Positions 1 to 64,000 of a stretch of 64,000 nucleotides of DNA are shown piece after piece. The position numbers and the translations under genes are program-made. The DNA comes from Monocercomonoides exilis PA203 (lineage: Eukaryota; Protista; Preaxostyla), in the NCBI GenBank assembly GCA_001643675.2, contig LSRY02000029.1, positions 186,001 to 250,000 of the forward strand. The letters run 5' to 3'. The stretch's first letter is position 1. Every line of letters begins with the position of its first letter. The notes beneath the pieces were generated by a model. The model did no database searches. It saw only the letters and a list, made by a program, of their open reading frames with translations, and was not told the DNA's origin.

Positions 1-599
1 TGGCAACGGGGATGATCTACTCAACATTGTCACCAGCACTGTTTCTGGTGCACTCGATTCTTGTGATTGGATATGTGGCGCTTGTGTTTGTGGGGGTGTC
101 TGTGAGTCCGATGGGAGTGTATGACTTGTTTGGAACGAAGAAGACAAAGGAAGAGAAGGAGAAGGAGAAGAAGGAGAAGGAGAAGAAGCAAAAGGAGAAA
201 GAAAAGGAAAAAGAGAAGGAGAAGGAGAAAGAAAAGAAAGAAAAAGAGAAAGAAGAAAAAGAGAAAGAAAAATTAGCGAAAAAGGAAAAGAAGAAAGAAA
301 CAAAAGAGAAGAAAGAGAAGCAGACAGAGAGTGCTACAAAGAAAGCAAAAGCAAACAAGGAAGAAGAGGAAGGAAAAAATCGATCTCAAAAGAAAGCGTC
401 GAAAGAGAAGGATGAAGAAAAGGATGATGTTAGCGAGGAATCAGATCAAAGTGAAAAAAACGAAGTTCTCCATTCAATTCAATCTGAGGAAGAACAAAAC
501 GAAGATGAGCCACTGAAAAGATTTGAAGATCAGGTCAGCGAAAAGCAAGCTCCTGTTGAATCATCAGAAGAGAAAGAAAAACTACTTTCAGTTGATTAA
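1..599 (+). CDS. 3' end of a gene entering from the left: hydrophobic segment followed by a Lys/Glu-rich tail; product unknown
   Basis: Reading frame is open from the window start (GCA ACG GGG ATG...) to TAA at 597-599; hydrophobic LFLVHSILVIGYVALVFVGV, then KE repeats. Confidence 0.6.
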   Translation, partial: ATGMIYSTLSPALFLVHSILVIGYVALVFVGVSVSPMGVYDLFGTKKTKEEKEKEKKEKEKKQKEKEKEKEKEKEKEKKEKEKEEKEKEKLAKKEKKKETKEKKEKQTESATKKAKANKEEEEGKNRSQKKASKEKDEEKDDVSEESDQSEKNEVLHSIQSEEEQNEDEPLKRFEDQVSEKQAPVESSEEKEKLLSVD

Positions 600-1286
600 G
601 AAGAATGCAATTTATAAATTTTTAAATTATTATTTTTTTCAAAATGATCAAATAATTTATGAAACATTTGTTAGGATATTTTTTTTTTATTCTATAAAAA
701 GAAAAAATCCAGAAAACTTTGTAACTTTCAAAAAGAAATGGGGCATAATTTTTTCATTCATGAAAAAAACAACGATTTGTTCCGAACATTTTCTGGAAAA
801 ATATCATTATCAGTCTTTCATTCCCATGTTAAAAAATACAGAAAAATTCAAAAATTGAGAAAAATATTTGTTTAAGTTGAATGGAACAAAATTCATAAAG
901 CAAAATATTTTGTCCCAAATAATCAAAACTTTCACCAATTAATTAAAAAACAAAAATGTCAAAATTTTTTTTAAAAAGTTCTATTTGTTTTATTTTCATT
1001 TGAAAAAAAATTTTCATATTTTGATAATATTTCTGTTCATTCTTTCCAAATTATGCTGTTATTGAAATAAAGGCATGACAATATAATTATTTCCATTTTA
1101 GTGAATTTTCGTGATTGGTAACAGAAAACTGATTGAAATTTGAAATCTAATTTTTCTTTGATAATTAAATAATACGAACTTTACAAAAAAATTTTAGCAA
1201 ATTTAATTCATTTTAATAAAAGAAAATAATAAAAAATAATAAAAATAAATAAATAAAAATAAAATAAAACAAAATAAATAAAAATA

Positions 1287-1543
1287 TGGGTAATTATTTT
1301 TGAAATCAGATTTTTTCTGTGAACAATTTCGGAATGAAAAAAAGCATCAAATGTTTTTGAATGAATTCTGAAAAGTGGAAATACAACAAACAGATTATTG
1401 CATATTATTTTTATCTCAAATATCAGCATTTGTCTCAATTGAAAAGCACGGAACATTTGAATTTAAACTTTTGAGCAAATAGCAGAAAACCAATAAATTA
1501 TTCACACTCCGAAAAAAGTTATGATTTCAAAAATAATCACCCA
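1287..1543. mobile_element. MITE family X, copy 1 (257 bp)
   Basis: Imperfect ~32-bp TIRs: TGGGTAATTATTTTTGAAATCAGATTTTTTC at the left and GAAAAAAGTTATGATTTCAAAAATAATCACCCA at the right; TA at 1285-86 and 1544-45. Confidence 0.65.
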
Positions 1544-1716
1544 TATACTCACAAACAAAAAAAATATTTTTTCAAATTCAGTGAAAATTTATTTATAATC
1601 AATTTATGAAGACAAAGAAATTTTTATTCACTTAATAGTCAGTGTTTATTTGAAACAAGTACCTCCCCATATAAATTGTTGAAGCATTCAATTATTAGAA
1701 AATAATTTTTCACATA

Positions 1717-1975
1717 TGGGAGATTATTTATGAAAACATAACTTTTTTCAATGTGTTGAAGTTTCGAAAAAATTTTTTTGTTAATTTCTCGAAATTTGTT
1801 ATATCCACATATTATGAGTTGTTATTGAAACAAAAGAAAGCATTCTAGATGCTTAATTGACAATTTTAATTGATAATTATATCATCACTTTTCTTTGTTC
1901 ATTAAAAAAATGATAAATCAATTTTCAAATCGAATGTTGTGACAGAAAAAATGTGAATTCAAAGATAATCACCCA
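1717..1975. mobile_element. MITE family X, copy 2 (259 bp), inverted relative to copy 1 and diverged
   Basis: TA|TGGGAGATTATTTATGAAAACATAACTTTTTTC ... GAAAAAATGTGAATTCAAAGATAATCACCCA; its left end matches the reverse complement of the right end of copy 1 and vice versa. Confidence 0.55.
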
Positions 1976-1980
1976 TCATA

Positions 1981-2234
1981 CGAGTTATTCTTTTTGAAAA
2001 GTTGCAAATGTTTGATATCTGGGTTAAAAAAAAATAATCATCATTAGATCATTTTTTGCGAGATATTCATCAAACCTCTATGTAATGTTCATATTCTCTC
2101 ATCAAATAGATTTGAATTTTTTTATTTGGTAAATATTAAAGTTTGATAAATACCTTGCAAAATACGAACAAATGATGATTATTTTTTTTAACCCAGACAT
2201 CAAACTTTTGCAACTTTTCAAAAAGAATAACTCA
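1981..2234. mobile_element. MITE/foldback family Y (~254 bp)
   Basis: ~64-bp inverted repeat: TA|CGAGTTATTCTTTTTGAAAAGTTGCAAATGTTTGATATCTGGGTTAAAA... versus ...TTTTAACCCAGACATCAAACTTTTGCAACTTTTCAAAAAGAATAACTCA; the TA-CGAG terminus is mariner-like. Confidence 0.6.
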
Positions 2235-2625
2235 TTGTGGCGTGCAAAACCCGCACTTGTGCATAAACCCGCGCACTTGACATTTTCTTTCGAAATACTC
2301 TTCCACATTCATATATGTGAAAGCATTCAGCATTTTGAAACCACCGGTAACTTTTATTTGTCCATTATTTTGTATTTCGAATGAAAAATTAAAAATAAAA
2401 ATTTCTGTTTAATAGATCAAAAAAGATCAAAAAAATTTGTTTTTGATTTTTCATTCGAAATACTAAATATTGGACAAAAAAAAGTTGCAGGTGGTATCAA
2501 AATGCTAAACGCTTTCACATATATAAAAGTGGAAGAGTATTTCGAAAGAAAATGTCAAGTGCGCGGGTTTATGCACAAGTGCGGGTTTTGCACGCCACAA
2601 TGAGTTATTCTTTTTGAAAAGTTGC
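2210..2625. mobile_element. Foldback element family Z (core 2236-2599), long palindrome
   Basis: Arms 2210-~2390 and ~2445-2625 are reverse complements; the outer ~95 bp are essentially perfect and contain a doubled AAACCCGC(GC)ACTTG motif. Confidence 0.7.
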
Positions 2626-2815
2626 TAAATAATCAAACTTGCTTTTGTCAAAAAAGGACGTTCATAACTCAATGTTGCATTATAAGACAATGAAAATATT
2701 GTCAAAAATTTGAACAAAAAAGCTTATTCTTCAAAAAAAAAAAAATAAAAATAAAAAAAAAATAAAAAATGAAATAAAATAATAAAATGAAATAAAACAA
2801 AACAAAATTGTTATA

Positions 2816-3211
2816 CGGATATTGCATGAAATACCGGACATCGCACAAAATACCGGACAAGATCGATTTCACAATTGCTGCAAGAGGAATAATTCTGACA
2901 ATTTTCCTCAAAATATATCTCTTTAATACAAACTCATTTGACATACGAAACTTTCAAAACTTCCTCGTTAATGCTCAGTAAAAATGATTTTTCGAATCTC
3001 GGAGAAACTGTATTTTGAATTTTTTTGAAATTTACGAAATAATTCTTTCTGAGTCCAAATGAAGTTATTTTGAAAGTTTCGTATATCAAATGAGTTTGTA
3101 TTGATGAGATATATTTTTAGGAAAATTGTCAGAATTATTCCTCTTGCAGCAATTGTGAAATCGATCTTGTCCGGTATTTTTTGCGATGTCCGGTATTTTT
3201 TGCACAAACTG
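2816..3211. mobile_element. Tc1/mariner-type MITE family W, copy 1 (396 bp)
   Basis: ~145-bp TIRs; TA at 2814-15 and 3212-13; right terminus ...AAACTG|TA; doubled AATACCGGAC subterminal repeat; no transposase ORF. Confidence 0.8.
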
Positions 3212-3356
3212 TATCAAAAAAAAATTTTTTTTTGTTAATTTTTCGAAATACGAGTGATGTCACAATAATAATGTTAATAAATCTATGAATCTTATTTCCA
3301 TAAATGAGAGTCTAATTCATTTTGATATTTGAGAAAGTTTAATGAAGTTGAAAGTA

Positions 3357-3751
3357 CAGATATCGCATAAAATACCGGACGTCGCAAAAAATACCGGACA
3401 AGATCGATTTCACAATTGCCGCAAGAGGAATAATTCTGACAATTTTCCTCAAAATATATCTCATTCACACAAACTCATTTGAAAGACAAGACTTCACTTC
3501 AGCTTTTTTTGTGCTGAGAAAAAAATAATTTTTAAAATATCGGAGAAACTTAAAATTCTATTTCTCCGAAATTTCAATAAGAATTTTTTCTGAGCACAAA
3601 TGAAGCCATTTTGAAAGTTTTGTATGTCACGCAAGTTTGCATTGATGAGATATATTTTAAGGAAAATTATCAGAATTTTCCTTCTTGCGGTTATTAAGAA
3701 ATCGATCATGTCCGGTATTTTTTGCGATGTCCGGTATTTTTGCACAAACTG
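3357..3751. mobile_element. Tc1/mariner-type MITE family W, copy 2 (395 bp), same orientation, more diverged
   Basis: TA|CAG...CTG|TA termini (TA at 3355-56 and 3752-53); colinear with 2816-3211. Confidence 0.8.
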
Positions 3752-4174
3752 TAATTTTTGATCACTAAAAGTAAATCAGCAATTAAATATTTTTCATTGA
3801 AAAAGTCAGAAATTTCATATTTTTTCCCATATGTTCAATTTTTCTTAAACCTGCATTTCTTTCAACCATCTTAATAAGAAAGAAATATCATTCACCATTT
3901 CAATGGTTTTTTTGTATATTTTCGAACAAAAAAACGAAAACTTTTCACAAAATGAACATTTTTGATTCTTATTGAAATTATCAAAACAAAGATCATGAAT
4001 ATGGAAATTCTTTTTTTCAATAACATTTAATGAATAATTTTATTTTTTATTTCAACAAATGAAAAAAAAGAATAACTATTATTTTATTTCTGATTAATAA
4101 ATATTGGGCGCAAGTTTTTTTTTAATTTGAGTTTTTCTCCTACATCAACCTCAATGACGAGATGCTGTTCCAGT

Positions 4175-7100
4175 ATGAACGCTGCACTAAATATTGTAGT
4201 TATCGTATTGCTTGTTGTGAACAGCATTAATGGTGAAAACATTGCTGAAGAACAAATTCAGCAAGAAAGGAATTGGGAGACGCAAAAAGGCAAGATCAGC
4301 ATTGAAACAGATGAATATAAATACTATGATAATTTGGGCATTGATATTTGGAAAATTAATAATGTGCCTGGTGATCGTGTCTGTTGTATTCAAACAACTT
4401 TAAAAATCATCAACACATCATTGTGTGTGAGCCATCTCAATATCATCCCCCTCACCGGTTGTCCACTCCTCACGACTCAACACCACTCAGCTGCTACCAT
4501 CTACTCCTCCACTTGCAAAATCCACCCAGCAACAAAATCTTCACTCTTCCTCTCTGCCCATTCCTCCCTCGCCCTCACAAACTTCTCCCTCATCACCCCT
4601 CAACCAGCCATCTTCTCCTTCCACCTCTTCTCCACCCCAAACAATCTTTTCCCAGATGCTCACTCCCCAATCCCTGCCTCCTTCTCCATCTCCCACTCCT
4701 CTTTCTCCTCCTTCATCCCCCTCCTCCAGCCTTTCCTTTTTTCTCCTTCTTCCCTCTCTTCCCCTTCCCCTTCCCCTTCTCCATCTCCTTCCCTTTCCCC
4801 TTCTCCTTCATCTTCCTCATCCTCATCCTCATCCTCTTCTTTTTCTTCCCCTTCTCCTTCTCCTTCCCCTTCGATTTCCTCTTCCTCTTCCCCTTCACCT
4901 CTCCATATCCATCACCAATCCCATCCCCACCTCCAAATCCACCTCAATCTCCATCTCTCAAACACCCTCTTCTCCAACATCTCCTCTCCCCAATCCCATC
5001 CATCTCTTCCATCTCTTTCTTCACACTCACTCAATCCTTTTATCTCAACCACCTCTTCCTCTTCTTCCACTTCCACCAACACCAACACCAATTCAATCCC
5101 CTCTTTCTCCCTTCACTCATCTCTTTCCATACACTCAACCATCTTCCTCTACACCCACAACCCCATCGATGGAGCCATTCTCCCCAACCTCAACAGCCCA
5201 TCCACATCCCTCTCTGCCTTCAACACCTCTTTCCTCCACCAAACACGTTCTTCACCAAATGATCTTATAAAATATAACGGATCAGAAACTCAAAAATTGA
5301 AATTGAAAAGAATGGATTCATTCAATTTAAATAGCTATCTTTTTGAATGGTGTGAATGGAATGATTCAAATGGTGGAAATAGATATGGAGGCGCACTTTA
5401 TGTTATTAGCACAAATGCAAATCTCTCAATCACATCTTGTTCGTTTCACAATTGTTCGTGCACAGGTGGCTGTGAAGGAGGAGCGTTATACTGTGGAAAT
5501 TTGCAAAAACTAGATATTGCTAAATCAAATTTCACAAATTGCTCGGCTGCTCATGGAGGCGCAGTTCACATAAGATATATGCAATCAAATTCTGTTTGGT
5601 CATTCTCAGAAAACAAAGTGGAAACATGTCAAATAACTGATTGGTGTGGAACTGGTTGGTATTTCAGGATCAATAACATGACTACAACTTGTCAATTCCT
5701 GTTTACCAAATGCAAATGTATTGCAAATACTGGTGGTGATGCTTCTGGCTCTCTCGCATTTCATTGGCCTCCGAATAACAAGCCCAACAAGTTTTTAATT
5801 ACCGAATGTCAGTTCATCAATAACAAATTAACTTCTTCTTCCACTTATGGAGGAGCTGGAATATACTTTGATGGAACTTACTCTTGGATGAATGGAATAA
5901 AATTCATCGCATTCTGTTTCTTCGATGGCAATTCCGCAACTAATGGCAGAGGGAATGATGTGTTCTTCAATGGCAGCATAACCCAATCTCCATTCCAGCA
6001 ATGTGGCTCAACAACCCCAACGAAAAGAGTGTGGAATGCAGGAACCGCAGATAATGCGATGTACAACAGTTGGCTTCCAATCATTGACCAGAACAAAATC
6101 GTTGCCAACAGTGGAAGTGATGTCGATTCCTGCGGCAAAACACAGCAAAGCTCATGTGCCACTGTGGAGTATGCTCTTGGATGCATTGCTCCCTTCGGTG
6201 ATGCTTCCCTCTCTCTTCTCTTCTCCACTTTCACTCCCACACAAACTCTCACGTTCCGTGCCCCAAATACAAAAATCACAGGAAATGGCACAGATGCCAC
6301 CACCATCGCCTCCAGTGGCATTCCCCAACCACCAAACTCACATTCACACTCATCACAATCAACATCATCGTTTTCATCGTTTTCATCATTTTCATCTGCA
6401 TCTTCTTCACCAGATCCATCTGTTTCGCCTGCCCTCTTCCAACAGACCCAGGGCTCCCTCACAGTCTCTTCCCTCGCCATCGCCCACAACTCCACAAATC
6501 CCATCACCCCCATCCTCTTCCACCTCTCCTATAACTCCCCTTCCCTCAACCTCAACACAACCACCATCACCGGAACAACCTCATCTTCATCATCAATCAC
6601 AACCCCCCTCTTCTTCCTCACTGCTGGCTCCCTCACCCTCAACCACACAGCAATCACCAGTCTCGCCCTCAACAGCCAAAGCATCTTCCACCTCACCTCC
6701 CTCACAGCTCCCCTCGCCCTCAACTTCTCCAACATCACCGACATCACATCCACTGCCACTCCCACCAGCTGTGTTCTCTCCTCTACCACCTCCCGTACCC
6801 TCTCTCTCTCCCTAGCCAACTGCACCATCACCAACATTTACTCAGAACAGCTGAGCCAACAGACTGCCACCAATGGCGGGTGCATCTCATTCGCCTCATC
6901 TGCCTCTGCCAACTCGTTTTCTGTGAGTGATACCTCCTTTACATACTGCCGTGTGAGTGAGGACGTGAATAATGGAGGAAAAGGAGGAGGAATATTTTTG
7001 GATTGCAGCTTGAATGAAGGGGGATTTATGCTATCATCTATTTCATTTTCTGGGTGCAGGGCAACAGTTGGGAAGAACATGTTTGTGAAGAGTGGGAATC

Positions 7101-10100
7101 TGGTGAACACCGTTAAGACAGAGCGTTTTGCATTTGACTGCTCAGATTACGAAGAGGATGGGAATGCATTTGTTGGGGAAGATGGGATTTATGGAGAAAT
7201 GGATCTTCGAGTGTTTCTTGTTTATTTGAAGTGGGTGGAGGTGTCTGTGTCGAAGGATGGACATGACACATTGGGATGTGGGAGTGAAACATTCCCATGT
7301 CAATCAATGAAAAGTGGAATTGACCACGTTGACAGAAGTGAAGCAGTTGGAGAAAGGAAAGTGAATGTGAAAGACGAAGGGACAATTGAAGATATTTATT
7401 CTTTCACAGATGCACTTGTGATTGATGGATGTGTGAATGAAGGAGATGTCATTAAACACAGGCCTGTTCATTTTGAAGTGACAATCAATGGAGATTCTGC
7501 AATAAGTGTTATTTCATCAACAGATTCACTTTCCTTGCTCTCTTTGGAATTACAGATTCCAAGTCAATTTGTTCCAAGCATGAATTCTTTGATCTCATCG
7601 AGTGGAGTTTCTCAACTTAAAGACTGTTCATTTGAGATCCAATCATCAACAACAGTTCAATATTCATTGATTACCATGACCACCGGAAGTTGCACATTGA
7701 CAGGATGCAGTTTGGCAGATTGTTCATTTTCAAATTCTCCATTTGTAATGGCTTCTTCTGTTTTGCTTGAAAACAGCAACTTTTCAAACATTAAGAACAC
7801 TGGAAGAGGTGAAGAAGGAGGCGTTGCTAAAGTAACACTGCAAGAGAATGAAGAATTGGTCATTAAATCAACAAATGCGTCATCTTGTTCACTTTCATCG
7901 GAAAATGGAAAAGGTGGATTTCTGTATTTGGATTGCCAAAATTGTTTGAATAAAAAGCCATTTGTTTTTGATGTTGGAATCACTTTTGAGAATAACGAAG
8001 CAGCTATTGGAAAGAATGTGTTCATTTCAGCATCTGATCTGAACAAGACTGTGACAAATGAGTCATTCAACTTCAATTACTTGTCAATGATAAATGATGA
8101 AAATTTGTTTGTGGGAACAGATAACTATCATCAAGAAAATGATTTGTTCATGTTCCTCGTTCCATACAGCTCAACTGAGATGTTTATCTCATCAAATGGT
8201 TTTGATGTGGCACGTTGTGGAAGTGAAGAAGAGCCATGCTTCACAATGTGGAAAGGGATTGAAAATATAGAAAAGGAGATTGGAAAGAAAACAATTCAAA
8301 TTGCAGGATCAACAATCATCCGAGATTCATTCAACATGTCCAATTATCATATCAAAAAGGATTCGAAGATGGGAGAAGAGAATGTTAAAGCAACTTTGAA
8401 TTTTGAAAAGTCAATCGGAAGTCAGCTGGAATATTTCATGGAAAATGATGATCATCTTGAATTGACAAATATCCAACTTAAACTATCATCGGGATTTGAC
8501 AATTCAGCCAAAACGATTATTTCAAACAAAAATGGAGAATTGGTGATAAGTGAATGTTCATTCCATTCAGAAGCAAGAGTGAGCAATGGATTTGATTGTG
8601 TGTTTGTGGATGCGATTGGCGGAAGCGTGGAAGTGAATGATTTGTCGATGGAATCATGCGATGTTGGAAGCAGTATTTTTGTCATTCACGATGCTGGAGT
8701 TTCTTGCCATTTCTTGAATATTCGAGTGAAATATTTGAATGAAAGCGGAGGTTGCATTTTATCAATCAAGAAATCTGAATCAGGATTGAAGATAAATGAA
8801 GTGGGTGAGGAAATGAGTCTCAACATTGATAATTCGTCATTTTCGGGAGTGAAGAGAAGTGACAATGGATCAAGCATTTTGGAGTCTGCAAGTGAGAATA
8901 AGATTTGTTTGGTTGTGAACGAGAGCAACATCACAGAAGACAAAGCAGAAGAAAGTGAAAAAGGAGGAGGAATATTCTTCACATTGGGTGCATCTGGATC
9001 AATGAAGGTGATTGACTCAACAATCTCTCATTGTAGCTGCAACAACAGCACTGGAAGAGGAGGAGGAGTGTATCTGGCAACAAAGGAAAGAGGGTTTCTA
9101 GATTTCGCATTTATGGGAATGAAGTTCAGCGCGAACACAGCAAAAGTGGGGAATGACATTTTCGTTGAATGCTTTAACATCACATCCCAGATCAATGAAA
9201 GGCAATTTCAGTTTGATCTTCGAGAAGGCCATTACATTCGTGATAACGCAATATATGGAAGAGATGAATGTGATTATCTAAATGATACAGATCTGATAGG
9301 ATTTGTGACGATTCATCAGAGCGACACAATCATTGTGAGCAGTGTGAATGGAATGAATGACAGACAATGCGGAACAAACACATTTCCATGTGATTCAATT
9401 GATTATGGACTGATGCATCTGACTTCTGATTTCATGAGTCAAATGATTGTTATTGAAATGAGTGCGATTGATGGGGAGATTAATTTGGAGGAAATGAGTT
9501 TGAGTTCGAAGAGCAGAGAGATGTGTGACGTTGAAGTGAAAACTGGTATTGAAAGGACAAGAGAAGCATTGATGACAACAAGTGGAACAGTTTCATTGTT
9601 GAGATTGAACTTTGTGTTTGATTCGAATTTCATTTCTTCACATGAATCACTGATATCACCAGATGGAGGAATTCTTGAAATTATGAATTGCTCATTCAGC
9701 TCAAAGCCATCGAATGAAGAAGGAAATTCTGCGTTTGCAAGCATTCAATTTCACATTATAAAAATGGAAAAAGGAGAATTACAACTTGATGGATGCACAA
9801 TATCAGACCTCATTCTTCAAGAACCAGCATTATATCTATCGTCATCACTTCCATCAGTGATTTATTTGTTTGAGATATTCAATTCAACAATTAAAACTTC
9901 TCTGATAAACATTAATGAATGTGGACAATTAACAATCAAGGATTTCAATACAGAAAATATCACAGTTGAAGGAAATGAAGAATCGTTGATATCTTGTTCT
10001 TCAATGAAAAAGACAATGCAATTGGCAAATTGCACAATTAGTGGAGTCAATTCACAGGCCACAAAAGGAAAATTGATGAAATTGGAGGATTGTTTGGATG

Positions 10101-12217
10101 TGAAAATGGACAGTTGCGTTTTTGATGGAAGTGCAAAGGAAAGAAATGAACAGACTTTCAATGAGGAAGAACAAGTGTGCAAATGGGATGGATCTCTTGT
10201 GGATGTTGTGAAGAGTTCTGTGATGATGAAAGATACAGCAATCTGGAATTCACCAGATGGTGGAATAACAATGAGCGAAGGAAATGTGAATATTGAGATG
10301 GGGTTATTTGAGAACAACAATCCCTCAATTGAAGGATATCCATCATTAAGAAGAAATATCATCTGTTCAGACTCAGGAACGTTGAATGTGATGAGTCTGA
10401 AAGGAGGAGATGGAGTTTTCCCAAATTCATCGCTTTGGATGTTGAAAGAAGGGTGCAGCTTTGAAGGGATTGTTTCAGAGAGAGATTCATCATTCTTCAT
10501 TCCCGTTCTGGAAAGTGTGGAAGCAAAAGAAGAGACAGATAGAATGAAACTGATATTCAAAGGAATGCTTCTTGTTCCATGCAATCTGTCATTTTCAGTT
10601 GTGAAGAGGAAGGGAGAAGAGAAAGAGATTGAAAAACATGATTTTGATTCAAATGGATTCTTGTCAGAAAGAGAAGTTGAAGGGAGTGTGGGAAAAGATC
10701 TAATCAGCAGTTGTGGAGATGAAATAGAAGTTAGTGTACATATTTTGTTTGGGAATGCTGATTCTCCATCATCAACACATTTATTCATTCTGAAGAATGC
10801 AAGCAAAGCAAAGGTGGATGGAGATGAAAAACTTGTTGAAGGAGGAAATGAAGGAAAATCTAATTGGCTGCTAATTGTTATAATCATGGCAGTTATTCTT
10901 GTGATAGTTCTGATTGTATCTGTTGTTCTGGCTGTTCGATGGAGAAAGGTGAAAAACGAAGCTGAAGATCTGAGAGATATTGTGAATGATACGGTGAAGA
11001 AAGATCCGAAGGCATTTGAAATGGTGACGATGGAGATGTCACCTGAGGAGCAGTGGAGGAGGGCAGAGAAAGAAGCGGAGAAGAAGAATGAAGAGAGGAT
11101 CAAGAAGAGAGTGTATGAAAAAAGTTTGGGACACTCGGAGTCATCAGAGCATCTTCTGTCCGAGAGTGGCTCCACTGAATACATTCTGGGGAGAGATTCA
11201 GATAAGATCCCAGAATGGATGTTGGAGAAAGTTGAGGAAGAGGAAGAGACAAGAAAAAGATCACCATCACCATCCATTTCATCCACTTCAACAACTTCAA
11301 CAACTGATTCAGATTCCACATTTGTTCGAGGGGAGGATCTGTGCCCAACCACCTCGTCAATGTCGAATTTGGTGGATGCAATGGCCTGTTCTTCGCCACA
11401 TGAGAAGCTGATTGTGGATTTGAGAGATTCATTGTTCATGCTGCTTCATGGAAGGAATAAAACAAAGGAGATGGCAATTGGCACTCTTCAGGAGAGGGAG
11501 GTGACAGCTGCCCAGATCCTGTTCTGGGTGGCGAATGGAGCTCTTCACTCATTTGACGAGATGGAAAATCCTCTTCAGTCACTTGCCAATTTGAGTCCTC
11601 ACATTGCGTTATTCTCAGAACATATGGTCATCTGCATTGTGATGCATTCTGATCTTTTATTAGATGATTCCGATTCATCATCCATCTCCTCATCAACAGT
11701 TGTAACATCTGCAAGTGATGATGATGATTCACTTCCCTCATCGGCATTTGAGGATGAGGATAGCTTCAAAAAAGAGTGTTTGAGATGGAAGGCACCAGAA
11801 CTGCTGATGAACATGAACATGGAGGCAACAAAGAGCTCTGTTGCCTTTTCAATTGGGATGATGCTGTGGGAGTGCTTGACACTGCAGATCCCGTTTGGGG
11901 AGTATCCAGCAGAGGTGGCGGGGCAGAAGATTGCGAATGAAGAGAGACCTGATCAGAGGGAAATTGAAGAAAGTGTGATGAAGAATTTGGTGAATTCATG
12001 TTTGTCAGGAGAGGCGTCGAAAAGACCTGCACTTAATGAGTTAAAGAAAGAGCTGGTTGGACTGTTTCCGGCTGGAACATTTATTGTGACGATGACAGAT
12101 GCAATCCTTGTTGAGGAAAGCAGAGAAGAACATGATGAAGACAACAAGTACAAGGAAGGAGCAAAGGAAGAGAAAATGGAAGCGAATAAAATGAAAGACA
12201 AGTTTGATGAAAAATGA
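4175..12217 (+). CDS. Giant single-pass receptor-like protein: signal peptide, parallel beta-helix/Pmp-like ectodomain, TM helix, degenerate TK/TKL-like pseudokinase
   Basis: Intronless ORF; ATG 4175 gives signal peptide MNAALNIVVIVLLVVNSING (ATG 4154 is an alternative); GGA[LV]/FxxN/FxxC repeats; four GxxxxxCGxxxx(P)C modules; TM WLLIVIIMAVILVIVLIVSVVLAV at ~10865-10935; C-lobe motifs LRWKAPELL, FSIGMMLWECLTLQIPF, KRP. Confidence 0.85.
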   Translation: MNAALNIVVIVLLVVNSINGENIAEEQIQQERNWETQKGKISIETDEYKYYDNLGIDIWKINNVPGDRVCCIQTTLKIINTSLCVSHLNIIPLTGCPLLTTQHHSAATIYSSTCKIHPATKSSLFLSAHSSLALTNFSLITPQPAIFSFHLFSTPNNLFPDAHSPIPASFSISHSSFSSFIPLLQPFLFSPSSLSSPSPSPSPSPSLSPSPSSSSSSSSSSSFSSPSPSPSPSISSSSSPSPLHIHHQSHPHLQIHLNLHLSNTLFSNISSPQSHPSLPSLSSHSLNPFISTTSSSSSTSTNTNTNSIPSFSLHSSLSIHSTIFLYTHNPIDGAILPNLNSPSTSLSAFNTSFLHQTRSSPNDLIKYNGSETQKLKLKRMDSFNLNSYLFEWCEWNDSNGGNRYGGALYVISTNANLSITSCSFHNCSCTGGCEGGALYCGNLQKLDIAKSNFTNCSAAHGGAVHIRYMQSNSVWSFSENKVETCQITDWCGTGWYFRINNMTTTCQFLFTKCKCIANTGGDASGSLAFHWPPNNKPNKFLITECQFINNKLTSSSTYGGAGIYFDGTYSWMNGIKFIAFCFFDGNSATNGRGNDVFFNGSITQSPFQQCGSTTPTKRVWNAGTADNAMYNSWLPIIDQNKIVANSGSDVDSCGKTQQSSCATVEYALGCIAPFGDASLSLLFSTFTPTQTLTFRAPNTKITGNGTDATTIASSGIPQPPNSHSHSSQSTSSFSSFSSFSSASSSPDPSVSPALFQQTQGSLTVSSLAIAHNSTNPITPILFHLSYNSPSLNLNTTTITGTTSSSSSITTPLFFLTAGSLTLNHTAITSLALNSQSIFHLTSLTAPLALNFSNITDITSTATPTSCVLSSTTSRTLSLSLANCTITNIYSEQLSQQTATNGGCISFASSASANSFSVSDTSFTYCRVSEDVNNGGKGGGIFLDCSLNEGGFMLSSISFSGCRATVGKNMFVKSGNLVNTVKTERFAFDCSDYEEDGNAFVGEDGIYGEMDLRVFLVYLKWVEVSVSKDGHDTLGCGSETFPCQSMKSGIDHVDRSEAVGERKVNVKDEGTIEDIYSFTDALVIDGCVNEGDVIKHRPVHFEVTINGDSAISVISSTDSLSLLSLELQIPSQFVPSMNSLISSSGVSQLKDCSFEIQSSTTVQYSLITMTTGSCTLTGCSLADCSFSNSPFVMASSVLLENSNFSNIKNTGRGEEGGVAKVTLQENEELVIKSTNASSCSLSSENGKGGFLYLDCQNCLNKKPFVFDVGITFENNEAAIGKNVFISASDLNKTVTNESFNFNYLSMINDENLFVGTDNYHQENDLFMFLVPYSSTEMFISSNGFDVARCGSEEEPCFTMWKGIENIEKEIGKKTIQIAGSTIIRDSFNMSNYHIKKDSKMGEENVKATLNFEKSIGSQLEYFMENDDHLELTNIQLKLSSGFDNSAKTIISNKNGELVISECSFHSEARVSNGFDCVFVDAIGGSVEVNDLSMESCDVGSSIFVIHDAGVSCHFLNIRVKYLNESGGCILSIKKSESGLKINEVGEEMSLNIDNSSFSGVKRSDNGSSILESASENKICLVVNESNITEDKAEESEKGGGIFFTLGASGSMKVIDSTISHCSCNNSTGRGGGVYLATKERGFLDFAFMGMKFSANTAKVGNDIFVECFNITSQINERQFQFDLREGHYIRDNAIYGRDECDYLNDTDLIGFVTIHQSDTIIVSSVNGMNDRQCGTNTFPCDSIDYGLMHLTSDFMSQMIVIEMSAIDGEINLEEMSLSSKSREMCDVEVKTGIERTREALMTTSGTVSLLRLNFVFDSNFISSHESLISPDGGILEIMNCSFSSKPSNEEGNSAFASIQFHIIKMEKGELQLDGCTISDLILQEPALYLSSSLPSVIYLFEIFNSTIKTSLININECGQLTIKDFNTENITVEGNEESLISCSSMKKTMQLANCTISGVNSQATKGKLMKLEDCLDVKMDSCVFDGSAKERNEQTFNEEEQVCKWDGSLVDVVKSSVMMKDTAIWNSPDGGITMSEGNVNIEMGLFENNNPSIEGYPSLRRNIICSDSGTLNVMSLKGGDGVFPNSSLWMLKEGCSFEGIVSERDSSFFIPVLESVEAKEETDRMKLIFKGMLLVPCNLSFSVVKRKGEEKEIEKHDFDSNGFLSEREVEGSVGKDLISSCGDEIEVSVHILFGNADSPSSTHLFILKNASKAKVDGDEKLVEGGNEGKSNWLLIVIIMAVILVIVLIVSVVLAVRWRKVKNEAEDLRDIVNDTVKKDPKAFEMVTMEMSPEEQWRRAEKEAEKKNEERIKKRVYEKSLGHSESSEHLLSESGSTEYILGRDSDKIPEWMLEKVEEEEETRKRSPSPSISSTSTTSTTDSDSTFVRGEDLCPTTSSMSNLVDAMACSSPHEKLIVDLRDSLFMLLHGRNKTKEMAIGTLQEREVTAAQILFWVANGALHSFDEMENPLQSLANLSPHIALFSEHMVICIVMHSDLLLDDSDSSSISSSTVVTSASDDDDSLPSSAFEDEDSFKKECLRWKAPELLMNMNMEATKSSVAFSIGMMLWECLTLQIPFGEYPAEVAGQKIANEERPDQREIEESVMKNLVNSCLSGEASKRPALNELKKELVGLFPAGTFIVTMTDAILVEESREEHDEDNKYKEGAKEEKMEANKMKDKFDEK

Positions 12218-12744
12218 GCGCTGAAAGCAGGAAATGTAATTCACGCATGAATGACAAACGAGAAAGAAAGTTGTTTCAACATATTTGCCGTTACAGAGAT
12301 GAATACTGAAATTCACATTATTTTATTTGGAGATGAACATGAAGATAAGACGAAGATTGATAGGACAGGCGAATTTGGTATTTGAAGTGCATTTTTTTCT
12401 TTTATTGAAACTGGTTCTTGATAATTTGAAACCAAAGAAAATGGGGAAATTCAAATGGAGCTTGCATCTTAGATACAAGCTTTGATTTCTCTTGATTTCT
12501 TAATTTTGATCGAAAGATTGTGTATCATATTTTTTCTGTTTCTTTTCAGTGTTTCACGGTACGAGAACAATGAACTTCATTTATTCAACTCCTTGTTCTG
12601 CCTTTCAGCAACTTTTTGAGTTTATTGAAGCTTGAGGCAATTGGGAAAGCCAACGAACAACATTGTTCATTTTCTGTTTTTACAGTTGTGTTCGAAGTGT
12701 TTTGATTTCAATTTGCTTATTGAAAGATTTTTTCTATATTTCTT

Positions 12745-12810
12745 ATTTTGTTTCTTGATTTTGTTTCTTGATTTTGATTCTTGATTTTGATTCTTAATTT
12801 TGTTTCTTTA
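12745..12810. repeat. 13-bp tandem repeat TTTTG(T/A)TTCTTGA, ~5 copies
   Basis: Read directly from the sequence. Confidence 0.7.
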
Positions 12811-12826
12811 TTTCTAGAATTCACGG

Positions 12827-13320
12827 TTAATAAAATTGTGATATAGATGTTATTTCATCAGTCATTTGACTGCATCTTGTGTTTTCAGTTGGATTTGAGC
12901 TTTTAAAGCACCCGTTGCCACATGCGCTACAACTATCACCACAGCGATCTTTTTAAATTGAACTTTTTAAAAGAGTTTGCTTTTTATTTAAAGTCGAAGA
13001 TTTGAGTTTGTTTCAAACACTTTTAAGAATTGAAGTATGGTATTGAGGTGCCGTGAAAATTGTTGTTTCTGTAATTTGACTGAATCAAAATTTTTAGCAA
13101 TTGTTCCCAAAATTTTCAATTATTTTCCTTCCATTCACAATTCCAACAAATGTCATTGTTATATTTCTACTTGCACTTTTGGTTTCGTCATTTCCTTTTT
13201 CTTGTTCATTTTTTGTTCCATTACCAAAATTTCAGCGTTTTCTGTAATTATTTTTTAATCCGTTGTGTTTTTTGAGTTTATTTCATTACCAACTCCCTTT
13301 TTTAGTGTTGCATTTATATA
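12827..13320 (-). pseudogene. Possible decayed gene fragment with a Cys-rich end
   Basis: Minus strand reads RCGDSCSACGNGCFKSSNPTENTRC...FY* after an AG acceptor; upstream are protein-like segments (RNITMTFVGIVNGRK, ITETTIFTAPQYHTSILK) broken by stops. Confidence 0.25.
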
Positions 13321-14209
13321 TATTCAATTCCTTTTTACAATTGTTATTCAATCTTTATCTTTTTTACAACTCTTATTTTTTTATGCAATCTGCATTCATA
13401 ACATATTCATAGAAAAGAGTCATCACGCAAACTTTGCTTGTTTTCTTTTAAACTATGCGTCAATAACTAATCAAATTCCATTTCAACACTAATAATTATA
13501 TGTCATCAAAATTTAAGAGTTTTAATTTGCTCCAAAGTGAAATATGAATGCTCTGTTGTTAAAAATGAACGAAAATGAAATATTTATTTTTACATAAAAA
13601 TTGGATATTTCAGAGTTTTGGGAAAAATTACACACGAGAAATAAAAATTTCAAATGAATGCATAAACCTTTGAAAAATGCGTATTTTTGCAAAAAGCATA
13701 ATAAAAAGTGCAGCCGAGCTTGTATAAATTTAAACAAGTATTTCTTATATTTTTTTATTTGACACAGCCTTGTTGAAAAGCCAAACATAAACGCAAGAAA
13801 AAGAACCAGTGAACAAAATTGATTAAAAAAACTTCAGAATAAAAATAAGAAAACATTTTTTGCTTTGAATCTATTTATCTATATTTAGAAACAAATCCCT
13901 CATAACTGAAATACTATTAAAAACTCCGTGAAAATTCTTGTCAGATGAATTGAAATAATGATGATTCTCAAAAAAAAAAAGTCTAGAAAGTTTCCTTCTC
14001 TTTCAATATATAAATATTTTTAAATCTTCCAACAGTTTAACATTTATAAGCTAATATCACGCTATATCCGCTTGTTGATATTGATAATAGAATTCAAATT
14101 CACTTTCAATGAAAAAGCTCAAAATATGCATGTTTACTGGATCGATTTATCTTTCTTCAAGACCAATTTGCAATTATTTTGAAAGAAATGACCACAATCA
14201 AATCCAATC

Positions 14210-14640
14210 TGATGAAATTTGTTTGAACTGGGAAGGAGAAATTTGAAATTCGTTTCATATTCCTCAATGATAACGACGAAGAAGAAGAATTTCGATAAAA
14301 TATATCTTTCTCATTTATTACAGAGGGTTTTGAAGAACAAATATGAACATCTTCATTTTCTTATGAATCCTCAATGATTATTTGGAGCTGACAAACTTGC
14401 TTATGTGACTGATTTCTTTTTTATACAAAAGATGGATGCACTCGACTTCAAAATCCAGCTTCTTTCATGTGAAGAAAGACATTTTAATCTCTGGGATCAG
14501 GTGAACATCGTACTTAACCTCTTATTCCATGGAAGGATTGACTTTTAAGTTTGTTACAATTTATATAGCCTGAAATATGAGATTCATGAGAAAAGAATAC
14601 TAATATTTGGAGTAATTCATTGGAAGAATTGAATGTGTAG
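14210..14640 (+). pseudogene. Possible decayed paralog of the adjacent glycosyltransferase
   Basis: Fragments EICLNWEGE and FEIRFIFLNDN resemble KIIWLYWEG and FTIIFITDS of 15159-16058; stops and frameshifts throughout. Confidence 0.25.
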
Positions 14641-15158
14641 TGTCACAAGATTCATGAAAGAGTTTTCAAGTTGCATGAATTGTTTATCTTATTTCAATTC
14701 GATAGAAAACAGGATTTTTAATTTCACGAGTGAAGTTTGCAAATAAAATTTGTAATACAACTTATTTTTGGATTATTTTTACTTATTTTTTAATGAATAT
14801 TTTGATTTTTGTGGAATAATATAATAATGATTTTTTGGAGCTTCGAGGCATAATTTTTCTTTAATTAATTCTTTTTCGTTTGAGTCAACCGTTTTTGATT
14901 CATATTTTTGAATTTTCTATATTGACATATATCATTTTTTCTTTAATTTTAATTTTTTCACATTTTTGTCATCGACACAACTTATATGAGTGATCATTTA
15001 GGATCTTTTTGATAAATCTGAAGCCCGAGCTGCGAGAAGTGTTCTTTTTTAGGTTTTATTAGGTTTTATTGATATTTTTCTATATAAATATTTTTTATAT
15101 TTATGATATTAGAAAAAAATTTTTTTGAATTTTATTTTTAATATTTCATTTCGAATCC

Positions 15159-16058
15159 ATGAATCTCTTTCTATTCATTTCACTATTCATTTGTGCACCT
15201 GCGTTCCCGACAGAAAAATCTTCTCTAAAAGCTGTTATGCATATTGAGGAGGAGGAGGAAGAAGAAAAGCCATATGAACTTCCGAAGATAATATGGCTTT
15301 ATTGGGAAGGCAGATTGAAACGAGTAGAACGCTATCTTCTGCACAACATGAAGCAAAAAATTGCAGATTTCACCATCATTTTCATCACAGACTCAACAAT
15401 CAATTATTATTTGGATAGAAAAGCACTTCCAACTGGGTTAAAGTCCCTTCCAAAGGCTAACAAAGCCGATTTTTATCGCCTTCAGCTGCTTTATGATTAC
15501 GGTGGATTGTGGATGGATACATCGATGTATTTGAGCAATGACACATTTTTGGAAGATTGCTATAGAGACATAACAAAAGCGAAAGCAGATTTGCTTGCTT
15601 TCAACAGCTGGTGGCCCCCAGCGTATCACATAGAATTTGGGTTTTTGATGGCTCCAAGGAGAAGCCCGCTGATTGGAAAAGTCTTGGAAGAATTCAAAAT
15701 TATGCTGTCAATGGGAGTTAAGCCGTACATGAAGGATCGCATTAAAAGTGGAACTGTGATGAAAAGTCCGTATATTTACCACAAGAGGAAGTATTTTGGA
15801 TTGGAGCACTATGGAAAGTATTTTGCACCTTATGTATGTATGCAGACAGTTATCCAGCGGGATTATAAAGGCCAACCAAATGTGATTCTTCGAAGATCAG
15901 AGGATTATTGGTTCAAGCTGTACGAGTCATGCAATAATGATTCTAAGTGTGTGGCAAGGAAATGGGTTAATGAGCCAGAAGTACATGAATATCCGATCAT
16001 CAAGTTTTGCTCGGCAACAAGGAGATATCTGAAATTTCCGAAAGTGGATGTCATTTGA
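15159..16058 (+). CDS. Glycosyltransferase, GT32/capsular polysaccharide synthesis (Caps_synth)-like, with signal peptide/anchor
   Basis: LPKIIWLYWEG and KADFYRLQLLYDYGGLWMDTS motifs; hydrophobic N-terminus; intronless. Confidence 0.85.
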   Translation: MNLFLFISLFICAPAFPTEKSSLKAVMHIEEEEEEEKPYELPKIIWLYWEGRLKRVERYLLHNMKQKIADFTIIFITDSTINYYLDRKALPTGLKSLPKANKADFYRLQLLYDYGGLWMDTSMYLSNDTFLEDCYRDITKAKADLLAFNSWWPPAYHIEFGFLMAPRRSPLIGKVLEEFKIMLSMGVKPYMKDRIKSGTVMKSPYIYHKRKYFGLEHYGKYFAPYVCMQTVIQRDYKGQPNVILRRSEDYWFKLYESCNNDSKCVARKWVNEPEVHEYPIIKFCSATRRYLKFPKVDVI

Positions 16059-16943
16059 AATGAAATATAGTTAAGCTATGTGTTTTTTTTTATTAGTGTT
16101 TTTTAAATTAAAATAAACAAGTTATGCTTTGCATCTTTAGTAGTTTAGCTTTTCGATTCATTTTTTTAAAATAAAGTTAGGTTTATATTTTACGTCATCT
16201 CTTATTTTGAGTTTTTTGTAAATCCCATATGTATCTTATGTTTTTTCTCACTATTTTATTGCTTTTAAAACAAACGATTATCCAAATCATATTTTCTCTT
16301 TCTCTTTTTTGATGAAATTTTCTTTTCGATTTGGTTACAAAATATTTTTTTCAAGAAAAATGCGTCATTTTCATACACAAATAAATATCAAAGAAAAAAA
16401 TATTAAACATTTTCAACAACTTTATAATAACTTGCTGTTGTTGTTTTTGAAAAGAACAAATCCTTTCACATGTGCGCTGAGAATATGAAAGTTTTGATCC
16501 TTTAAAGAAAAAAGATCCCACACTTATTTCCCCCATAAAAGTTTAGAAACATAGATCGTCATGCTTCAACAATTAATAAGCATATGCGTTTTTCTTTTAT
16601 TTGTTAGAAATGTCTTTAACCAAATGCAGATTTCAGTCAATGCCCGAAGAAAGAAAGAAAGAAAGAAAGAACAATTATCTAATGTTGCGAAAAGCAATCC
16701 TTCGTTTCATAATTTGATCATTAAAACTTTAAAACTAAACAGAAATTTTCAATCAAAAAAATAATATCTTGATAATGTGTTGAATGAAACACTTCATGAA
16801 ATTCAAATAAAAATAATTGTAATGATAACAGAATATAACCGAAAAAAAAAATATTAACAAAATATTAATAAAAACTATTTACAAAAAAAATAAATAAAAA
16901 TCAAAAACATGTACATATTAAACATCAATAATCGGATTACAAC

Positions 16944-19445
16944 TTAAATATTTATGCATTTTTCATAAAAGTCGATGGAAGCCTGAAGCAAAGGAATGCT
17001 TCTAAGCCGAAAAATAAGACTGCTGAGTTCCAGAACTTCAATTAATGGCCGATTCACTATCAATTAATGAATAAATATTGCATATTCAAAAAAAATCATA
17101 TAAATTAATAATTTGTAAATAATAATAGTAAAAAAATAAATAAAAATATATAAAAGATATGAAACAAATTAATAAAAAAAGAAAAATTAATTAAACAAAA
17201 TTCAAAAAAAAAGTTAATCTTCACAATAAATACAACAGAATAGACAAAATACCTTTTGCCATCGCCATCACAGAAAGTGTGCGACATGCATCCGAAAGCG
17301 TCTCCACATCGTCCATCCGAAGCATACACGCCAGACAGTTGCACGCAAACAGGTATATGGGCGTATACGGAACCGCTTTCTGCTTCAGAAGTATCAACAC
17401 AGACAAAGAAATCAGCGCATAATTCCTGAACTGAGGATCATTCCTATCCACAAGATCCACCCTTCTCCACTCTTCTACCGCTGCCTTCAATCTTTCCTCT
17501 TTTTGTTCATCTTTTTCAATTCCTCCTCCTCCTCCTCCTCCTCCTCCTCCTCCTCCTCCTCCTCCTCCTCCTCCTCCTCCTCCTCCTCCTCCTCCTCCTC
17601 CTCCTCCTCCTCTTATTTCTTCAATCAGGTATATGTCCCTACAGCGCTCCGGGTTAATCCAACAGTTTCGGCTCTGATACACCGCCTGGATGATCTCATA
17701 CAGCGCATCAATCAGCCAGCGCTCCAAGTCTTCTTCTCTCACAACTGCCTCCAACGGAAACGGCGCTGATGGGCTGGCTGAACAGGCTGAGCACGCTGAC
17801 TCGAGAAGAATGCGGAAGAGAAGCTGGAGGGCATACTGAAGAAGCGGGGATTGGGGCAATGTGAAGGAGACGCAAGGGTATAAGCAGAAAGCAGACAAAG
17901 GAAGTCCCGAAACAGTCATGTTTGTGGACGGGCTGGACGATGTGGTGGAGAAATCTTCGATGGGCGATTGAGACTTGCCGGGGGAGGAAAAAGCTGATGC
18001 GGTAGAAGAGGCAGGAGAAGAGGAAGCAGGAGAAGAAGAAGCAGAAGAGGGAGTCGAAGGTATTTGTGTGAAAGAAGGAAAAGATGGAACAGAAGGAATC
18101 GAATGGATGGAAGGTGTTGAAGGAATCGATGGGATTGAAGGAATGGCAGGCATTGATGAATCAGCCTGTGAAGCAGCATTCACAACCATCACATCAGCAG
18201 CACCATCACCTGCTGTGTTGTGTTCCTGTGAAGTTGTTGAACAACACGATGTGTCTGTGCTTGCCATTGACTTATCAGGTGAAGAGCATTTATTTGTACT
18301 CCCAGTTTGATTGTTTGCAGAATCTCCAGCCAAAACAGCTGGCTCACTGGGAAGAATGCCCATATGCGAAGACAAACACGCTATTTCCGGCTCAGCAGGC
18401 ATCTCCTCTTCGCCCAGCGGAGAAAAAGTGGGAGAAGGCGCAGCCTCCATCAAGAAGAGCGAGCCATTCGGTGAATATGGCTCTTCCGTGTCAAGAATTG
18501 GATTGACTGAGAGGGAAGCAGGAAGATTCGAAGAGAACGTGGAAGGCGGCTGGTAGAGCTCGGCGGGGTTGTGATAGGATGTGGAAGACAGATGATGAAG
18601 CACCACACAAATGACTTGGATGAGTGATTCGTACAAGTTGATTGACACAGTGCAGTAAGCATTGCCTAGAAGAAGCACGTGGTTGTAGTAGTCAAACATC
18701 AAACACACTGCAAATGAGAAAGAAGAGATGTCGAGAAGAGCTGGGCTGCTGCAAAGTGCATTGTTGAACTTGTATGTGTGGCTTGCTAGTTCCCCTTGGA
18801 ATGAATCCGCAAAGAAGATGCGTGCATCCACAGAATGCCCACGAAGACTGCAGCTTTCGCAGAGTTCGCAAAGAAGAGCAAAAGACGAGTTCAAAAGTGC
18901 GCTGTATTGCTCCAGCTGGCTTCGCGGTTCAGCTCTGTCAAAAATTTGCAGTGAGATTTCATTCAAAATTTCGCTTTGCTCGTTTAGTTTGGTGGAAATG
19001 GTGGGGATGATAAAGTTTTGCAGAAGATCGAAGGCAAAGTCTGTTTCGCTGGTTTTGACAAGCTCGCGAATGTAATAGAGGAAATGGGGGAGATCTTGCG
19101 ATGGAAGGCCTCTGAAAATGAAAGAAGTGAAATGAAAAGGAAAAAGGGAAAAAAAAGAAAGGAGAAGGAAAGGAAAAAAAAAAGAAAGGAGAAGGAAAGG
19201 AAAAAAAAAAGAAAGGAGAAGGAAAGGAAAAAAAAAAGAAAGAAAGGAAAGAACGGAAAGGAAAGGAAAGAAAGAAAGGAAGGAAGGAACGGAAAGAAAA
19301 GTTAAAAAGAGAAATAAGTTTAAAAATCGAAAAATTTTAATGTATCAAATAAAAACAAATAATTTAAATTGAAATTATTCAAACCTAATAGCATCCACAG
19401 TCTTCTGTGCATTTTCTATCTCAAATATTATTTGGCAACTGTAAC

Positions 19446-19486
<41 letters not shown>

Positions 19487-22358
19487 AGAAGAAGAAGAAG
19501 AAAACCAATCAATCAATCATTCAAACAAGTACACAAATAAAATTAAATAAAATAAAAAACAAAAATATAGTTTTTTTAGGTTTTCAAAATTTCAAAAGAA
19601 AATGCCCTTTAAAAAATATTTCATTTTCAAACGAAATCTGATAATTTTATCTGAAATCAGTTAGTCTCTTTCCCTTTTTTTTTTTTTCCAAAAAACAACA
19701 ATAATTATGATTATCATAATAATTATAATCAACAAAATCTCACATTCCCCCTCTTCTCTCAATCACACCATTGCTTGGAAACATCTTCTCCAAATGCCGA
19801 ATCACACTCAGTTCAAACAGCCCTCGCGAGAAAAACCTTCTGACAATATAACTTTGACACCTGTTCGCAGCATCGTGAAAGTCCATCTGGCAAACAAGGG
19901 GAACATTCAAAGCATGTGCCGAATGAGCAGAATCTACTGGAGTTGACACAACCGCATGCTGCTTCACAAACATTTGGTTGTTGCTCCTCACTTCTGACAG
20001 ACGCCGCGAAATGGATGTGGATTGTGACCGAAGCTCCAAGCTTCGCAGATCTGGTTGGATTGGAGGGGTAGCTGTTTGCTGTGCTTGTTGTATCTGCTGA
20101 GTTTGTTTGGTTTTCTGTGTTTGTTGAATTTGCTGAGTCTGTTGTATTTGTGGCTGAAGTAAATTCTGTGTTTGATTAAGAGATTGGCTAATTGATCGGT
20201 TTTGTGTCTGGGAATGTATTTGCGTTTGTTGGGGGAGCTGAGATTGAGATTGCATTTGAGAATGCATTTGAGACTGAGATGGCAACTGAGGAAGCAATTG
20301 CGATTGAGGTTGCGATTGTGATTGAAATGGAGGTTGCGATTGAGACTGTGGATGAGAAAGCGATTGAGCAACAGCTTGCGGACTAACTGGAGGAGTGTGT
20401 GGAGGTGTAACAGAGGAAAAAGAATTAGAAAAAGCAGAAGAGGAAGGAGGAGAAGAAGCAAGAGAAGAAGCAGAAGCAGTTTGATCATTCAAACCTGCCA
20501 TTACTTCACCTTTTGCAGGAAGGCAACAATCAGAATATCTTCCTCTCGCCATCACAGCCACATACACAACACTCAAAATAATCGCTATCTGATCCAACAT
20601 TGCTATGCTCACCGTTACATTCGTCTTCATCACATTCTTTTTCACATTCTTTTGCTTCTCCCATTTCTCCCCTTTCTCTCCCTTCTCCCCTCTTTCTCCT
20701 CTTTCTCCTCTTTCTCCTCTTTCTCCTCTTTCTCCTCTTTCCCCCTTCTCCTTCCTTTTTGACGGATCCACAACCAACACTATATTCACATCCCCTGCTT
20801 CTGAGCAGCTCAAACTCAGATTCTCCATTGCTGCCTCCAGAATCAGCTGACACAGCACAATGACATTGGTCTGTGCCATCTGCACATTCACCACCTCTTC
20901 CACCAGTTTTTTATCACACAAACTCAACAACAACCTCACAAACGCAGACAAAAAGTGAACAATCGATGGGAAAATGTCAGAAACATAAGGAGAGCGTCTC
21001 AGAACAAGCGGAGTTAGCAGTGCCATCCAATTCACGCACAAGAGCACATGATAAGGCACTGTGGATGGGAAATGTGAGCTTATTTTCTCTTCATCATCTC
21101 TCAAACTCCAGCCACACACACGATGCCCTCTTTCCCCTTGCTTTTCCTGCAGAAAGTCAGCTTTGCATGCAATGTGACAGCAATCGCACTGAATTGTGCA
21201 AAGAGACAAAGAATCAACAGCCACTTTGTGGAAGATGCAGGCAGCGAGGCGGAGAAGCTGGCATTTCAGCTCCAAAAAACACTGACTTTCAAAGAAATTC
21301 GCAGTGGGGGAGACAGAAGACGCTAAGGAAGTTATTATGCGGTGGATGAGCACGTACAGAAGGCTCATGGGACAAGGCGGGGCTTTGCAATTGGATGATA
21401 AAGAAATGCCTGCTATTGGGGAATAAGGGAAAGGAGAACAGAAAAAGGAAGATGATGTGACATTATTGTCTTTATTACTACCATCATTATCATCATCAAC
21501 AGAATCACAGAGGAAAGGGCTGTAGAAGAGGTCAATGAGAGAGTAGCGATCTAACAGACACTGCAGAAGCACAGCAGACCTGGTGCTGATGTTGATGTTG
21601 TTTGAGTTGAGTGCAGAAAGAAGGAAATCCAATGAATAAATGAAAGAGTCACGTGAAGAGGAATTGCGGAGGAGGATGAGCTGCTGCCTTTCTTCTTCTT
21701 CCGCTTCTTCTTCTTCCGCTGCTTTTGCTGCTGTTGTTTCTGAGTGGTATTGCACAAATGGATTGGAAAGAGGATGAATGAGACGCATGGGTTTGATGGG
21801 GAATTCTGGGAGAAGAGAAGAAGAAGAAGAAAGAGAGGAGTAAGAACAAGAAGAAGAAATTGAAGGAGATGATGATGATGACGATGACGATGATGATGAA
21901 GCAGAAGAGGAGGAGGAGGAGGATGAAGAAGTTGATGCAAATGATGATGATAATGAAGAAGGATGAGAAGGATGAGAAGAAGAAGAAGAAGAAGCCAAAT
22001 GAATAAGTTTGCTCAGACTCCACACGATTTCATCATCGCTCTTCTCCCACAGCTGTAACCAATCTTCAGGCGTGTCAAAATTGCATTCTGAAATGTTATT
22101 CAAATATTGTGGGAAAATTTTTATGTGTATGTGTGTTAATAAAAATGAAAAATGATATAGAAATATACATGTGTGTGCATGCATTAAATAAAAATGAATA
22201 GGAAAATTAAGAGAAAGATGAAATATTTATAATATTCAAAAAATAAAATAAAATAAAATAAAATAAAATAAAATAAAATAAAATAAAATAAAATAAAATA
22301 AAATAAAATAAAATAAAATAAAATAAAATAAAATAAAATAAAATAAAATAAAATAAAA

Positions 22359-22409
<51 letters not shown>

Positions 22410-25400
22410 ATTTTTTTACAAACCTCTTATACTCTCTGGCAAACAAAACTGTGTTTCAATCGGAATAAACCTCACATCAAACTGTCCATCCCCTGACATT
22501 TGCACAGAAGAAGAGAGAATTGGCGAGCTAATCATATAAAACTCCTCTCCTCTTCCTCCTCTTCCTTCTCCTCCTCTTCCTTCTCCTCCTTCGTTTCCTT
22601 TCCTCAATGAATTATTCATGTGGTTAATGTTTGAGTCAGAGGGCGACTGAGAATTTAAAGAAAAAGCAGAAGGTGGAGAAGAAGAAGGAGAAGGAGAAGG
22701 CGAAGAAGAAGAAGAAGAAGAAGAAGAAATAGATGAAGAAGAAACAGCCAAGTTCTGAACGGGGTTTGAAATGAACGGAGACTTTAAAGTGATTTGGGTG
22801 ATTGGAGTTTTTGAAATGAAAGGAGCATTCGGAGAAATAGAAGCAATAGGAGCCATAGGAGCAACAGGAGCATTAGGAGAAGCAATTGGTACAGGCAAAG
22901 CCACAGGCGAAGGAGAAGGCAAAGGCGATTGCTGATATGACAAACAAGGTATGTCAGCCACTGCAGCCAGTGAAGAAGATGCAGTTTTTGGCGAGCCGGT
23001 GCTTTGGGGTGTTTGAAATGGAGTGGATTCACGAGATATTGTCATTGGATTGTCACTGGGTTTCAGAAGGGAATCAGGAAGAGGAAGAAGAAGAGGAGGA
23101 GGAGAGGAAGAAGAAGAAGAAGAAGCACTGGAAGGAGGAAGAGGAGAGGCATTTTCAGAGATACAGAAGGAGTTACTGAGATTGAGGTTGAGATTGTTAT
23201 TGCCATTGCCAGTAGCAAAAGCAAAAGAAGGAGGAGAGGGAGAAGCAAAAGGAGAGCTTGACTCAGAACAAGAATTAGAACAGGAATATGAACTAGAAGA
23301 AGAAGAAGAACAAAAATTAGAACTGACCCCACTTCCATATCTATTAAACAGTCCACACCCAACACCACATCCAAACCCGTTCCAGCATCCAGAAGGGTGA
23401 TACGTAAACGAATACGAATGAGACCTATAACTCTCACAAAACTCCCCAAAATCTGGGCAAAGTAACTCGTTTGCTGCCACTTGCTTCGGGCGGCGGTGGA
23501 TTGTGGTGCTGATTTCATGCAAAATCAGCCTGGCTTCCTCAATCACCCTTTTCAACACTGCCCTTTGAGGTATTTTATTCGGGTCTTCCACCAGCGACGC
23601 ATCGTCTTTTATCATAATCTCGTCAAACGGCAGCGACTCTGTTCTCTGCTCTTCCTGTCTCTGCTTTGAAGCGTCAATGTCAGTGGCTACAGCTGCTGGA
23701 CGAGCTCTGAGGAGAAGAGGAGGAGGTGGTGGTGGAGGGGAGGTGCTTGTGTCAGTTGCTGAGGAATTCACTGTAGAGAAGTGAAAAAGGCCATCGGTGG
23801 AAGAAGGCGTGGTGGAGGCAACGGAATGCAAGGGTACTCCCTGTGACAGCTCTGTGGTTTGAGGCAGGAAAGAGCTGAAAGGAGAAGAAATGTTTGAAAG
23901 AGGCGCATTGTCAAACATCGAAAGGCGGACTTTCGGAGATGGGGATAAAAACATATCGGATTTTGACTGTGGGTTCGCTGAGATTCGGACTGGGGAAGGA
24001 GTTGGATGCTGGTCAGGGAATTGATGCTGAGCGGAAGAAAAAGAAGGAGGCGGGGGAAGCATATGAGAGTCATTTGCTGTAGAAGACGGAGAAGAAGGAG
24101 AAGGAGAAAGTTCCAGAGTTGCAGTTAAATTCGCTGTGTTACTTGGCAGCTGTGTGTGTGCTGCTGCTTTCTTTCTTCTTTTTGAGCGTTTTTCAACCAC
24201 AACAAGTTCCTTTGAAGGATCTGTTACTGTTGTTGCAGTTGCTGCATTTGCATTCGTTGAAGATTGCTTTGCCAATGAAGCTGACATATCACCGCTTGTT
24301 GGTTTAACTGTTTGAAGCTTAAACACAACCTCTTTGTTTTTCTTTTCGTTTTTGCTTTTATTCACAGCAGCATCAGGATTTAATTTAAAACTTGACTCTG
24401 TTTTTATCACAACGTTTTCATTTGAGCGATCATTTGATGCATTTAAGAACTGTCCATCAGTTTTCACTGCCACTTTCCCTTTCTCCTTCGTTTCCTTCGT
24501 TTCCTTCGTTTCCTTCGTTTCCTTCGCCTCCTTTGCTTTGTGCAGCAGCTGTTGCCTGCGATGCGCCTCAGTCTCTTTTCTGTCGCCTTCTTTCGCCTTT
24601 TCCTGCTTGGTGATGTCCAAAAGCATCTTCATCTGGCTGTTCTTGGCGGGTGACATGTGTTTGATTGTTCGGTGAAGAAGATGGAAGAAGATGCGCCCAT
24701 ATGAATAGAGAAGCATCCGATGCATCAGCTGGTTCGTGAAGAGGAGGATGGGGCGCTGAATGAGGAGGAGAAGGAGGAGAAGGAAGGAAGGAAGGAAGGA
24801 AGGAAGGAAGGAAGGAAGAAAGGAGGGAGGGAGGGAGAGGGAGAGGGAGAGGGAGAGGGAGAGGGGAAGGAAGGGGAGAGTGAATTGTTGAATATTAAAT
24901 AAATAATTATGAATATTATTTTTAATGAACATATTATTAAAAAATTTATTTATTTATTTTTTTTTTTGAAATGTATGTTTGTATGTTTCAGAAAGCGAAG
25001 AATGAAAAATAAATTATGTGGAAAGGTTTTCATATGTTTGCACGATTTTCCATTTGTTATCAGTCAAACATGAAGTAAATAACCACACCAATATCATCAT
25101 CAATATCAACAACGATAATAATTACAATAACAATAACAATAACAGAAAGATCAAACCTGTTTTTGCGGGTCTATGTCCAACAGCCACGTAGCCATTGCTT
25201 CGATCTCTTTCCTCTGGGAAGCTTCTTCTGCCTGAGTCAAATGCTCGTCTTCAGCATCGAAAACGAAAGGTGACGAAAGCTGTGAAAAACGCTTTGTGGG
25301 CTCTTTGGAATACAACTGAAGAGGCGGCAAATACTGTAGACATATTTTGATTATTTTTCCGAGCTCGGCATAATCTTTCTTCATTTGCGCAAAGAAATCT

Positions 25401-26132
25401 GTCTCTCTATAATAATATGTATAAACGCTTGAATCAACAAAAGAGAGGCAAAAATAATATTTGCAAACTCATCTTCTTCCACCGCGGATACTTTTAAATT
25501 TAAATTTTCAATTATTTCCATAAAGTTCAAAAAAACAACCCGTTTCGAAAGATTTTCTTCAATTCAACAGGAAGAGTTTAACCTGTGAATTCTTTCACAA
25601 ATTCAAAAAAAAAGCACACTCATTCTGATTGTATAATCGTTTTCAAAATACACTCTTTCTTTGCCAATGGTCTCGTGCTTTAACATATTTGTTTCTATCA
25701 CATGCAGCCCAATTAAGAATTCACAAAACCATCTTTTAATTTTCTAAAAATAAAGAAAAATACATATAAATCTAGTCGCATGAAAGAAACATACTCTTAA
25801 TGACAGAATTCTAGTTCCAGCTTCACATTCATTTAAAATTGATGTAAGTTCAATATCAAAGTGTTTCCTTTGAACAGTTATCGTATTTCCTTCAAAGTTA
25901 CACGTCTTAAAATATACAATAAAAGGATATTCCTGACAAAGAGTTTTTTGAAGTTCGCTATTGCATTTTTCTTTGAGTTGTAAATTACTATTTAAGTAAT
26001 AGAGCGTTGATTTTGGAATTACTGTTTCAACGTATAGCTGTTGTTGAGCTGAAGCTAGAAAAAAATAAATAAATAAAGATATCCTTTTTCAAATATGAAA
26101 TAAGTCTGTGCTATCAAACCTTGAACGTTCAT
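16944..26132 (-). CDS. 10-exon, ~2470-aa protein: N-terminal degenerate kinase fold, then helical (HEAT/ARM-like) segments interleaved with low-complexity tracts
   Basis: Phase-consistent exons 26132-26120, 26054-25795, 25743-25620, 25556-25469, 25406-25157, 24755-22424, 22087-19769, 19445-19385, 19111-17253, 17056-16944, all GT-AG; kinase-like YPFIVYFKTCNFEGNTITV and LSLRKIKRWFCEFLIGLHVI. Confidence 0.7.
17521..17610 (-). repeat. (GGA)30 coding microsatellite encoding 30 Gly
   Basis: Perfect (TCC)30 on the plus strand. Confidence 0.95.
22241..22410. repeat. Intronic (AAAAT)n-(AAAT)n microsatellite
   Basis: Lies within intron 22088-22423. Confidence 0.9.
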
Positions 26133-26311
26133 TTAACTTACTTTCATTAAAATAAAAAAGAAATTTTTTAGTATGGATAAATGATCAAAAGAATTCTTCC
26201 CTTTCAAATTCTCACAAAAGTTAACAACAAAACGAAATGAAATTTCAAAAAAAAAATTAAATAAATAAAATAAATAACAATAAATTATTTTAGATAAGTC
26301 ATTTTTATTGT

Positions 26312-27035
26312 TCATCGTTTGCTGCGGGTAGTTTCTGCCAAGAGAGACTGTCTTTCTTTTTCCTCTTCATTTCTAATCAATTCCAGCAGTTTTTGCTTCT
26401 TTTCATCCGCAATCCTCTTTCTCTCTGCATATGCCTCGTCCATTTTCTTGGCCTCAATGAGCTCATTTTCCAGCAAATGAATAGGTTGTGTCACATCAAT
26501 ATCCAAACCATCAGTCAATGATTGATGAAGTGATGTTAGTTTCTTCCCTTTTCCAATTCCCAAAGATGAAAGCATCTCCTCAGCCGTCTGCTTCCACAGG
26601 CTTGCATTCATTTTCTGATCTCCCTTATCTCCCTTATCTCCCTTATCTCCATTAAATTCATTCTCTTTATTTTTCCCGTTCTCATTTTGCATTTCCCCAT
26701 TGAAATTCTGATAATCCTTATTATTTTGTTTACTTTGTACATTCTGTTTATTTTGTATATTTTGTATATTTTGTTTATTCTGTTTATTTTGTTCATTCAT
26801 TTCAGCTTCTTTTAGCTGAGACTGCATTCTAGCTGCCTCAATCACTCGAAGTGGGGTTGTGCCTTGCCCCCACAATTTCCTCATCCGATGGGAAGAAGGA
26901 AGAGAAGAGAGAAACTTCTTCACTTCTGATGACTGCGGGGCTGAACAGAACACATCGAGACACTGCATGGCGACTTGGCGCTCTGGATGAAAGGGAAGAG
27001 GGAAGAGGGTAGATGGAAGAGAAAGAGAGAGAAAG

Positions 27036-27090
<55 letters not shown>

Positions 27091-27148
27091 AATAGAAATA
27101 ACATAACACAAAAATTTTAAATAAAGGAAAAATTAATTCGAAAAAAAA

Positions 27149-27192
<44 letters not shown>

Positions 27193-27961
27193 TACATACA
27201 TACATACATACATACATACATACATACATACATACATACATACACATACAAAATAAATAAATAAATAAATAAAATGCAAAGTTTAAATTATGATTTTGAT
27301 AAAAAAGGCCAAATTTTCTGTTATATTTGCAACTTCACTTTTTTTCCCCTTCAATTCATTTCAAATAAACCACACCAAAAAATGAATACTCAGAATAATC
27401 ATCTTTTCCCTTTGTCCGTTTCGAAGAAGCAGCATAATCTTCTTCATCTTCATCTTCATCTTCATCTTCGTCTTTCCACTCCAAAATCTCCTTCTCATCG
27501 ACTTCTTCAACTCCAATCATTGACATTCTCGAAAGCAGCTCTCTTCTTTGTGCACTTTGCATTCCACTTCTTCCTCCTTCTCCTCCTTTTTCCCTTCTTT
27601 TCCCTCTTTTTCCTTCTCCTTCTCCTTCTCTTCCTTCTTCTTCTTCCTCTTCTCCCTCTTCTCCCTCTTCTTCTTTCTCCTTCTCCTTCTCCTCCTTCAT
27701 TCCCAAATCTCCTCCCATACACGAAGCAGATCTCCTTGTATACCCTTCTGCCCCAATCACACCAGAAACACGAGAAACACCTGAAATATTTGAAACACCT
27801 GAAATTCAAGGATTACAAGAATTATTAGAATAAATAGAGATATAAGAAATATAAGAAAATTTTAGAATTATAAGTGGAAAAAAAAAAGGATTATTTGAAG
27901 AATAAGATAATTTAGAAAATAGAAGAAATATAAGAACAATAAGAACAATAAAAACAATTAG

Positions 27962-27996
<35 letters not shown>

Positions 27997-30867
27997 AAGA
28001 AAAAAAAAAAAAAGAAAAGAAAAGAAAAATCTAAGAAATATTAAAAACATACCATAAGCATTATAATTATTATAAATTCCTTGATCTTTCATTGAATAAA
28101 CAGCATTTGGTGTTCCCATCACAGAAAAGCAGCGTGGCTGGCCAAAGGACAAAACAGAAGAGGAACGGAAATGAGGATTTTGTGGCCAGAAAACAGGAGA
28201 AGAGGAAAAAGAAGAGGAGGAAGAAGAAAATGATGAAGAAGAGGAGGAAGAGGAAGAGGAGGAAGAAGAGGAGGAGGAAGACGAAGATGATGATGATGAA
28301 ACACCAACTGATGTGAAAGAACGATAGTTTGGTTGAAAATAAGAAGCTGAAGAAGAAGAAGAAGAAGAAGAGGAAGAGGAAGAAGAAGAAGAAGAAGAAG
28401 AAGAAGAATAAGGAAAAGGTGAACCCGACAGAAACGCCATAGAATTAGCAGTAGATGAAAGAGAAGACGCAGAAGTCGGGAAGAATGCGGAAGCTGTTCT
28501 GAAAGAGCACAAAGAGAAAGACGGCTGCTTTGGCAGAGGAAGAAGTCCCGGTGAAATATCGAGTGGATCATCGTTGCCATCGAGATCTCGAAGTGAATAC
28601 TGAGATTTGAACTCTTCTTGCTCTTGTTCTTGTTCGAAGTCTTGTTTCTCTGTTTCTTCTGCTTCTGCTTCTTCTTCTTTCCCCTCTTCTTCAAGTTTTG
28701 TTGCTTCATAGTCCGTTTTGATAGTTTTGTCTTCAGCAGACGACGACGACGACGATGATGCTGAAGAAGAAGAAGAAGAAAAAGAAGTTTTTTCTTTGGA
28801 TTTCCCGTTTGGTTGCTCCTGATTCGCAAAAAGATCATCTGGAACAGCTTGCAGAATTTCAGCAAGTGGCTTAACTTCAACTGGAATGGAAGCTTCTCTT
28901 TCTCTTTCTCTTTCTTCACCACTGTTCAAATCCTCTTCTGTCTGTGTGTTTGAGTATGAAGTGCTAAAAGAAGAAGATGAAATGGAAGAGGAAGAAGAAG
29001 CAGAAGAAGCAGAAGAATCAGAACCCGAATAAATTCCACTTTCACTCAAACCCTCCGCCACCAAGCCATTTTTCGTGTCAGACGCCAAAAACGCCTCAGT
29101 CGATAAGCTTTCTGTGTTTGCCTCAGACTGCCTTTGCCTCGGAGTCAGCGCTGGAGTCAGCGTCGCCTTAGCAGAAGCACCAAAACGGAGGGTGACATCA
29201 TCGAATGGGGTGATTGGGGAAGGAGGCGGGGGAAGAGGAGAGCAAGCTTCTTTGTGTGGAGACAGAGGGGTGTCCAGTGCATAGCTTCCACTGCCAATGG
29301 CAGCAAGAGAAGAAAGTTCCTTTGAATGCGAGCGGGTTCGAGTAGCTGGAGTCACAATTGGCTCTCTTTCGAAATAGGCTACTTCATTTCCTCTCTTCTT
29401 TGAAATTTTGCCTTTCTTTCCATTTTTAACTTTCTTCTCCTTCGTCTTCTTCACTCTCTTATGTCTTCCAGGGCTAACTGACTGCGAAGCATCCTGTTTG
29501 GTCCTCCTCCTTTTCTCTGACTGCGATCTGCGCTCAGCCCCCACCGCACGTGGAGGAAGCGGCAGCGGCGCCGGAAACATCCGCTTGGAAGGAGCTTCAT
29601 AGCGAAACAAGGTGTCAGCAGGTGTTGCTCCGCCCTGCAGATACGAAAGGGCAGACAGTTCTGATCCACCTGACATTCCAGATACTCCAGACATCCCAGA
29701 CAAGCCAGAAGCCCCAGATGCTCCAGAGAAGGCAGACAGCGCAGAGGCCACTGACGGAGAAGGCGTGCGCGTCGGATGCGGCGGCTGTGCAAAGGAGGAG
29801 CTGTGCTGCTTTTTCGAGTTCGAAGGGCGAGGCCGGCTGCGGGACGTGTCTTTCGCAGGCAACGGAAGGCCCCTGGGAGTTGTTATGCGCTCTGTTTCAT
29901 ATGTTTTCTCGTATTCATCCAAGCGGCTGCTGCCTTCTGCACCATTGGATTCCAACTCTTCTGCGCTTTCTTGCTCCTCCCCTTCTTCCTCTTCTTCTTC
30001 TTCATCGAACAAAAAATCTGAACTATCTTCATCAAATTCCTTATCGCTGAAATGATCCACTTTCACAAGCTCTGGACGACTTGACGACCTTCCTCTTTGA
30101 ATGTAATACAAATCATTTCTCACAACGTTTTTTTCCTCTTCAGCAGCGAAAGGCTTCCTGAAATTCTTACCAGTGTGTGTAACTTTCGTTGATTGTCCGG
30201 GAGTGATAAGAAGTGCCGATGCAGATGCGTATGAAGTACGATTTGATCCTAATGAATTTGTATCCCATTGCTTTTCTGATTGAACGTCTGAAGCATAGTA
30301 ATCTTCTGTTGATGGAATATCGTCATAGTCTGGGTCCGTTGTACGTCTGACTTGAAAATGGCTTGGAGCAGATAAATCACGACGATATTTAATTTTTTCA
30401 GTGTTTGCTCCATCATGTGTTTCTATTCCATCCTGACTTTCAAAATAATCACCCGAATTATAATCTTTCTAAAAAATGATAAATGAAAAATAAATAGCAC
30501 GTTAAAATAAAAAAACAATATATATAACATTTCTTCCTCGCAATTTCTTTGGAGTCGCAAGAATTCTCTGTACAGGTAATGTCAAAGGTCCATAATAATA
30601 TTCCAATCTCAATTGCGTGTGTTTTTGTGCATAATACTGATCTTTTGTTAATAAGGAGTTTTTCCAAGCTTTATGTTTTTTTGAATGAGCTTTTTTAGTT
30701 TGTGAACTTGAATCGTGAATTGGTTCTGACATTTCTTTGGAATGTTTATTTTTTGATAATGGCACAACATAACAACTTGGAGCAAATTTATTTTTTACTC
30801 TTTTTTTAAATAGTACCTCTGTTTGTTTCAAACAATTTCTGCGGTTGTATCTTAATAAGTCTTCCAT
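26312..30867 (-). CDS. 4-exon, largely disordered Ser/Glu-rich protein of unknown function with a coiled-coil C-terminus
   Basis: Phase-consistent exons 30867-30529, 30468-28053, 27780 (or 27798)-27376, 26982-26312. Confidence 0.7.
27030..27272. repeat. Compound intronic microsatellite (AAAG)n, (CA)n, (CATA)n, (AAAT)n
   Basis: Lies within intron 26983-27375. Confidence 0.9.
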
Positions 30868-31253
30868 ATAAATAAAAATAATATTGAGAAATATAATTGA
30901 AAATCTTGTGTCGATGAAAATTCTTAAGAAAAAAGATTTTTTCGGTTTGATTATCTGCCGTTACTGTTTCAATTTCCTTTCCTGATGATAAGGAAATACA
31001 ACATGAAATCATTCTTTTTGAGACAAATGTCCGTAAATTTTTCTTATTGAAAAAGATTTTTAAATTAAATAAAAAGCGCTCTTCGAGAAGAAAGATGATA
31101 TTTTTCCATTTTGAAAAGAATAAAAAGAAAAAGAAAGTTGCTATTGACGAAATGATGAAATGTGAATAACAGCATTTAAAATTGCATAATGAAGATTTGA
31201 AAACACAGTGAGCAATCGTGATTCAAAAAAACAAATTCGTTAAAAAATGAAAT

Positions 31254-31825
31254 TTATTCATCTTCAGCAATTTCTTGTGCTTGTTGCATCTGTTGTAGCC
31301 GTTCATATTCAATAGATAATTCTTCGACACGTCGTTTCAACTCTTCATTTTCTGCAACAAGAGCGTCCACATCAATCCCACTCGGTGTTGTGAGAAATCG
31401 TCGAATAAATCTTAATAATAGGAAGAAGAGTACATAAAAATAAATATATTTGAAAAAACAAGCATAATTAATCATCCAAAAGTGAAAAATATAATATTTG
31501 AAATCATACTCAATTGCATTTGCAGGCTTTTCTGGTTCTTCGTACAATGCTATTAAAACTGAGTTAAAAATGAAAAAACAATGCATCAAATCATTCATTT
31601 ATTATTGTTACAAATTTGAATAATACATTAAAAAAAATTGACATTGCCATATGTATAAGTGCTTCCACACCTTTCGTTAAATTATCGATAACTCCAGATC
31701 TTTCAAGATATTTCCTGAACTCCTCTTTTTTACTGAATTTCGGAACAAAAGTTATGAAAACAAAATAAACTATTTTTTTGAGATTATTAATGAAAAGCAA
31801 TTACTCACCTGTCAGATGACGACAT
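31254..31825 (-). CDS. MYCBP: c-Myc-binding protein (AMY-1) homolog, 94 aa, 4 exons
   Basis: Exons 31825-31809, 31732-31671, 31558-31510, 31410-31254 give MSSSDSKKEEFRKYLERSGVIDNLTKVLIALYEEPEKPANAIEFIRRFL... Confidence 0.9.
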
Positions 31826-32021
31826 TCAAATAATTCACAATATTAAACAAATTTCTAAAATTATGGGCGAACATAAAATACTCTTGTATTTGATTATTAA
31901 AATGCATTTTTCACTCTTAATTAATGTTTGTATCTTTTATAGAAATAATAAAAAATTATAAAATTCACCTAAAAATTTACATGTAAATAATTTGCCTCTT
32001 TTGTAAATGCATGACTCCGTT

Positions 32022-34000
<1,979 letters not shown>

Positions 34001-34316
34001 AAAAATACGAAAATTTTGTAAAAATAAAATGAAAACTTTACACTCCCAAGAATTTGAAAAGAATAAACAATGCTTTTCACCAAAATTATAAAAGATTCAC
34101 AGATACTACTTAACTTTAGTTGTTTCAATAAAAAATACTCATTGATCAAGAATATAAACAATTTTTAAAAATCAGACTTTTAAAAAAAAATATAAAATAA
34201 AATAAAATAAAATAAAATAAAATAAAATAAAATAAAAATAAAAAATAAAAAAGGATCTTTATGAGCATTAACAGATAGTTCAAATTCAAAACAAATCAAG
34301 AATCAAACAAAATTTC

Positions 34317-36865
34317 TTATCGAGTTCCTGCATGTATTTCCACAATGTATCTGATTCGTATTTGAGAAGGGTTATACACAACAAATTCACTCTGACCCCC
34401 TCCTCCGTTTTGAACGTTTCCCACTTTGCCCAGCGGAACACGCAGCCCCGCAGAAATCAGAGTCAGCTCGTCAGCGTCCGGCACCATTCCCCCCTGAAGC
34501 AGCACGCTGTCGCACCCTTTTGGGGGACGCTCGACCCAAGGGTTGTTCGAAGGGTAGATCGTCCCCAGCGCCACCTCGCAGATGAGCATGTACAGCGTGC
34601 GCTTCTTATCGTTGCGCCCTTCTTTCATCGCATACCCCATCGACGTCAGCGCCATGTCTGCAAAGAAGATGCCGTAGTCCCCACACATGATCGGCTTTCC
34701 CGGCTCTGTGAACGACTGCGGCGACTTCAGCCCCGTCGCCAAGATGCCAAGCAGGTTCGTCGCAGGCGTCCCGTGCCACAGCAGCATCCGGTTCGGGTTG
34801 TCCTTCCACGGCGCAAAGCGCACGTCCTCGTCGGGCCGATCAGCAGCGAAGATGCGGTAGATCGACGCGCTGTACTGTTTCCCAGTCATCGACCCTCTCC
34901 AGTACTTCTGCACCAGCTGGAAGCGCGGGTCCTCGGGCTTCAGCTTCTCAAGCGTCGTGTTCAGTGCGCGGAGGATGCCGCTCTCGCGCGGCTCGCCAAA
35001 GACCGGGGGCGCGTTCGCCCGCCGGAAGGACTCGATTGCGTAGGACAGCTGCACCAGCTGCCGCGGAAACATGCTCAGCTGCCCGTTCTCCACCTGCGCA
35101 AGTGTCAGCTCTCTCCCCGGGATGCGCGGTATGATCCGGTTGAACTCGTCAATCAGCTCCTGCACCTCTCTCACCGCATCCTTTGGCACTTTCTGCCCTG
35201 TCCACGCACCCATGTTGTAGAATGCGACAGGAGGTTGCTGTGTGGCATTTTTGTTTCCTCTGTTCATAATGAGGTTGATGTCTGTCAGAATCGAAAAAGC
35301 AGCCGAGAAATGCCACGGTGACAGATCAGTCATCGGCAGCTCTTTGAAATTGATTCCGCTCTCTGCGAAAACATTCGTGAACAGCGTCGGCTTCGAGATG
35401 GCGTGGATGAACATGTACACAGAGTCATCGGACGACTCATTAGAACTCATCCACGGCCTCACTTTCTCCGCTTCGTCGTCCACCACCTGTCCTTTTTCGT
35501 TGTAAATTGCCACTTTAACAGGAAACGAAAATCCTGTTGAGCACAAAAACTCCTCGCGGAATGCTCTTTTTGCCTCGTTCATTGAGATATACACATTCAA
35601 CCGCGTGATAAACCCAGCCTCCAAAAGAGAGTCGTTGTACTCTGCAGTCGTTTTGTGTGTTTTCCCCGCAATGCCAAAGGGATTCCATGGATTGTGACGC
35701 ACCCTTTTCGCGGGCGATTTATCGTCCTTGGCAGGTTTCGTTTCTCCGTGCATGATGTATCCCATCTGTCGCAGCTGCTCCTCGTTCCCGCTCCACCTGT
35801 GCCACACGTAGAAAGGAGTGTCAGAGTCCAGCTGCAGCAGCTGGATGTAGTGGAACGTCTCGTGGTCTGTGCCTTTCTTCCGGTCCACAATCGCACTCCA
35901 CGCAGATCCCCCCGGCTCCTGCAGCACATGCGCAATGCCCTTCAGCGTGCAGCACTCGTCCACTTCAGGATGGGATTCGATTGTGATGTATGACGGAAGA
36001 TCCACAATTGGCGGTGGCAAGTCGTGAAATGACGTGGTGGCCTTTCGAAGATCGTCAAACACTGTGGGAGATATAGGCGGCGTTATTGGAGGTGTCTCCG
36101 ATGGAGAGATGTTATTTGAAAAATAGCCATAGTCTGGGTCTTGAAATGATAATGAAGAAGAAGACGATGATGATGAAGAAGGAAAGTCGAAGGATGCTTG
36201 AGATTTGGAAGCATCATCTTCTTTAAAGAATTCAATGCTCGGATCTTTTTTAAAAAGTTGAAATGGATTTTGATTAGAGGAGGATAATGAGGAAGAAGAA
36301 GAGGAGGAAGAAGAAGAAGCAGAGACTGATGCAGATGCAGGAGGAGATACAGAAACAGAAGCAGATGCAGAACCACAAGCAGCAGCAGAAGAAGCAGATG
36401 AAAATGGACAAGATGTCGACTGAAATGAACTTGTTGGATCGCTTTTCAGACTTTTCTGATCAATTGAATTCGCTTTCATTGCTGATTCTATTGATTCAGT
36501 CACTGCTTGCCAAATTGATTGTTCTTCTTTTTCTTTTTCCTTAAGTTCTCTTTCAGCCTCTTTTCGGGATTCCTCCAATACTCGCGCCAATTCTTCATCT
36601 TCATCTTCTTGAGGAAATGACTGTTGAAAACTTTCAAAATCATAAAAATCATCTTGCTTCGCATCAACGCGTGAATCTGTTTCAGCTATTAATTTTGAAG
36701 AGTTACCGTATTTCAATTACAGAAATAAGAACATTTTTATCAAAAAATCCAAATTAAAAATTAAAAAGTGTAACAATAAAAAATCAAAAATGAAATGTCC
36801 ATACCAACACCCGTCTTTTCAGATTTTATTATTCTTTCCTCTGCAACTCTTTTTTCTTCTTCCAT
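34317..36865 (-). CDS. PARP-family ADP-ribosyltransferase with UIM-like motifs, WGR-like domain, regulatory and catalytic domains; 2 exons
   Basis: Exons 36865-36805 and 36685-34317; NRMLLWHGT, GILATGL, YGIFFAD, CEVALG, SEFVVYNPSQIRIRYIV; WGR-like FHYIQLLQ...FYVWHRWS; UIM-like DEDEELARVLEESRKEAE. Confidence 0.9.
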
Positions 36866-37183
36866 TTAAGAAAAAATGGTAAAAAATCAAACGTAATGAT
36901 GTGAAAAAAGTATGGAATCACAATTTTCAACATTTCAATTTTTCAAAACTCTTTATTTGCTGCTAACATGAATTAATATTAGAAAAAAGCTTTTGTGTTC
37001 TCTCCAATGGAACATTCAGTTTTTTTTTCAAGTGATAAGAACTTTTTTTAAAAAATATTAAATTTAAAATTTCATTTTTCATCATTATTAAAAGAAACCA
37101 CGCATTATTCTAAATTCATGATACAAACAATGAAATGAAAGTCAAATGAATAACAAAAAATTTCCAAAAATAAAAATTATTAT

Positions 37184-38664
37184 TCAAATATCGTCCAAAT
37201 ACCATTCATCATAATCATCACCAGAAGGTATTTTCACGCTTTCCTCATCGTCTTTGAAGTATCCATCATCGTCTTCGTTCTTCTTATTTTTCTTCTGGTT
37301 CTCTGCTTTCTCTTTCTCATACTCCTCTTCTCTCCTCCTGTCGTCATCCAGGTCCTTCTCCCATCCAGGATGCTCAATATTCCTCTGCTTTCTGAACGTC
37401 GCAGCCAAAAATGAGTCAAATTCAGCCTCTTTGTCGCAGATGATGAAGTTGTCGTAGATCGACCCAGACTCCACCTGCCAGATGTCTATCGCAATGTACC
37501 GGAACCGGAACGCCTTCGCCTTCATAACCTCGTCGTTATACTCCGGGTTTGGTATCAGCGGCGGCTTCCATTCTCCCACATAAGCAGGGTTTTTAATCAT
37601 CCTCCGCTTCCACGTGCCTTTGTACTTCGGGTTCCTCATCAATGGCGCAATCCACTTCCCGTCGTTCTCGTCCCAGTCTGCCGGTTTGACTGCATCTGGG
37701 TCGGGAATGAGCTTCGGCTGGTCCCAGTCTGCTGGCTTTGTGTCGTTCATATCCAGAATCTCCTCTTCTTCGGCCCAATCGTCAGGTTTTGTTGCGTTTG
37801 TATCGTTAATCTAATGAAAATTTACAAAAATGATAAAAAAAAGTTAAGTTCGAAAACATAATCAGAAAACATTTTTTTTCCAAATTGAAAAATATAACAA
37901 TCTTTTCATTAATCAATAAATAATTATTCACACAAGTCTAGTTGGGAACCATTCCCATTGCTCGCTTATATCTCCTTCTGATTCAGTATGATTATCAAGT
38001 TGAACTTTATAAGTTCCATTTCTATACAATTTTAATGCATAGAGATGGGTTTCGTTGTCTTTAACTGTCTTAATCTTATTCTTTAATGGATATTCGGTTC
38101 CGTTCATCTTCACGATAACATGAATATGATCATTAATCATGCCACAAAAATCAGGGCCGAACATAAGTTGATATTCCGTTTCGTTGGTGAAATTCTTAAC
38201 ATTGGCTCCCTCAGGAAGAAACTTTATGTATGATCCTGAACATTTTTGCTGCTTTGTTTGAACAAGAGTAAAACCGATAAATAAATCTTTCTTAAAATTT
38301 GTGACAGTTTCTCCAATATCAGCAACAGCCATGTAATATTTTTCATCTTGTGACGTTTTCAAGCCTTTTGCATTTTCTGGATGCCACGCTTTTTCAGGTG
38401 CTTCCCATGTAAATTTTCCTTGTTTTCCATCTTCTGCATGGACGTTACTCATCATCCACCGTGATGGCCATGTATCTGCATTTTTAGCGAGAATGTTATT
38501 TTAAAAATCAATCAAACACGAAAATTACATAAAAATGATAAAAATTTTTCAAAAATCAATTTCGTTCACTGACAATATTAATTATAAATCAAACAATCAA
38601 ATTCTTCTTTAAAATACACTTTTGAATGGTGAAGTCCAATAAGAAAACAGAATATCAAGAGCAT
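37184..38664 (-). CDS. CALR: Calreticulin, 412 aa, 3 exons
   Basis: Exons 38664-38595, 38475-37934, 37810-37184; signal peptide then VYFKEEF; CSGSYIK, MFGPDFCG, KPxDW and NPxYxG repeats, IDIWQVESGSIYDN; acidic tail and no TM segment. Confidence 0.9.
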
Positions 38665-38797
38665 GATTATTTATGTAACGAATAATGGCAAACAGTTTTT
38701 CATTCATATGAATAAAAAGCTTGTATTTCAACATTGAATTAATTTTCAATTCTTTGCTATTTAAAAAATTCAGCCATAATTGCTTTATCAGTTTTTA
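38665..38797. promoter_or_regulatory. Putative bidirectional promoter between calreticulin and FAM228-like
   Basis: 133 bp of AT-rich sequence between divergent ATGs. Confidence 0.45.
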
Positions 38798-41283
38798 ATG
38801 TCCAAAATCAAAAACGGCTATAATTTTTATAAAGAGGATTATCAATTAAATAAACATGAAAATATGGTATGACATAATTTTTAGTATAATCCATCCTGAG
38901 CATAAAATTCATAATAATTTTTAAAGTCCGATTTGAAAGAAAAGCAAAACTTTGGATATTTCAAGCCGAAAACATTTCCATCATCCGATGCAGATGAGAG
39001 AAATGGTACAAAGAATGCTAAGCTAAATGAAATAAAAGAGAATCACGAAGTATATTTTTTGCATCGCATGTTCATGCAATATTTAATTTTTATTTTTTTT
39101 TAGAAACAGATGAAAGAGACGCAAGATATAAAAACTGCTGAACTTCTTCAAAAACTTGGGGAAATAAATGAAGAAAACGAAACTTTTGTGAAAAAGATTA
39201 AGCAATCATTAGGGCAGAGTGATACTCATGCGTATACCAAGCAGAGTAGTCTTCATCACGAATGGAATTCAAAAGTTTACAAAAATGCAAGAGATCAAGT
39301 TGTCAGTCAGATAGACTCATATCCTGGTTTTGCCTCTCATGTTCAATTAGATAAGCTCTTCAACAACTATCTGAGAATTGGAAGTGAAAAGCGTTTGAAT
39401 ATATATTTTTTATTCAAAAAAATGAATGCTCGTTCAAATATTCTATATTTTTTAAAGAACTTTTTCTTGACGAAGTCATTGAGCGAGATTACAACCCGTT
39501 CACCTGGAAATCCAAAACGATTCGCTACCGCACCATTCCACCCGAAGAGCATCCAATCACCGGAATTGAGGCGCTGAATGAGAAAGAACGGCTGCTCGCC
39601 CACTCAGCCGGAGAGCTCAGCAGACGGAAGAGAGAGGCAGCAGCGTCAGAAGAAGCCGCACTCCGCACAAAAGAAGAAATCCAAAGAAAAGAGCACGCTC
39701 GGCTGCGGCGGCGAAAGTCCCGCCCTTCTTCTCCCAACCGCTCTTTCTCTTCTCAGGCTCAAATGTCGCCTCGCATGCAGCTCCTTTCATCGCCTCCTGG
39801 TTCTCCCCTCACTTCTCCTCATGTGCTCTACCCGTCTGACACTTTGAATATGACGGGGCGCTCTCCTTCTCCAAGTTTGCTTGGTTCTTTTAGCTCCCCT
39901 TCTTCTTCAACACCACTGGCGTTTGATTCATTGCCCTCAGAAAAGACGGAGTTTCAGTTTGTAGACAACGACACTGCAATTAAATTTCAGGTCCCAATGT
40001 TGAATTTGTCGAGCCGGCAAACAAAAAGCGGATCTCGCACTTCTTCTTCCTCTCATTCTTCATCTTCCTCCTCTTCTTCTTCTCCTTCTTCTCCCTTTCC
40101 TACTTCTCCTTCTCCTTCTCCTTCTTCATTCCCCTCTTCCTCAGTTAGTTTCGTCCCATTTCCCACAAAATCCTGCCCTCCTCTTTCGCCTTCTTTGCAG
40201 TCAAACGCTTCTTCCTCTTCAAGCTGCCACTCCTTCCACATACCCCTCACCCCTTCTTCGCTCGATTCTTCTGCTTCTAATTCTTCCTTCTTCTCCTCCT
40301 TTCAGCATTCTTCTCCTTCTTCTTCTTCTCCTTTCCTCTCTGCAAGAAACCAAATGTCTTCTGCACAATCACATCATCATCATAACCATCATCATCATCA
40401 AAATCAACAACAGAAGAAACAGAAGCAGAAGAATTGCCAACAACCATATCCTTCTCATCCTCCTTCGTCTATGATGCAGGTTCTGATGGCAACTGAACGC
40501 AAAAATGATCTTTTTTCCTCTTCTTCTCCTTCTTCTCCTTCTTCTCCTTCTCCTTCCTCTTTCTCTTCTTCCTCTTCCTCCTCTTCTTCTTCACCTTTCT
40601 CTTCTTCTTCTTTCAGTGAAAGACAATCCATTCTATCAACAAGATGCAGAAGAGGTCAACGAAAACCTCAACATCCATTAACTGCTCGTTCGCCTTCATT
40701 CGAAGCTTCTTCTTCTCCTTTTGCATCCAGCACACCCTCCTCCTTCTCTTCTGGCTCTTCTCGTTCTTCTTTCCGTCCCTTCACGGCTTCTGCAGTTGCT
40801 TCTTCTTCTCCTTCTTCTTCACTAAAACCACTTTCTTCGCGTCACAGCTCATTTAGGTCTGCTTCTTCTTCTAATTATTATTCTTCTTCCTCTTCTCCTT
40901 CTTCTTCTCGAACTTATTCTTCTTCTTCTTCCTCTTCTTCTCGTTATCCTTCTTCTCCTTCTTCTTCTCTTCCCTCTCATTCATCTTCCTGTTCTCAATC
41001 ACCTGTATATCCACCCCATTCACCAGCCAAAGCAGCGTCGATGGGCAAGCGCTTTCCAGTCGACCCACGCCAATGGTCAAAGATTGATGGGGGTGTATTT
41101 GACACCAGGCAATCTTCTATTCAGATGAAGAAAAGAGATCCGTTCACCCAATATAAATTCAAAACGCAAATCGTCACGGATGAGCTGTCGGCGAGGTCTG
41201 AGGGTTCTTTTGAGCAGCCGTTGTTTAGATCTTCAAAGAGAATCTTTCCTAACGCACGAGCAGACAAAATTTGTCTTGCTTAA
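38798..41283 (+). CDS. FAM228-like protein with a long Ser-rich extension, 4 exons
   Basis: Exons 38798-38866, 38927-39049, 39104-39392, 39458-41283; LHHEWNSKVY...FLDEVIERDYNPF resembles the FAM228 core. Confidence 0.55.
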
Positions 41284-41625
41284 CACTTTTGTAAATCTTT
41301 TTGAAAATTAGTTCTTTATTTGCTTTAAGAATTTTTTTTTTTTTTTGTTCATTGCAAAGCAACTTTTGTTTTGATTATTTTAGCATATATTATATTAAGC
41401 AATATATATTTTCGTATGTATTATTATTTGCTTCTTTCAATTCTGTTCGTACATAGTTGTGCACCATAATTTTATTTTTTCAATATTCTCTTTTTTTAAA
41501 TTGAATTATCCCCCACGACACTCAATTGTTTGTTCGTTTTAACGAATTAGTTTTTTATATCCTTTAATTTTCATCGAACTATTTGGAATAATAAATTTTA
41601 ATATTTTTTCTGGTTTAAAGAAAGC

Positions 41626-44600
41626 ATGCGAAAAGCTAAAACTGCTTCAGTTTCAAATTTAGAAGCAGGTAAGTACTGGGAAGGAATCGACCTCAGTTTA
41701 TATGCAGTGTCTTCCGTTGTGAGAATTCATTTGAGTAATTTTATGGCGTATGACGAGCAAATTTTCTTTCCTGGACCAAAACTGAATGTCATTCTCGGAC
41801 CAAATGGATCTGGAAAATCTACGCTTCTTTGTGCGTTAACACTTGGATTAGGAGGAGGACCTCAAGATCTTCCGCGTCAAAAGAATATCAGTGAGTTCAT
41901 TAGGAACGGAGAACAACGTGAACCTGAAGAACCTCACAGAAAACATCGAAAATTGGATCGTGCCAAAGGAAGGATATCTGACACGCAACAGGAATCTGCA
42001 GAAAGCGATGAATACGATGATGATCAAAATGATCGTGAAATTTTATATGCAACTATTGATGTTTCAATTGTTGTTCCAACTCGTGAAAGCAAAAAAGGAG
42101 TTTTGACAATATCCCGCACTTTTGACAGTAAAGATCGCTCAACATGGAAGGTCAACGGCAAAAAAGCGACAGAAAAGATGATCCATCAGATCGTATCGAG
42201 CCTCCAGATTTTCCCAAATCGCTTAACTCAGTTTCTTCCGCAAGAACGAATCTCCGCATTAGCAGCAATGGACCCCACACGCCTTCTCCAGGAGACGCAG
42301 CCGTCTCTTCTGTGCCCTGAATCCCTCGAGGCGTACCGGATGCTGCTTGAAGGCGGCGGAAGGCGGGCAGACTGGAAAGTGAAAGTGGGAGCAGCGAACA
42401 GAAGGCTGGACACGCTGATCAAAATGAACGAGGCGATTTTGCCTGCAGTAGAGCGCTATCGCCAGGCAGAAGAGCGGCGCGTGCGGATTTCCTATCTCGA
42501 AAAGAAGCGGCTGTGGCTCGTGTATGCGGAGAAGCGGGCAGCAACCAAAGAGAAATTGAGGGAAGTGAAGGAGGCAGAGCAAGAACTGGCAAACCAGCAG
42601 GCGAAAGACCTGACACCTGCGCTGGATGCTGTGAAGAAAGCGAAGGAGAACACAGTCAGAATCGAAAAGCAGCTGAACGAGATGCGACAGAACTTGGGAA
42701 AACTAGCGCGAAAGAGCGAGACAGCGCGAAATAAAGCAGAGGCAGCACGGGCAAAGCAGAAGGATGCGATTGAAGAGGAGGAAGAGAGGACAGACGGGAT
42801 CAAAAGAAGGAGGGCGAACATCGAGCGACTGCGGGCGCGTCTGAAGGAAGAAGAGGAGAAGGCAGCAAAAGCAGCGCAGAGCAGAAGAGAGCTGGACGAG
42901 CAGATTGAGCAAAGCCAAAGAGAAAGTGCCAAAGTGACAGAGGAGCTGCGGCAGGTGCAGAGAGAGAGGGGGACAGCACTGACGTCACTGGCACGGATGC
43001 AGGCACAGCTGCGTGAGCTGGACGAATGGAGCGACTCTGAAGCGAACAGGAGAAGAGATCTGTTAGAAAGGTTTCAGCAGAAGTTTCGAGATCTCCCCAA
43101 AATCGCAGAGATTGTGCAGAGAAACGAGAGAGCGTTCCAGACAGAGCTACTGGGGCCCATTGCGTCGGAGATGGTGGTGAGAGAGGAGCAGCGCAGAGAG
43201 CTGACGTTTGATGGGTCGACGGGGCGGCACTTCCACTCTGATGAATATGGAAGAGAAACAGAGGCAGGTGATGGCTTTGAACAGAGGAGGAGGAGCAGAT
43301 TCGATGGGCATGGCGATGGAGGCAGAAGTGATGTTGTGGCTGGAAGCTTTCTGCACCGCTTCTACACAGAACACATTGTCGGGGTGAATGTGATGCGGTC
43401 GTTTGTCTCGCAGTCGAAGGAGGACGAGGACAGGTTTCATGAGCTGCTGAAGCGCTACGACTTGAAAGGATCGTCGATGAAGCTGTCAGCAGAAGCAACT
43501 CATTCGCTTGAAGAGAACGATGTGAAGCAGGCGCCTGGCTCGCCCCAGCTTCCGTCTTCTTATAGACAGCATATGTCATCGCAACTATCGTCGTCATTAT
43601 CATCTTCTTCTTCCCCTTCTTCTTCTCCATCAGCTCCAATCAACCCCATCCTCCCCAAAATCACCACAACTGAAGCCCTGAATCTTCCCCAAGATGACAT
43701 CGACTACAATTCCATCTATGCCTCTCTGTCTGAGCTCATCGCATGCCCAGCCCCCGTCCGGCGTGTTCTTGACGAGTCTGTGCGAATCCCACTAGTAGCA
43801 GTGGCATCAGAGAATTTCCATAAGACATCTGATTCCTTCTTCAATGATCCTGAGAAATCAAACATTCGAGTGTGCACGCCATCGCGTGTTTTCACCTCAA
43901 AAAGATCGAAATATGACAGAGAGAATGTGGTGGTTACAGCAGAGTATACACGCAAGCCGAACTTCCTCGTTCCGCAGGAGTGGCCGGAGGCTCAGGCGAT
44001 TCCAGTGGCTGTGCAGAAGGCGTATGAGATTGTGGTTTCATTGGAAAGAGAAAAAGAGAAAGAAAGAGAGAAAGAAAGACAAAGAGAAGAATCAGTTCGA
44101 GAAGCTTCTTTGAGAGGAAGGAGGACAGTGAAGAATGAGGCAGACGATGAATTGACACAAATGCCACCTGAGCCGCTCAGAGCAGACAGAGATGGAGATT
44201 CAGAAAGAGGCAGCGATCATCTTTCTTCTTCTTCTTCTTCTTCTTCCAGACAATCAGAACAAACGCATTCATCTAATTCATCTGATTCATCTGTGACACA
44301 TTTCACACCCGAACAGCTAATGACAAGGTCCATCCAGAAGCAGATAGTGATGAAGGCGAAGGTGTATATGCAGCAGCAGCTAAAGGAAGTGCGTGAGCTG
44401 ATCACAAAGATCGATCGCAACTTATCAAGTCTGCGAAAGAGCGAAGACGGAATCACAGCAAAGATGACAGCCATTGCGAACGAGAAGCGACAGATCCAAA
44501 GGTTTGCGGCGCTGCCACGCAACACACAGAGAGAGTTGGCAGCTTTAGAGGCACAAGAAGAGGATGAAGAAGTAGCAGCGTTGAAGGAAGCGAAGAAGGC

Positions 44601-46175
44601 GAATGTGATTATCAGGCCGAAGGAGGAAGAAGGAGACAGAGCAGAAAAAGCAGACAAAGCAACAAAAGCAGATGGAGAGGATGTTCTGACACAGCAGTTT
44701 GGTGAGGATGGGCTGAGTCCGAATAGAAGAGGAGGAAGAGGAGGAGGAGGAGGAGGCACGCAAAGAGAACTGCCATTTGCACCGAAAGAAGCGAAGGTGT
44801 TTGCAACCGGGTTCGACTTTCTTGTCTACAAAGCGCAGGCATCGATTGAGCGGCTGGCGAAGATAGCAGAGCAGCTGGAGAAAGAGTACAAGGCATCGCA
44901 GGACGAACTGAACTTAGCGCGAAACGAGATCACTGCGAAGCAGAATGAGCTGGAGGACGAGAAGTATGTGATCAAGCAGAAGGAAGAAGAAGTTATGCAG
45001 ATTCAGCAGGCGATCAGGGAAGTGAAAGGGAGGCTGGAGAGGGCGAGGCAGGAGCATGCGAATGCAGAGAAAGAGGCAGCAGAGGCAGGAGAAAGAGCAG
45101 AAGAGGCTGCACCACACACAGACGCGACGATTGTGGAGGTGTTTAAGACGCTGCCGAAGACGCTGCCGACACTCGATGCAGAGCTGGACGAGCTCAGAGG
45201 GGCAGCAGAGATGCAGGCAGAGGACAGGCAGGCAGCAGCGAAGGAGCAAGAGTACCTGAGGAGGGAGAAGGAAATAGAAGAGCAGAAGCAGCTTGTGGAA
45301 GAGACGAGCCGGCAGATGATGGCAGAGCAGGCGAAAGCGAAGGAGCTGAAGGAGATTTGGCTGCGGCCGCTGTCGAAGGCGGTGGAGGTGCTGTCGGCGC
45401 TGTTTGAGGAGAACATGAAGTTTGTGGAGCAGAGAGGAGGAGTGAAGATTGGGACGCTGGGGAGAGACGGGAATGTGGAGGAGTTGCTGCTGGGGAAGGA
45501 AAAGAGGAAGGACGGGGAAGAGAAGACGAGGGAGAAAGGAGAGGAGAAAGGGGAGGGTTCACAGGAAGGGAGCAAAAGGAGTGAAAATGAGAAGAAAAGA
45601 AAGAGGAAGAAGAAAGGTGATGGTGATGATGATGATGAAAGTGATGATGAATATGAAAGTGATAGTGGGAGCGACTACGAAGAGGAAGAAAGGAGGAAGA
45701 GGCAGCAGCAAAGACAAGCAAGAAGTGCGTCTTCATCATCATCATCTTCTTCTTCTTCTTCTTCCTCTTCGTTCGATTTCTCCGACGACATAGAGATCGA
45801 AAAAGTGGGTCTTGTCATATGCGTTTCATTTCTGCCTTCTCAGAGCATTCCCCTGCAGCCCCTCTGCCTGGGCAAGCAGTCAGGTGGAGAGAAATCTGTG
45901 TCGTTGATGCTGTTTCTGTTGGCATTGCAGAGAGTGCCAGCGATTATGCAGACAGAATGGAAGGAGCTGGAGAAGCAGATAAAGAGGCAGATGGAGGAGT
46001 TCAAGCAAAATGAGGTGAAAACGGAGGTGGAGAAGAAGAGGAGCCAGGAAAATGGGAAAGAGAAGGAGAAGGAGAAAGAGAAAGAGAAAGAGAAAGAGAA
46101 AGAGAAAGAGAAAGAGAGGAGTAGAGGAGGAAGAAAAAGAGGAAACAATTATGATAGCGATGATGACAGCAGCAG

Positions 46176-46206
<31 letters not shown>

Positions 46207-48312
46207 GCACTGAGCCCAACAGAATCCGACGGGCTTGCCGGGAAATCCCGCCGTTCAAGGACAATTGATCTATCCAACTACGATTTTGCATCAGTCATTT
46301 CCCTCCGCCCGCAGCTGAAACCCAGTCCGTTCCGAGTGGTGGATGAGATCAACCAAGGGATGGATGAGCACAACGAGCGAAAAGTGCTGGAGTTGCTGTT
46401 CCATTCGTCCGAGCAGCCGATGAGCCCGCAGATATTCGTCATCACGCCAAAGCTGCTTAAAGAGCTGAGCTTCACAAAGCACACTCGTGTTATTATGCCC
46501 TTCGACGGGCCGTTTATGTGCACGCAGGCAGAAATGCATGCACATGTGCAGAATTTGATGAAGCTGGCGATTCTGAAAGTGGCTCAGTTGGAAAACGCAA
46601 AAAGGAGATTGGAGAAGGAAAAAGTGAAAGTGAAAGAGGAAGAGGAAGAAGAAGAAGAAGAAGAAGAAAGTATTGCTATTTCTGATGCTCGAAGTCAAAA
46701 GCATCCAAAAAGCAAAGAAACAGAAAGAACAATCAAAAATAACGAGGCAGATTCTGCTGCTTCTCTCTCTCTCATCAGACATCTTTCACAACTCTCTTCA
46801 ACCAAAATGCCAAACTCACAAAAGTCCAAACGACGTTCTGTTTCTTCTCCTCTCCCTCCTCTTCCTCTTCTTCCTCCTCTTCCTCCAAACGTGGCGTATG
46901 CTGCCACTTTAGCGCCTTCCACACAGCTGAGCGTGTTGGAGGCTGCCCAGGAATGCACAAGCATTTTGAATGACTTTTCTAGTTTGACTTCTGCTTCAGT
47001 GAAAGACGAAAAAAATAATCTAAGTGATAACTTGGAAGTGACAGCGAGTCAGGTTCCAGAACCACTGATGAATAAGACTTCATCGTTTTCTTCTTCTTCC
47101 TCTTCCTCCTCTTCCTCTTCTTCTTCCTCTTCCCAGTCAAGTCAGAAGAATACTCAACAAACAGGCAATTCACAGAAATCTGGTGCGAATAAAACGCATG
47201 CGAAACCCGAAGAGCACCTTTTGAGTGCTGTTTCACAATATTTGAACTCTCTGACTCAATATGTGGCACAGACACAGCGATTGGATGTTACTTCTGGAAA
47301 TGAAAGTCTGACTGATTTGACTTCATCTTCATCATCATCATCTGCTTCTTCTTCCTCTTCAGCTTCTTCTTCCTCTTCTTCCTCTTCTCTTCTTTCATTT
47401 TCTCAACAACAAAGCAAAAACGAGCACAAAAGCGCATCTTTGCTCAGCTCAAACTCATTTCAATCAAACACTTCACAGCTTCCCTCAGCAATTGACTTAT
47501 CAATTTTCTCTTCGCCCGCCGTTTCTTCTTCGAATCAGTCGCGTCCTCCTTCTTTTGCACACACAAAACACGTCAACCCTCTCTTCCCCATCGCTCCTCT
47601 CAAGCACATGTACAGCCAGCCACTTCAGCGTTCTCTTTCAATCACTTCTTCGTCTTCTCCTTCTTCTTCTTCTTTGTCTTCATCATCTTCTTCGTCTTCT
47701 TCCTCACCATCTCTTTCTCCTTCTGCTTCTTTGTCAACAACAACTTCATCATCATCTTCTTCTTCTCCTTTCCCTTCTCCTTCTCCTTCTCCTTCTTCCT
47801 CTTCAATCACACCATCCCAGCCACAATATTCACCTTCTCACAGCATCTTCACTTCTGAAGTGCCCACTCCACTTTCCACTTCTTTTGCCTCTCTTTCTGC
47901 TAATCCTCGGAGAGCATTGAGAAAGCGACCAAGACCTTTTTCAAGCGATGAAGAAGAAGATGAAGAAGAAGATGATGGAGGAAAAGAAGAAGAAAATGGT
48001 GATGATGATGATGATTACGAAGCAGAAGCAGGAGAAAGAGCAGTTTCACACAGAAACAAAAAGAAAAAACTGAGAAATAACGAAGGTGCAAAGAGCCACA
48101 AAACCAGAATTTCCTCTGAAGATACCGAAGATGCCGAAGATGCAGAGAATGATGTGTTTCCCAGCCAATCGCAAGGCTTTGGAATAACCACGTCGCAGTG
48201 GACTTCGCAGAAACGTCTGCGCAGGCCGAGCGCAGCAGCGCGGGACAGCCAGAATTATTTCTTTGATTCGCAGAACGATGAGTCAAATGCAAGCGATGAG
48301 GAATTTTTGTAG
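41626..48312 (+). CDS. SMC5: Structural maintenance of chromosomes protein 5, expanded to 2228 aa
   Basis: Walker A GPNGSGKS followed by LGLGG; Q-loop QFLPQER; signature QSGGEKSVS; Walker B PFRVVDEINQGMD; QIFVITPKLL; long coiled coils. Confidence 0.92.
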
Positions 48313-48805
48313 TTATTGGTTATTTTTTTTGCACTTTTTTTTATGAATGTGCATTTTGTGTTATTTATTTTTAATTTTTTTTCTTTCCTTTTTTCTTTTT
48401 TTTTAAAAAAAAAAAAGAAAGAAAGAAAAATAAGAAAACAGTAAATAAATAGAATGAAAGTGGTTTAAAATGATTTTTTATTTACTGAAAGCCATTCAGT
48501 GCTTTTCAGTTGTTAGCAAACAGATTCCTAAAAAGTGCCAATAAGGTCAAAAGTCTATTCAAAAGTTGACACTTCGAATAATTTCATTTGATCATTTTTA
48601 TTTTTTGGAGTTTCAGAGGATAAATCCTTGTTCATGTTAAAAATCCTTTGTTAAATATTCCAAAGCTTGAAAAAAAATTGTGTAGTTACTGATATTTTTA
48701 ATGATTATTTTGCTTTAATAATTCTCCTCTTTTATATGTCAAAAAATGTTACTTTTTCATTGAATGATAAAAATGTGTTGGAAAATATGTGTTTGCTTTC
48801 AGAAA

Positions 48806-50207
48806 TGGAGGAGATGATTAATTAAAAACATTTTTCGGATTTGAATACATTTTGAATGATGATTCTTGATGATTTTATGTCTTTCTGCCTTATTTTGAAG
48901 AAATGTTTTCTGAGCTGGAACATTGCGATGAGGATGCTCAAAAACAGATCGAAAGAGAAATGAATGATGAAGAATTTGAGTCTCTATTCGAAAAAGAAAT
49001 ATTCAATAAAATAGATAAGATGATTGAAGAACAGAAAATGCAGTGTGAAAGTACTGTTTTGATCTTGAAGCGCATTGGGTATTTTATCGTGATAAAAAAC
49101 ATGCGGCATGTTCCTTTTGAAAAATCTTTGTTGTGAGAAAGATTTGAAAAGATGATTATAGACGAAAAAATGAAAATTGAAGGAAAAAATAAACAACTAA
49201 TGATTGATCTCTGCAAATGTTATTTGATGATTTATCCTCACGTTTTTAATGGAAAATTTACAAAGAAAATGTGCTTGAATTTGGTGTTTTATCTTGTGAA
49301 ATTTGCTTTGAAAAAGGAAGAAAAGGAGAAAATCCAAAAAGAAGAAGAAATGTCTTTATTGGCATTGAGCAATGCAACACATTACGTTTGGGCAACTCAA
49401 CTTCCTTTTTGAGGTTATTAAATTTTCTTTTGACTTTTTATTAGAAAATACCAGAAGAATTATATTTGAAAGAAATCAAAGAGATTGTCCTAAAGCATCA
49501 GGAACACAACAATCTGACAAGTCTTGGATATCAGTCTGCATGGAAGTTTTTGATCCACAGATTAGAGAAAGACAAAAGCTTGGAAGAAGTGATTACGAAA
49601 GAACTGTATTTTAAGAGAGGCAGCAAAAGAACTTGAAGATCTGTCAAAATGTGTGGATTGGAAGAGAAGAGAAGAGGGAAAAGGAGAAAGGGAAGTGAAG
49701 GAAATATTTGTTTTCGAGAGATGGTTCGCTGCAATTTATGATTGCTTTTACTCATGCAAATCATGGAACGAAGAACTTGCTGGGCTTTTTTGGAGCATCG
49801 TTCAAGTGTTTAAAGCATCAAAGGATAATTGTGCAGGCACAAGCTTTTTATGCATTTTTTCATTAACAGAAGCAACGGACAATAGATATGTGAAAATTGA
49901 TGACTTGCTGAAAGGAGAAGCTGTAGATGTTATTTTGGAAGATATTCAACAATCATCGTTGAATGACGATCTGGCATATGAATGCTTGAAGTTTTTTATG
50001 AATGTTTCAAATAAATCGAAAGGAAAGGAGGATGGTGAAATAGAAAAGGTGAAAAGAAAAACAACCAAAATGCAGTTATTTGAAAAAATGGAAGAACAAG
50101 GATACGAAGATGTCATCGCATGCTTTCATAAAATATTTAATATTCTAAACAGTAAATATTATTATGCACTATCAATAAATGTTTCTGATTATTTTGTGAA
50201 TGGATAA
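48806..50207 (+). pseudogene. Disabled copy of a multicopy helical-repeat gene family (paralog of 52772-54190)
   Basis: In-frame TAA in exon 1; first donor lost (GATTTG); TGA at 49134-36; frameshift near 49610; colinear motifs FSELEHC, RFEKMIIDE, LIDLC, EM(S/A)LL, HQEH, DWKR, EEQGYED. Confidence 0.8.
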
Positions 50208-52771
50208 GGAAATGCCTTGAATTCGATTTCTCCTAATTTCAATTTTTCAAATTGCATCAAAACACAAAATCGAAAACAAACAGTTAAATGAAAGATTTTT
50301 CAATTTTTTATTTTTTATCCCATTTCATTTTGATGATATGAAGAAGCAAAAATAACAGATAACTCTTTTTCTTTCTTCATTTCAAATCTTCCTCAAATGA
50401 TTTGACTGCTAAAAAGTTTCATTAAAAAATCAAAATTCACTTGTTCATTCATTGCCTTTTTCAGATTTTCCTCTTCTTTTTCGAGTAGTCCTGCATTCTC
50501 TCAGTTTCTTCTTTTGTAAAGCCAAATTCGATGTCTTTTCAGTTCTTTGAAGAGAAGTTGAAACCTTGCGAACGAAAAGAGGATTTGCGAGATGAATGTG
50601 GACATCAAGAAAACAGGATTTTCTTCTAGTAATTGGTTGGTTGATAGTCGCTTCTTAGCCGCAAATGCTCACTTTCTCTTTCGCCTTTCATTTTGCATGG
50701 TCAATCTGTCACAAAAAAAGATAATCGATCATACGCAGCTTATTTCGAATGAACAGGAGAAAAAAAAACTTCGCAGAAATTACTAAAATGATGAAATAGC
50801 ATTCTCAATATTGGTGAATTTTTATTACCCAAAAGTTTTCATTCGTTTTTTTCACCATTCTTCAACAGTTCGGTTTCCTCAGGTAACATTGATTCGTATA
50901 TGATGCTGAGAATTCACAAATATATTCCATTCAAATAGCGAAGAAGCAATAACCCCTGATTGTAATTCCTGCAATTCTTTTGATGTTGTGGAAGCGAGAA
51001 GGAATGTTGAATCAAAATAGATTAATATCTGTTTTTCAGAAGAGACGATTGATTTGCTATGAAGAATTCAAAAATATGAGGAAAATTTCTTGGGAGTAGA
51101 CATTTATTCTGAAAAGCAGTTGAAAAAAATATGTATCGACAGAAGAGCTGATTGATGAACGAAATGTTGAAGAATATTAAAAATGTTGGAGAAATGAATA
51201 AAGTGTTGAGGAAGGCACTGAAAGTTTTGAAGCTGAAAAAGACGAAAATGTCTGTTTAAAAAAATAAAAGAAAGTGAAAATGAAGGAGGAGGTAAGAAGA
51301 AGTGAGAGAAGAAGAAGACGACGACAATGATGCATAAGGGAGCCAAGAAGAAGGAGAGAAGTAGATGACGAAGGAATAAAATAAACAAGAAGAATAATAA
51401 CATAATTACAAGAGTTTGTGTGGTGTAAACGAAAACATGATAGTAATGCAGCCGAAGAAGAAGAAGAATTCGATGAAGGAGATGAAGGAGATGATGAAGA
51501 GGAAGAGGAAGAAGACGACGAAAAGAATTATTGCCAAGAAGAAAATTTTTATATATTTAAATAATAGCATTTGTTGTGTTGGAGTTAATGAATGTGACAA
51601 AGTCGAAGAAGATTGTGAGAAAGATGCAAAAGGTGATGAAGATCTAATGGAAATCTCCAATGTCTGATATCTTCTAATAGAAGATATTCTCAGCATCGCA
51701 AACTCATTCTCTTCTTCACTTACAAATCCTTCGATGACACAATGCCAAAGGCGATAGCAAAATGACTCTATTCCATTTTGCCTGTTATCTACACCAAGCT
51801 GCTTGTATAACTCCAAATTGTCTGTTTTTCTTGCATTGTCGACTCTCAAACCAATAAATTAAAAAAGTTCCATCCCTTTTCTTAGTCCATGAAATCAATG
51901 TCTTGCCCTTCTCATCCCAAAAAATGTGCCTTGTTTTGTCTCATCTACTGCTAATCTCCTGTTTCAGTCATCTGTCCCAATTGCTCCAAAATTTTTTTCT
52001 GAAAATATTCCCACCATCTTCAAAAAACGCTCCCTTTTAATAGTGATTGGACATTCTTCCTTTTTAGTCTTGTACATCTTCCAACCCCATTGATTCTGCT
52101 CCATCAATATTCATTTTTCATCGCATTTCTATCCATCGCGCATGTTGTCCAAAATAAGTCACATAAATATTTGTAACAAAAAATATTCAGTCTCTAATAT
52201 CTGTAAGTTGTAAGGTTATATTTTGCTCTCTTTCATGCTGTTCTCTTCTGCAAAGAATAGATTGTTCATTTTTATAAATAGCCTGAATCACGACTTCGGA
52301 AATGATACGGATAGAAATATCTTCGCAATGAATTAAAAAATAAAAAATATAGCATACAAATATTTTCATTCAAAAATAAATTTGTTGCATTTCATTGTTC
52401 ACTCAATTTCAAAAATAATCATACAGGATTCCATTTTGTTTTTCCAGTGTTCATGCTATCATTGAAATCAATGTTTCTAGTTCTATATGTAATATTCACT
52501 CACAGAATTCTCAATCTGTGGATGCTTATTCTCGTTCAAATATTATTATTTGATCATTAAATCCATTACAAATAAAGAAAATATTTTAAATCGTTTTTTC
52601 TTCATAATACTTAGTTAAAAATACAAATGCAAAAAATGACGGTATGTGTACCGATGTTTTTATTTTTATGTTGAGATTTTAATTAAACATCAATTTTCTT
52701 TACCAAATAAATGCGCTTTCAATGTGAATGATAAAAATTGCTTTGCTTTATGAACGCAATGTTTTTCAAAA

Positions 52772-54190
52772 ATGCAGGAGACGGACAACACAAAAAAGTT
52801 AACAGGCTGGCATCCATTTTTGTATTTGTATTCTTGATAATTGCATTTCTTTCTTTATTTTTTTATTAAGAATTATTTTCTGAGCTTGAATATTGCAATG
52901 AGGAAGAGCAGATGCATAAAATCCTTGAAATGAATGAACCAATGTATAAGATGAAAAAGGAAGAATTCAAATCAGTTTTCACAAAAGAATTTTACAATCA
53001 AATAGAAAAATTAATTAAAGAAAAGAAAATGAACATGGAAAATGCAATCAGATTTGTGAAGCAAATAGGATATTGCAAAGAGTTGAAAAATTTTTGGAAT
53101 GAAAGTTTTAAATTTTCATCGCTGATCAGTAGATTTGAAAAGATGATGATTGACGAAGATCAAAAAATTGAAGGAAGAAACGAAAAGCTTCTGATTGACC
53201 TTTGCGAAGCCTATCAAATGAATACTCTGTTAATGCCAGATGAAAATCTTCGCATTAGTATTCGCTGCATTTTGAAAGTTGCCTTGAAGAAAGAGGTTAA
53301 CGAGGAAACACAAAAAGAAGTGGAAATGGCTTTGCTTTCTCTGAGAGATGTTGGGTATTGCGTATGAGCATTTCTATTTCATTTTTGGTGCTGTTGAATG
53401 TTTTTCTTTCTTTCTTTCTTTCTTTAATTAGAGAGTGCCAGAAGAATTGTATTTGAATGATTTGACAGAAATAATCAAACATCATCAGGAGCATCGTAAC
53501 CTAACCCGACTTGCGTATCAATTTGCCTGGCAGTGTTTGATTGGATTTCTTTGCCAAAATAAAAATTTGGAAAAAGTCCTTACGAACGAATTGCATTTTA
53601 TAAGAGAAGCAATCAGAGAAATGGAAGAGCTGGCTGGCTATATGGATTGGAAAAGAAAAAAAGAAGAGGAAAAAGGAAATGAAATGGAAAATGAACGTGT
53701 TTTAGTGAGATTGCTCCAAAATTTGACCAATTTCTTCTACCATCGCAAACTATGGAATGAAGAATTTGATCAGCTTATCGAAAGCGCTATGAAAGTTTTT
53801 CGATTGGCAAAGGATAATCACAGAAGAATTCAATGTGAATGTGTTCTTCTTTTTGAAGCACTTGCAGAAAATAAAGCAATGGAAAATGATAGTTTTCAGA
53901 AAAGCGGGATTGTTGAAATTACTTTGGAAGAAATCTTCCACGCCTGTACAATAGATTCCGGAATTTACTGTTGTTTGAGTATTTTCGGCCTCGTTTGCAA
54001 TCGAATAAAGAGGAAAACTGGAAATGAAAATGAAGATGCAAAACTGCAAATATTGAAAAGAAAGTTGTTTGATAAGTTGGAGGAAGAAGGATACGAAGAA
54101 ACATTGAAAGGTTATTATGTTCTGTATAAAGTCTTTTACAGACATATTTTTGGCTCAGATGAATTATCTGGTTGTTTTATTTATTTGTAA
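52772..54190 (+). CDS. Lineage-specific multicopy helical-repeat protein, 3 exons, apparently intact
   Basis: Exons 52772-52805 (GC donor), 52871-53361, 53432-54190 in consistent phase; motifs ELFSELEYC, KVALKKE, HQEHRNLTRLAYQ, EEEGYEE. Confidence 0.7.
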
Positions 54191-54642
54191 ATCAAATTTT
54201 CGTTTCGATTTCATTCACATTAAAGATGACTCCCAAAAATAAAAGGTGAATGAAGACAAATAAACTTGTATTTTTCATTTCAGGAATTAATTCATTGTAT
54301 TTCAAAATATTCTGGATTTTGCCTATTTCAAAGAATTTGAATACTTTTTGCCAATATAAAGATTATAAATAAAAAATTTCTCATTTTCTTAAATGATTGG
54401 TGCATTCGAAAAAGTTAGAGAGCGAAGTTTCAAGAAAATTAAAAACATATTTTTTCAATTTCGCAAAAAAAAAAATAAAATAAAATAAAAATAAAAATTA
54501 AAATAAAATAAATAAATAAATAAATCATTTCAATACAAATGATTCTTCATCACGAAAATCAAATCAAATAAATTAAATTTAATACGTTCAATAGAATATT
54601 TCTCTTTTTAAACAAGAAAATAGCTCAATTAATAAGATAAAA

Positions 54643-54883
54643 TCATTGATGGCTGCTTTCCATCTGCTGGGCCCTCCTTTTCTGTCTTCTCTTTCTCCTT
54701 TTTTCTTCTTCTGACAGCTTCATTTTCAGCTCCACAATGTCCTCTTCTGCTTTCAGAGCTCTTTCTCTCCATTCTTCTTCCACTCTCTGCAGAGCCACGA
54801 CTCGCTGGTTAAGTTCTGCATTGGCCATGTTGATCTGGTCAAATTGTGTTGAAAAACTATAAAGTCAAAATAAAGCAGTAAAA

Positions 54884-54922
<39 letters not shown>

Positions 54923-57900
54923 AATAAAATAAAATAAAATAAAATAAAATAAAATAAAATAAAATATATATATAGAGAGAGAAATCCAAGTGTTTGAGAA
55001 ATTCAATTAAAATAGAAGAAAGAAGAAAGAAAAGAAAAGAAAAGGATAATTTTTTAAAGCTAAAAAAAAGAGAGTGAAAGCATCAATAAGTCAAACTCGA
55101 TAACTGTCCCTCTGTTTTCTGCAAGTGCATCTTCATAAGCGTCTTTGACATCCAAAAGAATGGGGGCAAAATGAGGCAGAAGCTGTCTTATTGACTCCAA
55201 CACTCCACGATAAATCTGAATAGAAACAGAAATTCATTTAAAAAAAAATTGGGAAATATAAAAAAAAATTTCAATGAAATTATAACATTTAATAAATTTG
55301 AAAAAGAATTTGAAAATTTTTAGATAAAAAGAAAAGAAAAGAAAAGAAAAAAAAAAGAAAAGAAAAGAAAAAAGAAAATTAATTTTAAACAATAAGAAAA
55401 AGAAAATAAAAAGAAAGAAAGAAAAAACTCATTCACATAAGTCCAACCTGCAGTTTTGCCGATGTTCCTCCTTTCTTCCCTTTCTCAAGCCCCAGTTTCT
55501 TCAGCTTCTCCTTCGTGCCCACCTCCAGCTGCAGAACAGGATTGCGAAATCCCTTTTTGTCTGTGAATCCTGTCAGAGGCACAAATGGAGGCTGCTTCCA
55601 AGGAAGATCAGATGATAAAGGAGATGTCGGCTGCGAATGCGATTGGAGAGGAGAAGAAGAGGAAGAAGAAGAAGAAGAGGAGGAGGAAGAAGAAGAAACC
55701 GAAGACTTCGGCCTCACGGGAGACAGATGTGTGTCTACCTTCACCGGCACATCCGGTGACGTCGTCTCTCTTCTGTGCTTCCTCCGAAAGCGCTCGATTT
55801 CTCTGTCTGCCGAGCGCAGCACCACTTCCGGCTCAAAGTGCATCACCGCCGGTCCGCTTTGCCGCACCTGCGCTTGAATCTTCTGTGCATCCCCAACAAT
55901 CGCCCGGATCGCCCTTTCTTTCTCTGGTGAGACAGAGGTGTGGAAGGAAGGAGAGGGAAGGCTGGGTGAAGAAGATGGGGAAAGCACGGAGAAACTGGGG
56001 GAGTCCGCGCGGGTTTGGGCGAGGTTCAGAGGGGAGGAAGCTGACATCGAAGAAGAATTTACATTTGAAGAAGAAGAAGAAGATGATGATGACGACGACG
56101 ACGACGATGAGAGCGATGAAGGCGATGTGAAAGAAGGCGAATGAAATTCAATGTTTCTGCTCTCCGCTTTCTTCCTTTCGCTGCCCTGTTCTCTCAAAAA
56201 GCTCTGCCCACGCGGCGAGTGGCCAGCCGACAGATGTGCTTCAGCCTCATTCCAGAGAGTGATCATCGTCTGATCAAACATTCCACTTTCAGCATCAGCC
56301 GACAGCAGTCCCGCCGCAGCCATCGCATTCAGCTCCGCCGGCGCTGTCTTCATCGCCAGACGCGTTTCAGAGAAAGGCGAATCATCATTCGGTGTGGTTG
56401 TCTTTGTCTCAAAGAAGGATGATGTGTTTTGCGTGGTGTACTTCCACGTCCCTTTCTCCTTCTCCCTCAGATGCTTCGTGAGCTCTCGCTCCTTCTGGAT
56501 CCGCCTCTTCTCCTGCTCCATCCTTTCTTTATCTGCCAGCCTTGCTGCCTTCTCCTCTTCTGTCTCATCCGGCTCGTCCTCATCCTCATCCTCAATGTCC
56601 AAGCAGCTCGCTTCTCCCTCTGCGCCCGCCTGCTGCATCTGCATGTGCCTCGTCATCACTTCCTCCAGCTCGCTTTCGCTGGCTGCCCCGCGCGGCGACG
56701 CATTCGGCGCTTGAAACCCGTCACGCCTCGACTGCAGCCCCGAAGAAGCGCCGGACTCTGTGAAGGACCCATTCACACGGAGCGAAAGAGGAGAGATGAT
56801 CCCGGGGCTCATCAGCGAGATCGCCTCCAGGGTCGGTGCTGCTGGCTGGCTGGCTTCCAAATTGCGGCTTGATGATAACGCTGATGACGATGAAGTTGAT
56901 GCCGATGATGCTGATGAAGCAGTTAATGTTGAAGATGATGTTGCTTGTGTCTTTGACAGCTGTGAATTGCTCGTCTCCCCTTCTCCAATTGTGCTGAGCT
57001 CCAAAAAGGACTTCGAATTCTTTCTGCTTTCAAAGCTTGATTTGGGATCAGCGCTGTCTCCCATTGGAGTGGGAGGAGGAGGCGTCAATGTGTTTCTGAA
57101 CAGGGTTGCTCCAATGTTTGTGTGTTCAGACGCATTCCGGTCTTTTGTGTGGGTGTGATATGATGAAGCAGCAGAGGCCAGAGATGCCGTGGAGGCAAAA
57201 GCTGAGCTTGCTGCTGATGTTAGTGTTGATGCTGTTGTTGTGTAAGAAGCAGTCGACGCTGACGACGCATGCCGCGAATGTTGGCACAAATAAGGCTCGT
57301 CCTGGTGGAGCGAGCGTTCCGAATAGAGCGGAGAGGAAAGCGGAGTGAAAGCAGAACTCAGAATTGGAGAAGGCGCAGCAGAGGAGGAGATAGAAAAGGA
57401 AGGAGAGGGCGTTTCACAGACGGTTGAGGAAAGCGACACAGCTGTTCTGTCTGTTTGCATTGGCGATGCCTGCAGTGAGTGAGATGGATCCTGGGGAGAA
57501 GGATGAAACAAGGTTGTGGAAGAAGAAGGAGGAGGAGGCTGCTGAGGTGAAGAATAAGGATAAGAAGAGGAAGAAGCATCAGCAGAATCACGATTGTTAT
57601 TCAGTCCAGCCTGTGGTTGTGCTACAAAGTCAGCCACTTGCTGCAGCGCTGCTGTCTTCGAGTTGTAGAGATTTTGGTTGTTTGTCAGTCCTTTCACACC
57701 CCAGCGCCGTTCTGTGTCTCTTTTGCGGTCTTCATCGCTCATCGGGACGCACAAAAGGCCCCCTTCCTCTTCTAGCTCGAGCTGAGGGAATATTCCTGTT
57801 TCCCACAGTGAGTCGCCTTCTGTGATGCGCTTCATGATCGAGACAGGGTTGATTGGAGACACTGCAAAAACAGAGGAGAATTGTGAGCGGTGTCTTTCGA

Positions 57901-58755
57901 ACTCCTCCTGGCGCTTCTTGGCCATCACCTTGGAGGGCACTACGACTTTGGGGATGTGGCGGGAGCGGGCCGTTGGTGACTGAGAAAGAATAGATTTTTT
58001 GGTGGTGTTTTGTGGAGATGAAATGGCGGAAGTGGTATGAGATGAATTTTGGTCAATGTTGTGAAGTGTGCTTGATAATCTGTGTTGTGACGGACTTTTG
58101 CGCTGCAAGGAAGATGAAGTGCGAGATTGTTGAGGGCGAAGCGGTGAAATGGATTGCGGATCGTTAAACCCTGAAAATGCCAAATTTCTTTTTCAAATAG
58201 TTTTAAATTTGTACAGTCACAAAATACAACTTTGAAGTTTTTTAAAAAAAAATAAGTATCAACCTCTTTTCTAGGGATGTTGCTGGCCTTTGTCTCGACT
58301 GTGTATGACTGTAGCTTCGAGCGCCTGGCGTTCGATGATGGTGAACAAAGGCGGGAAATCCAGTTAGATATGTTCGAGTTGGAGAATCTGGGAGCTGAGT
58401 GGGACTGCAAGTGGAGTTTTGTCCTCCATATTTTTTGTCACGTTTTTCTTCAACAGACAAAGTTTTTAATGCAGCTTCAACATGCTCAGAAGCAATATCA
58501 TTAATCTGCGCAGAACGTTCTGGATCAATTGAGGATACGCATTCTGTTCCTGCTATCTTTTAAGAAATGAATTTTAAAAATACGAGATATCTCATTAAGC
58601 ATACTATACGCAAAGGTAAATGACCATTTTGTTCTGTTTAAGAAGAAATAAAAACTATTTAAGAACAAATTATTGAGTGAAATACTTTTAAACAATGGTG
58701 ATGCTTCCTCTTTTAAAAGAAAAGCGTAAGGCTTATGCGAAGGTGCAGAAGCCAT
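54643..58755 (-). CDS. Ser-rich protein with a C-terminal TSNAXIP1_N-like domain and coiled coil
   Basis: Exons 58755-58686, (58633-58584 uncertain), ~58556-58264, 58187-55448, 55215-55097, 54856-54643; spliced QLEVGTKEKL...KLQIYRGVLESIRQLLPHFAPILLDVKDAYEDAL resembles TSNAXIP1/C6orf118. Confidence 0.6.
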
Positions 58756-58937
58756 TCCTCAGAATTTTGAAAAATGAAAATGTGATTTATTATATGATGG
58801 TTCATTTTAAAAATATTTTGATAATACTGTATCTGTTGTAATTGACGTATATTTTATGAACGATAACATTCCATCAGAATGAAATTTGCCATAACAATTA
58901 TTCATCAGAAACCAATTTCATAAAGTTGAGATTTTGC
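58756..58937. promoter_or_regulatory. Putative bidirectional promoter between the TSNAXIP1_N gene and the Zn2Cys6 TF
   Basis: 182 bp between divergent ATGs. Confidence 0.45.
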
Positions 58938-61900
58938 ATGATTCCTCATGCGTGCGACAGTTGCAGGAAAAAGTATGAACTCAAATTTTGTTGTTTGTTA
59001 GATATACAAAATAATTGTCTTTTGCCTAAACTCACAGAAAAATAAAATGCGATGGGTGTGACATTAATTTTTTATTCTCTATAATAAAAAATTTTTTCTT
59101 GTAGCAATTCTCCATGCTATAATTGCGTTTCTAGGGGGTTGGAATGTACCTATAAATTACCAACAAAAAAGAGAGGGGGATCAAATAGAAGTTTGTAAAA
59201 AATTTATGATTTCTCTTCAAAGAATAATTTATTTGCTTCTTCATTTCGTAGCTATCCCTGTTAAAGTCGCAGCTCATTCTCGGGCCAAGAGTTCTTTACC
59301 TCCATTTGTTGTTCCTCCTGTGGCAAAGCCATTTGTGGTGAATCCAATTGTTTTTCCTCAAATTCCAACACCTTTTCATCATTCATCTTCGTTACCGCCA
59401 CCTCCAACACCTTTGAAATCAACTAATGCACCTTTTTCTGTAGTTGGATTTCCAGTTCTCCCGCCGCAAACTGTTTTTGCAAAAGAAACAAATCAGTTGA
59501 AGCCTTTTCCTCTTTCCGCTCCTTCATCCATTCAACAAAATGCTCCTTCGACAAATAAACCACTCGTAACGTTTTCATCTTCCTCCAATGATGCAAATCA
59601 AGCTTCTCCTGTGAAGATCCAATCATTATCAAAATTTGTTACATCCAGCACTTCGACTTCAATGCCATTCCCTTCTTCACCACCAAAGGATACTCCATCT
59701 GAAACAAAAAGCTCGAAGAACACAGAGGAACAAAAACAGGTTGAAGTCAGATTCAATGGAATAGACTTTGACAAAGTGAAGGTCAAAGGCAAAGGCACTT
59801 CCAAAGGAAAAAGTCCAGGGAAAGGCAAAGGGAAAGGGAAAGGTAGTGCTTCATCAGTTCATTATGGACACGGCAAGTCATCCCACCCGCACATTCTCTC
59901 GATGGTCCCTCTCCAGCCGTACCCGCAGCCGCCCACTGGCTTTTCGCGGATGAACATCCCGTTTCTGGCGATTGGGCCGAACAAGCTGCTTTACCTGGAG
60001 ATCTATCGGAGATATGTCAATCCATATGTCAATTTCCACGGAGGCGATATTTCCTTCTTTGCTGTATTTCCGTTTAACCCGGTGGAGGTTCTGCTGCAGC
60101 TGAAGCGCAAGAAGAGAGAGAAAGCACGCTTGAAACATCGTTCTTCAACTTTAAAAGAATCTTCTTCTTCGTCATCATCATCCTCCTCCTCCTCATCATC
60201 TTCTTCTTCTTCTTCCTCCTCCTCCTCATCATCATCATCATCTGCTTCTTCTCCCTCTTCCTCCTCCTCTTCTTCCTCCTCCTATTACGAAGCACACACC
60301 TCCTTCACCCGGATGGAGCATCTTGTCCTGCACTATCTGGATGCACTGCATGTGCAGTTTTACACCATCATCGCCATTGCCGCTGCTATGATCGAGCACA
60401 ACCACACGGCTGCTGTGAGCATCCGGCAGGCCCGAATGATTGCAGCTGTGCTGGGCGATGTGACAGGAAACATTCGCGATAAGAAGAAGAACCTGATTGA
60501 CAAAGTGGGTGCGACAATGTCGGTGATACGCGATATCTCAGCGGCGGTGGTGGAGAAGTTGGACAAGGCGGTGACTGCAGGAGAATTGAAGACGAAGCAG
60601 GAAGAGGAGCAGAAAAGAAAGGAGGAGAAGGGAAAGGAAGAGAAAGGAGAAGCGGAAATCAAAAAGCAGGATACTGATTGCTTGGAGAGTTTTAGGGGAA
60701 GCAAATCAGCAGAAGTTTCTGATGTTTCAAAGAAATCGTCCACTCCAAATGATTCCTTGAATGCAAATGCTTCTTCTCAAAGTATCAAAGTCAAAGTCAG
60801 TGACACAAACATTGACTCCTCCAAAAGCACTGCCAAAGACACAGCCAACAGCACTGCCTCTCAGCAGTCATCCAGCAGCCGTGTACGCTTGCAGCTATTC
60901 AAAGGGATTGTGATGCACCCTGTTCTCTATTCTCTCCTTTCTTCATTTCTGAACTGCTACTGCATCGCAAACAACATGGCGCCCACGCCGTGCGAGCTGA
61001 TGGAGGACTGCTTTGTGATTGAGTATCTGCGCGGTATGCTGCTCCTCTCCTGCTTCTTTGTGGGGAGGCAGCACCGCCGTAGCGCCTTGATGATGAAGCA
61101 CACATTAGAGCAGTTCGAGCACACATCCACACTCGACCTCTTCTTCTCTGAGTACAGCCCGTTCCACCACATCACGCTGCATCCGGAGATCAACATGTGC
61201 AGAACCAACGCGGAGAGTATGATGCAGTCCATGCGGACGCTTTCCACTGCCCTCCGTCAATTCGCACACTCGCAGCTTTCAGGCACGCAGCCACCAAACC
61301 CTTCTGCCTTTTTTGAGCAAAAACATCAACACAAAGAAGACAATCTGCTGGCAGACGAAGAGTCGATTGGCCGGATCTTCGGTGCGATTGGTGAGTGCAT
61401 CCAGGCAGAGTCTGATCCGCAGCTGAAGGAGACCATCCAGCTGAAGAAGTACCGCTCTGTACAGACTCCCTTACGCATCTTTGCGAAGACTGACTCTGCT
61501 TTAAGGATCCTCCATCACATCTACCGCAATCTGGTGATGTTCCGGTGTCCGAAATGCTTTGCGACAAAGGATTTGAAGGAGAAGTACATAAAAGCTTCTT
61601 GTGGCTTTTCTTCTTCTTCCTATTCTTCCTCTTCATCTTCTCCAACTACCCCAAAATCCAAGCCAGTGATGATCTTCCACACGACCATCGCAAGCCGTGC
61701 ATGCTCTCCCTTGTTTGCCACAAAAGTGGACACAAACATACTCCGCCCACTGCTTAGCACTTACATGCAGACACTTGAATACCCATTACGCACATTCTAC
61801 GCAGACATCTTCCGCATTACTGTTCCTGAAAGGGAGCGGCTTTTAGAAGAGGTTGAGGAAGAGACAATGAAAGAGGCAGGTAAGAATAGAAATGGAAGTG

Positions 61901-64000
61901 GAAGTGGAAGCGAAAGTGAAAGTTTCAATGATTGCAGAAGCAGAAGCAATTCAAATGACAGCAATCTTAACAATGACAATGAGGACAATAAAAGCAGCAG
62001 CGCCAGCGTCTTATTTGACAGCAGCTGCAGAGGCAGCTGCAACCGCTCTATCTCCCAATCTTTCTGCCAGAACACGTCAGCGCTGCTAATGATAGCCGAG
62101 GCGGCGTCTGTCTCGTCCATCATCCGCTCGCTCAAAGAGAACATCAGCCACAAGGAGTTCCAGGACTATGCGACATTTGTGGCGCAGGGCATTGGCTCGA
62201 CCGAAGCGTCAAGGCCTCATTCAACACAATATTCTATGAGTGATGCAAGCAACTCGACAACAGCAACAACAACAATTGAACAATCAAAGAAAACAGAAGG
62301 TAGTTCTAATGCAACATCAACTTCTTCTTCTTCTTCTTCTTCTTCTTCTGAACAATTCTCGGCACAGGAAATCAGCCCACAACGCCCTCTCCGCACGTGG
62401 CTTTCCATGTTTGTGTCCACCGTAGAGATGAAGGGGAGTGCTTTGAAAGCTGTTCTTTCCGGCTCGTTCTCTGAAATCTCCCCGACTCGCATCGTATCTC
62501 CGCAGCAGGCGCTGTTTGAGAAGATGATTGTGTTTGTGCACAGGCTGACGACGACCACACCGAAAAAAATGAAAGAGTACATCACAACACTCCTATTGGC
62601 CAATTTTGTCGCGAACAACATTTCTTCTCACTGTGACATTGCATCTCAGACTTCCCTGCTGAAACAGCTGAAACATCTGACTCCAACAAAGACACATGCG
62701 GCTGATCCGAGCAAGTTTGAGCTGGAGTCAACGCTTGCCTCGCTGGATGCAGCAGACATCACACACTCCTTCGCCTGCAGCCCCACTGGCAGCCTTTCCA
62801 TCCGTACGTATCTCTCCTTGCACAGCACAATGTTCCTGGTTACAGCTCTCTTCCCTGTCTCGTTCTTCATCATGCGCCCGTTCTCGAAAGCAGACTTCTT
62901 CCCGTTCCACTGCACCCCCTTTCCTGCGGAGCATCTGCATGCGGTTGTGCGCTCGTTGAACACCACGTTTGGGCTGCTGATTGCAGCTGGCGCGCAAACA
63001 CTGGAGCCAATTCTGACGCTGCACGAAGTATCAAGGGTGAATCGTGATCCGTTTGTTACGTGTGCAATCTCGGATTTTGGAAGGCGTTGCGACAATTTGC
63101 AAGAAAAGGCGGTGAACGAATCGAATGATGAAACAGAAAACAAAGCCAATGATGATGGTAAGCAAAAGGATGATTCTGTTCCATCGACCCATCCGTCTAC
63201 AGCAAGTGCAACGTCACCACTAACAATTTCGCAAACGCAGGAACTTCCAAAAACTGCATCATCAAATCCATTTTTGGACTTTATTCCTCCTCGCCCCACG
63301 CAATATTTCCCAGCATCATCTGAGTCGTCAGCAAATCCCAATGAAAACACCAAAAACACTTTGTCTTGCTGGTTTCTCGATCTGTCAAAGATCCATCCAG
63401 ATCTCTTTTCTGAGCAGAAAGCGCGCGAAACACTGTGCGAAATGGCGAAGAAACGAGGAAATTTCGTGTGCAAATGCGGAGAAGAGCTGACACACAACAA
63501 AAATGTGGATTTGACCTGTCTTCTGTCGACAATCATTCCTCCACCGTTCATCCAATTTGGGACAAAACAGACGCAAGATATCGAAAGCCCACTGAACAAG
63601 ACGAGTTTTTTTGATCTGAGCAAGGCAAAACAAGAGCACTGGACTCCTAACGCTGCTACGCCACTGGACATGGTGAATGCTATTGTGCATCCTTCGCTTT
63701 CGTCGCTTGTGTGTCAGAGAGAAAAAAGCAATGGAAAAGAAAAAGACACTCAAAACGGATCGAATGCAGCAAAGGAAAGAAACAAGAACAGCGACAGACA
63801 GAAGAGAGACGACGGAGTGCAGTTCCCAACGATGCTCCGTTTTCCTCTCCAGTTCCTCCACAATGTTGTGCGGTTTGTGCAAGAAAACCCATTCGATCCT
63901 TCCTCTTCCTCTTCCTCTTCCTCCTCAGCATTTGCATCTGCATCTTCAACAACATCAGCTCAGCCTCCTTCAACATCAAATGAGATTAATTTTTTGTCCT
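58938..64000 (+). CDS. Zn(II)2Cys6 (GAL4-type) binuclear-cluster transcription factor, runs off the window
   Basis: Exons 58938-58972, 59038-59055, 59105-59190, 59252->64000 give [42 protein letters not shown]; the exon 4 frame appears open to the window end, which explains its absence from the ORF track. Confidence 0.9.

Follow-up and report, generated by a model that had tools for sequence, protein, structure and literature searches.

Does the metamonad Monocercomonoides exilis encode a transcription regulator built on the Zn(II)2Cys6 cluster, a domain usually quoted as fungal, and has it been hidden by a cluster that is split over very short exons? The locus in question begins at 58938 of the window (the whole 64,000-nt stretch of DNA that was analysed) and runs past its end. 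The original prediction had placed three GT-AG introns here, joining exons of 35, 18 and 86 nt in frame to an exon of more than 1500 codons, and direct reading of the sequence bears this out. With 11 and 5 whole codons, exons 1 and 2 fall below the length that search tools need, and they were read by eye.

58938..58972, + strand: exon 1, 35 nt, with the start codon, Cys1 and Cys2 (C-x2-C) and the onset of the basic stretch; ends in phase 2
58973..59037, + strand: intron 1, 65 nt, GT..AG, phase 2, not covered by RNA contigs
59038..59055, + strand: exon 2, an 18-nt micro-exon, K-I-K-C-D-G, bearing Cys3
59056..59104, + strand: intron 2, 49 nt, GT..AG, phase 2, not covered by RNA contigs
59105..59190, + strand: exon 3, 86 nt, Pro-Cys4-x2-Cys5-x6-Cys6 and the K-K-R-G linker; PF00172 match
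59191..59251, + strand: intron 3, 61 nt, GT..AG, phase 1, splice joint in RNA contigs
59252..64000, + strand: exon 4, window part, the first 4,749 nt of about 7,655 (7,652 coding plus stop)

Exon 4 continues for 2,906 nt beyond the window into the contig's next 10 kb, where nt 2904-2906 are the stop codon. From 59254 onwards, 1,582 stop-free codons take the frame to the end of the window and 967 more lie in that 10 kb; the coding sequence totals 7,791 nt, or 2,597 codons. An in-frame stop is met if intron 2 or intron 3 is retained, and the ATG at 58938 supplies the sole Met of the open frame upstream.

When the reading is carried through the junctions one codon at a time, the six Cys are distributed 2+1+3 over exons 1, 2 and 3, as had been predicted, with the spacing C-x2-C-x6-C-x5-C-x2-C-x6-C followed by K-K-R-G. 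This lies within the pattern that defines the Zn(II)2Cys6 cluster, C-x2-C-x6-C-x5-12-C-x2-C-x6-8-C. A basic R-K-K-K-I-K stands between Cys2 and Cys3, and Cys4 occurs in S-P-C, preceded by Pro; the roles that such basic residues and the proline before Cys4 play in Gal4 are known from structure 1D66. Exon 3, scored by itself rather than within the joined 46-residue domain, reaches 22.9 bits against Pfam Zn_clus PF00172 (cut-off 21; profile positions 17-39), and a six-frame PF00172 scan of the genome also has a match at its position. The Streblomastix member of the family, in which exons 2 and 3 are fused, scores 76.5 bits over profile positions 1-38; among solved structures it comes closest to the Gal4 DNA-binding domain (E 6.5e-08). 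The domain is thus a genuine Zn2Cys6 domain, as proposed, and by its sequence the first 46 residues form a canonical binuclear cluster. The protein is proline-rich after the cluster and no dimerisation coiled coil is evident there, so a Gal4-style dimer mode is not implied.

RNA across all three junctions had been called for, and the answer is partial. RNA contigs from runs X1 and X4 contain the joint 59190|59252, and an X2 contig ends in 13 loose nucleotides that match the end of exon 3; the RNA runs carry the label "synthetic metagenome" and could be simulated from annotation rather than represent real RNA. Apart from low-complexity repeats, the contigs run collinear with the genomic sequence between 59252 and 61400, and they cover neither intron 3 nor the upstream intergenic DNA. 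They extend back to 59134 within exon 3 and stop there, so they show intron 3 as spliced but lend no support to introns 1 and 2.

The identical three-exon layout is found at eight loci of the M. exilis genome, this gene and the seven paralogs that a genome search added: exon 2 always has 18 nt, the introns are in phase 2 and the ATG is in exon 1. The Cys spacing, read piece by piece, is also the same in the seven others. A pattern search for exon 2 gave eight matches, all within such loci, against three for the reversed control, so the layout is more than chance. Differences in exon 2 among paralogs are partly synonymous (TGC/TGT, GAT/GAC), and the N-terminus M-I-P-H-A-C-D is common to this gene and the C10 paralog. 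One of the seven six-frame PF00172 matches, L005, was rejected as a false positive (GC-rich, with neither the Cys pattern nor introns). Exon 1 has a counterpart in 8/8 paralogs, in Blattamonas and in Streblomastix, and intron 1 is alike in position and phase in all of these. The 18-nt exon was found inside an annotated intron of Blattamonas BLNAU_19003, and the Streblomastix homolog lacks intron 2 and reads continuously there, which confirms the junction between exons 2 and 3. The micro-exon structure thus stands on eight loci, two further genera and, for intron 3, the RNA contigs.

Relatives were sought with a 405-position profile of conserved blocks A-C from the long exon (below) among 1.84 billion protein representatives. 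The 22 matches are from oxymonads (Blattamonas, Streblomastix) and metagenome fragments; none of the 22 is fungal, and no other named lineage appears. Streblomastix strix KAA6398214.1 and Blattamonas nauphoetae BLNAU_19003 belong to the same family, with cluster and blocks A-C. Such database relatives are called "Zn(2)-C6 fungal-type domain-containing protein" in UniRef by automatic naming only, and the BLNAU_19003 model omits the 18-nt exon. We found no literature discussing these relatives or an oxymonad family, and a literature search for Zn2Cys6 with Monocercomonoides or Naegleria returned nothing. We define here an oxymonad giant zinc-cluster family by its three-micro-exon cluster and a giant exon with collinear blocks A-F, and this gene is a member.

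The domain had been expected to escape gene predictors, and it does so in every paralog or ortholog model inspected. The models of MONOS_13268, MONOS_7235, MONOS_12918, BLNAU_19003 and BLNAU_2708 (three from M. exilis, two from Blattamonas) truncate, lack, skip or read through the cluster exons, and the cluster is damaged or missing in 5/5 of these models expected to carry it, a set to which this gene's own model does not belong. The 18-nt exon and its neighbours are the reason that the domain is mostly lost from them. Zinc-cluster regulators are probably under-annotated in oxymonads, with transcription-factor censuses of M. exilis, Blattamonas and Streblomastix undercounting the domain.

The six collinear blocks A-F of the long exon are common to the paralogs and separated by low-complexity spacers. 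In the window they include:

59941..60114, + strand: block A, contains Y-L-E-I-Y-R-R-Y; most paralogs and Blattamonas are 43-60% identical to it
60153..60292, + strand: poly-serine low-complexity spacer between blocks A and B, of variable length among paralogs, treated as repeat in the RNA alignment
60292..60567, + strand: block B, contains F-Y-T-I-I-A-I-A-A-A-M; conserved among paralogs
60958..61263, + strand: block C, conserved among paralogs
62737..63027, + strand: block D, which the C10 paralog shares; homology in this segment connects C10, C11, C23 and others
63463..63600, + strand: block E, conserved

Both protein parts that were modelled are predicted to be helical. Pfam matched no family on exon 4, nor on the long exon of any paralog or relative. 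The C-termini of most family members are rich in D/E plus F/L/W, an acidic-hydrophobic composition that also marks fungal acidic activation domains.

Two motifs of the long exon had been likened to the fungal middle-homology region, completing a GAL4-like factor. Both are present where they had been placed, in blocks A and B, but the likeness fails every sequence test. PF04082 and PF11951 gave no match at E up to 1-10 in this gene, the seven paralogs, seven Blattamonas proteins or the Streblomastix protein. Comparison by hhalign with a fungal factor and with a 20-sequence alignment of its orthologs, which represents one orthogroup only, gave a probability of 0.2 or less. For blocks A-C, Foldseek against the PDB, an Atlas structure search and a PDB sequence-profile search gave nothing meaningful, and no sequence-level relative of known function was found for the helical module. 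Weak fold hints for the helical blocks point to Upc2 (ligand-binding domain 4n9n, 7vpr) and Cep3 (6f07, 6p7v), and in a language-model search blocks A-C have fungal PF04082 clusters as neighbours, again a weak hint; this gene's own blocks gave no usable language-model match, probably because of the long serine spacers. We therefore treat the "complete GAL4-like sensor" as a hypothesis. There is perhaps a one-in-three prospect that blocks A-F represent a middle-homology (Upc2/Cep3-like) domain that has diverged strongly and that oxymonads thus carry the whole "fungal-specific" architecture. If so, zinc cluster, ligand-responsive helical domain and acidic activator would occur together in oxymonads, and such factors would either predate Fungi or have moved whole into an anaerobic gut flagellate lineage and grown into giant proteins.

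We consider it highly probable that the locus is an intact, expressed nuclear gene of M. exilis that encodes a 2,597-residue zinc-cluster transcription regulator of an eight-member oxymonad family. In such a regulator the six cysteines would coordinate two zinc ions, and the basic residues lying between Cys2 and Cys3 would recognise a short GC-containing half-site, as in Gal4. The helical blocks A-F, spaced by low-complexity sequence, may serve as a regulatory or interaction module, and the acidic-hydrophobic C-terminal tail would recruit the transcription machinery. Cep3 is a Zn2Cys6 subunit of the yeast CBF3 kinetochore complex, and it is improbable, at about one chance in ten, that the present protein is likewise a zinc-cluster protein but no gene-specific transcription factor, being Cep3-like or a chromatin or scaffold protein. 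It is very improbable that exons 1 and 2 are unused and that the real protein starts downstream, with a cluster that is truncated and non-functional or absent, as the published paralog models imply. The models of three M. exilis paralogs do lack the cluster or have it truncated, and both exons lie beyond the reach of the RNA contigs, but both exons, their phases, the start codon and the six Cys are kept in eight paralogs with some differences synonymous, Blattamonas retains the 18-nt exon, Streblomastix has a single exon in place of exons 2 and 3, and exon 3 of this gene has no in-frame ATG.

The fungal reputation of the domain also raises the question of origin. Contamination of the assembly by fungal DNA has practically no chance of being the explanation: the gene sits on a contig of 1,213,020 bp in the M. 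exilis assembly, which has been decontaminated, its paralogs are on seven other large contigs (0.69-2.3 Mb), its named relatives are oxymonad only, and its introns fit this genome's usual type, short and AT-rich. The host is thus a metamonad, as the original prediction had argued. An older fungal contribution, in which the family entered the oxymonad ancestor by transfer instead of descending from an early eukaryotic zinc-cluster gene, is compatible with regulator function and seems somewhat unlikely. One search, which yielded two candidates and says little on nearest relatives, matched the Streblomastix cluster at 57% identity with that of a Sordariomycete factor bearing PF00172 and PF04082. 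The restriction of the profile matches to oxymonads among named lineages and the language-model neighbours of blocks A-C also favour transfer, as does the patchy non-fungal distribution, for which transfer has already been proposed (PMC5611559). However, the introns inside the domain are common to three genera, so any transfer is old, outside the cluster the protein does not resemble fungal factors in sequence, and a 40-residue domain is too short to resolve a donor.

Zn2Cys6 proteins outside fungi are already documented, in Naegleria gruberi (71), Ectocarpus (24), Capsaspora (7), Fonticula (2), dictyostelids and diatoms, in a review of non-fungal occurrences from which metamonads are absent (Scazzocchio 2014, PMC5611559). 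The oxymonad family extends the canonical Zn2Cys6 DNA-binding domain to Metamonada, where automatic database names already flag two oxymonad proteins, and gives eight candidate regulators for M. exilis, a model amitochondriate eukaryote. Its shared intron positions are a data point for choosing between an ancient origin of "fungal" zinc-cluster factors and their spread by transfer. Like the non-fungal proteins of PMC5611559, to which it is likened by description rather than by sequence, it combines a canonical cluster outside fungi with an architecture unlike the fungal one. It resembles the fungal factors Gal4, Put3, Hap1 and Ppr1 in the six-Cys spacing, the basic stretch between Cys2 and Cys3, the Pro before Cys4, the N-terminal position of the cluster, the K/R-R-G linker after Cys6 and the acidic-hydrophobic C-terminus. 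Unlike them, it has no PF04082 or PF11951 domain by sequence and no evident coiled coil after the cluster, its cluster is encoded on exons of 35, 18 and 86 nt in a metamonad host, and its length is about 2,600 residues, whereas fungal factors have about 600-1,000.

The zinc-cluster gene that starts at 58938 has exactly the exon and intron layout claimed in the original prediction, which described a fungal-type Zn(II)2Cys6 domain split across micro-exons. Direct reading gives the following features.

Features of the zinc-cluster gene
58938-58972, +, exon 1, 35 nt, with its ATG at 58938 read in the sequence
58973-59037, +, intron 1, GT at the start and AG at the end
59038-59055, +, exon 2, 18 nt, between introns 1 and 2
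59056-59104, +, intron 2, GT at the start and AG at the end
59105-59190, +, exon 3, 86 nt, between introns 2 and 3
59191-59251, +, intron 3, GT at the start and AG at the end
from 59252, +, exon 4, in frame and open past the window end

The ATG at 58938 is the only one in the upstream open frame. Read across the junctions, the codons of exons 1-3 distribute six cysteines 2+1+3 in the pattern C-x2-C-x6-C-x5-C-x2-C-x6-C, with a basic run between Cys2 and Cys3, a proline just before Cys4 and K-K-R-G after Cys6; retention of intron 2 or intron 3 creates an in-frame stop. The claimed in-frame continuation into an exon of >1500 aa also holds: exon 4 has 1,582 stop-free codons up to the window end and 967 further codons before a stop in the 10 kb of contig that follow, giving a CDS of 7,791 nt (2,597 codons). 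About 750 nt from the gene start lies a divergent neighbour, an open frame of 916 codons (55433-58183, -) that matches no Pfam family and lies in GC-rich DNA (about 53% G+C), and two genes upstream is a frame of 2,228 codons (41626-48312, +) whose N-terminus matches a P-loop domain of the AAA_23 / Rad50-SMC-like kind (Pfam, 69.5 bits).

Exon 3 alone scores 22.9 bits against Zn_clus (PF00172; cut-off 21) over profile positions 17-39, a score for that exon only, as exons 1 and 2, each below the length that the tools can handle, were read by eye. A family member from the oxymonad Streblomastix reaches 76.5 bits over positions 1-38, and among solved structures the closest to it is the Gal4 DNA-binding domain (E 6.5e-08). 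Judged by sequence, the gene belongs to PF00172.

Searched in six frames with PF00172, the genome gave seven matches. Six of these share their split point, beginning at profile position 15 or 16; the seventh (locus L005) was a false positive. A degenerate exon-2 pattern added two loci of identical layout, and its eight matches all fall in cluster loci (reversed control, three). Seven further loci with the same split cluster were found in this way.

Paralogs, named by M. exilis contig
C8, C10, C11, C23, C28, C36 and C46 (loci L009-L013, L022, L023): seven paralogs, cluster on three micro-exons

At all eight loci the ATG lies in exon 1 together with C-x2-C. Exons 1 and 2 both end in phase 2; exon 2 has a constant length of 18 nt and encodes K/R-x-K/R-C-D/N-G, exon 3 begins one base ahead of x-x-P-C-x2-C-x6-C, and the cluster introns are 49-112 nt with GT..AG ends. 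Exon 2 differences among paralogs include synonymous TGC/TGT and GAT/GAC. The last exon spans about 2,200 to >3,180 codons and is interrupted in the C36 paralog by one additional short intron.

Streblomastix strix has intron 1 at the same place and phase, and exons 2 and 3 are fused, therefore the inferred junction stands there in continuous DNA. The annotated first intron of Blattamonas nauphoetae BLNAU_19003 holds an 18-nt exon, with AG before and GT after, encoding K-I-K-C-S-G (L024:1501-1700, JARBJD010000238.1); this unannotated exon, skipped by the published model, carries the third Cys, and the BLNAU_2708 model reads through intron 1. Predictors do miss the domain, as had been anticipated: in addition to these two, three M. 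exilis paralog models (this gene's own is not among them) start within exon 3 or lack the cluster, and these models, MONOS_12918, MONOS_13268 and MONOS_7235, need new 5' ends. At Streblomastix SNRW01001006.1 (L025:1501-1720) an in-frame TAA within the cluster is Q in the deposited protein; a non-canonical code is reported for this species, which TAA as Q fits. The deposited 556-residue Streblomastix model contains the cluster and conserved block A twice, identically, at positions 12 and 277, either by tandem duplication or as a fused or misassembled model.

RNA contigs support one of the three predicted junctions. The joint 59190|59252 is present in contigs from two of four runs, a third run has a loose end that matches it, and none of the four covers intron 3 or upstream DNA; the runs come from one metatranscriptome study labelled 'synthetic metagenome' and may be either real RNA or simulated from an annotation. 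Intron 3 is RNA-supported. The contigs reach 5' only as far as 59134, downstream of predicted introns 1 and 2, for which the evidence is comparative; with exons 1 and 2 recurring at every locus, that they go unused is very improbable. As to the host, the window is positions 186001-250000 of contig 24 (1.21 Mb) in an assembly of 82.3 Mb and 101 contigs, the figures of the published M. exilis long-read assembly (PMC8767320), and paralogs carry Monocercomonoides exilis names in NCBI and EukProt. Contamination is excluded because names and assembly figures are those of this oxymonad, a metamonad as proposed. An old transfer from a fungus, which would concern origin only, is possible but rather unlikely; for non-fungal zinc clusters generally, ancient versus transferred origin is stated as open (PMC5611559).

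The proposed fungal middle-homology region fared less clearly. Six collinear blocks (A-F), separated by variable low-complexity spacers, are common to the paralogs, and the two motifs that suggested the region, Y-L-E-I-Y-R-R-Y and F-Y-T-I-I-A-I-A-A-A-M, do fall within blocks A and B. AlphaFold predicts helices, with moderate confidence, for blocks A-C (pLDDT 67.8) and for F (67.1), and by language-model features a compact Blattamonas segment has PF04082, the Fungal_trans family of that region, in 29 of its 30 nearest named clusters. However, Pfam searches of the eight paralogs and the Blattamonas proteins returned no family besides the zinc cluster and no middle-homology region; a profile of blocks A-C (405 positions) matched 22 of 1.84 billion representative proteins, every named one from M. 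exilis, Blattamonas or Streblomastix; and hhalign against a PF04082-carrying fungal factor and against 20 of its orthologs, Foldseek on PDB and an Atlas structure search were blank. Whether the blocks are a diverged middle-homology fold is an evenly balanced question, and membership is not established.

The gene product is most likely a sequence-specific transcription regulator. Its predicted DNA-binding head is evident in the sequence, the helical blocks would form the regulatory part, and the C-terminus may act as activator: most members end in an acidic stretch with many bulky hydrophobic residues, a make-up known from fungal activation domains. A Cep3-like structural role, which would share the zinc cluster, is improbable. 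The find is correct and useful, and is of interest for its lineage, for a conserved 18-nt exon on which gene predictors fail and for the middle-domain question. UniRef already names a 'Zn(2)-C6' domain in one Streblomastix and one Blattamonas protein, on which we found no paper, and the term 'transcription factor' is absent from the M. exilis assembly paper (PMC8767320). Downstream of its cluster the M. exilis protein, unlike Gal4, shows no coiled coil, so nothing implies that it binds as a dimer in the Gal4 manner. Zn2Cys6 outside fungi was already known, from Fonticula, Capsaspora, dictyostelids, diatoms, Ectocarpus and, massively, Naegleria, in a review that leaves metamonads unmentioned and describes architectures unlike the fungal one (PMC5611559).
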